Shown here: positions 1 through 64,000 of the stretch, in pieces
Layout: every line of letters begins with the position of its first letter
How positions within the stretch are numbered: position 1 is the stretch's first letter
DNA from: an uncultured Bacteroides sp.
GTDB lineage: Bacteria > Bacteroidota > Bacteroidia > Bacteroidales > Bacteroidaceae
Direction of reading: 5' to 3'
Assembly (NCBI GenBank): GCA_965140635.1
Contig: OZ223290.1
Location: 431-64,430, forward strand
Length of the DNA stretch: 64,000 bases
Translations under genes and position numbers: made by a program
The notes under the pieces: generated by a model
Database searches by the model: none
Seen by the model: only the letters and a program-made list of their open reading frames with translations
What the model was told of the DNA's origin: nothing

Positions 1-1
1 A

Positions 2-466
2 TCCCCCGGAATCATCCATCAATTAACAGAACCTAACGGAATTGGTGTTCGTATAGATAGCTATGTATATGAAGGATATGAAATTCCTATTTATTATGAC
101 CCAATGATTGGCAAGTTGATTGTATGGGCCACGAATCGAAGATATGCCATAGAACGCATGAAACGAGTACTCAACGAGTATAAAATAACTGGGATTAAAA
201 CGAACATTAATTATTTAAAATATGTTATTGACACGCCTGACTTTGCCAAAGGAAAATACAATACAGGATTTATTGAAAAGAACGGAGCAGAATTACTTAG
301 AGGTGTAAGTTCATATAGTGAAGAGGAAGAAAATATCTCTATGATTGCCGCTTACATTGATTATCTAATGAATCTCGAGGAAAATCGCCCTCAAATAAAC
401 GCAGACGCTCGACCTTTAAGTCGCTGGAAAGCTTTTGGTATGCATAAAGGAGTATTAAGAATTTAA
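2..466 (+). CDS. accC: Biotin carboxylase subunit of acyl-CoA carboxylase, C-terminal part (gene starts before the window)
   Basis: Frame open from base 2: SPGIIHQLTEPNGIGVRIDSYVYEGYEIPIYYDPMIGKLIVWA...GIKTNI, the biotin carboxylase C-domain signature. Confidence 0.9.
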   Translation, partial: SPGIIHQLTEPNGIGVRIDSYVYEGYEIPIYYDPMIGKLIVWATNRRYAIERMKRVLNEYKITGIKTNINYLKYVIDTPDFAKGKYNTGFIEKNGAELLRGVSSYSEEEENISMIAAYIDYLMNLEENRPQINADARPLSRWKAFGMHKGVLRI

Positions 467-476
467 ATGAGAGAGA

Positions 477-989
477 ATGGAAATACATATAGGAAACAGG
501 GTTGCTGAAATGCAGCTTGTTAGCAAAGAGGAAAACAAGGTTGTTCTCAATATTGACGGAAAGGAATTTGTAGTAGATGTAGTCATGGCCGAAAATGGGG
601 CTTACTCTATTCTTCATAACGGACAATCATATAATGCTCAAATCATCCGGCAAGATAACGGCAAAAAATATCAAGTCAATACTTACTCTTCCTCTTTCAA
701 TGTAGAAATCATAGACACTCAAGCCAAATATCTGCAAATGAGAAAGAAGGCACTAGATGCACCAGAAGACAAAATAGCTTCTCCAATGTCTGGAAAAGTA
801 ATCAGTATACCCGTAAAAGAGGGTGAAGAGGTTAAAGCTGACGATATTCTTATTGTTGTAGAGGCTATGAAAATGCAGAATAACTATAAGGCTTCTTCAA
901 ATGGCAAAGTAAAAGAGATATTAGTTAAAGAAGGAGATACCATAGACGGAGGTCAAGTTCTGATTACATTGGATTTAAAAAAAGATTAA
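477..989 (+). CDS. Biotin carboxyl carrier protein
   Basis: C-terminal biotinyl domain with EAMKM biotinylation motif and SPMSG. Confidence 0.93.
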   Translation: MEIHIGNRVAEMQLVSKEENKVVLNIDGKEFVVDVVMAENGAYSILHNGQSYNAQIIRQDNGKKYQVNTYSSSFNVEIIDTQAKYLQMRKKALDAPEDKIASPMSGKVISIPVKEGEEVKADDILIVVEAMKMQNNYKASSNGKVKEILVKEGDTIDGGQVLITLDLKKD

Positions 990-990
990 T

Positions 991-2523
991 ATGAACAAAA
1001 AAGAAATATACGATAATTTTGCTAAGCTAAACAAAGAGGCTGAATTAGGGGGAGGGATAGCAAAAATAGAGAAACAACACTCCAGTGGAAAAATGACTGC
1101 TCGTGAACGTATCGCTACCCTGTTTGATAAAGATTCTTTCGTAGAATTGGACAAATTGATGACACACCACTGTACCAACTTTGGCATGGAAAAGCATAAA
1201 ATCGCAGGAGATGCCATGGTAAGCGGATACGGAAAAATTAACAGCCGACTGGTATTTGCATACGCTTATGATTTTACCGCATACGGTGGTTCATTGGGAT
1301 CAACAGCAGCCAAGAAAATCGTTAAAGTACAAAAACTAGCACTAAAGAATGGAGCGCCGATTATTGCCCTAAATGATTCAGGAGGGGCCCGAATACAGGA
1401 AGGTATAGAAAGCTTAAATGGCTATGCTGAAATTTTTCATCAAAACATCATGGCAAGTGGGGTAATTCCTCAAATTTCAGCAATACTTGGACCTTGTGCA
1501 GGAGGAGCTTGTTACTCTCCTGCTCTTACTGATTTTATTTTCATGGTAAAAGAGAAAAGTCACATGTTTATTACTGGTCCTGATGTGGTTAAAGCAGTAA
1601 CACATGAAGAGATTGATAAAGAAAAACTAGGAGGGGCATCAACGCATAGTACTCAAAGTGGGGTAACACATTTTATATGCGATACAGAAGAAGAACTGCT
1701 CATGTCTATTAGAGAGCTAATAAGTTTTCTACCAGCCAACAACATGGAAGACCCAACTCCTAAATATTCTAACGATGATATTCGCAGAGAAGATGATGAA
1801 TTAGAAAACATCATACCAGAAAACCCAGATCAACCCTATGACATAAAAAATATTATAGAAACGGTAGTAGACGAACGGTATTTCTTTGAGGTTATGCCTG
1901 AATTTGCTAAAAACATAGTTATCGGGTTCGCCAGATTAGGAGGACGTTCAGTCGGTATTGTAGCAAATCAGCCTAATTATTTTGCTGGAGTACTTGATAT
2001 AAATGCTTCTGACAAGGCTGCACGTTTTATTCGCTTTTGTGATTGCTTCAATATCCCCATAATCACTTTTGAAGACGTACCGGGTTTTCTGCCAGGGTAT
2101 TCACAAGAGAGTAATGGCATTATCAGGCATGGAGCTAAGATAGTATATGCTTATGCAGAGGCAACAGTTCCTAAAATTACAGTCATCACACGTAAGGCTT
2201 ATGGGGGAGCTTACATTGTAATGAATAGCAAACTAATTGGTTCAGATGTAAACTTTGCCTATCCGACAGCAGAAATTGCAGTGATGGGCGCTGAAGGGGC
2301 TATAAACATCTTATACCGCAACGCAGATGAAGAAACAAAGGAACAAGAATTAGATACTTATCGTAAAAAATTTGCAACTCCATACCAGGCAGCTGAATTG
2401 GGAAGTATTGATGAAATAATACAGCCCAAACAAACTAGGTTGCGCTTAATACAAGCATTAGAAATGACCGAGAACAAAGTGCAAACTAATCCGCATAAAA
2501 AACATGGAAACATGCCTTTGTAA
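991..2523 (+). CDS. pccB: Acyl-CoA (propionyl/methylmalonyl-CoA) carboxylase carboxyltransferase beta subunit
   Basis: GKMTARERI, DSGGARIQEG, GPCAGG, DVPGFLPG, KAYGGAY and C-terminal KKHGNMPL. Confidence 0.93.
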   Translation: MNKKEIYDNFAKLNKEAELGGGIAKIEKQHSSGKMTARERIATLFDKDSFVELDKLMTHHCTNFGMEKHKIAGDAMVSGYGKINSRLVFAYAYDFTAYGGSLGSTAAKKIVKVQKLALKNGAPIIALNDSGGARIQEGIESLNGYAEIFHQNIMASGVIPQISAILGPCAGGACYSPALTDFIFMVKEKSHMFITGPDVVKAVTHEEIDKEKLGGASTHSTQSGVTHFICDTEEELLMSIRELISFLPANNMEDPTPKYSNDDIRREDDELENIIPENPDQPYDIKNIIETVVDERYFFEVMPEFAKNIVIGFARLGGRSVGIVANQPNYFAGVLDINASDKAARFIRFCDCFNIPIITFEDVPGFLPGYSQESNGIIRHGAKIVYAYAEATVPKITVITRKAYGGAYIVMNSKLIGSDVNFAYPTAEIAVMGAEGAINILYRNADEETKEQELDTYRKKFATPYQAAELGSIDEIIQPKQTRLRLIQALEMTENKVQTNPHKKHGNMPL

Positions 2524-2532
2524 TAAATAATA

Positions 2533-3882
2533 TTAGCGCACTGCTTTAAACGTCCTAAACTGCTTCCATAACATAAAGCCTGAAACAAGACTTGCAGCAA
2601 AGTCGGCTATGGGCATACTAACCCAAACGCCAAAAGTGCCCCAAAAAGAAGGAAGAATAAGCAGACAAGGTATCAGAAAAAGAACTTGGCGGGTGAGAGA
2701 AAGAAAAATAGCCTTACCCGCCATTCCTATACTCTGAAAGAAATTTGACGCCACCATTTGAAAACCGACAATAGGAGCAAATATTACGATTATACGAAAT
2801 CCTTCAGAAGATAAACGAATAAGTTCTTTATCAGGAGTAAAAATAGAAGTAAGTAATTCCGGAATAAACATCCCTGCTAAAAAGCCAGTGGTCATAACAA
2901 TTGTTGCTCCATAAATCGTCAATTTTAAAACACGAGTTACTCGTGCATATAATTGAGCACCAAAATTATAGCCGGCAATAGGCTGCATCCCCTGATTTAG
3001 TCCCATAACAATCATGGCAAAAAGGAAAATTAGTCGGTTTACTATTCCAAAGGCACCAATAGCTAAATCACCACCATATTTTTTTAAGCCCTGATTCATC
3101 AATATCACAACAAAACAAGATGCTAAGTTCATTAAAAATGGGGACATCCCAATTGCCAATGAATTATAAACGATCTTTTTCTTTAAATAAAAAATTCCTC
3201 GATGAAAGTGTAGCAATTCATTTTTATTAGCAAAGAGCTTAAACTGCCATATCAAAGCAATAGTCTGTGCCAAAATTGTTGCAATGGCAGCACCTTGAAT
3301 ACCCCAGCCAAATCCAAAAATAAACAAAAGATCAAGTATGGTATTAATAAGGACTGTAGCAATTGTAGCATACATTGATTTCTGGGGGTGTCCTGCGGAA
3401 CGCAGTATTGCATTCAAACCTAAATAAAGATGCGTAATGACATTGCCTAATAAAATAACCTGCATGTAATCTCGAGCATAAACAATAGTCTTATCACTTG
3501 CTCCAAAAAAATAAAGAATAGGATCTAAAAAGAATAGAACAATAAAAGTAAATGAAAGACCTATTATAATATTAAGTACAACAACGTTGCCTAGAACCCT
3601 TTGGGCTGTGTCATAATCTTTTTGCCCCAACCTTACAGAAACAAGAGTTGCAGCACCTACCCCAACCAAAGAGCCAAAAGCAGCTGCCAAATTCATCAAA
3701 GGAAACGTAAGAGCTAAACCTGAAATGGCCATTGATCCGACCCCTTGCCCAATAAAGATGCTATCAACCATATTATACAAAGAGGATGCAGTCATAGCAA
3801 TAATAGCAGGAATAGCGTATTGCATCAAAAGTTTTCCGATTTTTTGAGTACCTAGTTCAGTTGGCGTTTTTTGAAGTGTCAT
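2533..3882 (-). CDS. MATE family efflux transporter
   Basis: LYNMVDSIFIGQG, NIILD-like LNTILDLLFI, GAAIATILAQ, QPIAGYNFGA; about 12 hydrophobic segments. Confidence 0.93.
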   Translation of the reverse strand: MTLQKTPTELGTQKIGKLLMQYAIPAIIAMTASSLYNMVDSIFIGQGVGSMAISGLALTFPLMNLAAAFGSLVGVGAATLVSVRLGQKDYDTAQRVLGNVVVLNIIIGLSFTFIVLFFLDPILYFFGASDKTIVYARDYMQVILLGNVITHLYLGLNAILRSAGHPQKSMYATIATVLINTILDLLFIFGFGWGIQGAAIATILAQTIALIWQFKLFANKNELLHFHRGIFYLKKKIVYNSLAIGMSPFLMNLASCFVVILMNQGLKKYGGDLAIGAFGIVNRLIFLFAMIVMGLNQGMQPIAGYNFGAQLYARVTRVLKLTIYGATIVMTTGFLAGMFIPELLTSIFTPDKELIRLSSEGFRIIVIFAPIVGFQMVASNFFQSIGMAGKAIFLSLTRQVLFLIPCLLILPSFWGTFGVWVSMPIADFAASLVSGFMLWKQFRTFKAVR

Positions 3883-4054
3883 ATATCACTTTTTTTTATA
3901 TTGCAAATGTACGCATTTATCCCTCGCTTATAAACCATAAGCTTTAAAAGAAAACATTCTTTCACAGTATCAAAGATGGTTATTCTAAATGACGGAAGCT
4001 TCCTTCTTTCATTAATTAGCTTAGAAATAGTAGCATAATATAAGAAATGTTTCG

Positions 4055-4062
4055 TATTTTTG
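4055..4062 (+). promoter_or_regulatory. Bacteroidetes sigma70 -7 element (TAnnTTTG) upstream of lysS
   Basis: TATTTTTG about 30 nt before the lysS ATG. Confidence 0.55.
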
Positions 4063-4090
4063 CCTCCGAAATTGAGTTAATACGTAACAA

Positions 4091-5827
4091 ATGAATATAT
4101 TAGAATTAAGTGAACAGGAGATTATTCGACGCAATAGTTTGAAGGAACTCCGGACAATGGGTATTGAACCATACCCTGCAGCTGAGTATGTAACAAATGC
4201 TTTTTCAACTGATATAAAAAATGAATTTAAAGAAGTTGAAGATGGAACTCCACGCCAAGTTTCAGTGGCAGGACGTATGATGAGCCGCCGTGTAATGGGC
4301 AAAGCTTCTTTTATTGAATTACAAGACTCCAAGGGACGTATTCAAGTATATATAACTAGAGATGATATCTGCCCGGGAGAAAAGAAGGATTTGTATACAA
4401 CTGTATTCAAACGTTTACTCGATTTAGGAGACTTTATCGGCATAGAAGGCTTTGTTTTCAAAACACAAATGGGAGAAATAAGTATTCATGCCCAGAAGCT
4501 TACAATACTAGGTAAATCGATTAAGCCTTTACCCATAGTAAAATATAAAGACGGTACTGTTTTCGATTCATTTGAAGATCCCGAAATGCGCTATCGCCAA
4601 CGCTATGTTGATTTAGTTGTTAACGATGGAATAAAAGATATTTTCATCAAACGAAATAAAGTATATACTTCCATGAGGGAGTTCTTTAATGCTCGTGAAT
4701 ATATGGAGGTGGAAACTCCCATATTGCAGGCAATACCAGGAGGAGCTGCCGCTAGACCTTTTATTACTCACCACAACGCTTTAGATATTCCTTTATACCT
4801 ACGTATTGCCAATGAATTGTATCTAAAAAGACTTATTGTTGGAGGTTTTGAAGGTGTATATGAATTTTCTAAGAATTTCCGAAATGAAGGAATGGATCGT
4901 ACGCATAATCCTGAGTTTACTTGTATGGAAATATACGTATCCTACAAGGATTATAACTGGATGATGAATTTCACAGAAGAAATGCTTGAAAAAATATGCA
5001 CTGATGTAAACGGCACTACCGAAGTAAAAGTAGGCGATAATATTATCAATTTCAAAGCTCCTTTCAAACGAGTTACTATGCTTGACTCCATCAAAGAATT
5101 CACAGGTTACGATTTATCGGAAAAAAATGAAGATGAGATTCGTGAAGTGTGCAAAGCATTAAAGATGGATATAGATGACACAATGGGTAAAGGAAAACTT
5201 ATTGATGAGATCTTTGGAGAATTCTGTGAAGGTAAATATATACAACCGACATTTATTACTGACTATCCAGTAGAGATGTCTCCACTAACTAAAAAGCATC
5301 GCACTAACCCCAACCTAACAGAACGTTTTGAACTAATGGTAAACGGGAAAGAGTTGTGTAATGCCTATTCAGAGCTAAACGATCCAATTGACCAATTGGA
5401 GCGCTTTCAAGATCAACTTCGTTTAAGCGAAAAAGGAGATGATGAAGCGATGTTCATTGATATGGATTTTGTCCGTGCTTTAGAGTATGGTATGCCACCA
5501 ACTTCAGGTATGGGAATTGGCATGGATCGTCTCGTTATGCTCATAACCGGACAAACGACAATACAAGAAGTGTTATTTTTCCCTCAAATGCGCCCTGAAA
5601 AGACAATCAAAAAAGATAGCATAGACAAATATACTGTCCTTGGCATTTCTGAAGATTGGGTACCTGTTATTCAAAAAGCTGGATATTACTTGGCAGAAGA
5701 TATGAAAGATATTAATCCGCAAAAACTGCATCAAGATATTTGTGGAATAAATAAAAAATATAAATTAGAATTAGCCAATCCATCGGTAAACGATGTGACC
5801 GAGTGGATTAAAAGACTTAATTCGTAA
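4091..5827 (+). CDS. lysS: Lysine--tRNA ligase (class II) with Bacteroidetes C-terminal extension
   Basis: OB fold, RYRQRYVDL, NFRNEG, HNPEFT, YGMPPTSGMGIGMDRL. Confidence 0.98.
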   Translation: MNILELSEQEIIRRNSLKELRTMGIEPYPAAEYVTNAFSTDIKNEFKEVEDGTPRQVSVAGRMMSRRVMGKASFIELQDSKGRIQVYITRDDICPGEKKDLYTTVFKRLLDLGDFIGIEGFVFKTQMGEISIHAQKLTILGKSIKPLPIVKYKDGTVFDSFEDPEMRYRQRYVDLVVNDGIKDIFIKRNKVYTSMREFFNAREYMEVETPILQAIPGGAAARPFITHHNALDIPLYLRIANELYLKRLIVGGFEGVYEFSKNFRNEGMDRTHNPEFTCMEIYVSYKDYNWMMNFTEEMLEKICTDVNGTTEVKVGDNIINFKAPFKRVTMLDSIKEFTGYDLSEKNEDEIREVCKALKMDIDDTMGKGKLIDEIFGEFCEGKYIQPTFITDYPVEMSPLTKKHRTNPNLTERFELMVNGKELCNAYSELNDPIDQLERFQDQLRLSEKGDDEAMFIDMDFVRALEYGMPPTSGMGIGMDRLVMLITGQTTIQEVLFFPQMRPEKTIKKDSIDKYTVLGISEDWVPVIQKAGYYLAEDMKDINPQKLHQDICGINKKYKLELANPSVNDVTEWIKRLNS

Positions 5828-5832
5828 ATCTG

Positions 5833-6828
5833 ATGAAATTACCCGGTAGGATAGCTATAATGGGAGGAGGTAGTTGGGCAACTGCCATTGCAAAAATGGT
5901 GTTAGCTCAAGAAGAATCAATTAGTTGGTACATGCGCCGTGAAGACCGTATTGCTGACTTTAAAAGGCTAGGCCATAACCCTGCCTACTTGACTGGTGTC
6001 AAGTTTGATACAAAAAGGATTCACTTTAATTCCAATATAAACGATATTGTAAAAGACTCGGATACTCTTGTTTTCGTAACCCCTTCACCCTACTTAAAAG
6101 CCCATCTAAAGAAGCTTAAAACCCGTATAAAAGAGAAATTCATCATTACAGCCATAAAAGGAATTGTACCAGATGACAACTTAATCGTATCAGATTACTT
6201 CACTAAGGAATATGGAGTTCCACCAGAGAACATAGCAGTATTAGGAGGTCCTTGTCATGCCGAAGAGGTTGCACTAGAACGCTTATCATATCTCACAATT
6301 GCTTGTCCCGATAAAGATAAAGCACGTGTATTCGCTCGTAAATTAGGGAGCACTTATATAAAAACTTCAGTCAGTGATGATGTCATTGGCATTGAATACA
6401 GTTCTGTGTTAAAGAATGTATATGCAATTGCTGCTGGCATTTGTAGCGGACTGAAATACGGAGATAACTTTCAAGCTGTACTCATGTCAAATGCTGTGCA
6501 AGAAATGAATCGTTTTCTAAATACTGTTTATCCATTGAACAGAAACGTAGATGATTCTGTTTATTTGGGAGATTTATTAGTGACAAGTTACTCTAATTTT
6601 AGTCGGAATAGAACGTTCGGTACAATGGTAGGAAAAGGTTATTCCGTAAAAAGCGCACAGATCGAAATGGAAATGATCGCCGAAGGATATTACGGAACCA
6701 AGTGTATCAAGGAGATAAACAAACATCATCATGTAAACATGCCCATTCTTGACGCTGTATATAATATCTTATACGAACGTATCTCTCCTATGATAGAGAT
6801 TAAATTGCTCACTGATTCATTTAGGTAA
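5833..6828 (+). CDS. gpsA: NAD(P)H-dependent glycerol-3-phosphate dehydrogenase
   Basis: GGGSWATA Rossmann motif, GPCHAEEV, LKNVYAIAAG, GDLLVT, SRNRTFG. Confidence 0.96.
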   Translation: MKLPGRIAIMGGGSWATAIAKMVLAQEESISWYMRREDRIADFKRLGHNPAYLTGVKFDTKRIHFNSNINDIVKDSDTLVFVTPSPYLKAHLKKLKTRIKEKFIITAIKGIVPDDNLIVSDYFTKEYGVPPENIAVLGGPCHAEEVALERLSYLTIACPDKDKARVFARKLGSTYIKTSVSDDVIGIEYSSVLKNVYAIAAGICSGLKYGDNFQAVLMSNAVQEMNRFLNTVYPLNRNVDDSVYLGDLLVTSYSNFSRNRTFGTMVGKGYSVKSAQIEMEMIAEGYYGTKCIKEINKHHHVNMPILDAVYNILYERISPMIEIKLLTDSFR

Positions 6829-6855
6829 GTACTAACACCTTTAAACAATATAAAT

Positions 6856-8193
6856 ATGATTAATTTGAATATTGAAAAAACCTTTGGATTCATCTCCAAA
6901 GAGAAGGTTTTTTCCTACGAAACCGCAATTAAAGATGCACAAAAGGCATTAGAGAACGGAACTGGGCAAGGAAACGATTTTTTAGGTTGGCTACACTTGC
7001 CTTCTTCTATTAGCAAGGAACACTTAGCCGATATAAAAGCGACAGCTAAAGTACTTCGAGATAATTGTGACGTTATTGTTGTTGCCGGAATTGGAGGAAG
7101 CTATTTAGGCGCTCGCGCAGTCATTGAAGCATTATCAAACAGCTTTACATGGCTACAGGAAAAGAAAACAAATCCAATTATTATTTATGCTGGACATAAC
7201 ATAGGAGAAGATTATTTATATGAATTAATAGAACTCCTAAAAGATAAAAAATTCGGAGTTATTAATATATCTAAATCAGGAACAACGACAGAAACTGCCC
7301 TGGCATTCCGCCTTCTAAAAAAACAATGTGAGGAACAGCGTGGAAAAGATCTTGCCAAAAAAGTAATTGTTGCTATCACAGATGCAAAAAAAGGAGCTGC
7401 TCGTGTTACTGCAGACAAGGAAGGATATAAATCTTTTATTATCCCCGATAACGTTGGAGGACGTTTCTCTGTGCTCACACCAGTAGGTCTACTTCCTATT
7501 GCTGTCGCTGGATTTGACATAGAGAAATTAGTAGCTGGTGCTTGCAATATGGAGAATGCATGTGCTTTAAATATTCCTTTTGCGGAAAACCCTGCTGCTG
7601 TTTATGCCGCAACACGTAACGAATTATACAAAAGTGGCAAGAAAATTGAAATTCTTGTAAATTTCAGCCCAAAATTACATTATGTAAGTGAATGGTGGAA
7701 ACAACTTTATGGAGAGTCTGAAGGAAAAGAGAATAAAGGTATATTTCCTGCTGCCGTTGACTTTTCTACTGACTTGCACTCTATGGGGCAATGGATTCAA
7801 GAAGGTGAACGTAGCATTTATGAGACAGTCATTTCTGTAGAGAAACCAAATCATGCACTACATGTTCCTACAGATGAAGCCAACCTTGATGGGTTAAACT
7901 ATCTTGCTGGTAAACATGTTGATGAAGTAAACAAAATGGCCGAACTTGGAACTCAATTGGCTCATGTAGATGGAGGTGTTCCTAACATCCGCATTGTTAT
8001 TCCTGAATTAAACGAATATAGCATCGGAGAACTACTTTATTTCTTCGAGAAAGCCTGTGGTATAAGTGGCTACATTCTTGGAGTAAACCCATTTAATCAA
8101 CCCGGGGTTGAAGCTTATAAGAAAAACATGTTTGCTCTATTAAACAAGCCAGGCTACGAAGAAGAATCTAAAGCTATTCAAGCTAAATTATAA
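6856..8193 (+). CDS. pgi: Glucose-6-phosphate isomerase
   Basis: [47 protein letters not shown]. Confidence 0.98.
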
Positions 8194-8215
8194 GATAGCA
8201 GATTGTAGCATCTAT

Positions 8216-8269
8216 TGTCTTAAAATATAAAAAGCGGAAAATATTTTCCGCTTTTTATATTTTAAGACA
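8216..8269. terminator. Perfect 54-bp palindrome after pgi (intrinsic terminator)
   Basis: TGTCTTAAAATATAAAAAGCGGAAAAT followed directly by its reverse complement ATTTTCCGCTTTTTATATTTTAAGACA. Confidence 0.8.
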
Positions 8270-8381
8270 GGCATTCTTTCTATCATCACTTATAAATTAA
8301 AACAGTTCATTTACTGAGCCAAGCATTAAATAGAGAAGAACAATTCAATCTAGCAATTATTAGTATCTTTACCACAACAAA

Positions 8382-9137
8382 ATGAATAAACTTATGTTTA
8401 ACAAAGCAATTAACCAATACCTCAATAAACATCATTATAAAAGCATATCTCTACAATCAGTCCTTTTTGACATGGACGGAGTACTTTTTAACTCTATGCC
8501 TTATCACGCAGATGCTTGGTATAAAGCAATGAATACTAGAGGACTCAACATGACTAAAGAAGAAGCCTATTTGCATGAAGGACGAACTGGCTCAGGAACA
8601 ATCAACATCGTATACCAACGTCAATGGAACCGACAAGCGACTAAAGAAGAAATAGAAGCTATATATAATGAAAAAACAATCGAATTCAATAAACATCCCT
8701 TAGCTAAAGCCATGCCCGGAGCATGGGAAATTCTCTGCAAAGTCAAAAAAGCAAATATGACTCCCACAGTAGTAACAGGATCAGGGCAGAGTTCCTTGCT
8801 TAATCGATTAGAGGAAAATTTTCCTGGAATGTTTCGTCCTGAACTTATGGTCACCGCATTCGATGTAAAATTTGGAAAACCTCACCCAGAGCCTTACTTA
8901 ATGGCTTTGGAAAAAGGGAAGTTACAAAAAAATGAAGCTATTGTTATAGAAAATGCTCCACTTGGAGTAGAAGCAGGAGTGGCGGCAGGGATTTTTACTA
9001 TAGCAGTTAATACGGGGCCACTTGACCCTCAAGTTTTATTAAATTCAGGAGCAAATTTATTATTTCCATCTATCCAAGATCTTTGCAACGCATGGGATGA
9101 ACTAATAACTGCTTTCAAAGCAACCCCCAAAATATAA
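8382..9137 (+). CDS. HAD-superfamily phosphatase (beta-phosphoglucomutase-like)
   Basis: FDMDGVL motif I, VTGS motif II, GKPHPEPY, IENAPLG. Confidence 0.9.
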   Translation: MNKLMFNKAINQYLNKHHYKSISLQSVLFDMDGVLFNSMPYHADAWYKAMNTRGLNMTKEEAYLHEGRTGSGTINIVYQRQWNRQATKEEIEAIYNEKTIEFNKHPLAKAMPGAWEILCKVKKANMTPTVVTGSGQSSLLNRLEENFPGMFRPELMVTAFDVKFGKPHPEPYLMALEKGKLQKNEAIVIENAPLGVEAGVAAGIFTIAVNTGPLDPQVLLNSGANLLFPSIQDLCNAWDELITAFKATPKI

Positions 9138-9154
9138 AATTATTATAAAAATAA

Positions 9155-9188
9155 AAGAGATAACCTGTGAATAACAAAGTTATCTCTT
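9155..9188. terminator. Inverted repeat between convergent HAD gene and tRNA-Arg
   Basis: AAGAGATAAC...GTTATCTCTT. Confidence 0.55.
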
Positions 9189-9212
9189 CATACCTAAGTA
9201 AATTAAAGATTG

Positions 9213-9285
9213 TGACCTGGGTGGGAGTCAAACCCACGACCTTCAGAACCGGAATCTGACGCTCTATTCACTAAGCTACCAAGCC
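9213..9285 (-). tRNA. tRNA-Arg(CCG), CCA not encoded
   Basis: Cloverleaf: acceptor GGCTTGG/CCAGGTC, anticodon arm TCAGA-TTCCGGT-TCTGA, T arm GTGGG-TTTGACT-CCCAC; TAATTTTG -7 element at 9296-9303 on the minus strand. Confidence 0.93.
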
Positions 9286-9497
9286 AATTCGCATACAAAA
9301 TTAAGAAAAAACAGCGCATCTTCCTAATAATTGCAACTTTTTATGTACTATTCTCTTTTAGATACAAACAGATAATATTATTCTGATACAACAACAAGTA
9401 AATATTAAACAAATAGTCAACAAAAAAGAGTAAAAACAAAGCATCTATAAATATTCTTTTTATCTTTGTCCATAACCAACATATAAATATACCGCTT

Positions 9498-10535
9498 ATG
9501 AGTTACTTGATAAAACCCCAAAATTACAAACCTCTGTTGGACTTAAAACAAACAGAATTAGGCATTAAGCAGATCAAGGAATTCTTCCAAATGAATTTAT
9601 CATCAGAACTACGTCTAAGACGAGTCACAGCTCCTCTTTTTGTTTTAAAAGGAATGGGGATCAATGATGATTTAAATGGTACAGAACGCCCTGTTTCGTT
9701 TCCAATCAAAGATTTGAATGATGCACAAGCTGAAGTAGTCCACTCATTAGCCAAATGGAAAAGACTAACATTAGCTGACTATCATATAGAACCTGGTTAT
9801 GGTATCTACACAGATATGAATGCAATTCGTTCTGATGAAGAACTAGGTAATCTTCATTCACTCTACGTAGATCAATGGGACTGGGAAAGAGTAATCACAG
9901 CGGATGACCGAAATGTAGATTTCTTAAAAGAAATTGTTAATAGAATTTATGCTGCAATGATTCGCACAGAGTATATGGTATATGAAATGTACCCACAAAT
10001 AAAACCATGTCTCCCCAAACAACTACATTTCATTCATGCAGAAGAATTAAGAATACTGTATCCTAACCTGACTCCCAAAGAAAGAGAAAATGAAATTACT
10101 AAAAAATATGCAGCTGTATTTGTTATAGGTATAGGAGGAAAATTAGGAGATAACAAAAAACATGACGGGCGGGCTCCAGATTATGACGACTACACATCCA
10201 AAGGGCTCAACGATTTACCAGGATTAAACGGAGATCTTTTATTATGGAATGAAGTTTTACAACGTTCCATAGAACTCTCTTCTATGGGTATACGTGTAGA
10301 TAAAGCAGCTTTGCAAAAACAATTAAAAGAAGAAGGAGAAGAAAAAAGACTAGAACTCTATTTCCACAAAAGACTTATGAATGACACCCTTCCACTCTCT
10401 ATAGGAGGTGGAATCGGTCAATCACGACTTTGCATGTACTATTTACGTAAAGCTCATATAGGAGAGATACAAGCTAGCATTTGGCCTGAGACGATGAGAG
10501 AAGAATGCAAACAACTTAATATGCCTCTAATTTAA
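9498..10535 (+). CDS. asnA: Aspartate--ammonia ligase
   Basis: NDDLNGTERPV, VHSLAKWKR, YVDQWDWERV, HDGRAPDYDD, SIGGGIGQSRL. Confidence 0.97.
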   Translation: MSYLIKPQNYKPLLDLKQTELGIKQIKEFFQMNLSSELRLRRVTAPLFVLKGMGINDDLNGTERPVSFPIKDLNDAQAEVVHSLAKWKRLTLADYHIEPGYGIYTDMNAIRSDEELGNLHSLYVDQWDWERVITADDRNVDFLKEIVNRIYAAMIRTEYMVYEMYPQIKPCLPKQLHFIHAEELRILYPNLTPKERENEITKKYAAVFVIGIGGKLGDNKKHDGRAPDYDDYTSKGLNDLPGLNGDLLLWNEVLQRSIELSSMGIRVDKAALQKQLKEEGEEKRLELYFHKRLMNDTLPLSIGGGIGQSRLCMYYLRKAHIGEIQASIWPETMREECKQLNMPLI

Positions 10536-10536
10536 A

Positions 10537-11199
10537 ATGAATGTTCAAATAGAAGAAAGCTGGAAAGCAAAACTAAAACTTGAATTCGAAAAAGAATATT
10601 TTATCAAGTTAACAGAATTTGTAAGAAATGAATATTCTCAAATTCCTGTTTATCCCCCAGGAAAATTAATTTTTAATGCATTCAACTTATGTCCATTTTC
10701 TAAGACAAAAGTGGTCATTATTGGACAAGACCCATATCATGGGCCAGGGCAAGCGCATGGATTATGTTTCTCTGTCAATGACGAAGTTCGCTTTCCTCCA
10801 TCATTAATAAACATATTTAAGGAAATCAAAAGCGATTTAGGGAATGAAGCTCCTCTCTCAGGAAACTTAACCCGATGGGCAGAACAAGGAGTCTTGTTAC
10901 TCAATGCCACCCTCACCGTTCGAGCACATCAAGCAGGATCACATCAAAACAAAGGTTGGGAGCTTTTTACTGACGCTGCCATAAGGATTTTAGCTGAGGA
11001 AAAAGAAAATATAGTATTCATTCTTTGGGGAGCTTACGCACAAAAAAAAGGAGCATTCATTAACCGCAGTAAACATCTTGTGCTAACTTCTGCTCACCCT
11101 TCCCCCCTCTCTGCACACAATGGTTTTTGGGGCAATAAACATTTCAGTAAAACAAATGAATATCTTAAAAATCATGGAAAAACAGAAATAATCTGGTAA
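10537..11199 (+). CDS. ung: Uracil-DNA glycosylase family 1
   Basis: GQDPYH, PPSL, GVLLLN, HPSPLSA. Confidence 0.98.
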   Translation: MNVQIEESWKAKLKLEFEKEYFIKLTEFVRNEYSQIPVYPPGKLIFNAFNLCPFSKTKVVIIGQDPYHGPGQAHGLCFSVNDEVRFPPSLINIFKEIKSDLGNEAPLSGNLTRWAEQGVLLLNATLTVRAHQAGSHQNKGWELFTDAAIRILAEEKENIVFILWGAYAQKKGAFINRSKHLVLTSAHPSPLSAHNGFWGNKHFSKTNEYLKNHGKTEIIW

Positions 11200-11287
11200 A
11201 AAGAACTTGCTAGTAATTTCGATTTCACTTCCTCTCTCTATCTTTACATAGAAGCATAGATAGAGGATATACACTTATCTACCTAAA

Positions 11288-14002
11288 TTAATACCACTGA
11301 ATATTACTCTGCGTTTGACTCCTTTGATCCCATTTCAAATCTTGTAAAATACTAGCATTAGCACGAATAGTAAAATTGTAGTATCGATATGCTCCTATAG
11401 GTGAGATACTAGCAGACATATTCCAACAATGCAAATCACGCGTTACAGTGAAAGCAGTCTGAATAATTTTATGAGCATCAAAATCATAACCAGAATTAAA
11501 ACTCATATTCCAACGATTAGAGATCTTTATACTACCCGAAAAGCTCAAATTTTGAGTATACCTAAACGGATAACGCATAGATTTCTCATTTATCGGTTTA
11601 GAAGTATCTTCCCTTATTCCATATGAATAATTGAAATTAAGTGACCAAGGCATAGAAAACTGTTGATAGCCATCAGCATCAACTTTTGCCTTTTCCACTT
11701 TCTTTGGCTTTGATTGTGTATCACTTTCTTCTTCTTGAATATCTGTAGATTCACCATCGCTCACACCTTTCTTTTTATCATTTTTCTCATCTTTAGAACC
11801 AAACCACTTCTTCCAAGTATCATTATTGAAAGTATAATTAAAAGAAGAACTCCATCCTTGAAAGCGTCCAAAACGCCCATATGACCATTCGGTACGATCT
11901 CCAATAACTACATTTCCATTTTTATCAAATGTATAAGCATAAGTGGCAAAACTAGAATTCAAATTCAATGTATAATTTTTTGAGAGTTTAAGTCTCAAAC
12001 GCACAGAGAGATCACTCCAAGGTCTTGTTTTTGCAGCCATATTATACGATATGCCAGCCCCTAATTCATCTATTAAACTAAATTTCTGAATAGAATCATT
12101 TTTGTCTTTATACTTCACTTCAACATTGTTGGATATATCAAAACTAACATTTCCCTGTTTACCCTGGCCAGGCACACCAAAAGGTTCCTTTGCATAAGGA
12201 GAATAAGTAACTGTATCAAGTTCGTTAGAAGCATTTCTATAAGAATAAGATTTCCAGTAGCCATATTTAGAAGAACCAAAATCCGGTGCCATACTAAGAG
12301 TTACTTGTGGAGTGATAACATGTCGTATTTGAATTTCCTTACTTTTGGCAAAAAGTGGTTTATACATACCATACAATTTAGTACTAACTCCTAAACTGGT
12401 ATTATAATTATATACACGATGAAAACCGTAAATCGTATCCGTATTTATCCTCTCTTTATTAACACCATCCCAACCTTGCATTATTTTGCGAGTATACCAT
12501 CTTTCTGTATAATTAAAGGAAGGAGTAACATTAAAATATTTAAAAAGAGTAAAAGTTGCACTCACAGGAATATTGTGGCTCATTCCATTATTCCAATCTT
12601 TAATAAGATTTGATTTAAATAATTTATCATCTTGAGTAGTTATACTATTGGTCAAACGCCCTGTATAACTCAGTGATATTTTTTCATACCAACGTTCATC
12701 GCCAACAGCAGACTTACGCTTAAATGGATAAATGCGACTTAAAGAAATATTCAAATCCGGTAATGTAACTGCTACAGATGAATCTCTTAATGTTTGAGCA
12801 ATATTAAAAGTGCTAGAAATAGTTAAATTTTGATCAGGAAAACTACGGGAATAACTAACACTGGAAGTTTTAGTCCCCTGGGTTAATAATGAGGAATTAT
12901 ACAAGTTATTTATATTCGTACGTTCATAACTACTAGTAGAAAAATTCACGCTAGCAGAAAATGTACTATTTGGACTAGCTTTAGCATCCTGCCTATGAGA
13001 CCACACTATTTTAAAATCTTTCGCCACTAAATAATCGGGCAAACCTTTATCTCCTGTTTTAGTAACTTGATAATTAGTTTGAAAAGTTCCTGAATATTTA
13101 TATCGCTTATTATAAGTAGATTGCGCACCAAATGCCCACGAACCTTTTGTAAAGACATCAGCCAAAACTTTCAAATCCATCTTATCATTAAGAGCAAAAT
13201 AGTATCCTCCTCCAGTCAAGCCAAACCCACGGCTAGAATCATCCATATAAGTAGGCATAATAAAGCCCGAAGAATAACTACTTGAAAATGGGAAGAAGAA
13301 AAAAGGAACAGCGATAGGTAGTGGTACATCTTCAACCACCAAATAAGCAGGACCTGTTATTACATTTTTCTTTGGGCGAACCTTAGCGCGAGTCAATTGA
13401 AGATAAAAATGAGGGTGCTCATGATGATCACACGTCGTATATCTACCATTTGCCATAAAAAGGTCATCATCAGGACCTTTCTTTGCATTATGACCTGTAA
13501 CATATCCCTCTCCTTGTTGACTCACAACATTGCTAATGAATCCTTTTTTATTTTTAAAATTATAGCGAATAGTCTTGGTTTCATAATCAGTTTCTCCATC
13601 TTTAAAGACAGGTGTCCCCTTTAAAGTACCCAATGAGTCAGAAATGCCATGTGCATACACCGTACTACTATCCATATTCATAGAAATAACTTGTGCATCA
13701 AGCTCTATCTTCTCGTAGTTCACTTTTCCTTCACCATATAAATGAGCATATCCCCCTTGAGTAAAAACAATGGAATCATTAGCTTCATAAACAACAGGAG
13801 CGCTCAAGGCCTGTTTTTTTTTAATCGAAGGGACATCAGAAGAATCACTTTTCAAAGTATCTGCTTCCTGATTACCCATAGGAGCTGCAGGATTTAAAAT
13901 TAAGTTCTGCCTTCGACGCTGAGAACTTACTTCAGCGGAAAGTATTAACAAAACGAACAGTAGTATGAATGATATAAGTGTATTTGCTTTCAATGGCGTC
14001 AT
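11288..14002 (-). CDS. lptD: Putative LPS-assembly protein LptD (Bacteroidetes type)
   Basis: Signal peptide, jellyroll-like N-domain (YTTCD...HPHF), beta-barrel with RDLHCW, terminal aromatic residue. Confidence 0.8.
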   Translation of the reverse strand: MTPLKANTLISFILLFVLLILSAEVSSQRRRQNLILNPAAPMGNQEADTLKSDSSDVPSIKKKQALSAPVVYEANDSIVFTQGGYAHLYGEGKVNYEKIELDAQVISMNMDSSTVYAHGISDSLGTLKGTPVFKDGETDYETKTIRYNFKNKKGFISNVVSQQGEGYVTGHNAKKGPDDDLFMANGRYTTCDHHEHPHFYLQLTRAKVRPKKNVITGPAYLVVEDVPLPIAVPFFFFPFSSSYSSGFIMPTYMDDSSRGFGLTGGGYYFALNDKMDLKVLADVFTKGSWAFGAQSTYNKRYKYSGTFQTNYQVTKTGDKGLPDYLVAKDFKIVWSHRQDAKASPNSTFSASVNFSTSSYERTNINNLYNSSLLTQGTKTSSVSYSRSFPDQNLTISSTFNIAQTLRDSSVAVTLPDLNISLSRIYPFKRKSAVGDERWYEKISLSYTGRLTNSITTQDDKLFKSNLIKDWNNGMSHNIPVSATFTLFKYFNVTPSFNYTERWYTRKIMQGWDGVNKERINTDTIYGFHRVYNYNTSLGVSTKLYGMYKPLFAKSKEIQIRHVITPQVTLSMAPDFGSSKYGYWKSYSYRNASNELDTVTYSPYAKEPFGVPGQGKQGNVSFDISNNVEVKYKDKNDSIQKFSLIDELGAGISYNMAAKTRPWSDLSVRLRLKLSKNYTLNLNSSFATYAYTFDKNGNVVIGDRTEWSYGRFGRFQGWSSSFNYTFNNDTWKKWFGSKDEKNDKKKGVSDGESTDIQEEESDTQSKPKKVEKAKVDADGYQQFSMPWSLNFNYSYGIREDTSKPINEKSMRYPFRYTQNLSFSGSIKISNRWNMSFNSGYDFDAHKIIQTAFTVTRDLHCWNMSASISPIGAYRYYNFTIRANASILQDLKWDQRSQTQSNIQWY

Positions 14003-14092
14003 TAACTAATAGTTTACGCTTTAGGAAAGCAAAAGTACGCATTCTCCACCAATTACAAACGAGATTCTTCTTTTTTAATTATTTTTTAGCCG

Positions 14093-14635
14093 CTATAGAA
14101 ACAATTCGCACCAATGGTCAAAACGAGCAAGACCTTCTTCACCAAATTTTAAAAGACTTTTTCGTGCATTTGCAACGTTTTTTTCTTCATTTAGATGGGA
14201 CTTTGAAAAAAACTTATCTGCAAAACAAATCACTTGTTCTTCCAAACTCAGAGGAAGCATATTACGATACGGTACAGGGAGGTTTCTAGATTCTATCTGA
14301 TCCAAAGAAAGTCCTGCACCTGTATGACGTTCACAGACCAAAGCGTGTTGAGGTAATCCTTCTTTCTTCAACAATTCAGATCCGAGATAACCATGACAAA
14401 TATAAGGATGCGTACCAAAACAGAAAATCTTCGGAGCATATGTCAAGAAAATACCTATATCGTGAAGCATAGCTGCTTCAGACAAAAATGTCTTATCTAA
14501 CTTCAACTCAGGATGATTGCGTGCAATGTCAAGCGATTTTCGAGCAACAGAAACACTATGTACAAACAAAATGTTTCTCAATTCATTTTCTAATGGATAA
14601 TATTTATAAATTAATTCAAGAGGTTGCATAATCAA
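14093..14635 (-). CDS. HD-domain (HDIG) metal-dependent phosphohydrolase
   Basis: HS...AAMLHDIG, HG, CERHTG, ADKF. Confidence 0.88.
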   Translation of the reverse strand: MIMQPLELIYKYYPLENELRNILFVHSVSVARKSLDIARNHPELKLDKTFLSEAAMLHDIGIFLTYAPKIFCFGTHPYICHGYLGSELLKKEGLPQHALVCERHTGAGLSLDQIESRNLPVPYRNMLPLSLEEQVICFADKFFSKSHLNEEKNVANARKSLLKFGEEGLARFDHWCELFL

Positions 14636-14711
14636 ATCCTAATTATTGTAGAATTAAACATAAATGAATATTTTTGTGCAATATTACTAAAAATAACAAT
14701 TAAAATTAAAT

Positions 14712-15590
14712 ATGGAACTACAAGAGTTTTTAAATTTAACTGTATGGGGAGTAGAAATAAAGAAACCTATTGAGTTCTTGCTAAAGGCATTGATTATATA
14801 TATAATAACTCAGGGAGCCGCATCACTAATTAAATTTCTATTCCGCCGAGCCCAAAAAAGGAAGAATGGTTCATTTATAGATCAAACAACTGCTAGCTTT
14901 TTACGGCAAATCAGTATATATTCTGTTTATATTATTGGTAGTGCCATCTTTTTATCACTAATCCCAGGCATGGAAACAGTCGGTAATTCAATTCTTGCAG
15001 GTGCTGGAATAATGGCAATGGCCGTAGGTTTTGCTTCTCAAGAGGCATTATCTAATTTTATTAGCGGACTCTTCATTGTCTTTGCAAAACCATTTCGAAT
15101 AGGTGATGTCATCAAATTAGATGATATTGTAACTGGTACCGTTTGTGAGATAACCCTAAGACATACTATTATAAGAAGCCTGGAAAATAGGATGATTATT
15201 ATTCCGAATAGTAAAATCAATACTAGTACGATTATTAATTCAACACTTAGCGAATTAGAGATCTGTAGTTTCATCGAAATAGGGGTTTCTTATAACGCTG
15301 ATTTAGATAAAGCGATGTCGTTGATGCGTAGCGAGATAATGAAACATCCTCTCTTAATAGATCATCGTAGCAATGCAGACAAAGAAAAAGGTATCCCTCA
15401 AGTACCAATTAGAGTGACTAACTTGGGAGACTCCTCTATCACTCTTAAAGCGTGGGCTTGGGCAAGTACATCAGGTGATGCATTTGTGATGAAATGTGAT
15501 TTATTAAAATCTATAAAAGAACTTTTCGATAAAGAAAATATTGAAATACCATATCCTTATAGCAATGTTATTATAAAGAAAGAAAGTTAA
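14712..15590 (+). CDS. Small-conductance mechanosensitive channel (MscS family)
   Basis: TM helices, AVGFASQEALSNFISG, PFRIGDVI, IPNS, IEIPYP. Confidence 0.93.
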   Translation: MELQEFLNLTVWGVEIKKPIEFLLKALIIYIITQGAASLIKFLFRRAQKRKNGSFIDQTTASFLRQISIYSVYIIGSAIFLSLIPGMETVGNSILAGAGIMAMAVGFASQEALSNFISGLFIVFAKPFRIGDVIKLDDIVTGTVCEITLRHTIIRSLENRMIIIPNSKINTSTIINSTLSELEICSFIEIGVSYNADLDKAMSLMRSEIMKHPLLIDHRSNADKEKGIPQVPIRVTNLGDSSITLKAWAWASTSGDAFVMKCDLLKSIKELFDKENIEIPYPYSNVIIKKES

Positions 15591-16483
15591 TTTCTTTCAT
15601 CTCCCTGACGTTTTCTCCACAATCGCCAAGAGTTCACAATATTTTGCCATAGAACATATGAGCCCGGTCCCACAGAAGAAAGAGGATTAAGGTATGTATG
15701 AGCCATCCAAATAGCCAAAATTGTATTCTTCTGTCCCAAGGATTGAGAGCCACCGATGTGATCGTTATATAAGCCACCTATCTTATTTCCCAAAAAGAAC
15801 TGTAAACCACAAGCAATCAATGCCCCGAAAGCAATCATCAATTCTGTGAGACCATCAGCGGGGCTATTAATTAAAGAAGAAACAGTCTGGGCTGACACAA
15901 TTGTGAGAGAACATGCCCAAAGGTAAAAAGCTAAATCATGATAATGAGATAGTACATGATGAAGCTTAGGGAGAAATTTCTGTATCAGCCAAGCCATTAG
16001 GAACGGACAAATAAGCAAAGGAAATACTTTACTTAATATAAGCCAGAAAGAATAGGCAAAAGTAACATTGGGATTAAGTTCAACCATGGGGAAAAAGAGA
16101 GGTACAGCAACAGCTGCTCCAATATTGGCAAGAAGAGTATAGGTCGTTACGCTTGCAGCGCTACCTCCTAATTTAGACGTTATTACCGCGGCAGCAGTCG
16201 CAGTGGGACAAATAACGCACACCATTACCCCTTCAGCAACCAATTTATTAAATTTATAAAGAAGACCGTAAACAATTAAAGCACCTAAAATCTGAATAGA
16301 AAGTAACCACAAATGAGAGCGTTTTATTTTCAAATCCTTTGGGGAGACTTTACTAAAAGTTAAAAGCAGCATCGTAAAAATAAGAAAAGGAGTTAGAATT
16401 GCAAACATCGTAAACACCTGATATCCAATGGCTCCAGTCAGCAATGAGATAGGTAAGGTCCAGTCTTTAATAAACTTCAGCAT
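15587..16483 (-). CDS. Bile acid:sodium symporter-family membrane transporter
   Basis: Multi-TM, ICPTATAAAVIT, GQKNT motif; its stop overlaps the MscS stop (TTAA). Confidence 0.75.
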   Translation of the reverse strand: MLKFIKDWTLPISLLTGAIGYQVFTMFAILTPFLIFTMLLLTFSKVSPKDLKIKRSHLWLLSIQILGALIVYGLLYKFNKLVAEGVMVCVICPTATAAAVITSKLGGSAASVTTYTLLANIGAAVAVPLFFPMVELNPNVTFAYSFWLILSKVFPLLICPFLMAWLIQKFLPKLHHVLSHYHDLAFYLWACSLTIVSAQTVSSLINSPADGLTELMIAFGALIACGLQFFLGNKIGGLYNDHIGGSQSLGQKNTILAIWMAHTYLNPLSSVGPGSYVLWQNIVNSWRLWRKRQGDERN

Positions 16484-16575
16484 TCCAATTCTTATTTTAA
16501 TTATAACTACAAAGTAAAAGCGAAATAACGAATAATACTATCTTTGCAACGTTTTTTATTAAAAAATATAGTAAA

Positions 16576-18627
16576 ATGAAAGAAAACAAATTAACCCAAC
16601 GAAACGCTATCCGTTGGAAAAAGTTCAACCACAAAGGTTACTCTGCGTTCTGTAGTTTAAAGAAGGAAATAAACATTGGAGTACTGATTGTATCCACCCT
16701 TTTATTTGCAAATGTTAATATTACTTCTGCACAAAATGAGACAACAGAACAACTGAGGAACCACGAACTAGAAGAGGTTGAAGTAAGCGGTACACGCGTT
16801 CCATTGACAGAGGCACAGTCAGTGAAGATGGTGACTGTACTTTCTCGTGATGAAATTCAAGCAGCGGCAGTACACAGTATTAATGATCTGCTCAAATATG
16901 TTGCAGGAGTAGACATCCGCCAACGAGGAGGATTCGGAGTTCAAACCGATATTCTTGTACAAGGAGGCACCTTTGACCAAACCACCATTCTTCTCAACGG
17001 GATAAATATCAGCAGTCCCCAAACAGGGCATCTCACGGCCGATTTTCCAGTTTCCATAGACGATATCGAACGAATAGAAATACTTGAAGGAGCCGCTTCA
17101 AGAGTTTTTGGAACTTCAGCTTTTACCGGAGCTATTAACATTATAACTAAAAATGACCCCAAAAGTCACGCAGCTATAAATATATCTGGGGGGAGTTATG
17201 GACTTTTTGATGGGGGAGGAAAAGTAAATATTACTAAAGGAGCTTTCAGCCAACAAATATCAGCTAGTTACAATCGTAGCGACGGGGGTACAGAGAATAG
17301 TGATTTTCACACAAAACGAGCATATTACCACGGTACATATTCAGATAAAGAAGTAGATATACGATGGCAAATGGGCATGAGCAAGCAAAAATTTGGAGCT
17401 AACACATTTTATTCAGCTGCCTATCCTAACCAATATGAAGAAGTTAATCGACATCTCATTTCCGTTCAAGCAGAAACTAAAGGAAGATTTCATTTCACTC
17501 CTAGCCTTTATTGGAATCATTGGAATGATCATTTTCAATTAATACGTAATACTCATACCGCAGAAAATTTTCACATGACAGATGTCTATGGAATAAACTT
17601 AAATGCCTATTTAAACTCTACATTTGGAAAGACTGCTTTTGGATCAGAAATAAGGAATGAAGGTATCTTAAGTACTAATTTAGGACGCCCGCTAGACGCG
17701 AGCCAATACGTAGATGTTCCTGGAGAGAAAGGAATACAGTATACAAAAAAGGACAATCGTACTAACATAAGTTATTATCTGGAACATAATATTTTATTAC
17801 CCAAAGTAACAATTTCAATGGGAGTACTTGCCAATATGAATACCGCACTTGACCATAAATATCGTTTATATCCGGGCATTGATCTCTCTTTTCGACCATC
17901 ATATAACTGGAAAATCTTTGCATCATGGAATATGTCACTTCGCATGCCCACTTTTACAGATCTATTTTACAAAAGCCCCACACAACAAGGAAATATAGGA
18001 CTAAAACCGGAAAAAGCGCAAGCATTAAATCTCGGAATACAATATCGCTCTTCTTTTTTAAGAACTAATGTAAAGGGATTTTTCCAAAAAGGAACAGACA
18101 TGATTGATTGGGTAATGTATTCAGCTAACGATTCATATCATTCGGCAAATTTCAGGTTGGATAATATGGGAGTTGAAATATCTTCTACATTAAGTTTTCG
18201 AAATTTGATAAATCAAAATAGTATTTTAGACAAACTAAATATCAGCTATAATTATATTTATCAAAACAGGCATGACGATCAAGAAATATTCAAATCAAGC
18301 AACGCATTAGAGTATCTTCGTCACAAATTTGTTGCACGCTTAGATCACCATATTTGGAAAAAATTAAACGCTGAATGGGCTTTTCGCTGGCAAAATCGCA
18401 TGGGCGGATACATCAAATATGACACTAATCATCAATCAACAGGAGATCTTATATCCTATCCTGCTTTCTCCCTTCTCGATTTAAAAATTTCATGGAATGA
18501 CTACAAATATAATCTATACGTAGAAGGCAATAATCTTTTAAATAAAAGTTATTATGATTTTGGAAATATTCCACAACCTGGTTTTTGGTTTAGGGCAGGG
18601 TTCAAATATCGAATTAATTTCAAGTAA
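16576..18627 (+). CDS. TonB-dependent receptor (BtuB-like)
   Basis: TonB-box-like LEEVEVSG, plug LLNGI...DIERIEILEG...GAINIITK, C-terminal F; TATCTTTG promoter at 16539-16546. Confidence 0.9.
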   Translation: MKENKLTQRNAIRWKKFNHKGYSAFCSLKKEINIGVLIVSTLLFANVNITSAQNETTEQLRNHELEEVEVSGTRVPLTEAQSVKMVTVLSRDEIQAAAVHSINDLLKYVAGVDIRQRGGFGVQTDILVQGGTFDQTTILLNGINISSPQTGHLTADFPVSIDDIERIEILEGAASRVFGTSAFTGAINIITKNDPKSHAAINISGGSYGLFDGGGKVNITKGAFSQQISASYNRSDGGTENSDFHTKRAYYHGTYSDKEVDIRWQMGMSKQKFGANTFYSAAYPNQYEEVNRHLISVQAETKGRFHFTPSLYWNHWNDHFQLIRNTHTAENFHMTDVYGINLNAYLNSTFGKTAFGSEIRNEGILSTNLGRPLDASQYVDVPGEKGIQYTKKDNRTNISYYLEHNILLPKVTISMGVLANMNTALDHKYRLYPGIDLSFRPSYNWKIFASWNMSLRMPTFTDLFYKSPTQQGNIGLKPEKAQALNLGIQYRSSFLRTNVKGFFQKGTDMIDWVMYSANDSYHSANFRLDNMGVEISSTLSFRNLINQNSILDKLNISYNYIYQNRHDDQEIFKSSNALEYLRHKFVARLDHHIWKKLNAEWAFRWQNRMGGYIKYDTNHQSTGDLISYPAFSLLDLKISWNDYKYNLYVEGNNLLNKSYYDFGNIPQPGFWFRAGFKYRINFK

Positions 18628-18653
18628 GGAAAAGTTTTAAATAAGTCAATAAA

Positions 18654-18690
18654 ATGCGTGCACAATTTCAAAAGAAATCTGTGCACGCAT
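18654..18690 (+). terminator. Intrinsic terminator after the TonB receptor
   Basis: ATGCGTGCACA-ATTTC-AAAA-GAAAT-C-TGTGCACGCAT. Confidence 0.65.
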
Positions 18691-18787
18691 AATTTTATAG
18701 TCAGCAGAAATTCTCAAAAAAGTCAAAACTTAGAATCAAATGAATTAGTTTCAGCAAAATTCTACTACATTTGCGTATTATTATGAT

Positions 18788-19933
18788 ATGATACAACTGA
18801 GAAAATACATATTACTGCTTATCATTGGTCTATCACTGTGGGCTCCATCTTTATGTACCAGCATCTGGGGCAATGATTTTGTAGTAGTTATTGACCCTGG
18901 ACATGGAGGACATGATCCTGGCGCATTGGGAAGTTTCTCCAAAGAAAAAAATATAAATCTGAATGTAGCACTCGCATTCGGTAAACTCATCAAAAAAAAC
19001 AATAGTGATATCAAGGTAATATTTACCCGCAAATCAGATATATTTATCCCACTTGATCGACGTGCCGAAATAGCTAATAATGCAAAAGCAGATCTTTTCA
19101 TATCCATTCACACAAATTCTGTTGGGGGTTCTAGAACAGTTCAAGGAGCTTCTACTTGGACACTTGGTTTAGCTAAATCTAAAGCTAATTTAGCAGTAGC
19201 TAAGCGAGAGAATTCAGTGATTCTCTATGAAAATGATTATAGAACACGCTATGCTGGCTTTAACCCTAATTCTGCCGAATCATATATTATTTTCGAGTTT
19301 ATGCAAGACAAATATATGTCGCAGAGTGTTCATCTTGCTTCATTAGTTCAGAAAGAATTCCGAAACACATGCAAACGAATAGACAGAGGGGTACATCAAG
19401 CTGGTTTTCTAGTGTTAAAGGCAAGTGCCATGCCTAGTATTTTAGTTGAATTGGGCTTCATTTCAACCCCTAAAGAAGAAAGATTTCTAAACAGTAATAA
19501 TGGTATAAAGTCAATGGCACGTGGAATTTATCGAGCATTCCTGACTTACAAAAAAGAGCAAGAGATTCGATTAACCGGAACAAGCCGAACCATTATTCCT
19601 GAAGAAAAGAGAAACAATATTACAAAAGAAAAAACGACAAGGGACCTCAGAGATTCCTCCCAAAATCTCATTTTCAAAATACAAATTCTGACTTCCACCA
19701 AGAAATTATCTACAAACGACAAACATTTTAAAAACCTTAAAAAGGTAGATATCTACAAAGAAAATAATCTATACAAATATACTTATGGCGCTTCTGACGA
19801 CTATAACCAAATATTAAAAACGAGACGTTCCATAAGCCGCCTATTCAAAGACGCATTCATCATTGCCTTTAAGAATGGAAAAAGAATAGACATAAACAAA
19901 GCTATAGCAGAATTCAAAAAAAGAAAAAGATAA
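18788..19933 (+). CDS. N-acetylmuramoyl-L-alanine amidase (Amidase_3)
   Basis: IDPGHGGHDPGA, EKNINL, ISIHTN, LVELGF. Confidence 0.95.
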   Translation: MIQLRKYILLLIIGLSLWAPSLCTSIWGNDFVVVIDPGHGGHDPGALGSFSKEKNINLNVALAFGKLIKKNNSDIKVIFTRKSDIFIPLDRRAEIANNAKADLFISIHTNSVGGSRTVQGASTWTLGLAKSKANLAVAKRENSVILYENDYRTRYAGFNPNSAESYIIFEFMQDKYMSQSVHLASLVQKEFRNTCKRIDRGVHQAGFLVLKASAMPSILVELGFISTPKEERFLNSNNGIKSMARGIYRAFLTYKKEQEIRLTGTSRTIIPEEKRNNITKEKTTRDLRDSSQNLIFKIQILTSTKKLSTNDKHFKNLKKVDIYKENNLYKYTYGASDDYNQILKTRRSISRLFKDAFIIAFKNGKRIDINKAIAEFKKRKR

Positions 19934-19938
19934 AAATT

Positions 19939-20832
19939 ATGATCACTAAATACTTTAATAAAGAAGTTAAAATAGGACTAGTAACCATTCTCGCATTAAG
20001 CGTAATTATTTATGGTGTTAACTATTTAAAGGGAATTAACATGTTTAAGCCCAGTAGTTATTTATATGTCAAATATACGGATGTAAATGGACTAACCAAG
20101 TCAAGCCCGGTATTTGCAGATGGTTATCGTATAGGCATTGTACGCACTATCGCATATGATTATGCTCATCCCAAGAATGTAACAGTAGAAGTTGAGTTAG
20201 ATGAAAAGATGAGAATACCTAAAGGTAGTACTGCAGAATTAGTATCTGAAATGATGGGAGGAATTAGAATGAACATCCTATTAGCCAATAACCCTCATGA
20301 AAGTTACTCAAACGGAGATACAATCCCAGGTATAGTAAATTACGGAATAATAGGAAGTGCATCAACTTTAATTCCTCAAATGCAGAAAATGCTGCCCAAG
20401 TTGGACTCCATACTATCGTCTCTAAACGGTATTTTAAACAGCCCTGACATACCAAACACTCTGCATTCGATAAAGAATACGACCGCTAATTTAGAAGTTA
20501 CTAGTAGACAATTAAAACATCTCATGATAAATGATATTCCTCAGTTAGCAGGAAAACTAAATACTATCAGTAATAATTTTGTAGAAGTAAGTAATAATTT
20601 AAAAGGAATAAATTATGCTGCCACTTTCAATAAAATAGACTCAACAATGACCAACATAAAATTAATTACAGAAAGACTTAATAGTAAAGACAACTCTATA
20701 GGTTTATTACTCAATGACCCGCAACTATATTATAACCTAAATACAGCAAGTACTAATGCCGCAAAACTATTAGAAGATTTAAAAACGAATCCTAAAAGAT
20801 ATGTTCATTTCTCTATTTTTGGAAAAAAATAA
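19939..20832 (+). CDS. MCE/MlaD family protein
   Basis: N-terminal TM, GLTKSSPVFADGYRIG, helical C-terminal region, NPKRYVHFS. Confidence 0.88.
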   Translation: MITKYFNKEVKIGLVTILALSVIIYGVNYLKGINMFKPSSYLYVKYTDVNGLTKSSPVFADGYRIGIVRTIAYDYAHPKNVTVEVELDEKMRIPKGSTAELVSEMMGGIRMNILLANNPHESYSNGDTIPGIVNYGIIGSASTLIPQMQKMLPKLDSILSSLNGILNSPDIPNTLHSIKNTTANLEVTSRQLKHLMINDIPQLAGKLNTISNNFVEVSNNLKGINYAATFNKIDSTMTNIKLITERLNSKDNSIGLLLNDPQLYYNLNTASTNAAKLLEDLKTNPKRYVHFSIFGKK

Positions 20833-21178
20833 AAGTTAGAATTTATTCATTATATAGATTTCATCTAAATAATATTTTTTTTTCAATCTATTAATAATTG
20901 TACTTCAAGCATCTATAAATAAACGTTTTTTAAAGGTTTTATGCTATATAACACAAAGCGTATATAAACCAACTATCACACTGATAATCAGATATATACA
21001 AAAAAACAAATCAAAATTTGACAGTGTAAGAAGTAAAAAGGCTATAACTAGCTGAAATTAAAGGTTTTATTCAATCATGGAGAATCGCAAGAAAAAAACG
21101 ATTTGTTTTTATCAAATAAGATTCCCAAATTTGCAATTGTAGAAGTTTGCTTAATCAAATAAATGTATTAGAACCGTT

Positions 21179-22588
21179 ATGATTGAAAAGAATCATGTCG
21201 GATTGTGGAACCGCTGTCTTCAAGTTATACGAGACAATGTTCCGGAAACGACTTATAATACTTGGTTTGTACCTATTGTTCCCTTAAAATATGAGGACAA
21301 AACATTAACAGTACAAGTTCCTAGTCAATTCTTTTATGAATTTATAGAAGATAAATTTGTAGATCTGCTTCGTGCTACCTTATACAAAGTTATAGGTGAA
21401 GGTACAAAGTTGATGTATAATGTCATGGTTGATAAGAGTTCAAAAACAACGGTTAACCTAGAAGCAACAAACCGCTCAACTGCTATTCCTCAAAAAAACA
21501 CTATTCGTAACGGGAATAAAGCTCCTAACATATTACAAGCGCCAGCTCCTCAAGATCTAGATCCACAACTTAATCCTGACTATAATTTCGAAAGCTTTAT
21601 CGAGGGATACAGCAACAAATTATCTAGAAGCGTAGCAGAAGCAGTAGCCCAAAACCCAGCCAAAACGGTCTTTAACCCTCTATTTATTCATGGAGCATCA
21701 GGGGTAGGCAAAACTCATTTAGCAAATGCTATTGGAACAAAGATAAAAGAGCTTTATCCCGAAAAAAGAGTTCTATACGTATCTGCACATTTGTTTCAAG
21801 TACAATACACTGATTCTGTACGCAACAATACCACCAATGATTTCATTAACTTCTATCAAACTATTGATGTACTTATCATTGATGATATACAAGAATTCGC
21901 AGGAGTAACTAAAACCCAAAACACATTCTTTCATATATTCAACCATTTACACCAGAACAACAAACAGCTTATTCTTACATCAGATCGTGCCCCTGTTTTA
22001 TTGCAAGGAGTGGAGGAGAGGCTGCTTACACGCTTTAAATGGGGAATGGTTGCTGAATTGGAAAGGCCTTCTGTTGAACTACGAAAAGATATACTAAGGA
22101 ATAAAATTCATCGAGATGGTTTGCAATTTCCACAAGAAGTTATCAATTACATTGCCGAAAATGTGAATGAAAGCGTACGCGACTTAGAAGGAATTGTTAT
22201 TTCAATCATGGCCCATTCTACTATATACAATAAAGAGATTGACCTTGATTTGGCTCAAAGAATTGTTAAAAAGGTTGTTCGTAATGAAACCAAAGCAATT
22301 ACAGTGGACGATATTATTAATATTGTATGCAAGCATTTTGAACTGACTCCTGCAATGATCCATACCAAATCGAGAAAAAGAGAAGTGGTACAGGTACGCC
22401 AAGTTGCGATGTATTTGGCAAAAAAGCATACCGATTATTCATCCTCCAAAATAGGGCAATTAATAGGGCATAAAGACCATGCAACAGTTCTACACGCTTG
22501 TAAAATAGTAAAAGATCAATGCCAGGTTGATAAAAGTTTTCACTCTGAAGTTGAAAATATAGAAAGATCTTTAAAGAAAAAAGCATAA
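21179..22588 (+). CDS. dnaA: Chromosomal replication initiator DnaA
   Basis: [16 protein letters not shown] Walker A, IIDDIQ, RLLTRF, domain [10 protein letters not shown]. Confidence 0.98.
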
Positions 22589-22603
22589 TCTCATTTTAAT
22601 ATA

Positions 22604-22637
22604 TAACAAGCTCAGTAAGATTTTACTGAACTTGTTA
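22604..22637. terminator. Bidirectional terminator between dnaA and nitroreductase
   Basis: TAACAAG-C-TCAGTAA-GATT-TTACTGA-A-CTTGTTA. Confidence 0.65.
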
Positions 22638-22656
22638 TTATATCTCCAATAGAGTA

Positions 22657-23400
22657 TCAATCTAGAAAACCTTGACGGCGAATAGCCCGAAACAAACTTT
22701 CTGAAGTTGCCTCGTTGATATCTTTTGTATAACGCACATCAGTAAATACCTGTGCTAAAGTTTCTTTATTATTTTCTTTCACAAAACCTAGATTTTCAAC
22801 TAATGATTCTTTATAAGTATAGATTTTATCTATATCAGAAGAAGTATAATCATGATAATATTCATTATGAATCAGTCCCTCAATAGGCAAACGATCTATT
22901 TGATTCGGCATCTCATCAGGATAACCCAAAGCTATTGTTGTAACAGGAAAAACGAGTTTCGGAAGTTCCAATGCATTAATAATCATATCTGGATTATAAG
23001 TTGTAGTACCAAGATAACAAATTCCCAATCCTTTCTCTTCTGCTATTGTACAAAAAGTTTGCGCAACCAATAAAGTATCTATCGCAGCACTCATAAATGA
23101 TTGAAAATTATTATATGAAGGAAGCGCTTTCCTAAATTCACACCATTTAGTAAAACGATTAAAATCTGCGCAAAAAGTAAGCAACACAGGAGCATTTTTC
23201 ACCATGGGTTGATTAAAATGCGCAGGAGACAATTTAAGCTTCATTTCATAATCTCGAGTCACCACAACACTGTAAACTTGCATATTACCAACAGTAGAAG
23301 CCTTAAAAGACAATTCAAGCATTTCATTTAACAATGAATCAGAAATATCTCTCTGCTGATACTTCCTTATTGTTCTTCTATTCCTTATAGATTCTAGCAT
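22657..23400 (-). CDS. Nitroreductase / NADPH-dependent flavin reductase (NfsA-like)
   Basis: RRTIRKY, STVGNMQVYS, GLGICYLG, ALGYP, RLP; ATG at 23400 preferred over the TTG start in the track. Confidence 0.9.
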   Translation of the reverse strand: MLESIRNRRTIRKYQQRDISDSLLNEMLELSFKASTVGNMQVYSVVVTRDYEMKLKLSPAHFNQPMVKNAPVLLTFCADFNRFTKWCEFRKALPSYNNFQSFMSAAIDTLLVAQTFCTIAEEKGLGICYLGTTTYNPDMIINALELPKLVFPVTTIALGYPDEMPNQIDRLPIEGLIHNEYYHDYTSSDIDKIYTYKESLVENLGFVKENNKETLAQVFTDVRYTKDINEATSESLFRAIRRQGFLD

Positions 23401-23737
23401 TCTTTTTTCTACAAATATAAGAAAAGTCTTCAAAAACAACTAATTTAGAGAATGTCTTTTCAAGTTTCAAACAAACACAAAAGAGAATTGAAACACATGT
23501 ATAAGTTTTTTAAAAAAACTTTTTGGAAAACTTTAAGTCAAGAAGTACAATCATAGTCATTTGATAATCAAATGATTACCAACAAAAAACAGAAAACTAT
23601 AATTCAAAGATCAAAATAGTACTATTAATATTTTGTAATAACCAAAAACATTTATAGCTTTGCCAACACATTTGTTAGCCATTAAGTATAACTTCTACTT
23701 TTACTTAATAATTAAAATCATATTTAGAAAAAGCATC

Positions 23738-26275
23738 GTGGAAAAGAAAATTTATTCATACGAGGAAGCCTTTGAAGAATCTTTACGATATTTTCAAGGA
23801 GATGAGTTGGCTGCAAGGGTATGGGTCAACAAATATGCAGTAAAAGATTCTTTCGGGAATATATATGAAAAGTCTCCTGAAGATATGCATTGGAGGATAG
23901 CAAAAGAAGTAGCCCGAATTGAAGCAAAATACAAAAACGGACTCAACGCCAAGGAACTTTTTGAATTGTTAGATCACTTTAAATATATTGTACCGCAAGG
24001 AAGTCCTATGACAGGAATAGGAAACAATTATCAAGTCGCTTCTTTATCGAATTGTTTCGTCATTGGCATTGACGGCTCTGCTGACTCATACGGTGCAATC
24101 ATAAAAATAGATGAAGAACAAGTACAATTAATGAAAAGACGTGGAGGCGTAGGGCATGACCTTTCGCATATTCGTCCTAAAGGATCCCCTGTAAAAAACT
24201 CTGCATTAACTTCCACCGGTATTGTACCATTCATGGAACGATACTCAAACTCGACTCGTGAAGTAGCTCAAGATGGACGAAGAGGAGCTCTCATGCTAAG
24301 CGCCTCCATCAAGCATCCAGATTCTGAAGCTTTTATTGATGCCAAAATGACCGAAGGTAAAGTTACCGGAGCCAACGTATCCGTTAAACTGGATGATGCT
24401 TTTATGACGGCAGCAACAAAAGGAGAAAAATACACTCAACAATATCCAATTGATTCAGCAAATCCTACTACAATAAAAGAAATAGACGCCTCTTCCTTAT
24501 GGAAGAAGATTGTGCACAATGCATGGAAATCGGCAGAGCCTGGAGTTCTATTTTGGGACACTATCATCAAAGAATCTGTACCCGATTGTTATGCTGACCT
24601 AGGATATAAAACAGTATCAACGAACCCATGCGGAGAAATACCTCTTTGTCCATATGACTCCTGTCGGCTTCTTGCTATCAATCTATACTCCTACGTTGTC
24701 AATCCATTCAAAAAGGAAGCCTACTTCGATTTTGAGCTATTTCAGAAGCATATTGAACTAGCTCAAAGAATAATGGACGATATTATTGATTTAGAGCTAG
24801 AAAAGATAGAGCGTATCATTGAGAAGATAGACAAAGACCCTGAAGACCAAGAAATAAAAAGAGCGGAGCGCGTTCTTTGGGAGAAAATACATAAAAAGAG
24901 TGGACAAGGTAGACGCACCGGTGTAGGTATTACTGCAGAAGGAGATATGCTTGCTGCTTTAAACTTTCGCTATGGCACAGAAGAAGCAACAGAATTTTCC
25001 GAAAAAGTTCACAAACTAGTTGCCTTAGGTGCATACCGTTCATCTGTAAAAATGGCCAAAGAGCGCGGTGCCTTTGAAATATATGATACTGAAAGAGAAA
25101 AAAAGAATCCGTTCATCAACCGCTTACGCGAGGCAGATCCTGAACTATACAACGACATGGTGAAGTACGGGAGACGCAACATAGCTTGCTTAACAATCGC
25201 CCCTACAGGAACAACCAGTTTGATGACACAGACCACTTCAGGTATTGAACCCGTATTCTTACCAGTCTACAAACGCAGAAGAAAAGTCAACCCTAATGAC
25301 ACACAAGTACATGTTGATTTTGTTGATGAAACCGGAGATGCTTTCGAAGAATATATTGTATTCCACCACAAATTTGTCACATGGATGGAAGCAAACGGTT
25401 ATAATCCATCTAAAAAATACACTCAAGAAGAAGTTGATGATCTTGTAGCTAAATCCCCCTATTATAAGGCAACATCGAACGATGTGGATTGGCTAATGAA
25501 AGTGAAAATGCAAGGAAAAATTCAGAAATGGGTTGACCACTCCATCAGTGTAACAATAAATTTACCGAATGACGTTGACGAAGATTTGGTGAATAGATTG
25601 TACGTTGAAGCTTGGAAATCAGGTTGCAAAGGGTGTACTGTTTATCGTGACGGATCAAGATCAGGTGTACTACTTGCTGCCAAATCTGACAAGAAAGAGG
25701 AACTTCCTCCTTGTAAGCCACCCACGGTAGTGGAAGTACGACCTACAGTACTAGAGGCTGATGTAGTCAGATTCCAAAATAATAAAGAAAAATGGGTTGC
25801 ATTCGTTGGATTGCTCGATGGCAGACCATATGAAATATTCACAGGTCTGCAAGATGATGATGAAGGTATATTACTACCTAAAACAGTAACTACCGGGCGA
25901 ATCATTAAGAGCGTTGATGAGAATGGTAACAAAAGATATGATTTTCAATTTCAAAATAAACGAGGATACAAAACAACCATTGAAGGCTTGTCTGAAAAGT
26001 TCAATAAAGAGTATTGGAATTATGCTAAGCTTATCTCAGGTGTGTTACGTTGGAGAATGCCTATAGAGCAAGTCATAAAGTTAGTTGGATCATTACAGCT
26101 CGACAGTGAAAACATCAATACTTGGAAAAATGGAGTAGAACGTGCCTTGAAAAAATATATTCAAGACGGGACTGAAGCTAGAGGTAAAAAATGTCCTAAC
26201 TGCGGAAACGAAACATTAGTTTATCAAGAAGGTTGTTTAATGTGTACCACCTGTGGTACATCAAGATGTGGATAA
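23738..26275 (+). CDS. nrdJ: Class II (adenosylcobalamin-dependent) ribonucleoside-diphosphate reductase
   Basis: SNCFV, TNPCGEIPLCPYDSC, TIAPTGT, GCKGCTVYRDGSR, C-terminal Zn ribbon; GTG start at 23738 because the TAGCTTTG -7 box (23655-23662) overlaps the longer start. Confidence 0.95.
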   Translation: MEKKIYSYEEAFEESLRYFQGDELAARVWVNKYAVKDSFGNIYEKSPEDMHWRIAKEVARIEAKYKNGLNAKELFELLDHFKYIVPQGSPMTGIGNNYQVASLSNCFVIGIDGSADSYGAIIKIDEEQVQLMKRRGGVGHDLSHIRPKGSPVKNSALTSTGIVPFMERYSNSTREVAQDGRRGALMLSASIKHPDSEAFIDAKMTEGKVTGANVSVKLDDAFMTAATKGEKYTQQYPIDSANPTTIKEIDASSLWKKIVHNAWKSAEPGVLFWDTIIKESVPDCYADLGYKTVSTNPCGEIPLCPYDSCRLLAINLYSYVVNPFKKEAYFDFELFQKHIELAQRIMDDIIDLELEKIERIIEKIDKDPEDQEIKRAERVLWEKIHKKSGQGRRTGVGITAEGDMLAALNFRYGTEEATEFSEKVHKLVALGAYRSSVKMAKERGAFEIYDTEREKKNPFINRLREADPELYNDMVKYGRRNIACLTIAPTGTTSLMTQTTSGIEPVFLPVYKRRRKVNPNDTQVHVDFVDETGDAFEEYIVFHHKFVTWMEANGYNPSKKYTQEEVDDLVAKSPYYKATSNDVDWLMKVKMQGKIQKWVDHSISVTINLPNDVDEDLVNRLYVEAWKSGCKGCTVYRDGSRSGVLLAAKSDKKEELPPCKPPTVVEVRPTVLEADVVRFQNNKEKWVAFVGLLDGRPYEIFTGLQDDDEGILLPKTVTTGRIIKSVDENGNKRYDFQFQNKRGYKTTIEGLSEKFNKEYWNYAKLISGVLRWRMPIEQVIKLVGSLQLDSENINTWKNGVERALKKYIQDGTEARGKKCPNCGNETLVYQEGCLMCTTCGTSRCG

Positions 26276-26293
26276 CCCAACATGCTAAAGTCA

Positions 26294-26338
26294 GTATACA
26301 TAAAAAGGAGCCCTAAAAAAGCTCCTTTTTATGTATAC
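26294..26338 (+). terminator. Intrinsic terminator after nrdJ
   Basis: 18-bp arms GTATACATAAAAAGGAGC / GCTCCTTTTTATGTATAC. Confidence 0.85.
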
Positions 26339-26460
26339 AAGAATATGCACACAAACGTTTGCACAGTATTTCAACTGACTTCAACAAACCCATCAGTACA
26401 TTATAAACAGAATCTTTTTATACTTGCAATATTATTGAGTTAATATAAAATCTAATATAT

Positions 26461-29166
26461 ATGATAGTATCATTTCATATTGAATATCGCACTAATTGGG
26501 GCGAAGACGTTAGAATTTTGGGATCAGATCCTAAATTGGGTATGAATGATCCTCACAAAGCTATAATCTTGCAGACCAAAGATGGTACCCATTGGAAGAC
26601 AGAGATAGAAATTCAATCTTTAAGAAAAAAAAAGATAGAATACTCTTATTTCATATATAAAGATAATAAAATTATACGTAAAGAGTGGAACGGATTGAAA
26701 CACAGCTTAATCCTGTCTTCTAATATTACTGAAAGAAAATATCGCATATATGACAACTGGAAAAATAGTCCTACCGATCAATATTTCTATAGCTCAGCCT
26801 TTACTCAATCATTATTATCTCACCCCAAGCAATCTGTAAAAACCCAAAATTTAAAAAAATCTTTGATAATAAAAGCCTACTCTCCTTGCATCAGCAGCGA
26901 TTATTGTTTGGGGATTTCAGGGAACCAAGAAATACTAGGAAATTGGAATGCTGACAATGCATGGATAATGAGTGACACTAATTTTCCAGAATGGATTGCA
27001 GAACTTGATGCCACAAAGATAAGCTATCCCCTAGAATATAAATTTATACTGTATAATAAAAAAAAGAAAAAAACAGAGATTTGGGAGAATAATCCTAACC
27101 GATATCTTGCTGATCCCCAGATTAATACAAATGAAACGTGTGTCATTGCAGACCGCTTTGTCTATTTTGACAGAGCAGCATGGAAAGGTGCAGGAGTAGC
27201 GATACCTATATTCTCTCTCAAGTCAGAAAATAGTTTTGGCGTAGGAGATTTTGGCGATTTAAAATTAATGATTGACTGGGCTGTGCAAACGGGACAAAAG
27301 GTAGTGCAAATATTACCGGTTAACGATACAACTATGACGCATACATGGGCTGATTCTTACCCCTATAACAGTATTTCTATCTATGCTTTCCACCCCATGT
27401 ATACTGATTTAAAACAATTAGGAACACTTCATGATCCGAAAAAGCAAGAGTATTTTCTCAAAAAACAAAAAAAACTAAACTCGCTTCTATCCCTAGATTA
27501 TGAAGCCGTAAATCAAACAAAATGGGAATATCTACAGCTCATATTTGAACAAGAAGGAGAGAAAGTTCTTAGTTCTAAAGAGTTCCATAACTTCTACAAA
27601 TCTAACAAAGAGTGGTTGCAACCTTATGCAGTATTTAGCTATTTACGAGATATCTATCATACAGCTAATTTCCGCCAATGGCCTCAACACGGTACATTTC
27701 AGAAAAAAGAAATAGAAAAATTGTGCCATCCCGACAGCCCGGCATATCCAGATATATCCATCTATTTTTACGTTCAGTTCAATCTCCATTTACAGCTACT
27801 CAAAGCTAGCCTATATGCTCGAGAAAAAGGAGTTGTTCTTAAAGGAGATATACCTATCGGCATCAGCCGGAACAGTGTTGAAGCATGGACCGAACCTTAC
27901 TATTTCAACCTTGATGGGCAGGCAGGTGCTCCACCTGACGACTTTTCCATCAATGGGCAAAACTGGGGTTTTCCGACTTACAATTGGGAAGTAATGGAAC
28001 AAGATGGTTATCAATGGTGGATGAAGCGTTTCCAAAAAATGTCAGAGTATTTCGATGCCTATCGCATTGATCATATTTTAGGATTTTTCCGAATATGGGA
28101 AATCCCCATGCATGCCGTCCATGGATTATTAGGACAATTTTCTCCCTCGCTACCCATGAGCAAGGAAGAGATAGAAAGTTATGGTTTGACATTCAACTCC
28201 CACAAGTTTCTTGAACCGTATATACATGAATATTTTCTTCCTCAAATATTTGGCACCCATACAGAATATGTGAAAAAAAACTTTATTGAAAGTACCAATA
28301 CTTGGGAAATATATCAGATGCGCCCCGAATTCAATACACAAAGAAAGGTAGAAGCTTACTTTGCTGACAAAACCGATCCAGACAGTCTTGCTATACGAGA
28401 TGGATTATATACTTTGATCAGCGATGTGCTTTTCGTTCCTGACCATAAAAATCCAAATCAATACCATCCTCGTATCGGAGTACAACATGATTTTATCTAC
28501 AGAGCCTTAAGCGATTGGGAGAAAGAAGCCTTTAATCGCTTGTATGATCACTATTTCTACCATCGACACAACGAGTTCTGGAGAGAACAAGCCATGAAAA
28601 AGCTACCTCAGTTAACCCAATCAACTCAAATGCTGGTATGTGGAGAAGACTTAGGAATGATACCAGATTGTGTAGCATGGGTGATGAATGACTTAAAAAT
28701 TTTAAGTTTGGAAATACAACGAATGCCCAAAAATCCAAGAGAAGAGTTTGGTCAACTTCAGAATTATCCCTACCAGTCTGTATGTACCATTTCAACTCAT
28801 GACATGTCTACGCTACGTGGATGGTGGGAAGAAGATTATCAACAAACGCAACGATATTTCAATCACATATTGGGTCACTATGGCAATGTTCCGTCAACAG
28901 CAACACCAGAACTATGCGAAGAGGTAGTACGAAATCACTTATATAGCAACTCCATACTATGCATCCTTGCTCTACAAGATTGGCTTTCTATTGACAAAGA
29001 GTGGTGGAGAAGCAATATTAAAGAGGAACGTATCAATATACCATCCAATCCTAAACATTACTGGCGCTATCGTACACATTTTACTCTTGAAAAACTACTA
29101 CAAGCAAATAGATTAAATACAAAAATCAAAGATTTGATAGAGAAAACAGAACGAAGTGGGAAATAA
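26461..29166 (+). CDS. malQ: 4-alpha-glucanotransferase (GH77) with N-terminal CBM20 domains
   Basis: SYPYNSIS, LKGDIPIG, GAPPDDFS..GQNWGFP, RIDHILG, GEDLG, STHD. Confidence 0.96.
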   Translation: MIVSFHIEYRTNWGEDVRILGSDPKLGMNDPHKAIILQTKDGTHWKTEIEIQSLRKKKIEYSYFIYKDNKIIRKEWNGLKHSLILSSNITERKYRIYDNWKNSPTDQYFYSSAFTQSLLSHPKQSVKTQNLKKSLIIKAYSPCISSDYCLGISGNQEILGNWNADNAWIMSDTNFPEWIAELDATKISYPLEYKFILYNKKKKKTEIWENNPNRYLADPQINTNETCVIADRFVYFDRAAWKGAGVAIPIFSLKSENSFGVGDFGDLKLMIDWAVQTGQKVVQILPVNDTTMTHTWADSYPYNSISIYAFHPMYTDLKQLGTLHDPKKQEYFLKKQKKLNSLLSLDYEAVNQTKWEYLQLIFEQEGEKVLSSKEFHNFYKSNKEWLQPYAVFSYLRDIYHTANFRQWPQHGTFQKKEIEKLCHPDSPAYPDISIYFYVQFNLHLQLLKASLYAREKGVVLKGDIPIGISRNSVEAWTEPYYFNLDGQAGAPPDDFSINGQNWGFPTYNWEVMEQDGYQWWMKRFQKMSEYFDAYRIDHILGFFRIWEIPMHAVHGLLGQFSPSLPMSKEEIESYGLTFNSHKFLEPYIHEYFLPQIFGTHTEYVKKNFIESTNTWEIYQMRPEFNTQRKVEAYFADKTDPDSLAIRDGLYTLISDVLFVPDHKNPNQYHPRIGVQHDFIYRALSDWEKEAFNRLYDHYFYHRHNEFWREQAMKKLPQLTQSTQMLVCGEDLGMIPDCVAWVMNDLKILSLEIQRMPKNPREEFGQLQNYPYQSVCTISTHDMSTLRGWWEEDYQQTQRYFNHILGHYGNVPSTATPELCEEVVRNHLYSNSILCILALQDWLSIDKEWWRSNIKEERINIPSNPKHYWRYRTHFTLEKLLQANRLNTKIKDLIEKTERSGK

Positions 29167-29269
29167 ATCTCTCTACCAAAAGAAAAAATTCTAGATGAAT
29201 GCAAAGAAAGAAATCAGTTATTCCAAACTATTTTTATCTTTGCATTTATATCTATTATAAAAATACGTA

Positions 29270-29638
29270 ATGAAAACCAGTACTACTATTTTCCTCGAAA
29301 ATCTTGTATTCTATGCCTATCATGGAGTTTTGCCACAAGAGAGAACAGTGGGCAATACATTTATCATAAACCTTAGCGTGAAAGGTGACTTTTTGAAAGC
29401 TATAGAGACAGACCAGATAGAAGATAGTATAAGCTACGCAGACATATATGAAGTTGTTAAACAAGAAATGAATATTCCTTCGAAACTCCTCGAACATGCT
29501 TGCGGTCGTATCGTAAAGGCTCTATTTCGAGAATTCCCTAGCATTGAAGAGATTAGATTAAAGTTATCTAAAAACAATCCTCCGATGGGAGCTGATATAG
29601 ATTCCGCAGGCATTGAAATGTTATCACTAAGAGAGTAA
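29270..29638 (+). CDS. folB: Dihydroneopterin aldolase
   Basis: YAYHGVLPQER, SISYADIY, LLEH. Confidence 0.95.
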   Translation: MKTSTTIFLENLVFYAYHGVLPQERTVGNTFIINLSVKGDFLKAIETDQIEDSISYADIYEVVKQEMNIPSKLLEHACGRIVKALFREFPSIEEIRLKLSKNNPPMGADIDSAGIEMLSLRE

Positions 29639-29648
29639 AAAAACTAAT

Positions 29649-29695
29649 ATATTAATAAAAAAGAGGCTGCAAAACAGTCTCTTTTTTATTAATAT
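29649..29695. terminator. Bidirectional terminator between folB and asnS
   Basis: 21-bp arms ATATTAATAAAAAAGAGGCTG / CAGTCTCTTTTTTATTAATAT, 5-nt loop, one G:U pair. Confidence 0.85.
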
Positions 29696-29710
29696 CCTAT
29701 TTAATGAAGC

Positions 29711-31114
29711 TTAAAAATCAGCATTACGAGGTGTACGAGGGAAAGGAATTACATCACGGATATTAGTCATACCCGTAACAAATAGCAATAAACGTTCAAA
29801 TCCTAGTCCAAAGCCCGAATGAGGCGCAGTACCAAAACGACGAGTATCCAAATACCACCAAATATCTTTTGAAGGAACCCCCATTTCATCAGCTCGTTGA
29901 CACAACTTATCATAATTCTCTTCACGTTGAGATCCCCCAATAATTTCTCCAATTTTCGGAAAAAGTACATCCATAGCACGAACAGTTTTTCCATCTTCAT
30001 TCTGCTTCATATAGAATGATTTTATCTCTTTAGGATAATCTGTAAGAATAACCGGAGAATTGAAATGTTCCTCAACCAAATAACGTTCATGTTCGGAAGC
30101 TAAATCAGCTCCCCAGAAAATAGGGAACTCAAATTTATGGCCTTTAGCAACAGCTTCTTCAAGTATTTTAACTCCTTCTGTATATGCCAAACGAACAAAG
30201 TCATGAGAAACAACAAACTTCAAACGCTCAATCAATTCTTTATCAAACATATCATTCAGGAATTTAATATCATCCATACAATGATCCAAAGCCCACTGCA
30301 CACAAAATTTAATAAAATCTTCAGCTAGATCCATATTCTCCCCTATCTCATTAAACGCAACTTCCGGTTCAATCATCCAGAATTCTGCTAAATGCCTAGG
30401 AGTATTAGAATTTTCCGCACGGAAAGTTGGACCAAAAGTATAGATAGAACCTAAAGACATTGCTGCAAGCTCCCCTTCGAGCTGTCCCGAAACCGTAAGA
30501 CTAGCTTGCTTTCCAAAAAAATCGTTATCATAATCAATAGCTCCATCCTCAGTTTTTTTGAGATCGTACAAATTCATTGTAGTCACTTGAAACATCTGCC
30601 CAGCTCCTTCACAATCAGAAGCCGTAATGATAGGAGTATGAAAATAGAAGAAACCACGTTGATGAAAAAAAGTATGAATAGCAATAGCCATATTATGGCG
30701 AATACGAAAGACGGCACCAAAAGTATTCGTTCGAGGACGAAGATGAGCCACTTCTCTTAAAAATTCAAGTGAATGACCTTTCTTTTGCAACGGATATGTA
30801 TTATCACAAGCGCCCAATACCTCAATATCCTGAGCTATGACTTCTACTTTCTGTCCAGATCCTACCGATTCAGCAAGCATACCATTAACGCTAAGACATG
30901 CACCAGTAGTAATTAACTTCAGCATCTCTTCATCAAACTTAGTTAAATCAGCAACTATCTGTACATTGTTTATTGTAGAACCATCATTTAATGCAATAAA
31001 ATTAATCTGTTTGCTACCTCTGCGAGTACGTACCCATCCTTTTACATTAACCATAACACCAAAGTCATCCCGCTTTAGCAAGTCAACAACTTTTGTTCTA
31101 CCTATTTTTTCCAT
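29711..31114 (-). CDS. asnS: Asparagine--tRNA ligase
   Basis: [50 protein letters not shown]; ATG at 31114 (MEKIG). Confidence 0.97.
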
Positions 31115-31194
31115 AAACCGATTATATATATTTGTTATATATAACAACAAAGAGTGAAATTTCACTCTTTGTTGCCTATTATTTCTATTTGCTG

Positions 31195-32583
31195 TTATTC
31201 AAAAGATCCCATTCTAAGGAAATTAACCTCTTGTTCAGAAAGATAACGCCATTCTCCTCTGCGAAGACCTTTCTTTGTCAATCCCGCAAAATAAACACGA
31301 TCAAGCTTTGTCACCTTATAGCCCAACGACTCAAAGATACGACGTACAATACGGTTCTTACCCGAATGGATTTCAATACCAACCTGGTTACGCTTCACCT
31401 CATCAGAGTAGTTGATCGCATCAGCCTTTATCTCTCCATCCTCCAGCTCAATACCTGCTGCTATCTGATCCATATCATGCTTAGTCACATTTTTATCAGC
31501 ATATACATGATATATTTTTTTCTTTAAGAACTTAGGATGCGTCAATTTTGAGGCCAAATCACCATCATTAGTAAGTAATAATACCCCCGTAGTATTACGA
31601 TCCAGTCGACCAACAGGATAGATACGTTCATCACAAGCGCCTTTTACTAAATCCAACACCGTCAAGCGAGATTGAGGATCATCAGAAGTAGTTACACAGT
31701 CTTTGGGTTTATTCAATAACACATAAACCTTACGCTCTATAGAAACCGATTCCTCATGAAACTTCACGATATCAGAACGTTTAACCTTCGTACCCAATTC
31801 CGTTACAACTTCTCCATTAACAGAAACCACTCCTGCAGTGATAAATTCATCAGCTTCACGACGAGAGCACACCCCTGCATTAGCCAAATATTTATTCAGA
31901 CGTATTGGTTCATTAGGATCAATAAACTGTTCCTTGTATTCTATCTGTTTTTTCCTACTATATTTAGCATTAGCATCATAGTCATCAGTACGGCGACGTA
32001 TCGGACGCGAGAAGCCACCTTGACCTCTGTTCCCATCAGAGTTAAATCTAGGGCGAGACGGGCGACTGTTATAACCTTCTCCCCTCCCGTACGATGAATT
32101 ACTATTTCCATAATTCGAGTTAGAACGATTACCTTGCCAAGGTTTACGCTCCTCATTATTGTTAGGACGCCAAGGGCGATCTTCTCTATTATAAGAACGT
32201 TCCGGACGGTCATTTCCTCCTGAGCGATTAATTCTAGGACGATAAGGGCGATCAGAATTATCTCTGTTATCCCTATTAAAAGAAGGACGGTAAGGACGAT
32301 CAGTACTATCCCTATTATCTCTATTGAAGGACGGTCTATAAGGACGAGACGATCCCTCTCTGTTAAAGTTACGAGAATCTTGATAACCATTATTATCGGA
32401 ATGTTCCGGACGATTATATGGGCGTCTTTGTTGCCCTTCACGATCATAATTCCCTTGTTTATTGAAAGAAGGTCTCGTTATTATTCGGCGATTTTCTCTA
32501 TTAAAATTTCTCTCACCATCACGGCCGGCGTCTCTCTTGTCCTCGTTTAGATTTTCACGCCAATTTTCATTTTCTGTGTTCAT
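31195..32583 (-). CDS. rluB: rRNA pseudouridine synthase (RluB/RsuA family) with long disordered N-terminus
   Basis: S4 domain [18 protein letters not shown], catalytic GRLDRNTTG; ATG at 32583 (MNTENE). Confidence 0.9.
32224..32346 (-). repeat. In-frame 48-nt (16-aa) tandem repeat, about 2.5 copies, within rluB
   Basis: [16 protein letters not shown] / [16 protein letters not shown] / RPYRPRINR. Confidence 0.85.
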
Positions 32584-32663
32584 TTTTATTTTTATAAAAA
32601 GTTTAATTAATACTGGCCTCACGGCCCGATTTGTAACACCAATTGCAAAAAAATAAAAGATTG

Positions 32664-34010
32664 TTATACACCCGTATAAGTATGCGGAGTGATATTCCTC
32701 AACTCTTTCTTTATTGTTTCATTCACATCTAAATTTTCAATAAATTCCTTAATAGAATTTTCTGTAATCGATTGATTTGTACGTGTTAATGCTTTTAACG
32801 CTTCATAAGGATGAGGATAAGCTTCACGACGAAGTACTGTTTGAATCGCCTCAGCTACTACACTCCAACAATTATCCAAATCACGATAAATAACCGATTC
32901 ATTGAGCAATAGTTTCCGTAGCCCCTTTAAAGAGCTTTGAATAGCTATCAAAACATGTGCAAACGGTACCCCAACATTACGCAAAACAGTAGAGTCGGTC
33001 AAATCACGTTGCAAACGTGACACAGGTAATTTTGCAGCCAAATGTTCTAATATCGCATTTGCTATTCCCAAATTTCCTTCAGCATTTTCAAAATCAATTG
33101 GATTTACCTTATGAGGCATCGCACTTGATCCAATTTCACCCTCCTTTATTTTTTGTTTAAAATATTCCATCGAGATATATTGCCAAAAATCCCGATTCAT
33201 ATCAATCATTATTGTATTCAACCGCTTCATCGCATCAAAAATGGCTGACAGACTATCATAATTGGATATTTGCGTAGTATATTCCTCTCGCTCCAAACCC
33301 AATTTTGACGAAACAAAATGGTCGCCAAAAATTTTCCAATCATACCCAGGGTACGCTACATGATGCGCATTATAGTTTCCCGTCGCTCCCCCAAACTTTG
33401 CTGTAAGTGGACAAGCTTTCAAAACTGTTAGCTGGCGTTCCATGCGATATGCAAAAACCATAATCTCTTTTCCTAAACGAGTTGGAGAGGCAGGTTGTCC
33501 ATGAGTTTTTGCCAACATTGGAACGTTAGTCCATTCATTAGCATATGTCTTCAGTTGAGCTATTAATTCTTCAACAAATGGGAAGTAGATTTGTTCCAAA
33601 GCGTCTTTGACAGACAATGGAACAGAAGTATTATTTATATCTTGGGAAGTAAGTCCAAAATGAATAAATTCTTTATACTCTGCAAGCCCTCCCAAACGAT
33701 CAAATTCTTCTTTCAAAAAATACTCAACGGCTTTTACATCATGATTGGTTACGCTTTCTATTTGTTTAATTCTCGAGGCGTTTTCTTCCGAAAAATTGCG
33801 GTAAATGTCTCTTAGAGATTCAAAAACCGCAGAATTCACCTCTTTGAGTTGAGGAAGAGGTAATTCACAAAGAGCTATAAAATACTCTACTTCTACACGC
33901 ACTCGGTATTTAATTAGCGCAAATTCTGAAAAAAAAGCAGCTAAAGCCTCAGCTTTGCCTCTATAGCGACCATCAATGGGAGAGATAGCCGTAAGTGAAT
34001 CAAGTTCCAT
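32664..34010 (-). CDS. purB: Adenylosuccinate lyase
   Basis: LTAISPIDGRY, TNHDVKAVEY, THGQPASPT, GSSAMPHKVNPIDFEN. Confidence 0.98.
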   Translation of the reverse strand: MELDSLTAISPIDGRYRGKAEALAAFFSEFALIKYRVRVEVEYFIALCELPLPQLKEVNSAVFESLRDIYRNFSEENASRIKQIESVTNHDVKAVEYFLKEEFDRLGGLAEYKEFIHFGLTSQDINNTSVPLSVKDALEQIYFPFVEELIAQLKTYANEWTNVPMLAKTHGQPASPTRLGKEIMVFAYRMERQLTVLKACPLTAKFGGATGNYNAHHVAYPGYDWKIFGDHFVSSKLGLEREEYTTQISNYDSLSAIFDAMKRLNTIMIDMNRDFWQYISMEYFKQKIKEGEIGSSAMPHKVNPIDFENAEGNLGIANAILEHLAAKLPVSRLQRDLTDSTVLRNVGVPFAHVLIAIQSSLKGLRKLLLNESVIYRDLDNCWSVVAEAIQTVLRREAYPHPYEALKALTRTNQSITENSIKEFIENLDVNETIKKELRNITPHTYTGV

Positions 34011-34324
34011 ACGTTTTTTAGATAATTATCAGTCTGCAAAAATAACCCTTTTTCGTGATTAACAAAGCATTAAAAAGAAGAAAGTTCCATAAATTTCTAA
34101 CTCACAGACAAAAAGACATATACAGAAAGCACAGAAGACTAATAAAACATTATTTTGTTAGTCCTTACTGTGTGTATAACAATCTAGGCTATTGTACATA
34201 TTTTACAACAAGTAAAAGAAACAGAAAGGATACTTCGATCGCTCTCCTCTAAGTAATAGCAAAAAAGAAAATATTGAGAGAATAAAAAAAATAAGCCTAA
34301 CGAAAAAAAATCATTATAAGATAT

Positions 34325-35458
34325 CTATTTCCGCAAATACCGAACAATGAGCTCCGCAGCACGTTCAGGGGCACCAACAGCTCCCAACGCAGTCAAAACT
34401 TCCTCATAATCAAACAACATTCTACTTCTTACATCCTTTGCATTTAGAAGACGGCCTAACTCATAAGTAATGTTTTCCACAGTCATAGTATCCGCCACAA
34501 GCTCTTTTACCACTTCCTTATTCGCTATTAAATTCACTAAAGAGATAAATTTCACATTTAGAAAATGCTTCTTAAGAAAAGAAATAAATTTTCCCAAAGG
34601 AGTATGATAACAAACGACCTGAGGAGTTAGAAACAAAGCTGTTTCAAGCGTAGCTGTACCCGAAGTGACCAAAGCCGCCTTTGCATGATACAACAACTGA
34701 TACGTCTGTCCGTAAACCACCTTCAGAGAAGTTTCGCCAAGGAAGCTGTTATAATATTCAGGGTCTATACCAGGCGCAGCAGCTAGAACAAGTTGGTAAT
34801 CAGGAAAAGAAGAAGCCGCCCGTATCATGTCTGGCAGATTATCTTTGATTTCCTGTTTTCTACTACCCGCCAACAGAGCAATAATTTTTTTATTATCCAA
34901 TTCATTACATTCGGTAAATTGAGCCAAAGTATCCTTATAAGTAGTTCGAAAACGATACACTTCATCAACGGTAGGATTTCCTACATAATGTATCGGATAA
35001 TTATGATGTCGATAAAAATCAACTTCGAAAGGCAGAATAGAAAACAACTTATCCACATCACGTTTAATATTCTTTATCCGATACTCTTTCCATGCCCAAA
35101 TTTTAGGAGAAATATAATAGTAAACAGGAATATTTGTTTTGCTGTGTATATACTTAGCTATATTCAGATTAAAGCCGGGGTAGTCAACAAGCAGCAAAAC
35201 ATCCGGTTGCCAATTCATAATATCTCTTTTGCAAAACTTCATATTGGCAAAAATTGTGCGTAAATGCAATAGCACCGGAACAAAACCCATATAAGCCAAA
35301 TCTTTATAATGCCGAACTAATTCTCCTCCGACTTCAGCCATTTTCTCTCCTCCAAAAAAACGAAATTGAGCTTCAGGATCTTCGCGCTGCAAAGCATCCA
35401 TCAAATGAGAAGCATGCAGATCTCCCGACGCTTCACCTACAATCAGATAATATTTCAT
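34325..35458 (-). CDS. lpxB: Lipid-A-disaccharide synthase
   Basis: GEASGDLH, DYPGFN, SPKIWAW, LLAGSR, SGTATLE. Confidence 0.97.
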   Translation of the reverse strand: MKYYLIVGEASGDLHASHLMDALQREDPEAQFRFFGGEKMAEVGGELVRHYKDLAYMGFVPVLLHLRTIFANMKFCKRDIMNWQPDVLLLVDYPGFNLNIAKYIHSKTNIPVYYYISPKIWAWKEYRIKNIKRDVDKLFSILPFEVDFYRHHNYPIHYVGNPTVDEVYRFRTTYKDTLAQFTECNELDNKKIIALLAGSRKQEIKDNLPDMIRAASSFPDYQLVLAAAPGIDPEYYNSFLGETSLKVVYGQTYQLLYHAKAALVTSGTATLETALFLTPQVVCYHTPLGKFISFLKKHFLNVKFISLVNLIANKEVVKELVADTMTVENITYELGRLLNAKDVRSRMLFDYEEVLTALGAVGAPERAAELIVRYLRK

Positions 35459-35494
35459 CCAGCATAAACTTAAGATTAAACCAACTATTAAAAA

Positions 35495-36265
35495 TCAAAC
35501 ACGAAGTAACTGTTTCAAATGATCCATATAATGATACGCCGTCATGTCAACCAATATAGGAGTTACCGCAACATAACCATTTGCAAGAGCCCATCCATCA
35601 TTTTGTTCATTCTCCTCATCCATATTCACAAATTCACCGGTCAGCCAAAAATAATTCTGGTCATTCAAACGAGGGCAAGGCTCCCACTCTTTCTTCCAAA
35701 GCCCTTTAGCTTGCTCACAAATTTTAGCACCCTTAAAGTTAGGAATATTCGGGAAATTTACGTTCAAACAGACTAAAGGAGGTAGCCCTTCTCTAAGCAC
35801 ATCAGTAACAATCTTCCGCACAAAATCCTTCAACGGTTCAAAATTAGCGTTAGCACCATGATCACAAAGCGAGAAACCAACGGAAGGAATTCCCTTTAAA
35901 CATCCCTCAATAGCCACTCCCATCGTGCCCGAATAATGCACACTTGTACCCGAGTTGTCTCCATGATTAATACCAGCGACCACTAAGTCAGGGGTACAAT
36001 CCAAAATCGTATGAAGAGCAAGCTTCACACAATCAGCCGGAGTACCGGAACATTTGTAGATGGTTAACCCGACCTCTTGACGAACTAACTGATAATGAAC
36101 AGGAACAGGAACAGTTATAGCACATCCACTGCCAGAGCGGGGCGAATCAGGAGCCATCACAACAATATCGCCCAAAGGCCTCAAAAATTTAATCAACTCA
36201 CTAATACCTTTAGCTGATACACCATCATCATTAGAAACCAATATCAGCGGTCTTTTATTTTCCAT
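35495..36265 (-). CDS. surE: 5'/3'-nucleotidase SurE
   Basis: LVSNDDG, GTPADCV, GINHGDN, YSGTMG. Confidence 0.97.
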
Positions 36266-36634
36266 TAAGTCATCTATATTTATTCAGTCCCACAAAAGTA
36301 GATAAAAAACAGATACCAAGAAAATGATAAAAGACATAAGCATAAATAACCCTTACGAATAAAAGCATTACAAACCGAAATATAAAAAGTACCTATAAAG
36401 CAGTTTAGAAATCTTAATGTTCTGCAAGTGAGTGAAAAAAAAACAATTAATTCAATGAATTTATATATATTTGCGTGCTAGAAAACAGAAGAACAAGCAT
36501 TAAAATATTGCTTACTGAATATTGGAGTTATTAACAAAAAACACGTTTTATCAACAGATTTCGTAAAGTTCTTCTTTTTTAGTAGGCACTCTAAGTTATT
36601 ATCACTTATTTCGCTGCCATAAAATTAAAAGCAT

Positions 36635-37402
36635 ATGGGAAAAATAATTGCTTTAGCCAATCAAAAAGGTGGTGTAGGTAAAACAACAACTACCATTAAC
36701 CTTGCAGCCTCGCTTGCAACTATGGAAAAAAGAGTATTGGTTGTCGACGCCGACCCACAGGCAAATGCCTCTTCCGGTTTAGGAGTAGACATTAAGCAGT
36801 CGGAATGCACTATATATGAGTGCATTATAGACAGAGCCGATGTAAAAAGAGCTATTCACGACACCGAAATTGACTCACTTAAAGTTATCTCTTCGCATAT
36901 CAACCTCGTGGGAGCTGAAATAGAAATGCTTAATATAAAAAATCGCGAAAGAATCCTCAAAGAAGTACTCACTCCACTGAAAAAAGAATATGATTATATT
37001 CTGATAGATTGTTCACCTTCATTAGGACTAATCACAGTCAATGCTCTGACTGCTGCAGATTCCGTAATGATTCCTGTGCAAGCCGAATATTTCGCGTTGG
37101 AGGGTATTAGTAAACTCTTGAACACAATCAAAATAATTAAATCAAAGCTAAACCCTTCTTTGGAAATTGAAGGATTCTTGCTAACAATGTACGATTCACG
37201 GTTACGCCAAGCGAACCAGATATACGACGAAGTAAAACGTCATTTTCAGGAATTAGTTTTTAACACAGTTATCCAACGTAACGTAAAACTAAGCGAAGCC
37301 CCTAGTTATGGAGTTCCCACAATTCTTTATGATGCAGATTCTACCGGAGCAAAGAACCACTTAGCCTTAGCTAAAGAACTCATCAAAAGAAATAATAAAT
37401 AA
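36635..37402 (+). CDS. parA: Chromosome partitioning ATPase ParA/Soj
   Basis: NQKGGVGKTTT, DADPQAN, DCSPSLG, IQRNVKLSEAPS. Confidence 0.97.
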   Translation: MGKIIALANQKGGVGKTTTTINLAASLATMEKRVLVVDADPQANASSGLGVDIKQSECTIYECIIDRADVKRAIHDTEIDSLKVISSHINLVGAEIEMLNIKNRERILKEVLTPLKKEYDYILIDCSPSLGLITVNALTAADSVMIPVQAEYFALEGISKLLNTIKIIKSKLNPSLEIEGFLLTMYDSRLRQANQIYDEVKRHFQELVFNTVIQRNVKLSEAPSYGVPTILYDADSTGAKNHLALAKELIKRNNK

Positions 37403-37411
37403 ACGAAGATT

Positions 37412-38302
37412 ATGCCACAAAGAAGAAATGCATTAGGAAGAGGGCTCGACGCCTTGCTCTCTATGGATGAAGTAAAAACCGAAGGCTCATCTTCTATCAA
37501 CGAGATAGAGTTATCCAAAATTTCTGTCAATCCCAATCAACCACGTCGTGAGTTTGACGAAACAGCTCTTCAAGAGTTAGGCGATTCCATTTCGGAAATA
37601 GGAATTATCCAACCTATCACATTGCGCAAGCTTTCAGAAGAAGAATATCAGATTATTGCCGGCGAGCGACGTTATCGAGCTTCGCTTAAAGCAGGTTTAG
37701 AAACAATCCCCGCTTATATACGCACAGCCGACGATGAGAATGTAATGGAAATGGCTCTGATAGAAAATATTCAGCGTGAAGACTTAAATTCTGTAGAAAT
37801 AGCCCTAGCCTATCAGCACTTGTTAGAGCAGTACAACTTAACTCAAGAAAGATTAAGCGAACGTGTTGGTAAAAAGCGTACTACCATAGCCAATTACCTC
37901 CGCTTGCTAAAACTTCCGGCTTCCATACAAATGGCACTTCAGAATAAGCAAATAGACATGGGACACGCTAGAGCATTAATAACACTTGCCGAGCCTAAAC
38001 TTCAGGTTAAAGTTTTCGAAGAAATACTAGAACATGGATATTCTGTTCGTAAAGTAGAAGAAATTGTAAAAGCGCTCAGTGAAGGAGAAGTTATTAAAAG
38101 CGGAAACAAAAAAATAACCCCAAAACGAAGCAAATTACCCGAGGAATTTAATATGCTTAAGAAACACTTATCTAATTTCTTCAGCACCAAGGTACAACTA
38201 ACCTGCTCTGAAAAAGGAAAAGGAAAAATAAGCATTCCATTCAACAACGAAGAAGAATTAGAGCGTATTATAGAAATGTTTGATACGCTAAAGAATAAAT
38301 GA
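37412..38302 (+). CDS. parB: Chromosome partitioning protein ParB
   Basis: LGRGLDAL, NPNQPRREF, IAGERR, IENIQREDL, HTH. Confidence 0.97.
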   Translation: MPQRRNALGRGLDALLSMDEVKTEGSSSINEIELSKISVNPNQPRREFDETALQELGDSISEIGIIQPITLRKLSEEEYQIIAGERRYRASLKAGLETIPAYIRTADDENVMEMALIENIQREDLNSVEIALAYQHLLEQYNLTQERLSERVGKKRTTIANYLRLLKLPASIQMALQNKQIDMGHARALITLAEPKLQVKVFEEILEHGYSVRKVEEIVKALSEGEVIKSGNKKITPKRSKLPEEFNMLKKHLSNFFSTKVQLTCSEKGKGKISIPFNNEEELERIIEMFDTLKNK

Positions 38303-39078
38303 TCGTAAAAATAAGCAAATACCATCTCAGCATCATCTTATTGTTCTGTATACTCCAATTAACGATAGGAATTGATGCGCATGCTCAAGAAGCGGCCGCA
38401 AAGCGTAAACGCATAAGCAACAGAAAGGTTGAGCAAAATGACTCACTGGCTAGTGACAGTCTAACTCATCTTCGTGCCGATAGCCTGCTGAAAGTAAATC
38501 AAAAGAATTTAAAACAGTTAACTTCAAAAACTGAAACCCAAAAGCAAATCAACGCTGTGCAGGATAGTATACAAAAACGTTCACCTGTAAAACAGTGGAT
38601 ACCTGATTCAGGTAAAGCCACATGGTTGGCTCTTGTCTTTCCGGGAGGAGGGCAAATATACAATCGAAAATATTGGAAGCTCCCTATTATTTATGGTGGC
38701 TTTGCAGGATGTGCCTACGCTTTAACATGGAACAACAAGATGTATAAAGATTACTCCCAAGCCTATATGGATATTATGGATGACGACCCGACTTCAAATA
38801 GCTTTCTGGAATTGTTGCCACCCAACTCCAATTATACAGAAAGCCAGCTGCAAACAATACTTAAAAAGCGCAAAGATACATACCGCCGTTACCGCGATAT
38901 GAGTATATTTGCATTTGTTGGTGTATATATCATTTCAGTGATCGATGCTTATGTAGATGCCGAACTTTCAAACTTCGACATTACTCCAGATCTAAGTATG
39001 CACCTAGAACCTACTATTATTAATGACCGACACAAAACCGGTAATTCCGTAGGCATACAATGCAGCCTTCGGTTTTAA
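38299..39078 (+). CDS. DUF5683-type membrane protein
   Basis: FPGGGQIYNRKYWKLPIIY, DAYVDAELSNFD; conserved position after parB in Bacteroidetes. Confidence 0.75.
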   Translation: MIVKISKYHLSIILLFCILQLTIGIDAHAQEAAAKRKRISNRKVEQNDSLASDSLTHLRADSLLKVNQKNLKQLTSKTETQKQINAVQDSIQKRSPVKQWIPDSGKATWLALVFPGGGQIYNRKYWKLPIIYGGFAGCAYALTWNNKMYKDYSQAYMDIMDDDPTSNSFLELLPPNSNYTESQLQTILKKRKDTYRRYRDMSIFAFVGVYIISVIDAYVDAELSNFDITPDLSMHLEPTIINDRHKTGNSVGIQCSLRF

Positions 39079-39094
39079 TCATAAAAATTTAAAA

Positions 39095-40411
39095 ATGAAG
39101 AAAAGACCTCTCATAAACAGACTTCCCCGCTACTCAGCATGCATTTCTTTGTACTTGTTCATAAACCTAATAACAAGCGCAACAGGCCTTAAAGCGCAAA
39201 CAGTTGATGTAGTTATTCATAATAATGGGAATCAACGAAAAGAGAGCATTGATCTTCCCGAAGGAATGACCTATCCAATAGATAGCCTGCTAAACGACTG
39301 GAAAGTAAAAAATTACATCCAAGCTGTAAAAGATTGTAGCACAGCTAACGAAAATCCCTTATTTCCAGATTCCATATATATTCAACGTCTATCACGTATC
39401 CCTAGCGTAATGGAAATGCCTTACAATGATGTAGTACGCAAGTTTATAGATATGTACGCCACCAGACTTCGTAATCAGGTATCCTTTATGTTAAGTGCGT
39501 CTAATTTTTATGTTCCCATCTTTGAAGAAGCATTGGATGCATACAATTTGCCTTTGGAATTAAAATATCTGCCTGTTATAGAATCAGCACTAAACCCCTC
39601 TGCTACCTCTCGTGCAGGAGCTGCCGGATTATGGCAATTCATGATTGGCACAGCTAAAATATACGGATTAGAAGTAAACAGCTTAGTTGATGAACGGCGA
39701 GACCCTATCAAAGCCACATGGGCCGCTGCTCGATACTTAAAAGACCTGTATAACATTTACCAAGATTGGAACCTCGTTATAGCTGCTTACAACTGTGGCC
39801 CAGGGAATATCAATAAAGCAATTCATCGTTCAGGCAAAAATGACTACTGGAGCATATATAACTATCTGCCTAAAGAAACTCGCGGGTATGTTCCTGCTTT
39901 CATCGCTGCCAATTACCTTATGACCTATTACTGTGATCATAATATATGTCCAATGGAAACCGATATTCCTGCCAGCACAGACACTATACAAGTATCTCAC
40001 AAACTACATTTTCAACAAATCTCGGATGTATGTGGCATAAGCATGGAACAACTAAAAAGCTTAAACCCTCAATACCGTAAGCAAATTATACCAGGAAACA
40101 TCAAACCTTATACTTTGAGACTACCTTATGGCTATATTAAATCTTTCATCAATAGCCAAGACACTATTTATACTCATCGGGCAAACGAACTTTTCAGTAA
40201 AAGAAAAGTTGTAAATATAAGTAACAGACAATACACAAGATCTAGGCATTCCACACCTAAAGGCAAGAGAACTTATCATAAAATAAGAAGAGGAGAAAGC
40301 CTATCAACTATTGCAGAAAAATACCATGTGAGAGTCAAAGATATTAGAAGATGGAATAATTTGAGAAACAATAATATAACAGCAGGAAAGAGCTTAAAAA
40401 TATACAAATAA
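39095..40411 (+). CDS. Membrane-bound lytic murein transglycosylase (MltD-like) with LysM domain
   Basis: VIESAL, AAGLWQFM, AAYNCG, ETRGYV; C-terminal LysM (GESLSTIA). Confidence 0.93.
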   Translation: MKKRPLINRLPRYSACISLYLFINLITSATGLKAQTVDVVIHNNGNQRKESIDLPEGMTYPIDSLLNDWKVKNYIQAVKDCSTANENPLFPDSIYIQRLSRIPSVMEMPYNDVVRKFIDMYATRLRNQVSFMLSASNFYVPIFEEALDAYNLPLELKYLPVIESALNPSATSRAGAAGLWQFMIGTAKIYGLEVNSLVDERRDPIKATWAAARYLKDLYNIYQDWNLVIAAYNCGPGNINKAIHRSGKNDYWSIYNYLPKETRGYVPAFIAANYLMTYYCDHNICPMETDIPASTDTIQVSHKLHFQQISDVCGISMEQLKSLNPQYRKQIIPGNIKPYTLRLPYGYIKSFINSQDTIYTHRANELFSKRKVVNISNRQYTRSRHSTPKGKRTYHKIRRGESLSTIAEKYHVRVKDIRRWNNLRNNNITAGKSLKIYK

Positions 40412-40450
40412 GTACTTAAAAGTTGCCATAAAAGGCTCCTATTAAAACAA

Positions 40451-40496
40451 AAATTCCGTATACTAAAGTTAGACGAGACTTTAGTATACGGAATTT
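40451..40496 (+). terminator. Intrinsic terminator after the transglycosylase
   Basis: 19-bp arms AAATTCCGTATACTAAAGT / ACTTTAGTATACGGAATTT. Confidence 0.75.
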
Positions 40497-40600
40497 CTAC
40501 TAAATAAAAAGTTTCAAAAGAAAAGAAAACAGAAGCGATTGCTTGCATGATATTGAAATTTACCTATTTTTGCAAATCAACGAAAGAAAAAGGCTGAAAG

Positions 40601-42838
40601 ATGGATAGCATAGATAACAAAGAAATGACTGATGAAGAGATGATTGAACAATCATTTCAGGAATTACTTAATGACTACTTAACTACCAAGCATCGCAAGC
40701 GTATTGACATCATCACTAAAGCTTTTAACTTTGCCAACCAAGCCCATAAAGGCGTCAAGCGTCAGTCTGGAGAACCTTATATCATGCATCCTCTAAGTGT
40801 TGCCAAAATAGTATGTAATGAGATTGGATTGGGATCAACTTCCATCTGTTCGGCTTTACTACATGACGTCGTAGAAGACACGGATTATACCGTGGAAGAC
40901 ATTGAAAATATTTTCGGAGCAAAAATAGCCCATATCGTTGACGGATTAACCAAAATATCGGGAGGTATATTTGGGGATAAAGCATCGGCGCAAGCAGAAA
41001 ACTTCAAAAAGCTGCTATTAACGATGTCTGATGATATTCGTGTAATCTTAATAAAAATAGCCGACCGATTGCACAACATGCGAACATTAGGTTCTCTTCT
41101 ACCTAACAAGCAATTTAAAATAGCCGGTGAAACGCTCTACATCTATGCTCCATTAGCCAATCGGCTAGGGCTCAATAAGATCAAAACAGAACTAGAAAAT
41201 CTGAGCTTCAGATACGAACATCCCGAAGAGTTTCAGGAAATAGCAGACAAACTAGAAGCAACTGCCACTGAAAGAGAAGAAGTATTTAAGAAGTTCACCG
41301 CTCCTATCCGCGTACAATTAGACAAGATGGGAATGCACTATCGCATTGTGGCTCGTATCAAATCGATTTATTCCATCTGGAACAAGATGCAAACGAAACA
41401 TCTACCATTTGAAGAAGTCTATGATTTGCTGGCTGTTCGCATCATATTTGCCCCAAAAGACGAAGAAGAAGAGCTGAATGACTGTTTTGATATCTATGTC
41501 TCCATTTCCAAAATATATAAACCTCATCCTGACCGCTTACGCGACTGGGTAAGCCATCCCAAAGCCAACGGTTATCAAGCATTGCACGTGACACTAATGG
41601 GCAACAACGGCCAATGGATCGAAGTTCAGATTCGAAGTGAACGTATGAACGATGTAGCCGAACAAGGTTTTGCCGCTCATTGGAAATACAAAGAAGGAGG
41701 AGGCAGTGAAGACGAAGGAGAATTAGAAAAATGGCTCCGCACCATCAAAGAGATTTTAGATGACCCTCAACCTGATGCAATTGATTTTCTCGACACAATA
41801 AAACTGAACCTTTTTGCCTCTGAAATATTTGTTTTCACACCTAAAGGTGAGATTAAAACAATGCCTCAGAACTCAACTGCACTAGACTTTGCCTTCTCAT
41901 TACATTCTGACTTGGGAAGTCATTGTATCGGAGCAAAAGTTAACCATAAACTAGTTCCTTTGAGCCATAAGTTAGAAAGTGGCGACCAAGTAGAAATTTT
42001 AACATCTAAATCACAGCGAGTACATCCTTCATGGGAAGTGTTTGCCACTACAGCTAAAGCACGAGCCAAAATAGCTTCCATCTTAAAAAAAGAGCACAAG
42101 AGTGCCCAAAAAGAAGGAGAAAGAATGCTAAAAGAATTCCTCCAGAAAGAAGAACTCCCCACCGAAGAAAGCATCAACAAATTATGTAAACTTCATAATT
42201 TCAAAACCAAGGAGGAATTAATGGCCGCCATAGGCAGCAAAAGCATTATACTAAAAGACGCTGATAAAAATGAACTAAAAGAAAAACCAAGCGGTAATTG
42301 GAGGAAATACTTAATGTTCTCCTTTGGTGCCGGGAACAAAGAATTTAAAGAAAAAGAAGAGGAAAGCCAAGAAAAAATTAACCCCAAAAAAGTACTAAAA
42401 CTAACCGAAGAAAGTATAGAGAAAAACTATGTCATGGCTTCATGTTGCCACCCGATTCCCGGAGATGATGTTTTAGGATATATTGATGAAAATGAAAATG
42501 TAATTATTCATAAAAGACAATGTCCCATAGCCGTTAAATTGAAAAGTAGCTATGGAAATCGGATAATTGCCACCTCTTGGGATACCCATAAAGTCCTTTC
42601 ATTCTTGGTATACATATACGTTAAAGGCATAGATAGTGTCGGATTACTAAATGAAATTACTCAAATCATATCAAGACAACTGAACGTCAACATTCGTAAA
42701 TTAAATATTGAAACAAACGACGGCATATTCGAAGGAAAGATTCAATTGTACGTCCATGACGTGGACGATGTCAAACAGATATGCAACAACTTATTAAAGG
42801 TAAAGAACGTAAAATCAGTGACTCGCATAGAATCCTAA
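40601..42838 (+). CDS. relA: Bifunctional (p)ppGpp synthetase/hydrolase (long RSH)
   Basis: LHDVVED hydrolase motif, RIKS, NGYQALH, EVQIR, TGS and ACT domains. Confidence 0.96.
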   Translation: MDSIDNKEMTDEEMIEQSFQELLNDYLTTKHRKRIDIITKAFNFANQAHKGVKRQSGEPYIMHPLSVAKIVCNEIGLGSTSICSALLHDVVEDTDYTVEDIENIFGAKIAHIVDGLTKISGGIFGDKASAQAENFKKLLLTMSDDIRVILIKIADRLHNMRTLGSLLPNKQFKIAGETLYIYAPLANRLGLNKIKTELENLSFRYEHPEEFQEIADKLEATATEREEVFKKFTAPIRVQLDKMGMHYRIVARIKSIYSIWNKMQTKHLPFEEVYDLLAVRIIFAPKDEEEELNDCFDIYVSISKIYKPHPDRLRDWVSHPKANGYQALHVTLMGNNGQWIEVQIRSERMNDVAEQGFAAHWKYKEGGGSEDEGELEKWLRTIKEILDDPQPDAIDFLDTIKLNLFASEIFVFTPKGEIKTMPQNSTALDFAFSLHSDLGSHCIGAKVNHKLVPLSHKLESGDQVEILTSKSQRVHPSWEVFATTAKARAKIASILKKEHKSAQKEGERMLKEFLQKEELPTEESINKLCKLHNFKTKEELMAAIGSKSIILKDADKNELKEKPSGNWRKYLMFSFGAGNKEFKEKEEESQEKINPKKVLKLTEESIEKNYVMASCCHPIPGDDVLGYIDENENVIIHKRQCPIAVKLKSSYGNRIIATSWDTHKVLSFLVYIYVKGIDSVGLLNEITQIISRQLNVNIRKLNIETNDGIFEGKIQLYVHDVDDVKQICNNLLKVKNVKSVTRIES

Positions 42839-42845
42839 TCCAGAC

Positions 42846-43193
42846 TTAAGTCCTCTGATCCAGCTCTTTCTTAATAGCAAGCAATTCTTCCTTAATATTT
42901 TTCAGTCTATCTATAATCTCAAAATTACGAACCGTAGCTTCTTTATTATCTTTTAATTTTTGTCGAGCACCCGGTAAAGTCATTCCTTTCTCTTTTACCA
43001 AATGATAAATCAGCTTAATTGTTTCCAAATCTTCCTTACGATATTGACGTGTACCACGTCCTCCCTTTTTAGGGCAAATCTGAGGAAATTCCTTTTCCCA
43101 AAAGCGAAGCAAGGATTCATTAACGCCAAACATTTCAGCAACTTCGCCAATCGAATAATACAATTTCAGATCTTTATGAGGATTATAAGCCAT
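42846..43193 (-). CDS. MerR-family HTH protein
   Basis: YYSIGEVAEMFGVNESLLRFWEKEF, R..RQY. Confidence 0.9.
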   Translation of the reverse strand: MAYNPHKDLKLYYSIGEVAEMFGVNESLLRFWEKEFPQICPKKGGRGTRQYRKEDLETIKLIYHLVKEKGMTLPGARQKLKDNKEATVRNFEIIDRLKNIKEELLAIKKELDQRT

Positions 43194-43226
43194 ATCTATA
43201 TCGTTAATATCCTTAGAATATTTTTG

Positions 43227-44195
43227 TTAATCAAACACTTTACCATGATTCGCAGCGATATGGATCATTCTTTGATAATCATCCGCACTCAAATCTTTGA
43301 AATAATAGTTCACCGGATTTACCCGTTTTCCCTTTACGTGAACCTCATAATGAAGATGCGGACCGGTACTCCGTCCGGTACTTCCTACTCCGCCAATAAC
43401 CTCTCCACGCAGAACTTTCTTTCCCAACTTAGTGCGATAATCACGTAAGTGAGCATAAATAGTACGATACCCAAAACCATGATCAATCTCAATCGTATTA
43501 CCATATCCTGTTTCCCAACCCATCTTAACCACTACCCCATCCCCGGTAGCATATACAGGTGTTCCCGGATGAGCCGAGAAATCCATTCCTCCATGAAACT
43601 TGGCTGTGCCATAAATAGGATCAATTCGCATACCATAGCCAGAAGCTGTTTTTCTCAAATCCTTATTAGAGACAGGTTGAATGGCAGGAATACACTTCAA
43701 CATCTCATCATGATTTTTACACATTTCCACTACATCATCAAAAGACTTTGATTGTATATAAAGCTGCTTACGCAGCAAATCCAACTTCTGCGTAGTATTA
43801 ACCACCAAATCAGCATTAGCCATGTCCATCAAATGCTCATATCGATTAGTACCGCCATACCCTGCTTGACGAATAGCCGGAGAGATAGGATCTGCCTGAA
43901 AGATAACCCGATATAAATTATCATCACGCTGCTGTACATCTTGCAAAACTCCCAAAGCCTCATCTAATCGATGAGACAATACATTATATTGAGCTAAAAG
44001 TCTACTATTCTCCGTTCTTAGTTCCTTTTCAGACGGCGAACCGAAAATAATAAGCAACAAAATAAAAGCTCCGGCCCCCAAACTCATCCCGACAAAAAGC
44101 CTCCTCAAAATACTCAATGCCCGTTGTCGGACAGTAGGATATATTCTGTCATAAGTCTGTGTTCGTGGATTATAAATGTAGTAAACTTTGCGCAT
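43227..44195 (-). CDS. M23 family metallopeptidase
   Basis: HGGMD, HL, STGPHLHYEV; N-terminal TM and coiled coil. Confidence 0.93.
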   Translation of the reverse strand: MRKVYYIYNPRTQTYDRIYPTVRQRALSILRRLFVGMSLGAGAFILLLIIFGSPSEKELRTENSRLLAQYNVLSHRLDEALGVLQDVQQRDDNLYRVIFQADPISPAIRQAGYGGTNRYEHLMDMANADLVVNTTQKLDLLRKQLYIQSKSFDDVVEMCKNHDEMLKCIPAIQPVSNKDLRKTASGYGMRIDPIYGTAKFHGGMDFSAHPGTPVYATGDGVVVKMGWETGYGNTIEIDHGFGYRTIYAHLRDYRTKLGKKVLRGEVIGGVGSTGRSTGPHLHYEVHVKGKRVNPVNYYFKDLSADDYQRMIHIAANHGKVFD

Positions 44196-44351
44196 CAGGG
44201 AAAATATTTCACGTAATAATAGGGCAAAAATAATAAAACAAGCTATCTTTGCACATCTTTTTTTAGAATATTAACCTCAAAGATTCCGGATTTTTCTAGT
44301 TATAAGTAACTTGCTAATATCGGAAATTTAAATATTATAAGCAATTAGAGT

Positions 44352-46976
44352 ATGTTGACTGCAAAAGAGATCAGAAATTCTTTCAAGAGTTTTTTCGAGT
44401 CGAAAGGACATCAGATTGTGCCTTCGGCACCCATGGTGATAAAAGATGACCCAACCCTGATGTTTACTAACGCAGGGATGAATCAATTCAAAGACATCAT
44501 TCTAGGTAATCACCTCGCAAAGTACAAAAAAGTGGCCGATTCACAAAAATGTCTGCGCGTAAGTGGCAAACACAATGATTTGGAAGAAGTAGGACATGAT
44601 ACTTATCATCACACGATGTTCGAAATGCTTGGCAACTGGTCTTTTGGCGACTACTTCAAAAAGGAAGCTATTGAGTGGGCCTGGGAATACTTAGTCGAGG
44701 TTCTCAAGATTGATTCTAACCGACTATATGCCACCGTATTTGAAGGTAACCTAGATGAAGGATTAGAAAGAGATAACGAAGCTGCTGCTATATGGGGACA
44801 ATTTTTGCCTGCCGACCGTATCATTAATGGCAACAAACATGATAATTTCTGGGAGATGGGCGATACAGGACCTTGCGGACCTTGTTCGGAAATCCACATA
44901 GACTTACGTAGCGATGCCGAACGTGCAGAAATCAACGGTCTATCATTGGTGAATCAAAGTCACCCACAAGTCATTGAAATATGGAACCTCGTGTTTATGC
45001 AGTATAACCGCAAAGCAGACGGAAGCCTAGAAGGACTACCTGCCAAAGTAATCGACACAGGTATGGGTTTTGAACGTCTTTGTATGGCTATACAAGGGAA
45101 AATATCGAACTATGACACCGATGTATTCCAACCGATTATAAAAGTTATAGCGGAAATGGCCGGAACAACTTATGGAAAAGATCCCCAAAGCGACATTGCA
45201 ATGAGAGTCATTTCCGACCACATCAGAACCATTGCTTTCTCAATTACTGACGGTCAGCTACCTTCTAATGCTAAAGCAGGATACGTCATTCGGCGCATTC
45301 TTCGCCGTGCCGTTCGTTATGGATATACTTTCTTAAATCAAAAACAAGCTTTCATACACAAATTACTCCCTGTGTTAATTGAAAACATGGGAGAAGCTTA
45401 TCCTGAACTTATAGCACAAAAAGAATTAATAGAAAAAGTAATAAAAGAAGAAGAAGACTCTTTCTTACGCACTTTGGAAACAGGTATTCGCCTGCTGGAA
45501 AAGACCATGAGCGATGCTAAAGCTGCTGGAAAAAGTGTTATTAGTGGGACAGATGCTTTCACATTATACGACACATTTGGTTTCCCTCTAGATCTTACAG
45601 AACTCATTCTTCGAGAAAATGAGATGACTGCAAATATAGAAGAGTTCAATGCTGAGATGCAAAAACAAAAGGCACGTGCCCGCAATGCAGCTGCAGTAGA
45701 GACAGGTGACTGGATTATTCTAAAAGAAGGAACAAGTGAATTCGTCGGATACGACTATACAGAATACGAAGTATCCATTCTCCGTTATCGTCAGGTAAAG
45801 CAAAAAAACAAAACATTATATCAAATAGTACTGGATTATACTCCATTCTATGCTGAGAGCGGTGGTCAGGTAGGAGATACCGGCGTCATTGTCAGTGAGA
45901 ACGAAACTGTTGAAATCATTGACACCAAAAAAGAGAACAACCTTTCAGTACATATTGCAAAGACTCTACCCAAATATCCAGAAGCAGCAATGATGGCTTG
46001 TGTCAATACAGACAAGCGTGCCGCTTGTGCCGCTAATCATTCTGCAACCCACTTAATAGATGAAGCATTAAGAGAAGTCTTAGGTACCCATGTAGAACAA
46101 AAAGGTTCTTTAGTAACACCCGATTCTCTACGTTTTGACTTTTCTCACTTCCAAAAAGTGACTGATGAAGAACTTCGAAGAGTAGAGCATCTTGTGAATG
46201 CAAAAATCCGTGCTAACATACCTTTAAAAGAATATCGCAATATTCCTATTGCCGATGCAAAAGAATTAGGAGCTATCGCATTATTCGGAGAAAAATATGG
46301 AGAAGAAGTCCGTGTTATTCAATTCGGACAATCAATAGAATTTTGTGGCGGTACACACGTCTCGGCAACCGGAAATATCGGTATGATTAGAATCGTATCA
46401 GAGAGTTCGGTGGCAGCCGGCGTAAGACGAATAGAAGCCTATACCGGCGCACGTGTAGAAGAGATGATCGACAACATTCAGGATATATTAGCTGATTTGA
46501 AATCATTATTCAACAATGCCCCCGACCTGAGAAACGTCATCAAAAAATACATTGATGAAAATGTCGGGTTAAAGAAGCAAGTTGATGAATTTATGAAAGA
46601 AAAAGAGATACAGATAAAGAAAGCCTTACTAAAAGAAGCAAAAGAAGTAAACGGTATACAAATTATCAAAACCTCCATACCTGTTTCTGCAGAAGCTATT
46701 AAAAACATTGCTTTCCAACTACGTGGAGAAATAGCAGAAAACCTATTCTTTGTTGCTGGAACTATTGACAACAACAAGCCGATGCTTACAGTCATGTTAA
46801 GCGACAATCTTGTTGCCACAGGAATGAATGCCGGCAAATTAATTAAGGAAGCAGCTAAACTGATCCAAGGAGGCGGCGGAGGCCAGGCACATTTTGCCAC
46901 AGCTGGTGGAAAAAACGTAGATGGGCTAAATGCAGCCATTGAGAAAGTAATAGAATTATCCGGCTTAGAAAAATAA
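44352..46976 (+). CDS. alaS: Alanine--tRNA ligase
   Basis: [54 protein letters not shown]. Confidence 0.99.
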
Positions 46977-46995
46977 CGATCACAATAAATAAGCA

Positions 46996-47025
46996 AAAAG
47001 AGGATGTCAATTGGCACCCTCTTTT
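46996..47025. terminator. Terminator between convergent alaS and helicase
   Basis: AAAAGAGG...CCTCTTTTG stem with A and T tracts. Confidence 0.65.
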
Positions 47026-47082
47026 GTTTTTTCCACTCAATCTAAATTACATCTACCCTAATTTAACAAACACTATATTTCT

Positions 47083-48501
47083 TTATTCAATTTGATCTTT
47101 TGGAAAATTCACTAAATACAGCGTTCCCGTTGCACGAGTAAATGCAGTATATAGCCACCTAAAATAATCAGATGTAAGTCTTTCTTCAGAAACATAACCC
47201 TGATCTAAAAAAACATTTCGCCACTGCCCTCCCTGCGCTTTATGACAAGTAATTGCATACGCATACTTCACCTGCAAAGCATTATAATACGGATCTACTT
47301 TCATTTTCTTCATCCTCTCCGATTTCAATGTCACATCCGCATAGTCCTCAAGTACGGCATAAAACAAACGATCATTATCCGTTTTAGTGAGAGCAGGAGA
47401 ATCCGTATGCAGCGTATCCAACAACATATTTACCTCTATTTCAAAATCATCATAATCAGGAAAAACGAGTTCCACTTGCGCAAAGCGAAAACCATAAAAC
47501 TCACTCGTTCTTCTCACCCTCCGTACCTTAGCCACTTCTCCGTTCGCAATAAAATCCATTTCCTGATATTCAGCAGTCCAATAATAATTATTCTTCGCCA
47601 CCATTAAATAATCTCCAGCATTCAGTTCATCTTCACGATAAAGAATAGAATTACGTATTCCCTTATTATAAATATTTGCCCGTTTATTAGAGCGACAAAC
47701 CACCATTGTTTCCTCCATCCCATCACGATCATAGCAGCCAGACAAGATTTCAATCAGTTCATCCCCTCTCACCGCACAAATATCAGCGAAGCCATTCAAC
47801 TTCACTTTTGGTAATGCAGCCCAATTTTCTTCGAAAAGTAAATGCCTCAAGCGAGTGGCGTTATACAATATCCCCGAATCTTGCGTTTGCCGAACCACTT
47901 GTGTTAGATCAGCCTCGCAAACCTCCAAACCATAACCTTTAATAGCATCTTTTGAGAGAGCCGGTCCTTCGTCCTCCCCTACAGGAGGCAGCTGAGCCGT
48001 ATCCCCCATCAGTAATAAACGACATCCCGTACCTGAATAAACAAAATGTACTAAATCATCCAACAAACGACCAGTACCAAACATTGCTCCCGAAAGTCCT
48101 TCATTAGAAATCATCGATGCTTCATCCACTATAAACAAAGTATGAGTATTCAAATTATCATTCAAAGAGAAATTACTCAGTTCGTTAGAGAACGAACGTT
48201 GTCTATATATTTTTTTATGGATCGTAAAAGCAGGATGCCCCGAATAAGCAGAAAAGACCTTAGCTGCTCTACCAGTAGGAGCAAGAAGCACAGCCTTTTG
48301 TTGTAATGCATCCATCGTACGAACCAATGCTCCAACAAGAGATGTTTTACCTGTTCCGGCATATCCTCTAAGCACGAAAGCCGTATCATTCAAAGTGGAA
48401 AGCATAAATTCCGTCAGCGCATGAACAGCCTCATTTTGCTCTGAAGTAAGCTCATAAGGAAAACTTTCCTTAATTTGTCTTTCTAAATAGTTATTTATCA
48501 T
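47083..48501 (-). CDS. ATP-dependent RecD-like helicase/exonuclease
   Basis: GYAGTGKT, APTGRAA, IVDEASM, GDTAQLPPV, YAITCHKAQG. Confidence 0.92.
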   Translation of the reverse strand: MINNYLERQIKESFPYELTSEQNEAVHALTEFMLSTLNDTAFVLRGYAGTGKTSLVGALVRTMDALQQKAVLLAPTGRAAKVFSAYSGHPAFTIHKKIYRQRSFSNELSNFSLNDNLNTHTLFIVDEASMISNEGLSGAMFGTGRLLDDLVHFVYSGTGCRLLLMGDTAQLPPVGEDEGPALSKDAIKGYGLEVCEADLTQVVRQTQDSGILYNATRLRHLLFEENWAALPKVKLNGFADICAVRGDELIEILSGCYDRDGMEETMVVCRSNKRANIYNKGIRNSILYREDELNAGDYLMVAKNNYYWTAEYQEMDFIANGEVAKVRRVRRTSEFYGFRFAQVELVFPDYDDFEIEVNMLLDTLHTDSPALTKTDNDRLFYAVLEDYADVTLKSERMKKMKVDPYYNALQVKYAYAITCHKAQGGQWRNVFLDQGYVSEERLTSDYFRWLYTAFTRATGTLYLVNFPKDQIE

Positions 48502-48596
48502 TGCATTACAATAAAAAGTTCCCTGAAATATGGGTTATTAGATTTATTTATTTTATTTTTGTGCTACGAATATAAACTAAAAAAAATACATTTATC

Positions 48597-49283
48597 ATGA
48601 AAGCTGTAATTAATACCTTATTAGGCCTTTGTGTATGTGCACTGGTGTACATCTGCTATGCTAGCATCATGGGTCCGATTAAATTCGAAAAAGAACAAAA
48701 ACACAGAGAAAAACAAGTGATAGCACGCCTGATGGACATCCGTAAAGCACAGCAGGAATTCCGTATGCGTCACGAAGGTAAATATACAGCAAGCTTTGAT
48801 ACGTTGATAGACTTTGTAAAGACCCAAAAAATCCCTTTCATCATGAAAGAAGGAATTCTTTCTGAAAAGCAGCTTGAAAATGGAATGACTGAGAAAAAAG
48901 CAATGGCGATTATCAACAAAGCCAAAAAGACCAAAAATTGGTCAAAAGTTAAATCAGCAGGACTTGAACATTTCAAGCGTGATACAATGTGGGTTGCAGT
49001 TATAGATACCATCTTCAAAAAAGATTTCAATGCAGACTCTTTAAGATATATTCCTTTCGGGAAAGGTGCTAAATTCGAAATGGCTACTAAGAGCGATAGT
49101 ACAAAATCAGGTGCTCCTATTCATCTTCTTGAAGTCAAAGCTCCTTACGATTCATTCTTACAAGGTCTTGATGAACAAGAAATCGTCAACCTAAAAGATA
49201 AACAAATTCAATTAGGAAAATATCCTGGTTTGATGGTAGGATCTCTTGATACACCAAACAATAATGCAGGTAACTGGGAATAA
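48597..49283 (+). CDS. Conserved Bacteroidetes single-pass membrane hypothetical protein
   Basis: N-terminal TM then soluble domain ending GNWE; TATTTTTG promoter at 48554-48561. Confidence 0.75.
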   Translation: MKAVINTLLGLCVCALVYICYASIMGPIKFEKEQKHREKQVIARLMDIRKAQQEFRMRHEGKYTASFDTLIDFVKTQKIPFIMKEGILSEKQLENGMTEKKAMAIINKAKKTKNWSKVKSAGLEHFKRDTMWVAVIDTIFKKDFNADSLRYIPFGKGAKFEMATKSDSTKSGAPIHLLEVKAPYDSFLQGLDEQEIVNLKDKQIQLGKYPGLMVGSLDTPNNNAGNWE

Positions 49284-49297
49284 TAACCAATAAAATT

Positions 49298-50098
49298 ATG
49301 CCCGAAAGAGCTACTGCTATAGAAAATATCGATTTCAACAAATCGGACCAATATACACTATCCATCCGTCTTAGTACGGATGGATTTTCTTTTTCCGTAT
49401 ACAATCCATTACACGAAGGAGAGACTTACTATAGTAATCATGCCATAGATCCAACATTATCTTTAACAGCCAATCTTAAGCAATTTTTCCGTACATCAGA
49501 GATTCCCAATCACCCATACAAACGGGTAAACATTGTGATGAAAGATAAACGATTCACCATGGTTCCATTGGAATTGTTTGAAGAAGAACAAATAGAAACA
49601 ATTTTTCATCATAACCATCCCCAAAAAGGGAATGAAACAATACTCTACAATGTTCTCAAAAAGAACAATATTGTTGTTATATTTGGTATAGATAAAAGTA
49701 CACACCAATTTCTTACAGAACAATATCCGGAAGCAAAATTTTATTCTCAAGTAGCACCTATGTCCGAATACCTCTCTAGCAAAAGCAGAGCAGGCAACAG
49801 TAGAAAATTATATGCTAGCTTCCAACCTAGTAATATGGACGTATATTGCTACGAGCGAGGTCGATTGCTATTGGTAAATTCCTACGAGTGTAAATTTACA
49901 GAAGATCGTATTTACTATTTGCTATATTTATGGAAGCAACTGGAATTTGATCAAGAAAAAGATGAGCTTCATTTGACGGGCACAATTAGTGATAAAGAGA
50001 AATTAACTAAAGAACTGAAAACATTCATTTCACAAGTATTTATCATCCCAATAAGTACTTTTACTAACATTGAAACACTTACATTATGCGAATTATAA
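49298..50098 (+). CDS. DUF3822 family protein
   Basis: YTLSIRLSTDGFSF, TEDRIYYLLY; conserved position before rsmD. Confidence 0.8.
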   Translation: MPERATAIENIDFNKSDQYTLSIRLSTDGFSFSVYNPLHEGETYYSNHAIDPTLSLTANLKQFFRTSEIPNHPYKRVNIVMKDKRFTMVPLELFEEEQIETIFHHNHPQKGNETILYNVLKKNNIVVIFGIDKSTHQFLTEQYPEAKFYSQVAPMSEYLSSKSRAGNSRKLYASFQPSNMDVYCYERGRLLLVNSYECKFTEDRIYYLLYLWKQLEFDQEKDELHLTGTISDKEKLTKELKTFISQVFIIPISTFTNIETLTLCEL

Positions 50099-50637
50099 GC
50101 GGAATTTACAAAGGTAGACGGTTCGAAATCCCTCCTACATTTAAGGCACGTCCTACTACTGATTTCGCAAAAGAAAGCCTTTTCAACATATTATCCAACT
50201 ATTTCGATTTTACAGATAGTATTTCTGCTCTTGACCTATTTGCTGGAACAGGAAGCATTAGTTTAGAACTTCTTTCGAGAGGTTGCGACAGAGTTGTCAG
50301 CATAGAAAAGGATCCTGCACACTACTCTTACATCAACAAGGTAATACAAGAAATAAAGACAACAAAATGCATGCCTATCCGAGGAGATGTATTCAAGTTT
50401 ATTGACAGAACAAAAGAAAAGTTTGATCTAATATTTGCAGATCCTCCATATACGCTAGAACAACTGGAAACAATTCCTGAGCTAATTTTCAAAAATGCAT
50501 TACTCAAAGAAAAAGGTATTCTGGTACTAGAACATGGCAAAAAGAATAACTTCGAGAGCCACAGCCATTTTTTAGAACGCAGAGTATACGGCAGTGTGAA
50601 CTTCTCCTTTTTCTCATCAGAGAAGCGGAGCGAGTAA
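50086..50637 (+). CDS. rsmD: 16S rRNA m2G966 methyltransferase
   Basis: MRIISG, RPTTD..KESLFN, LDLFAGTG, DPPY. Confidence 0.95.
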   Translation: MRIISGIYKGRRFEIPPTFKARPTTDFAKESLFNILSNYFDFTDSISALDLFAGTGSISLELLSRGCDRVVSIEKDPAHYSYINKVIQEIKTTKCMPIRGDVFKFIDRTKEKFDLIFADPPYTLEQLETIPELIFKNALLKEKGILVLEHGKKNNFESHSHFLERRVYGSVNFSFFSSEKRSE

Positions 50638-52056
50638 ACGCACAAACGATTCTAGCGCTCTCTTATGTAAAGGGCGCTTTTTCCAATTCTTTAGAAATAC
50701 CTGAGAACAAGCACGTTGATCTTGCACAAAAATGTCTTTCAATCTTAAAGCAGTTCCTTCATCATACATAAAGGCATTCACCTCAAAATTATGTTCAAAA
50801 CTACGAAAGTCCAAATTAGTAGAACCTATCGTAGAAAGCATATCATCAGATACCATCAGTTTGGAATGCAAAAACCCTTTGTTATAGAAATAAACTTTTA
50901 CGCCAGCACTTAACACATCTGCCAAGTAAGAACGAGAAGCCAGGCTGATGATACGGTTATCTCCACGTTTAGGTAACATCAAACGAACATCCACCCCTGC
51001 TAAAGCAGCAGTTTGCATTGCGGCTAAGATAGATTCGGTGGGCAAAAAGTATGGAGTCTGCATATAAAAATATTTTTTTGCCTCTATGATAGCCATTGTC
51101 AATCCTTGCATAATCTCTTTCCAAGGACCTATAGGATCACTCGTCACGATTTGAGCTAATCCCTCTCCAAAGAATTCTTTTTTCGGAAAATAACAAGAAG
51201 CTGAAAGCAAAGTACGATCTACAAAATACCAATCAAGCAAAAATGCTGTTTGAAGTCCATGAACAGCTTTACCCTCAATCATTACATGTGTATCACGCCA
51301 AATCCCCCAAGAGAAACCGCGTAAATATCTCTTAGCAAGATTCATTCCCCCAACAAAGCCGACCACTCCGTCAATCACTACAATCTTGCGGTGATTCCGA
51401 TAATTCACCTTACTGGTAAACAATGGGAAACGCACTTTTAAAAAAGCTCTCACCTCTATACCCGCATCTCTCATTCCCTCAAAAAAGCGATTGGGAACAT
51501 GCCAACATCCTACATCATCATATATCACTCGAACTTGTACTCCATTACGAGCCTTATCTATTAGTAAATCTCGTATTAAGCGCCCAACGGGATCATCTTC
51601 AAAAATATAATATTCCATATGAATATGATGCTTAGCCTTACTTAACTCTCTAATAAGAGCCTGTAATTTAGCATATCCGGTAGTATAGATATCAACCTTG
51701 TTTCCCTCAAAAGGAAGAGCTTGATTAATTTCCTTAAACAACTGCGACAATCTAGCATATTCAGCAGGCAACACACAATTTTCTTGCGCTAAATATTCAG
51801 CCATGGGCTTCTTCATCAAACGATTATAGCTCTTCCTGCTTATCATTTTTTCCCTACGAGTACTTCTACCAAAGAAAAAATAAAAGACCAGTCCCACTAC
51901 TGGCAGAAACATCAAAATCAAGATCCAAGCCATCGTCTTCACAGGATTGCGATTATCAAGAATAACCACAATGATTGTGCCGATTATTGCTCCGAAATAC
52001 ATTAAATCAAAAGCAATTCCTACTACTTGTGAAGCAAGAGAAGTCCAATCAATCAT
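50617..52056 (-). CDS. cls: Cardiolipin synthase
   Basis: Two N-terminal TMs and two HKD motifs (NHRKIVVID, LHSKLMVSD). Confidence 0.96.
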   Translation of the reverse strand: MIDWTSLASQVVGIAFDLMYFGAIIGTIIVVILDNRNPVKTMAWILILMFLPVVGLVFYFFFGRSTRREKMISRKSYNRLMKKPMAEYLAQENCVLPAEYARLSQLFKEINQALPFEGNKVDIYTTGYAKLQALIRELSKAKHHIHMEYYIFEDDPVGRLIRDLLIDKARNGVQVRVIYDDVGCWHVPNRFFEGMRDAGIEVRAFLKVRFPLFTSKVNYRNHRKIVVIDGVVGFVGGMNLAKRYLRGFSWGIWRDTHVMIEGKAVHGLQTAFLLDWYFVDRTLLSASCYFPKKEFFGEGLAQIVTSDPIGPWKEIMQGLTMAIIEAKKYFYMQTPYFLPTESILAAMQTAALAGVDVRLMLPKRGDNRIISLASRSYLADVLSAGVKVYFYNKGFLHSKLMVSDDMLSTIGSTNLDFRSFEHNFEVNAFMYDEGTALRLKDIFVQDQRACSQVFLKNWKKRPLHKRALESFVRLLAPLL

Positions 52057-52208
52057 TCAATAAAGATTTTGATGATAAAGAACAACAAATGTACAAATAT
52101 TTTCGAATGCAACAAAAACCAGGAAAAGAAATCCCGAACAAAGTAATACTTAGTTCGGGATCAATGAAATGGCTCTCAGAGCACGCTATATAATTAACTG
52201 GTAAAGCA

Positions 52209-55043
52209 TCAGAAAGGACCTCTTCGTCTATGGCTTCCTCTATATCGACCTCTTCCACCAGGACCGCCAAAAGGTCCCATTCTTCTCCCTTTTCCCCCAA
52301 AAGCACTTAAACGATAAACAAAGTGAACCATAAAATAACTATTGATAGCATTATACTCCGTATCACTTCGCATACTAGCCGTGATGTTACGAGATAAGTT
52401 ACTTTGTTCTTTCAAAATATCAAAAATTTGCACACTGATCGTGGCCTGTTTTTTTTTCAGGAAATTTTTAGCCAACTGTGCATTCCAGATAAGTTCATTA
52501 CGATTCAGACCGGATCCATACCCCTCTCTCATACTATAAGAGGCATCAGTAGAGAAAGTAATACTCCAAGGCAATGTAACATTAGTATTAGCACCAAAAG
52601 AGTAATCGAACGTTTCTCTATTTGCTTGTGCTTGCATTGAATTCTTCGATACGTTATATTGAATACCACTATTCAGCCCAAACTCAAACCAATCATTTCG
52701 ATAGCTTCCATTGAGTCGTTCAGACAAATTCAACGTTTTTGTTGTATTCTTCACAGCATCCTCCTTAAACAAACTAGTAAAACTCACCATATTATTATAG
52801 GAAGCATCCGAGAAAGTAGCAAGCGAAAACTTTTTATTCTTTAACGGCGTATTAAACACAAATCCTCCTCTTGCCGACCAGTTTCCATTTATATTCTCAG
52901 GCTGGGTAATCTTACCACCCGTTTCTTTATTATAAGTCACCTTACTACTTACACTATTAATAGTATTTGTAAAGCCAAGATGAAGCATAATCCCCTGTTG
53001 CTTCTCGGGCAAAAATGCATTATAGAACATCATAAAATTATTACTATACGAAGGTTTTAGAGAAGGATTACCTTTTGATATATTTAAAGGGTCGGAAACA
53101 TCCGTAATAGGAAGCAATTGAGTCATACTCGGTTGAGAAGTCCTCCCACGATAATTAATGCGCAACTGACTTTGTTTGTTAAAGCGATAACGAAAATCAA
53201 AAGTCGGAGAGAAATTAACCACATCTCGTGTTGTATCGACCTGAATACTCCCCTGCTCATAGCTAGTTGTGGAGCGTTGAGGTTGCACACTAAAACCTAT
53301 ATTATACTGATATTTTTCACGAATCGTTTTCAACGAAATATTAAACTCATGCGTATCATACGTATTCTCATAAAACTTACTCAACGAATCAATCGGGTTA
53401 TTCAAATAATTATTTGGATCTGTATAATCATAAGTATTCTTATCCGTTTTTTGGAATCGATGTTGATAACTATACCTGAACTGCAAAAATTGCTTTGTAA
53501 AAATAGGCTCGCTATACGTTGCCTGAATGCGATAATTATACCCTGTATTCATGTTATCAATATACTGATTCTGCAACGACAGAGAGTCCGCTTTAAAATA
53601 ACGTACTTTTGAATAAGACTCCTGATTAGAATCATCATTACTATAACCATACGACATTCTCAAAGTAATATTCCTACCCTTATTATTAAGTCTACGGTTA
53701 ATCTGCAAATTCCCATCTGTAGAGACATTATCACTAGAATTGTTAACCGTACGGAAATTATAATTGACCAATGCTGTATCTTCTTCTATAGACTGAGTAA
53801 AAAATAAAGAATCGAGCGCATACTGAAATAAATTATCGTTATTAGAAATCAATGATTGAGAGCCGTTTATATTATTATTAGAACTATACGAAAAAGAAGG
53901 GCGAAAAATGATATTCGTCAAAGTATCAGGTTTCCATTCCATACGAAAATCTGCATTCACCGTTTCCGACTTGTTCATCTGAGCATTAAGAGATTTAGAG
54001 AAAGAAGAACCACTTTGCAAGAAAGTCTCCGATTGACTGGAAGTTTGTACATTCCTATCAGAGTGTGAATAATTTATACTCCCTCCTAATTCAAGTTTCT
54101 CTCTAGCCGTTGCAAAATTTGCACCAGTCGTTTTAACAGCATTGACCCCATTATTTGATCTGCCCCCCCATCGAAATCCTCCTCCACCGGGAAAGCCCTG
54201 ATTATTGACATTATTCACATTACCAATCAAGCTGAATTGATCTCCGTCAGTAAAACGATTCAGCATTGTTTTTCCTGTATAGCGCTCTTTATTCCCATAT
54301 CCAAGGTCTAAATTGCCAAACCATCCCTGATTCATCCCCTTCTTTACACTTAAATCAAGAACAGCCTCTTCTTCTCCATCATCAATACCGGTAATACGAG
54401 CCAAGTCAGATTTCTTATCATAAGATTTCACCTTATCAATCATCTCAACAGGCAAATTTTTCATGGCCACCTTAGGATCCTGAGAAAAGAATTCCTTACC
54501 ATTGACCATAATCTTTTTGATCTGTTTCCCATTAATTGTGATTGTACCATCCTCCGCAACCTGAGCTCCAGGAAGTTTTTTAATTAATTCCTCAAGCATG
54601 GCCCCTTGTGGCACTCTATAGGCAGAAGAGTTATAAACTAAAGTATCTTCCGATACTGTTACCTGAGGAGCCTCAGCAGTAACAACTGCTTCTTTTAAAA
54701 GAATGGAATTGGTGTTCAAAGCAATAGTGCCGATATTTTTAACTGGACTAGAAGTTGAAAGTTGTAAAGGAATATCTTTAGTACGAAAACCAATATAAGA
54801 AACCATTAAGACATACTTTCCAGATTTTACACTCGGAAGAGTAAAGGTCCCTTTAGAGACCGTCGCCGCTCCGGTGACATAAGTACTATCTGGCAAAGAC
54901 AACAAACGAATAGTAGCCTGTTCTATCGGTTCTTTACTATCTGCTTCAATTACCTTTCCCGATACTACGATATTTTTATTCTCTGCTAAAGCAGGGACAA
55001 CGCTTAGCAATAATAACAGAGTCCCAAGGATGATTCTTTTCAT
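52209..55043 (-). CDS. Outer-membrane beta-barrel protein (TonB-receptor-like, carboxypeptidase-regulatory N-domain)
   Basis: Signal peptide MKRIILGTLL (ATG 55043), CarboxypepD_reg-like domain, LIKKLPGA..NGKEFF plug, barrel. Confidence 0.8.
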   Translation of the reverse strand: MKRIILGTLLLLLSVVPALAENKNIVVSGKVIEADSKEPIEQATIRLLSLPDSTYVTGAATVSKGTFTLPSVKSGKYVLMVSYIGFRTKDIPLQLSTSSPVKNIGTIALNTNSILLKEAVVTAEAPQVTVSEDTLVYNSSAYRVPQGAMLEELIKKLPGAQVAEDGTITINGKQIKKIMVNGKEFFSQDPKVAMKNLPVEMIDKVKSYDKKSDLARITGIDDGEEEAVLDLSVKKGMNQGWFGNLDLGYGNKERYTGKTMLNRFTDGDQFSLIGNVNNVNNQGFPGGGGFRWGGRSNNGVNAVKTTGANFATAREKLELGGSINYSHSDRNVQTSSQSETFLQSGSSFSKSLNAQMNKSETVNADFRMEWKPDTLTNIIFRPSFSYSSNNNINGSQSLISNNDNLFQYALDSLFFTQSIEEDTALVNYNFRTVNNSSDNVSTDGNLQINRRLNNKGRNITLRMSYGYSNDDSNQESYSKVRYFKADSLSLQNQYIDNMNTGYNYRIQATYSEPIFTKQFLQFRYSYQHRFQKTDKNTYDYTDPNNYLNNPIDSLSKFYENTYDTHEFNISLKTIREKYQYNIGFSVQPQRSTTSYEQGSIQVDTTRDVVNFSPTFDFRYRFNKQSQLRINYRGRTSQPSMTQLLPITDVSDPLNISKGNPSLKPSYSNNFMMFYNAFLPEKQQGIMLHLGFTNTINSVSSKVTYNKETGGKITQPENINGNWSARGGFVFNTPLKNKKFSLATFSDASYNNMVSFTSLFKEDAVKNTTKTLNLSERLNGSYRNDWFEFGLNSGIQYNVSKNSMQAQANRETFDYSFGANTNVTLPWSITFSTDASYSMREGYGSGLNRNELIWNAQLAKNFLKKKQATISVQIFDILKEQSNLSRNITASMRSDTEYNAINSYFMVHFVYRLSAFGGKGRRMGPFGGPGGRGRYRGSHRRRGPF

Positions 55044-55114
55044 AGTCTGTCTATATGAATGATAACAACTCATCCTTTGACGAGTCATAATATAAAAGGT
55101 TTAACCCACTGACG

Positions 55115-55519
55115 TTATTTTTTAAATATTTTATTTACAGTGGATTTTTTCATTCCATATTCAAGGCAAATCACATTTGTTATTAAGAAGATAAGAAAAG
55201 AAGAAGTATCGACAGACAACAGATCTCCTTTCGCTACTCGATAGAGCATACCACCGAAAAGAAAAAGAAAAGTGAAATATACGGCATAACGCATAGCATC
55301 CACTCTAATGTGTTCTGTCTCTTTCGACTCATTTTTACTTAAAGCCATAAGAATCATCAATGCCCCCAACATCATCAATAATTTGGTACATTCTTTGTAA
55401 AAGAGCAGGTTACTGTCAGTAACAATTCCTTGCATAACCAAGAAAAAAGGAATAAATAAAGAAAATACTAAAATGACATATCCCAGCGGGCGACAAAAAA
55501 TAGGTAACATTGCTTTCAT
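55115..55519 (-). CDS. Small conserved multi-pass membrane protein
   Basis: Four hydrophobic segments; co-oriented 72 nt upstream of the barrel gene. Confidence 0.65.
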   Translation of the reverse strand: MKAMLPIFCRPLGYVILVFSLFIPFFLVMQGIVTDSNLLFYKECTKLLMMLGALMILMALSKNESKETEHIRVDAMRYAVYFTFLFLFGGMLYRVAKGDLLSVDTSSFLIFLITNVICLEYGMKKSTVNKIFKK

Positions 55520-55679
55520 AATTTTCTAATTAAGTGTGTTTAGACAAAAGTACCTCATTTGCTGATAAATACAGATAATTTATTCATTAAATAAGAGGAT
55601 GTTTCATTTTTTTAAGCCCTCGACTTTAAGTTTTACGACATAAGCTTTATCTTTGTGAATTAAGAAATAATGATCCATT

Positions 55680-56741
55680 ATGAGTAAACAAGATATCATT
55701 CTCTGCAAAAATCCGGGAAATGACCTCACTGCTGCTATACAAAAATGTCCTCACGATAAATTATTCATCCTGACAGACGAACATACCACTACTTTATGTA
55801 TGCCTGCACTCAAAAACATTCCAGTAATCAAAAATGCCATTGAAATAACCATTGGTGCCGAAGACACTCATAAAACGCTGGAAACTTTGGCCTTTGTGTG
55901 GCAAGCTTTGAGCGAGAAAGGCGCCAGTCGTCATTCACTTCTGCTAAACCTTGGAGGAGGCATGATAACAGACCTTGGAGGTTTTGCTGCCGCTACATTT
56001 AAACGTGGCATTGCTTATATCAACATTCCTACCACTCTTTTAGCAATGGTGGACGCTTCCGTAGGAGGAAAAACAGGAATCAACTTCAACGGATTAAAAA
56101 ATGAAATAGGTGCATTTGCCCCAGCAAGTAGTGTTCTCATTGAGACCAATTTCTTACGTAGTTTAGATGCATCTAACTTCTTCTCTGGATATGCCGAAAT
56201 GTTAAAGCATGGCCTTATCAGCACCAATGCCCATTGGGTAGAGCTACTCTCTTTCAATACCGAAAAGATAGACTACAATCGTCTCAGTCAACTGGTTGGA
56301 GAATCCGTTCAGGTTAAAGAAGGTATTGTGCTGCAAGATCCTTTTGAGCATGGCATACGCAAGGCACTCAACCTCGGACATACAGTGGGACACGCTTTTG
56401 AAAGCCTTGCCTTAGCAGAAAACCGCCACATCCTCCACGGATATGCAGTAGCCTGGGGCATCGTATGCGAACTCTATCTTTCGCATGTGAAGACAGGGTT
56501 TCCCCGAGATAAGATGCGTCAAACCATTCAATTTATCAAAGATAACTATGGCATTTTCAGCTTTGATTGTAAAAAGTACGAGCGCTTATACGAATACATG
56601 CTGCACGATAAGAAAAATACAGCTGGAATCATCAACTTTACTCTCTTAAAAGAAATAGGCAACGTAAGTATCAATCAGACAGCCAATAAGGATGATATTT
56701 TTGAGATGTTCGACTTCTATCGAGAGTGTATGGGACTATAA
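55680..56741 (+). CDS. aroB: 3-dehydroquinate synthase
   Basis: LGGGMITDLGGF, PTTLLAMVDASVGGKTG, AEMLKH, LNLGHTVGH, HGYAV. Confidence 0.98.
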   Translation: MSKQDIILCKNPGNDLTAAIQKCPHDKLFILTDEHTTTLCMPALKNIPVIKNAIEITIGAEDTHKTLETLAFVWQALSEKGASRHSLLLNLGGGMITDLGGFAAATFKRGIAYINIPTTLLAMVDASVGGKTGINFNGLKNEIGAFAPASSVLIETNFLRSLDASNFFSGYAEMLKHGLISTNAHWVELLSFNTEKIDYNRLSQLVGESVQVKEGIVLQDPFEHGIRKALNLGHTVGHAFESLALAENRHILHGYAVAWGIVCELYLSHVKTGFPRDKMRQTIQFIKDNYGIFSFDCKKYERLYEYMLHDKKNTAGIINFTLLKEIGNVSINQTANKDDIFEMFDFYRECMGL

Positions 56742-56788
56742 AACGACCATCAAACCGAAGGAAATCACATAAAAAAGACAGGAGAATA

Positions 56789-56819
56789 TTTGCAGTTTAA
56801 AAATGAAAGCGTAAATTTG
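56789..56819 (+). promoter_or_regulatory. Bacteroidetes -33/-7 promoter of tRNA-Pro
   Basis: TTTG (56789-56792), 19-nt spacer, TAAATTTG (56812-56819). Confidence 0.75.
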
Positions 56820-56830
56820 CAATCCGAATT

Positions 56831-56905
56831 CGGGGTGTAGCTCAGCCCGGTTAGAGTACGCGTCTGGGGGGCGTGTGGTCGGAAGTTCGAATCTTCTCAC
56901 CCCGA
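56831..56905 (+). tRNA. tRNA-Pro(GGG), CCA not encoded
   Basis: Acceptor CGGGGTG/CACCCCG, anticodon loop CTGGGGG, T arm GGAAG-TTCGAAT-CTTCT. Confidence 0.96.
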
Positions 56906-56917
56906 CTGCTGAGTATT

Positions 56918-56951
56918 AAGGAGTTAAGCCAATAGCTTAACTCCTTTTTTA
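56918..56951 (+). terminator. Intrinsic terminator after tRNA-Pro
   Basis: AAGGAGTTAAGC-CAATA-GCTTAACTCCTT followed by a T-run. Confidence 0.85.
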
Positions 56952-57343
56952 TTTACAACGATTATTATTTGATTATTTATAAAATATACTTAACTTGCAT
57001 TTAATAAAAAATTCCGTATTTTTTCATGCATGGCAACAGTATAAAAACATCAAAACTTTCGCATAACCAACTAAAATTGTTGGATAAAAGTTCCGTATAT
57101 AAACAACTTTCGTTATCCGTTTAGATTCATCAAATTCAAGACCAATCCATATATTATCAACTTTGTTATATATCCGAAAGTAAGTAAGTGGATTTCCATC
57201 GAATGCATTTGCATGACAGAATTCAGGAAGCACCGAAGCAGTCCCTATTATTTTTATGAAAAGCTTTTTAATGTAAAACAAACTCGTAAAATAACAGACA
57301 AAAACATGCCATTAAAGATAGTAGCATGTTTAATAAGTGCGGT

Positions 57344-58387
57344 CTAAATGCCTATGCCGATAGATGCAATTGTATAATCTAAATTATCTGACAAAGTTAT
57401 GGCATACATTCTTGAGTCATCATTTGAGACACAAAAACTGTTTATTCTCGCATTTACTTTATACACGTGAATAAGATTTCCAGAAGTCCCAAATTTCATA
57501 ATATATCGTTCTTTCCGCTGATTTACTTGCCCCATATCAGTCCCGCAGTACAACACATAAAAATAGTTGAGCGACGAACAAATGTCTATACAGTGAATTA
57601 TGTCATCTTTGTGGATAGAGACATCTGATGGATTTCTTATAATTCGCTCCCTAATTTTATTAGGTTTAGTGACACACGAATTAATTAATCTTAAACGATT
57701 ATCCTGATAGGTGAAAAAGGAGATGTCTCCAGTAAAATATGTTCCATACGCGATGACATTCTTTGAATATGAGATGAATCCCTGATAAATTCGATATTTA
57801 TCCATTACATTCTCTATTGAATTCAGGTAATCAGGATATATGTTTTGTGTGTTAACCTCTAAACCATCTTTATTATAAATACTCAATGATCCAGCATCAT
57901 AAAGGCCACTACCTATATACTTACTACCAGTAGAAATAATTCGGTCTGTAGCTTTGAAGTTATAACTATTTAAACTGTAAGGAGTGGAATCATTCAATAA
58001 AAAATTTATATTATATTCATCGCATCTCCCATTTTGTCTTTGCAAAACGATCAACGACTTATTTTCACGAGATACACTAATATCAATCGGCATTATACAT
58101 TCACCTGGACCTTCTCCCACGCCTAATGTTCTACTTATTAATTTACCATTATAGCCACATATTGCCAATGCTTTTTCATCTTGATTATCCGTTATTATCA
58201 AGAGGCTATCTATCATTTCTATTTGATTAGGGTTACCCAACAAGAAGTCCATGGGAATCTCTTTAACAGACAAAGTATCAAGGGCTAGACGCTTAACTGA
58301 TCCAATAATTTTCTCGTCATTTTTATTCTTATCAATACATGAGCAGAAAGCTATACATATGAGTACATTAATTAAAAATAATTTCAT
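57344..58387 (-). CDS. Lipoprotein, BF3164 / TolB-like 6-bladed beta-propeller family
   Basis: Lipobox AFCSC, propeller-like repeats (GVGEGPGECI, FCVSNDDSRMYA). Confidence 0.7.
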   Translation of the reverse strand: MKLFLINVLICIAFCSCIDKNKNDEKIIGSVKRLALDTLSVKEIPMDFLLGNPNQIEMIDSLLIITDNQDEKALAICGYNGKLISRTLGVGEGPGECIMPIDISVSRENKSLIVLQRQNGRCDEYNINFLLNDSTPYSLNSYNFKATDRIISTGSKYIGSGLYDAGSLSIYNKDGLEVNTQNIYPDYLNSIENVMDKYRIYQGFISYSKNVIAYGTYFTGDISFFTYQDNRLRLINSCVTKPNKIRERIIRNPSDVSIHKDDIIHCIDICSSLNYFYVLYCGTDMGQVNQRKERYIMKFGTSGNLIHVYKVNARINSFCVSNDDSRMYAITLSDNLDYTIASIGIGI

Positions 58388-58518
58388 ATTATAAACAATT
58401 AAAGGCTACTAATAAACATTAGAGCCCAACATTAATACTAAATTTTGTAATACATACTAATTTAAATAATACTTAATAAGAATTGGATTGTCAAACGCCT
58501 AATCATATACTCCATTTA

Positions 58519-59664
58519 TTACTGTTTTTTTTCTATAAGTTTAAATAGTTCAAAAGTCATATAATCCTCAGATTGTCCATAGAGCTTTTGATAATCACGG
58601 CTTATATATAGTCCATCTTTGTTTACAAAAAAGACATATGAATTATATATTGCTTCTGGGAACAATGTTTCCCCTATAATCTGAAAATCTTTATTCAATA
58701 TAATAACAGAAAACTTTTTCCTTCCATAAACCGCCTTTCCCCACCAACGGATATCATCATCTAAAATGATTTTAGGATATGCAAACCGATAGTAAACCTC
58801 CCTATATGGATCATAGACTAAATCACCGTAGCGTGCTAATTCAAGATTGAGTTTAGGTCCTTGCTCTGAATCAACTTGTTTTTCTGTTGATGAAGTGATA
58901 TATTGGCTCTTTACTTTAATATTTCTTATATCAGAATGATCAATTGACGCAATAACAATATCTTCATCTGTATAAAAAGAATAGATAAATTCTTTCCCGT
59001 TAAATATGCGGCTAAATCGAATATCGTTTGCAGCTATCTCTTCTTTTGTCAAAACATTGTATGTCAATGGAAGCCCTTTACAGGTCTTTTGAATTGTATC
59101 TATTACCACACTGATGGGAGTTTTATCTATAGGATTAAAACGTTCTACCGCATTTTGAGTTATATATACTTTTTTATCAATAAAAATAGGTGGAAGATAT
59201 GGATGTGAAGAAGGAGTATAAGACGGAAGAACTTTATATCCTTCATCCGTTGTCTCATAAGGTATTTTTTGAGTAATACGACATGTTGTATCAACCTTTA
59301 TCAATCCTGAATAGGCATAAGAAGATATATATATATTATCAAAATCCTTAATATAAAAGCCTGTAGGTTGATTTATTCCATTAGGTCCTTCTGCATATAG
59401 ATTTAGTTTAAAAAGGAACTCACTGGTTTTTAAATCATAAAAGAGAATCTGATTAGTACGATAATTAAGAAACGAAAGATATTCTTTCCCTTTGTCATCG
59501 CTAAATATGTATAAATAAAAAGCATTATATCTTACATCCGAATCCAAAGTAAAACTTTTTATTTTTTTTGTCGTCTCCAAGTTATAATTGTATGAGCTTG
59601 ATGCCTTCTCTTTTTTACATGAAACAAGGAAACAAATTATTAAAGATAGTAGTAAAATCCTCAT
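58519..59664 (-). CDS. Lipoprotein, DUF4221 family (beta-propeller)
   Basis: Lipobox LVSC, EGPNGI, YGDLVYDPYREVYYRFAYP, FSVIILNKDFQIIGET. Confidence 0.8.
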   Translation of the reverse strand: MRILLLSLIICFLVSCKKEKASSSYNYNLETTKKIKSFTLDSDVRYNAFYLYIFSDDKGKEYLSFLNYRTNQILFYDLKTSEFLFKLNLYAEGPNGINQPTGFYIKDFDNIYISSYAYSGLIKVDTTCRITQKIPYETTDEGYKVLPSYTPSSHPYLPPIFIDKKVYITQNAVERFNPIDKTPISVVIDTIQKTCKGLPLTYNVLTKEEIAANDIRFSRIFNGKEFIYSFYTDEDIVIASIDHSDIRNIKVKSQYITSSTEKQVDSEQGPKLNLELARYGDLVYDPYREVYYRFAYPKIILDDDIRWWGKAVYGRKKFSVIILNKDFQIIGETLFPEAIYNSYVFFVNKDGLYISRDYQKLYGQSEDYMTFELFKLIEKKQ

Positions 59665-59676
59665 ATTCTTTTTATT

Positions 59677-59763
59677 TTAGAGAGAATGTTTGATATAAAC
59701 GCCATATCCTACAAAAAATGCAAATGTTGCCACAAGAGCAACTTTAAGAATATTCTTTTTCAT
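59677..59763 (-). CDS. 28-aa micro-ORF resembling the N-terminus of NVEALA-domain peptides (truncated)
   Basis: Hand translation MKKNILKVALVATFAFFVGYGVYIKHSL*; stop 12 nt before the DUF4221 ATG; below the ORF-track size cutoff. Confidence 0.6.
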   Translation of the reverse strand: MKKNILKVALVATFAFFVGYGVYIKHSL

Positions 59764-59904
59764 AAGATAATCTTTCAAAGAACAATCATCATTCACTCCT
59801 TTCATTATACATTATTTTTCCTCTCAAACATAAAATTTTAAAATCCCACCGACAAATATTCATCGTCACATTTGCGTCACATTTTCCAAACAAAGACTAT
59901 AAGC

Positions 59905-60541
59905 AAAACAGATGGTCGCAAAGAACTTATAGGTATATATGTTTCCCAAAGCGAGGGCGCCAACTTCTGGTTGAGTGTTCTGACCGATCTTAAAGCTCGA
60001 GGGGTGAAAGATGTTTTGATCGCTTGTATTGATAATCTAACGGGGGTCTCGGAGCCCATCAGCACTATTTTCCCACAGGTGATTATACAGAGTTGTATTG
60101 TTCACCAAATCCGAAATTCATTGAAGTATGTTGCCTCAAAAGATCAGAAAGAGTTTATGTCCGATTAAAAAACAATCTATCAAACTCCTACGCTTGATCT
60201 GGCGGAATTAAATTTTGATAAGCTACAAGATAAATGGGGTAAGAAATATCCAGTCGTCATGGATTCATGGAGAAGAAATTGGGATAAGCTTACTGCCTAT
60301 TTTGCTTATGATGAACAGGTTCGAAAACTCATTTACACCACTAATGCTGTAGAGAGCTTCCATTGTCAAGTTTGAAAAGTGACCAAAACAAAGGGCGTTT
60401 TCCCCAATGCTATGCTCTTAATGAAGTTGATTTACCTGACCGTTCTATCTCTAAGAAATGGACACAGCCTCTTCACAATTGGGAATTGACAGCCGGTCAA
60501 TGCGAATTAAGTTTGGTGCAAGAATACCATTGGATATATAA
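59905..60541 (+). pseudogene. IS256-family transposase remnant (5'-truncated, stops, frameshifts)
   Basis: DGRKELIGIYVSQSEGANFWLSVLTDLKARGVKDVLIACID..CIVHQIRNS, stop at 60166, same frame continues KWGKKYP..IYTTNAVES, second stop, frameshifted KKWTQPLHNW..KFGARIPLDI*. Confidence 0.9.
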
Positions 60542-60663
60542 TCCATTTTTCTTCTCGGTTTTTCAAACGTAAAGAAAAGACTGTTCCCGCAATTGTGCAA
60601 GGGTATATAAACGGTTCGTTCCTCACCGCCCTCGCACACTTCCTATAACAGCCTTAAAAAGCA

Positions 60664-60695
60664 TTTGTAAATCCAAAAATAAAAAATTATATTTG
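60664..60695 (+). promoter_or_regulatory. Bacteroidetes -33/-7 promoter heading the cassette array (Pc-like)
   Basis: TTTG (60664-60667), 20-nt spacer, TATATTTG (60688-60695). Confidence 0.7.
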
Positions 60696-60746
60696 TATTG
60701 AATTAGCTAGAATATGAACTAGATAAAGTTCAAATTACACTTCCTT

Positions 60747-60753
60747 GTTAGCC
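60747..60753 (+). other. Integron core-site-like GTTAGCC opening cassette 1
   Basis: Reverse complement of GGCTAAC at 62055-62061, just after the stop of the same gene. Confidence 0.6.
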
Positions 60754-60787
60754 ACAATTTGGCAAAAATCCTGAAAACAGTATCAAA

Positions 60788-62047
60788 ATGAAGACAATTA
60801 TCTCTATCTTTTTGACATTTTTAAGTATGCCAGAGTGCTACTCCCAATATATTGACCTAACTACAATTCCTAAATATGATTGTGAGCATAAAAAAGAAAA
60901 TCTATTTGTATCAAAAGGATTCACTTTTGTTATTCCAGACGTAACAGATTCAATTCTTAATGAAAGGATGGAAGTGTATTCTAGTTGGTATAATGATACT
61001 ATAAAAATAAAAAAGGAATCTGAATTACTTCGTGCTGATTATTATAAAAACCTTTGGATTGTCGGCAAAATTTCGGATTTTAAAGACTGGAAACGTTTTA
61101 AACTACCAATTCAGAAAATTGATAATGGTTTTATATTCAGAGGAGCAGAATACACCAATAATTTAGATGGTATTTCATATATTGACACAAATAGGATTGC
61201 TTATGTTGGAAACGACAATATGTGCTTATTCGGAATTAGAGAACCGTCTTACTCAAACGGAATGGATTTTACCATAACTCAGAATTTGCGAAAAACAATA
61301 TTTGGTAACTATTTGAATGACAGCGATTCTATTAACGTTTCAGACCTTAGACTACTTCGGGAAAATAATTACAGGTTTTATCCTACCAAATTTATGAATT
61401 TTTATGTATCTAAAAAAATAGATAGTTTTAATATTGATCAAATTGAGCATGCTCAGAAGTCTTTCTGTCAGGATTTTTGTAAATTTTTCAACCTAGCGTA
61501 TCCAAAGGAGAAAATAAAAGCTTTTTTCCATTCTGACCAATTAGAAATTCTTATGGTTTCAGGATATTGGGACAGATGTGGCGGTTCAATTGGAGGTCTC
61601 TCACCAAAAGGAGAAATTCATACAAAGGGAACATCAACCGAGTTAATAAGTCACGAATTCGGGCATAAAATTTTTGAATCGAATTTTGGAAGCAGTGACG
61701 ATAAAGTCGGGTATCTTAGCGAAGGTGTAATTAGATATTACTTTAATAGCAAAAACGCTAATCAATACTATAAGGACTTAGAAATTGCCTATAAAAAAAT
61801 TGATGAAATAGATTATATAAGTAGATTTGATGATTATGGGAGATTCGATTTTGGTGATGATTATCCAATTTCAGGAGTATTTACTAAATACATAGTTGAC
61901 AGTTATGGTATAGACAAACTGAATTTATACTACTCAAAGTTTGAGTTTGTTAAAAGTACAAACTTGATTTTTGAGAAATCATTTGAGGAGTTTATTAATG
62001 ATTATAAAGAATGGCTGAAAAAGGAATATGAACGAAAAGAAGAATAA
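60788..62047 (+). CDS. Secreted gluzincin zinc metallopeptidase (M1/MA-like)
   Basis: Signal peptide; HEFGH-x18-E (LSEG) and a downstream Y..SG..F..Y....YG helix. Confidence 0.7.
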   Translation: MKTIISIFLTFLSMPECYSQYIDLTTIPKYDCEHKKENLFVSKGFTFVIPDVTDSILNERMEVYSSWYNDTIKIKKESELLRADYYKNLWIVGKISDFKDWKRFKLPIQKIDNGFIFRGAEYTNNLDGISYIDTNRIAYVGNDNMCLFGIREPSYSNGMDFTITQNLRKTIFGNYLNDSDSINVSDLRLLRENNYRFYPTKFMNFYVSKKIDSFNIDQIEHAQKSFCQDFCKFFNLAYPKEKIKAFFHSDQLEILMVSGYWDRCGGSIGGLSPKGEIHTKGTSTELISHEFGHKIFESNFGSSDDKVGYLSEGVIRYYFNSKNANQYYKDLEIAYKKIDEIDYISRFDDYGRFDFGDDYPISGVFTKYIVDSYGIDKLNLYYSKFEFVKSTNLIFEKSFEEFINDYKEWLKKEYERKEE

Positions 62048-62054
62048 AAACTGC

Positions 62055-62471
62055 GGCTAACAATGGTAAGCGTTGCACAAGCCAATAAATTATAAAAAAC
62101 AGACTTTTACAACTGACTTTTGAGGCAATTTCTCTTTTTAGGTCACTTTATAATGAGCTGTTTTAAGATTCCTGTGGACTGCTAACCCTTGTGCTCCGCC
62201 CGTATTCTTCCCTGTAAGCGGCTATATTGATGCACTTTTCATAGCTATTGCCTATGCATTGGGCCTTTATCGGGCAACCCTTGCAATCGCTGCGATTGGT
62301 AAAATAATTATCCTTTAAAGTGCCCTTTTCCAGCTTTTGCTTTCTAAAGGTTACTTTTTTACTTTGGGGGCATTACAAAAGTTCTGGCTTAGTTTCATTA
62401 AGCACTTTGGCTGTTAGAGAGAAAAGCTTTTTGAAGCGCTAAACGGCACTATGTATTAAGAAGCGTTGCCA
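62055..62471 (+). other. attC-like recombination site interrupted by an IS remnant
   Basis: Begins GGCTAAC 7 nt after the stop codon, ends GTTGCCA; IS remnant in between. Confidence 0.5.
62065..62372 (-). mobile_element. IS1182-family remnant (transposase fragment plus one end)
   Basis: Minus-strand 62372-62163 translates CPQSKKVTFRK...DCKGCPIKAQCIGNSYEKCINIAAYREEY; candidate terminal repeat GGTAAGCGTTGCACAA at 62065-62080. Confidence 0.65.
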
Positions 62472-62639
62472 ACCATTTGAAAAATATCACATATGAGATT
62501 TAATAGCAAAAGACAGTTACTTTTAAGAAAGCTTTCAGAAAATCTTTTAACTGAAATGGAATTGAATCAACAAACTCTTCCCAACCATAAAACAGATTTT
62601 CTTTGCCCCAACGACGGAAGGATAAAAACGGTTGGCAAC
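62465..62639 (+). other. Degenerate mini-cassette bounded by a perfect 10-bp inverted core pair
   Basis: GTTGCCAACC (62465-62474) and GGTTGGCAAC (62630-62639); ATG at 62493 but no intact ORF ends before the inverse core. Confidence 0.5.
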
Positions 62640-62835
62640 ACCGTACATCGTTTATTGCTTCTTTTCTCGTCTCTTTTGTCTCAAATTTATTGTAACAAAA
62701 TCATGTATAAACAACATTGGCAACAAGATTGAAGAAACATCCTGCCAATTTGCAGATAAACTAATATGAGTTGCAGAACGGATTTTACAGAACAACTACT
62801 GTTAGCTACTTTTGAGACATGTTTAACTAAAATGA

Positions 62836-63885
62836 TTGATTATGAAAAAATCTCTTAAACTCGGATTACATGTTTTATTTTGGATTGCCATACCATCTTT
62901 AATACTCTATTTTAACTGGGCTGAACAAGATGCGACCCATTTCCCAGGATTTAGTAAACCCGAATTAGAAAGCTTTTTGGAGATAATTAAGAACAACACT
63001 GACCTAACTATTATTTCTCTAATTAGCTCAATACCAATATTTTATTTGTCATTATACGTATTGACCCCAAAACTTCTATTTAAATGGAATTTTTTAAAGT
63101 TAAGTATATTTGTTAGTTCCTTTATTGCTTATTATTATATTGCTTTTTACTCTATCATTCTTCTATTTCCTATGATATGTTTCCTTGGGGCCCCACTTGT
63201 TCTCAAAGTTCTTGCCTCAATTGTTTGTCTCTCAGGATTAGGAGGTACCATGTTTGCATTTATCGAAAAAAGCAAAAAGGATAGATTAGATAAAGAGATA
63301 CTCTCCAAAAAGAATATACAACTAGAACTGGACTTGTTAAAATCAACCATTAGTCCACACTTCTTATTTAACACACTCAATAATATTGATATATTAATTG
63401 GAAAAGAACCCAATAAAGCATCAGAATACCTTAAAAAATTATCAGGAATACTACGGTTTCTATTCTCAAACAACAAAGATGAAATGATTCCTTTAAACAA
63501 AGAGCTTGAATTCATTGATCAGTATATCTCTTTACAAAAATTGAGAACTACAAATTCTGATTTTGTAAGTCTTAAAATATCAGGAGAAATAGAAAATTGG
63601 GAAATTCCTCCAATGTTATTTTTACCTTTTCTTGAAAACGCCTTTAAGTATTCTACTAACAAACTGAAAAATAATGCAATTGAAATAAAAATAGATGCAC
63701 AAGATACAGATTTACATTTTCTTTGTAAAAATAATATTTCTACTAACAAAAGCGAAATAGAAACGCATGGAGTTGGCATTAAGGTTATGAAACAACGCCT
63801 AGATTTGATATACAAAAGCAATTATAAACTTAATATAAGTAATGAAAATAACTCCTTTACAATAAATCTAACTATTTCAAGATGA
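62836..63885 (+). CDS. LytS/YesM-type membrane sensor histidine kinase
   Basis: About four TMs, SPHFLFNTLNNI H-box, IPLNKELEFI, LPFLENAFKY, GVGIK. Confidence 0.95.
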   Translation: MIMKKSLKLGLHVLFWIAIPSLILYFNWAEQDATHFPGFSKPELESFLEIIKNNTDLTIISLISSIPIFYLSLYVLTPKLLFKWNFLKLSIFVSSFIAYYYIAFYSIILLFPMICFLGAPLVLKVLASIVCLSGLGGTMFAFIEKSKKDRLDKEILSKKNIQLELDLLKSTISPHFLFNTLNNIDILIGKEPNKASEYLKKLSGILRFLFSNNKDEMIPLNKELEFIDQYISLQKLRTTNSDFVSLKISGEIENWEIPPMLFLPFLENAFKYSTNKLKNNAIEIKIDAQDTDLHFLCKNNISTNKSEIETHGVGIKVMKQRLDLIYKSNYKLNISNENNSFTINLTISR

Positions 63886-64000
63886 CTATAAATTGCATTA
63901 TTATCGAAGATGAGCCATTGGCAAAAGAAAGACTAGAAGAATACGTAAATAAAGTATCATATCTTGAATTGAAAGAGAGTTTCTCAAGTGGTTTAGATGC
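63882..64000 (+). CDS. Response regulator (probably LytTR), N-terminal part, runs off the window
   Basis: ATGA overlap with the kinase stop; MTINCIIIEDEPLAKERLEEYV receiver start. Confidence 0.9.
   Translation, partial: MTINCIIIEDEPLAKERLEEYVNKVSYLELKESFSSGLD

Follow-up and report, generated by a model that had tools for sequence, protein, structure and literature searches.

A probable fossil cluster of integron-type cassettes on a Bacteroides-like chromosome

The final 3.3 kb of the stretch of DNA analysed here (64,000 nucleotides, hereafter the window), which belongs to a Bacteroides-like chromosome, very probably hold three integron-type gene cassettes that survive as a fossil cluster (60747–64000), with no integrase in view. 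The first and third cassettes have close homologues (74–90% and 81% amino acid identity, respectively) that are cassettes standing before high-scoring attC sites in other Bacteroidota. These homologues sit inside arrays of the attC family described by two covariance models built here, R1 (from Sunxiuqinia attC sites) and R2, and the genome that carries the window has neither an intact R2 attC nor the Xer-like recombinase seen at the head of some such arrays.

An earlier note, made from the sequence alone, had proposed a CALIN-like cluster of three cassette units without an integrase. All seven motifs that it listed are in place (among them GTTAGCC at 60747, GGCTAAC at 62055, GTTGCCAACC at 62465, GGTTGGCAAC at 62630 and GTTAGCT at 62801), the promoter motif lies at 60664–60695, and the CALIN-like reading stands, as the homologues are cassettes, the homology blocks begin and end at cores and the genome holds no IntI. 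As for the three units, homology blocks uphold the first and third, while the second is backed only by a 10-nt complement and its position.

Cassette boundaries and cargo

BLASTN homology to the cluster falls into two blocks (60747–62068 and 62717–64000) that are bounded by cores and both begin at the G/TT of a core, and no match was found between or outside them. The first block matches positions 9964–11282 of locus L034, a genuine attC array, with 83.6% nucleotide identity. This match begins exactly at the G of the R'-type core GTTAGCC (60747–60753, plus strand), which marks the 5' boundary of cassette 1, and ends 7 nt past GGCTAAC. Moreover, GTTAGCCAC also opens the homologous cassettes in L034 and L035, and the cassette-specific GTTAGCC...GGCTAAC pair is kept around the homologues in L034, L035 and L036.

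The cargo of cassette 1 is a protein of 419 amino acids (60788–62047, plus strand), defined by its open reading frame (ORF) and its homologues, with an N-terminal signal peptide apparent by eye and an HEFGH motif. It had no match in Pfam, NCBIfam or the PDB and, judging from the motif only, may be a secreted metallopeptidase. Its homologues share 90, 82 and 74% amino acid identity, and an attC scoring 82.5 bits lies 5 nt after the stop codon of the 82% homologue, in L034. More distant homologues (27–29% identity) occur in unrelated contexts, which were uninformative. Directly upstream of the cluster, an IS256/Mutator-family transposase pseudogene (59872–60572, plus strand; PF00872, E = 8.5e-25 for the first piece) is split by stops into three pieces in the ORF list. 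It is followed by a Bacteroides-type promoter motif found by pattern search (60664–60695, plus strand; TTTG at -33, TATATTTG at -7), which presumably drives cassette 1. The window contains seven TTTG-N20-TATATTTG motifs, against 2.26 ± 1.38 in shuffled sequences. A repeat at 59817–59900 was considered as an attC and rejected (upstream of a lipoprotein operon, copies on contig C3).

The attC of cassette 1 is reduced to a stub (62055–62068, plus strand), namely R'' GGCTAAC and the first 7 nt of L'', as delimited by the end of the BLASTN match and by alignment: the alignment with L034 and with L047, the closest homologue, diverges at 62068, and the remainder of the site is lost. The filler that follows (62069–62464) includes an IS1182-family transposase remnant with internal stops (62181–62378, minus strand; NF033551, E = 1.1e-5; PF13751, E = 3.6e-6). 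What had been described as a 417-nt spacer is thus a truncated attC plus approximately 370 nt of filler with IS1182 debris. Sequence-only half-site models run with nhmmer, which had no power, returned nothing at 62436–62471 or 62055–62068; consequently, the 3' half of an attC suspected by eye at 62436–62464 is not claimed.

Cassette 2 (62466–62716) begins at the TT (62466) of the R'-type core GTTGCCAACC (62465–62474, plus strand), and the complementarity reported between this core and GGTTGGCAAC (62630–62639) was borne out, each being the reverse complement of the other at 10 positions out of 10. No homologue of cassette 2 was found anywhere searched, so that its status as a cassette depends on this complement and on its position alone. 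Its ORF of 79 amino acids (62493–62732, plus strand; from the ORF list, coding doubtful) likewise gave no homologue, and the cassette is tiny and perhaps non-coding. The same ORF reads through GGTTGGCAAC and stops at 62732; there is therefore no in-frame stop by R'', contrary to the adjoining stop codon described for this unit.

Cassette 2 appears to close with a degenerate attC of 95 nt (62631–62725, plus strand; R'' (G)GTTGGCAAC), located with model R2, and the supposed 175-nt spacer is really this 95-nt site. Its in-situ R' reads ATTGGCA (62716–62722), with A replacing the crossover G. Matched over its full length by R2 with 15.2 bits (E = 0.2), it shares the top score of the window with a chance hairpin at 31136–31179, and it scores 6.9 bits with R1. 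The two models yielded one marginal site and one stub in the window, no attC being significant on its own (best E = 0.2). The ends of the 95-nt site nevertheless coincide with the R'' read in the earlier note and with the point where cassette 3 was independently found to begin. Folding adds little: the 100-nt stretch around the site (62628–62727) gave z-scores of only -1.8 and -0.8.

Cassette 3 (62717–64000, plus strand, continuing to the end of the contig 444 nt past the window) matches positions 9877–11159 of L017 with 81.8% nucleotide identity. L017 is a cassette array locus of a Sunxiuqinia metagenome-assembled genome (MAG), on the same chromosome as L027/G425. Since the match starts at the crossover TT of G|TTGGGCAC, the true third core is ATTGGCA at 62716, with the boundary at 62716/62717. 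GTTAGCT (62801), previously taken as this core, falls within the conserved leader that precedes the kinase gene, where relatives read GATACCG, and the AGCTAAC predicted after the regulator therefore rested on a wrong core. The leader carries a -7-like box, TACTTTTG (62807–62814, plus strand), from which the cassette may be expressed. Then come a LytS-type histidine kinase (62836–63885, plus strand; PF06580, E = 3e-24) and a response regulator with a LytTR domain (from 63885, plus strand; PF00072, PF04397). The contig ends inside the regulator, and its missing 3' part was found in no other contig of the genome. In the homologues, the R''-type word that follows the regulator reads GCCCAAC.

Origin and present state of the cluster

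In the source arrays, such cassettes are promoterless modules that close with an imperfect palindrome of approximately 135 nt, the attC. A tyrosine recombinase cleaves the core at G|TT, so that TTxxxx opens each cassette, and the attC belonging to it starts with the complement, xxxxAA(C). In the window, the modules and cores can still be recognised and the recombination sites are ruined: the first attC is cut after 14 nt, with filler containing IS1182 debris in its place, and the second is shortened to 95 nt, with ATT instead of GTT as its downstream core. Since the attC sites are degraded in the genome that carries them, the array is best read as a fossil rather than as a working platform.

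The cassettes were probably acquired horizontally, as suggested by their low GC content (0.29–0.32 versus 0.36 for the window and 36–37% for the genome), by the IS256 and IS1182 wreckage that flanks them and by their nearest relatives, which belong to another family. A DNA search with 60600–64000 found no match in 40 relatives, and exact look-ups of the window's own proteins returned none either.

The claim that no integrase is present also holds for the genome as a whole (99.96% complete), where the best match to the IntI model TIGR02249 reached 75.7 bits against a cut-off of 265. A complete integron, that is, IntI with its extra domain next to attI and Pc, was thus not found, nor was any recombinase fragment in 57000–64000. 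Neither R1 nor R2 detected an attC at E ≤ 1 in the genome, and R1 gave no significant hit in either the window or the genome. With no IntI, no homologue of the Xer-like recombinase that heads other arrays (see below) and no other attC of the family, the cassettes have most likely lost their mobility and become accessory genes like any others.

It is improbable that the cluster is a still-working platform serviced in trans by an Xer-like recombinase of the cell, with excision and reshuffling possible. The attC family is widespread without IntI, Xer-like recombinases stand at array heads elsewhere, and R' and R'' of cassette 2 match as complements at all 10 nt. However, the genome offers only housekeeping XerC/XerD-like matches to the array-head recombinase (26–33% identity, the best being XerD at 33%), it contains no further attC, the attC of cassette 1 is truncated and the core before cassette 3 is ATT; moreover, the closest homologue, L047, likewise has decayed cores.

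Known systems and alternative readings

In the IntegronFinder definition, a CALIN is a group of at least two clustered attC sites detected by covariance model, with no IntI nearby. Like CALIN and sedentary chromosomal integrons (Cury et al. 2016; PMC9024848), the fossil cluster consists of co-oriented, unrelated, mostly single-gene modules, with boundaries at G|TT and cassette-specific complementarity between R'' (xxxxAAC) and R' (GTTxxxx). It also shares with them the absence of a nearby integrase, IS elements within attC sites and, in the homologous arrays, an imperfectly palindromic attC that has R and L boxes and a stem upheld by covariation. It differs in that the attC sites of the window are degraded below detection, whereas those of the source arrays are very uniform at approximately 135 nt and occur in 65% of the genomes of the order, against 2% for IntI. 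Furthermore, where a neighbour is seen at the array head, it is a co-oriented Xer/XerA-like recombinase without the IntI patch (ALERKYP...).

A second comparison is with rAID-1, in which a XerD-like recombinase accompanies orphan immunity genes that are low in GC, point in one direction and are associated with integron-like repeats (Ross et al. 2019, bioRxiv 10.1101/471110). The two have in common that the host belongs to the Bacteroidales, that the accessory genes are co-directional and low in GC, that the intergenic repeats resemble those of integrons and that a XerD-family recombinase takes the place of IntI. A rAID-1 array is defined as having at its 5' end a XerD-like recombinase that shares at least 44% identity with BF9343_RS08045, and behind it at least two co-directional genes with a GC content of at most 41% (Ross et al. 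2019). In the window, the GC content falls within this range (0.29–0.32), and an IS256 pseudogene lies upstream where the recombinase should be. We consider it slightly less probable still than a working platform that we are looking at the tail of a rAID-1-type array whose recombinase was lost to an IS256 insertion. The Bacteroides-like host, the low-GC co-directional genes and the IS256 remnant where the recombinase would sit are compatible with this scenario, and rAID-1 is known from 226 of 423 Bacteroidales genomes (bioRxiv 10.1101/471110). Yet the window has no recombinase in view, nor any fragment of one in the region given above, and its cargo is not made up of T6SS immunity genes. In addition, only 2 of 80 genomes from the genus carried the R2 attC family, to which the homologous cassettes belong. 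Given that rAID-1 is common in this genus, R2 is most unlikely to be the common rAID-1 repeat, and the two kinds of repeat probably belong to different sequence families.

An IS1111-attC group of IS110-family elements was reportedly described by Tetu and Holmes in 2008. In a similar way, the Sunxiuqinia array carries four identical IS110-family copies, each inserted into a different attC site at one and the same point between R'' and L'', and all in one orientation. These copies were seen in the relative and not in the window, where the debris disrupting attC is of the IS1182 family.

Taken alone, chance tests would have wrongly dismissed the cassettes, and we keep them only as a caveat. When a GTT-led 7-mer 15–45 nt before an ATG was paired with its reverse complement no more than 30 nt beyond the stop, three genes of the genome had such a core pair, compared with 5.4 ± 2.5 when upstream and downstream regions were re-paired randomly. 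Across the genome, such pairs around genes are therefore as frequent as chance predicts. Likewise, one 10-nt inverted repeat with a GTT-led left arm occurs in the window, where 0.5 is expected. The spacers as delimited in the earlier note (62050–62476 and 62625–62812) form no attC-like hairpin (z = -0.69 and +0.93, no better than shuffles), in line with the lack of clean hairpins conceded there; they had been mis-delimited. Judged by such statistics, the core pairs do not exceed chance, and it is the comparison with other genomes that, on sequence grounds, settles the status of the cassettes. The least probable reading, in which AT-rich intergenic DNA yielded the core pairs by chance and nothing but accessory genes among IS debris would be present, draws on these counts, on the absence of a significant attC in the window and on the unremarkable folds, and we set it aside as very improbable because the blocks that match cassettes of two independent, genuine attC arrays are delimited by cores to the base and the cassette 1 pair flanks its homologue in three other contexts.

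An attC family across the order

The alternative raised in the earlier note, a distinct Bacteroidota cassette system, gains support from a survey of the order with a covariance model built here: the attC family was detected in 260 of 401 genomes and in 173 of the 236 genera sampled, versus 8 genomes for canonical IntI. With an attC taken as an imperfect palindrome of 57–141 nt (R''-L''...L'-R') with a hairpin fold, such sites are indeed present in the homologous arrays. The family shows clear covariation: 85.8% of cells are paired, 14 pairs have compensatory changes, and none of 500 shuffles was as good. The Sunxiuqinia MAG that holds L017 has 140 attC matches, and in every cassette of L017 the start is complementary to R'' over 8–10 nt.

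Recombinases of the Xer/XerA-like type, co-oriented with the cassettes, stand at the array head in four genomes (G425, G390, G330, where it is degraded, and G469, where it is truncated); they were not seen at 7 of 10 other array flanks examined. The Sunxiuqinia recombinase has 383 amino acids. Canonical IntI was not linked to R2 attC sites, the IntI genes of draft genomes lying within 0.5–1.3 kb of contig ends. It is thus a serious possibility, if slightly short of an even one, that the cassettes of the window belong to an order-wide integron class serviced by an enzyme other than IntI. The candidate for this enzyme is the co-oriented Xer/XerA-like tyrosine recombinase, which is extended at its N-terminus and lacks the IntI-specific domain. 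We found no description of such Xer-headed attC arrays of Bacteroidota (R1/R2 family) in the literature searched.

For the genome itself, these results account for an odd accessory corner: the putatively secreted HExxH protein and the LytS/LytTR pair probably came from distant Bacteroidota in the form of integron-type cassettes, after which IS activity and decay of the sites fixed them where they are. In a wider perspective, IntegronFinder surveys report almost no integrons in Bacteroidetes (PMC9024848). Considering the contrast between the frequencies of attC and IntI in the order and this near absence of published integrons, a large cassette pool may go unrecognised, possibly with a non-IntI integrase. 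If the cassettes do belong to such an integron class, a clade treated as nearly integron-free carries a large cassette pool of its own, which occasionally sheds cassettes into gut Bacteroides, as in the window. This would bear on accessory-gene exchange among gut and environmental Bacteroidota, and may connect to the immunity-gene arrays of rAID-1.

Gene content of the cluster and its level of chance

The cluster at the end of the window is very probably the fossil of three integron-type cassettes (60747-62068, 62466-62716 and 62717-64000, the last running on to the contig end). It is preceded by an IS256/Mutator transposase pseudogene (59872-60572; PF00872, E 8.5e-25) and by a Bacteroides-type promoter motif retrieved by pattern search (60664-60695), from which transcription would start; this motif is found seven times in the window versus 2.3 expected. 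The first cassette encodes a 419-aa ORF (60788-62047) that appears to have a signal peptide and contains a HEFGH motif; family and PDB searches gave no match for it. Next come a minus-strand IS1182-family transposase remnant with stops (62181-62378; NF033551, E 1e-5; PF13751, E 3.6e-6), a 79-aa ORF (62493-62732) for which a search retrieved no relatives, a LytS-type histidine kinase (62836-63885; PF06580, E 3e-24), and a response regulator with receiver and LytTR domains (from 63885). The kinase cassette may be transcribed from a -7-like box (TACTTTTG, 62807-62814) in its leader.

The contig (C2, one of four in the assembly) starts inside the biotin carboxylase gene (accC), 430 nt before window position 1, and stops 444 nt beyond the window, within the response-regulator gene. 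Both contig ends share the heptamer ATCATAT (accC end; LytTR regulator end, window 64444), and the 3' end of the regulator is absent from the assembly, whose completeness is nevertheless rated at 99.96%. By its sequence, the host organism is Bacteroides-like, its aroB being 80-83% identical to aroB from named Bacteroides species. Separately, a 40-70-nt sequence at 59817-59900, on the minus strand upstream of an operon for a small MKK... peptide and a DUF4221-type lipoprotein, recurs on contig C3 as six partial copies (80-93%), from 4.5 to 48 kb; these repeats probably mark the leaders of paralogous operons.

The earlier note had described three GTT-led units as an integrase-less cassette array, and the motifs that it named are all present where it placed them. 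On statistics alone, however, the core pairs are not above chance. Indeed, when a core pair is defined as a GTT-led 7-mer located 15-45 nt upstream of a start codon plus its reverse complement at most 30 nt past the stop, three genes of the genome carry one, versus 5.4 +/- 2.5 after random re-pairing of upstream and downstream regions. Likewise, the window holds one 10-nt inverted repeat with a GTT-led arm (0.5 expected), and the two 'spacers' proposed as recombination sites fold no better than shuffles. Taken alone, these statistics would make the cluster a product of chance and IS debris, a reading overturned by the cassette arrays found in relatives.

Homologous cassette arrays in relatives

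The kinase has homologues at 81% identity, one of them in an uncultured Sunxiuqinia MAG (chromosome OZ223309.1, 3.4 Mb), where its surroundings form a textbook cassette array of co-oriented, unrelated genes. Each gene is followed by an imperfect palindrome of ~137 nt, starting with xxxxAAC and ending with GTTxxxx, and the first bases of the cassettes are complementary to their own R'' over 8-10 nt (GTTGGGCAC/GTGCCCAAC for the kinase-regulator cassette; GTTACCTGC/GCAGGTAAC and GTTATGGTAC/GTACCATAAC for two others). In an alignment of 12 of these sites the R and L stems have covariation support (85.8% of cells paired), with compensatory changes at 14 pairs, a result equalled by none of 500 shuffles. 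R1, the covariance model built from this alignment, retrieved 140 attC matches in the MAG (E <= 1e-3), in at least eight arrays on contigs C1, C2 and C3. This locus (L017/L027, 2679-19410) also carries a 325-aa IS110-family element in four identical minus-strand copies, each in a different attC at the same position, between R'' ...AACAA and L'' TTGTA..., an insertion behaviour resembling that of IS1111-attC elements.

Comparing the window with the relatives' loci by BLASTN returned two homology blocks and nothing else. The first (60747-62068 versus 9964-11282 of locus L034, 83.6%) begins at the G of GTTAGCC and ends 7 nt past GGCTAAC, i.e. after R'' and the first L'' bases. Homologues of the 419-aa protein were detected at 90, 82 and 74% identity, and the 82% homologue, in L034, belongs to a co-oriented array with VIT1, S41 peptidase, esterase, RibD_C, cupin, HigB/HTH and methyltransferase genes, with an attC of 82.5 bits 5 nt past its stop codon. 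The 74% homologues (L035, L036) keep the GTTAGCC...GGCTAAC pair around a different attC. The second block (62717-64000 versus L017 9877-11159, 81.8%) starts at the TT following the crossover G of L017 (G|TTGGGCAC), a G replaced by A in the window (ATTGGCA, 62716-62722). Homologous kinase-regulator cassettes carry GTGCCCAAC 6-10 nt past the stop.

Given these block limits and the core pair conserved in L035 and L036, the first two units of the earlier note were correctly delimited, whereas its third was not: the GTTAGCT proposed as its core (62801) lies inside a conserved leader, where relatives have GATACCG. The AGCTAAC that the note predicted beyond the regulator is based on this misplaced core. 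The note's interpretation as integron-type cassettes devoid of an integrase is supported by the homologous arrays and by the lack of an integron integrase (IntI) in the genome, where no protein scores above 75.7 bits with TIGR02249 (cut-off 265).

Decay and arrival of the cassettes

The cluster belongs to an integron-type cassette system but has decayed, and its cassettes are most likely immobile now. The attC of cassette 1 breaks off at 62068, with IS1182 debris within the next ~370 nt, and no support was found for 62436-62464 as the 3' half of another attC. R1 gave no significant match in window or genome, and R2, a broader model from 28 sites of three arrays, retrieved no site at E <= 1 across the whole genome. 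Within the 64-kb window, the stretch 62631-62725 is a full-length R2 match, tied for best with a chance hairpin (15.2 bits, E 0.2); because its ends coincide with two landmarks, the R'' of the earlier note (62630) and the start of cassette 3, which was found independently, it is accepted as a putative attC, shortened by decay (95 nt versus about 135 nt).

Decay is also visible elsewhere. In L047, which holds the homologue closest to the 419-aa gene (90%), the cores are decayed as well (GTCACAT, GGCTAAT) and no attC is present. In another organism (L018/L019, 81% kinase homologue), the kinase-regulator cassette lies beside gltX. A still strong attC (80.6 bits, R' = CTTAACG) follows its regulator and none precedes the cassette, a state that resembles a halfway stage of the decay found in the window.

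The cassettes probably arrived horizontally, as indicated by their GC content (0.29-0.32 versus 0.36-0.37 in the window and genome contigs), by IS wreckage both on and inside the cluster, by a DNA-level search of 40 relatives that retrieved nothing similar to it, and by the rarity of R2 attC in the genus (2 of 80 genomes). G469, one of these two genomes, contains a mini-array flanked on both sides by a copy of a 387-aa DDE transposase (L050, C30:336000-352000). It comprises a Xer-like recombinase that is truncated, three genes of low GC, one of which is hybrid-cluster-protein-like, an attC scoring 103 bits, a membrane protein of 320 aa and the reverse transcriptase of a group II intron. This mini-array is a plausible vehicle for bringing cassettes into Bacteroides.

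Candidate recombinase and spread of the cassette system

Of 401 genomes sampled from the order, 8 have canonical IntI (TIGR02249 score above cut-off), versus 260 (65%; 173 of 236 genera) with R2-type attC (E <= 1e-6, at most eight candidates scored per genome). R2 sites occur in five of seven IntI-positive genomes, but also in the above 65% of all those sampled, and in draft genomes the IntI genes are located at contig ends. The Sunxiuqinia MAG, with its 140 sites, has no IntI. Its 47-kb array (C3:731473-778356) begins about 600 nt past a co-oriented 383-aa tyrosine recombinase, which scores best as XerA-like (NF040815, 226 bits versus a cut-off of 220), stays under the TIGR02249 cut-off (204 versus 265 bits) and is without the ALERKYP-type IntI patch present in a true IntI of the order.

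In two further complete genomes, R2 arrays have a co-oriented homologue of this recombinase on their head side. That of G390 is intact and lies about 6 kb ahead of the first site detected, and that of G330 is degraded and lies 1.1 kb ahead of the array; the G469 mini-array has a truncated copy at its head. No homologue was seen in 7 of 10 array flanks (nine genomes), often because the array extended past the fetched stretch, and in G139 a 36% homologue lies within the array in opposite orientation. Other recombinases were noticed in arrays. Inside that of L034, a 283-aa tyrosine recombinase sharing 42% identity with the head recombinase of the Sunxiuqinia MAG is directly followed by an IS91-type Y2 transposase (the pair at 3204-5226), and a further recombinase fragment lies just upstream (2842-2978). 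In the Sunxiuqinia MAG, a second Xer-like recombinase (442-aa frame) lies inside the array at C3:2.74-2.77 Mb, and the array at C1:447-465 kb has at its head a 28-aa C-terminal fragment 82% identical to the head recombinase.

Bacteroidota are listed among integron carriers (PMC8618304), and integrons were described with IntegronFinder 2.0 as very rare in complete Bacteroidetes genomes, an earlier survey having found only In0 and the later one a single complete integron, in Salinibacter (PMC9024848). Our literature search found no account of the R2 attC family or its candidate recombinase. Ross et al. reported that 226 of 423 Bacteroidales genomes contain rAID-1, in which a XerD-like recombinase is combined with co-directional genes of low GC and the intergenic repeats are integron-like (bioRxiv 10.1101/471110). 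This related observation apart, the cassette system looks like a variant undescribed in the integron literature.
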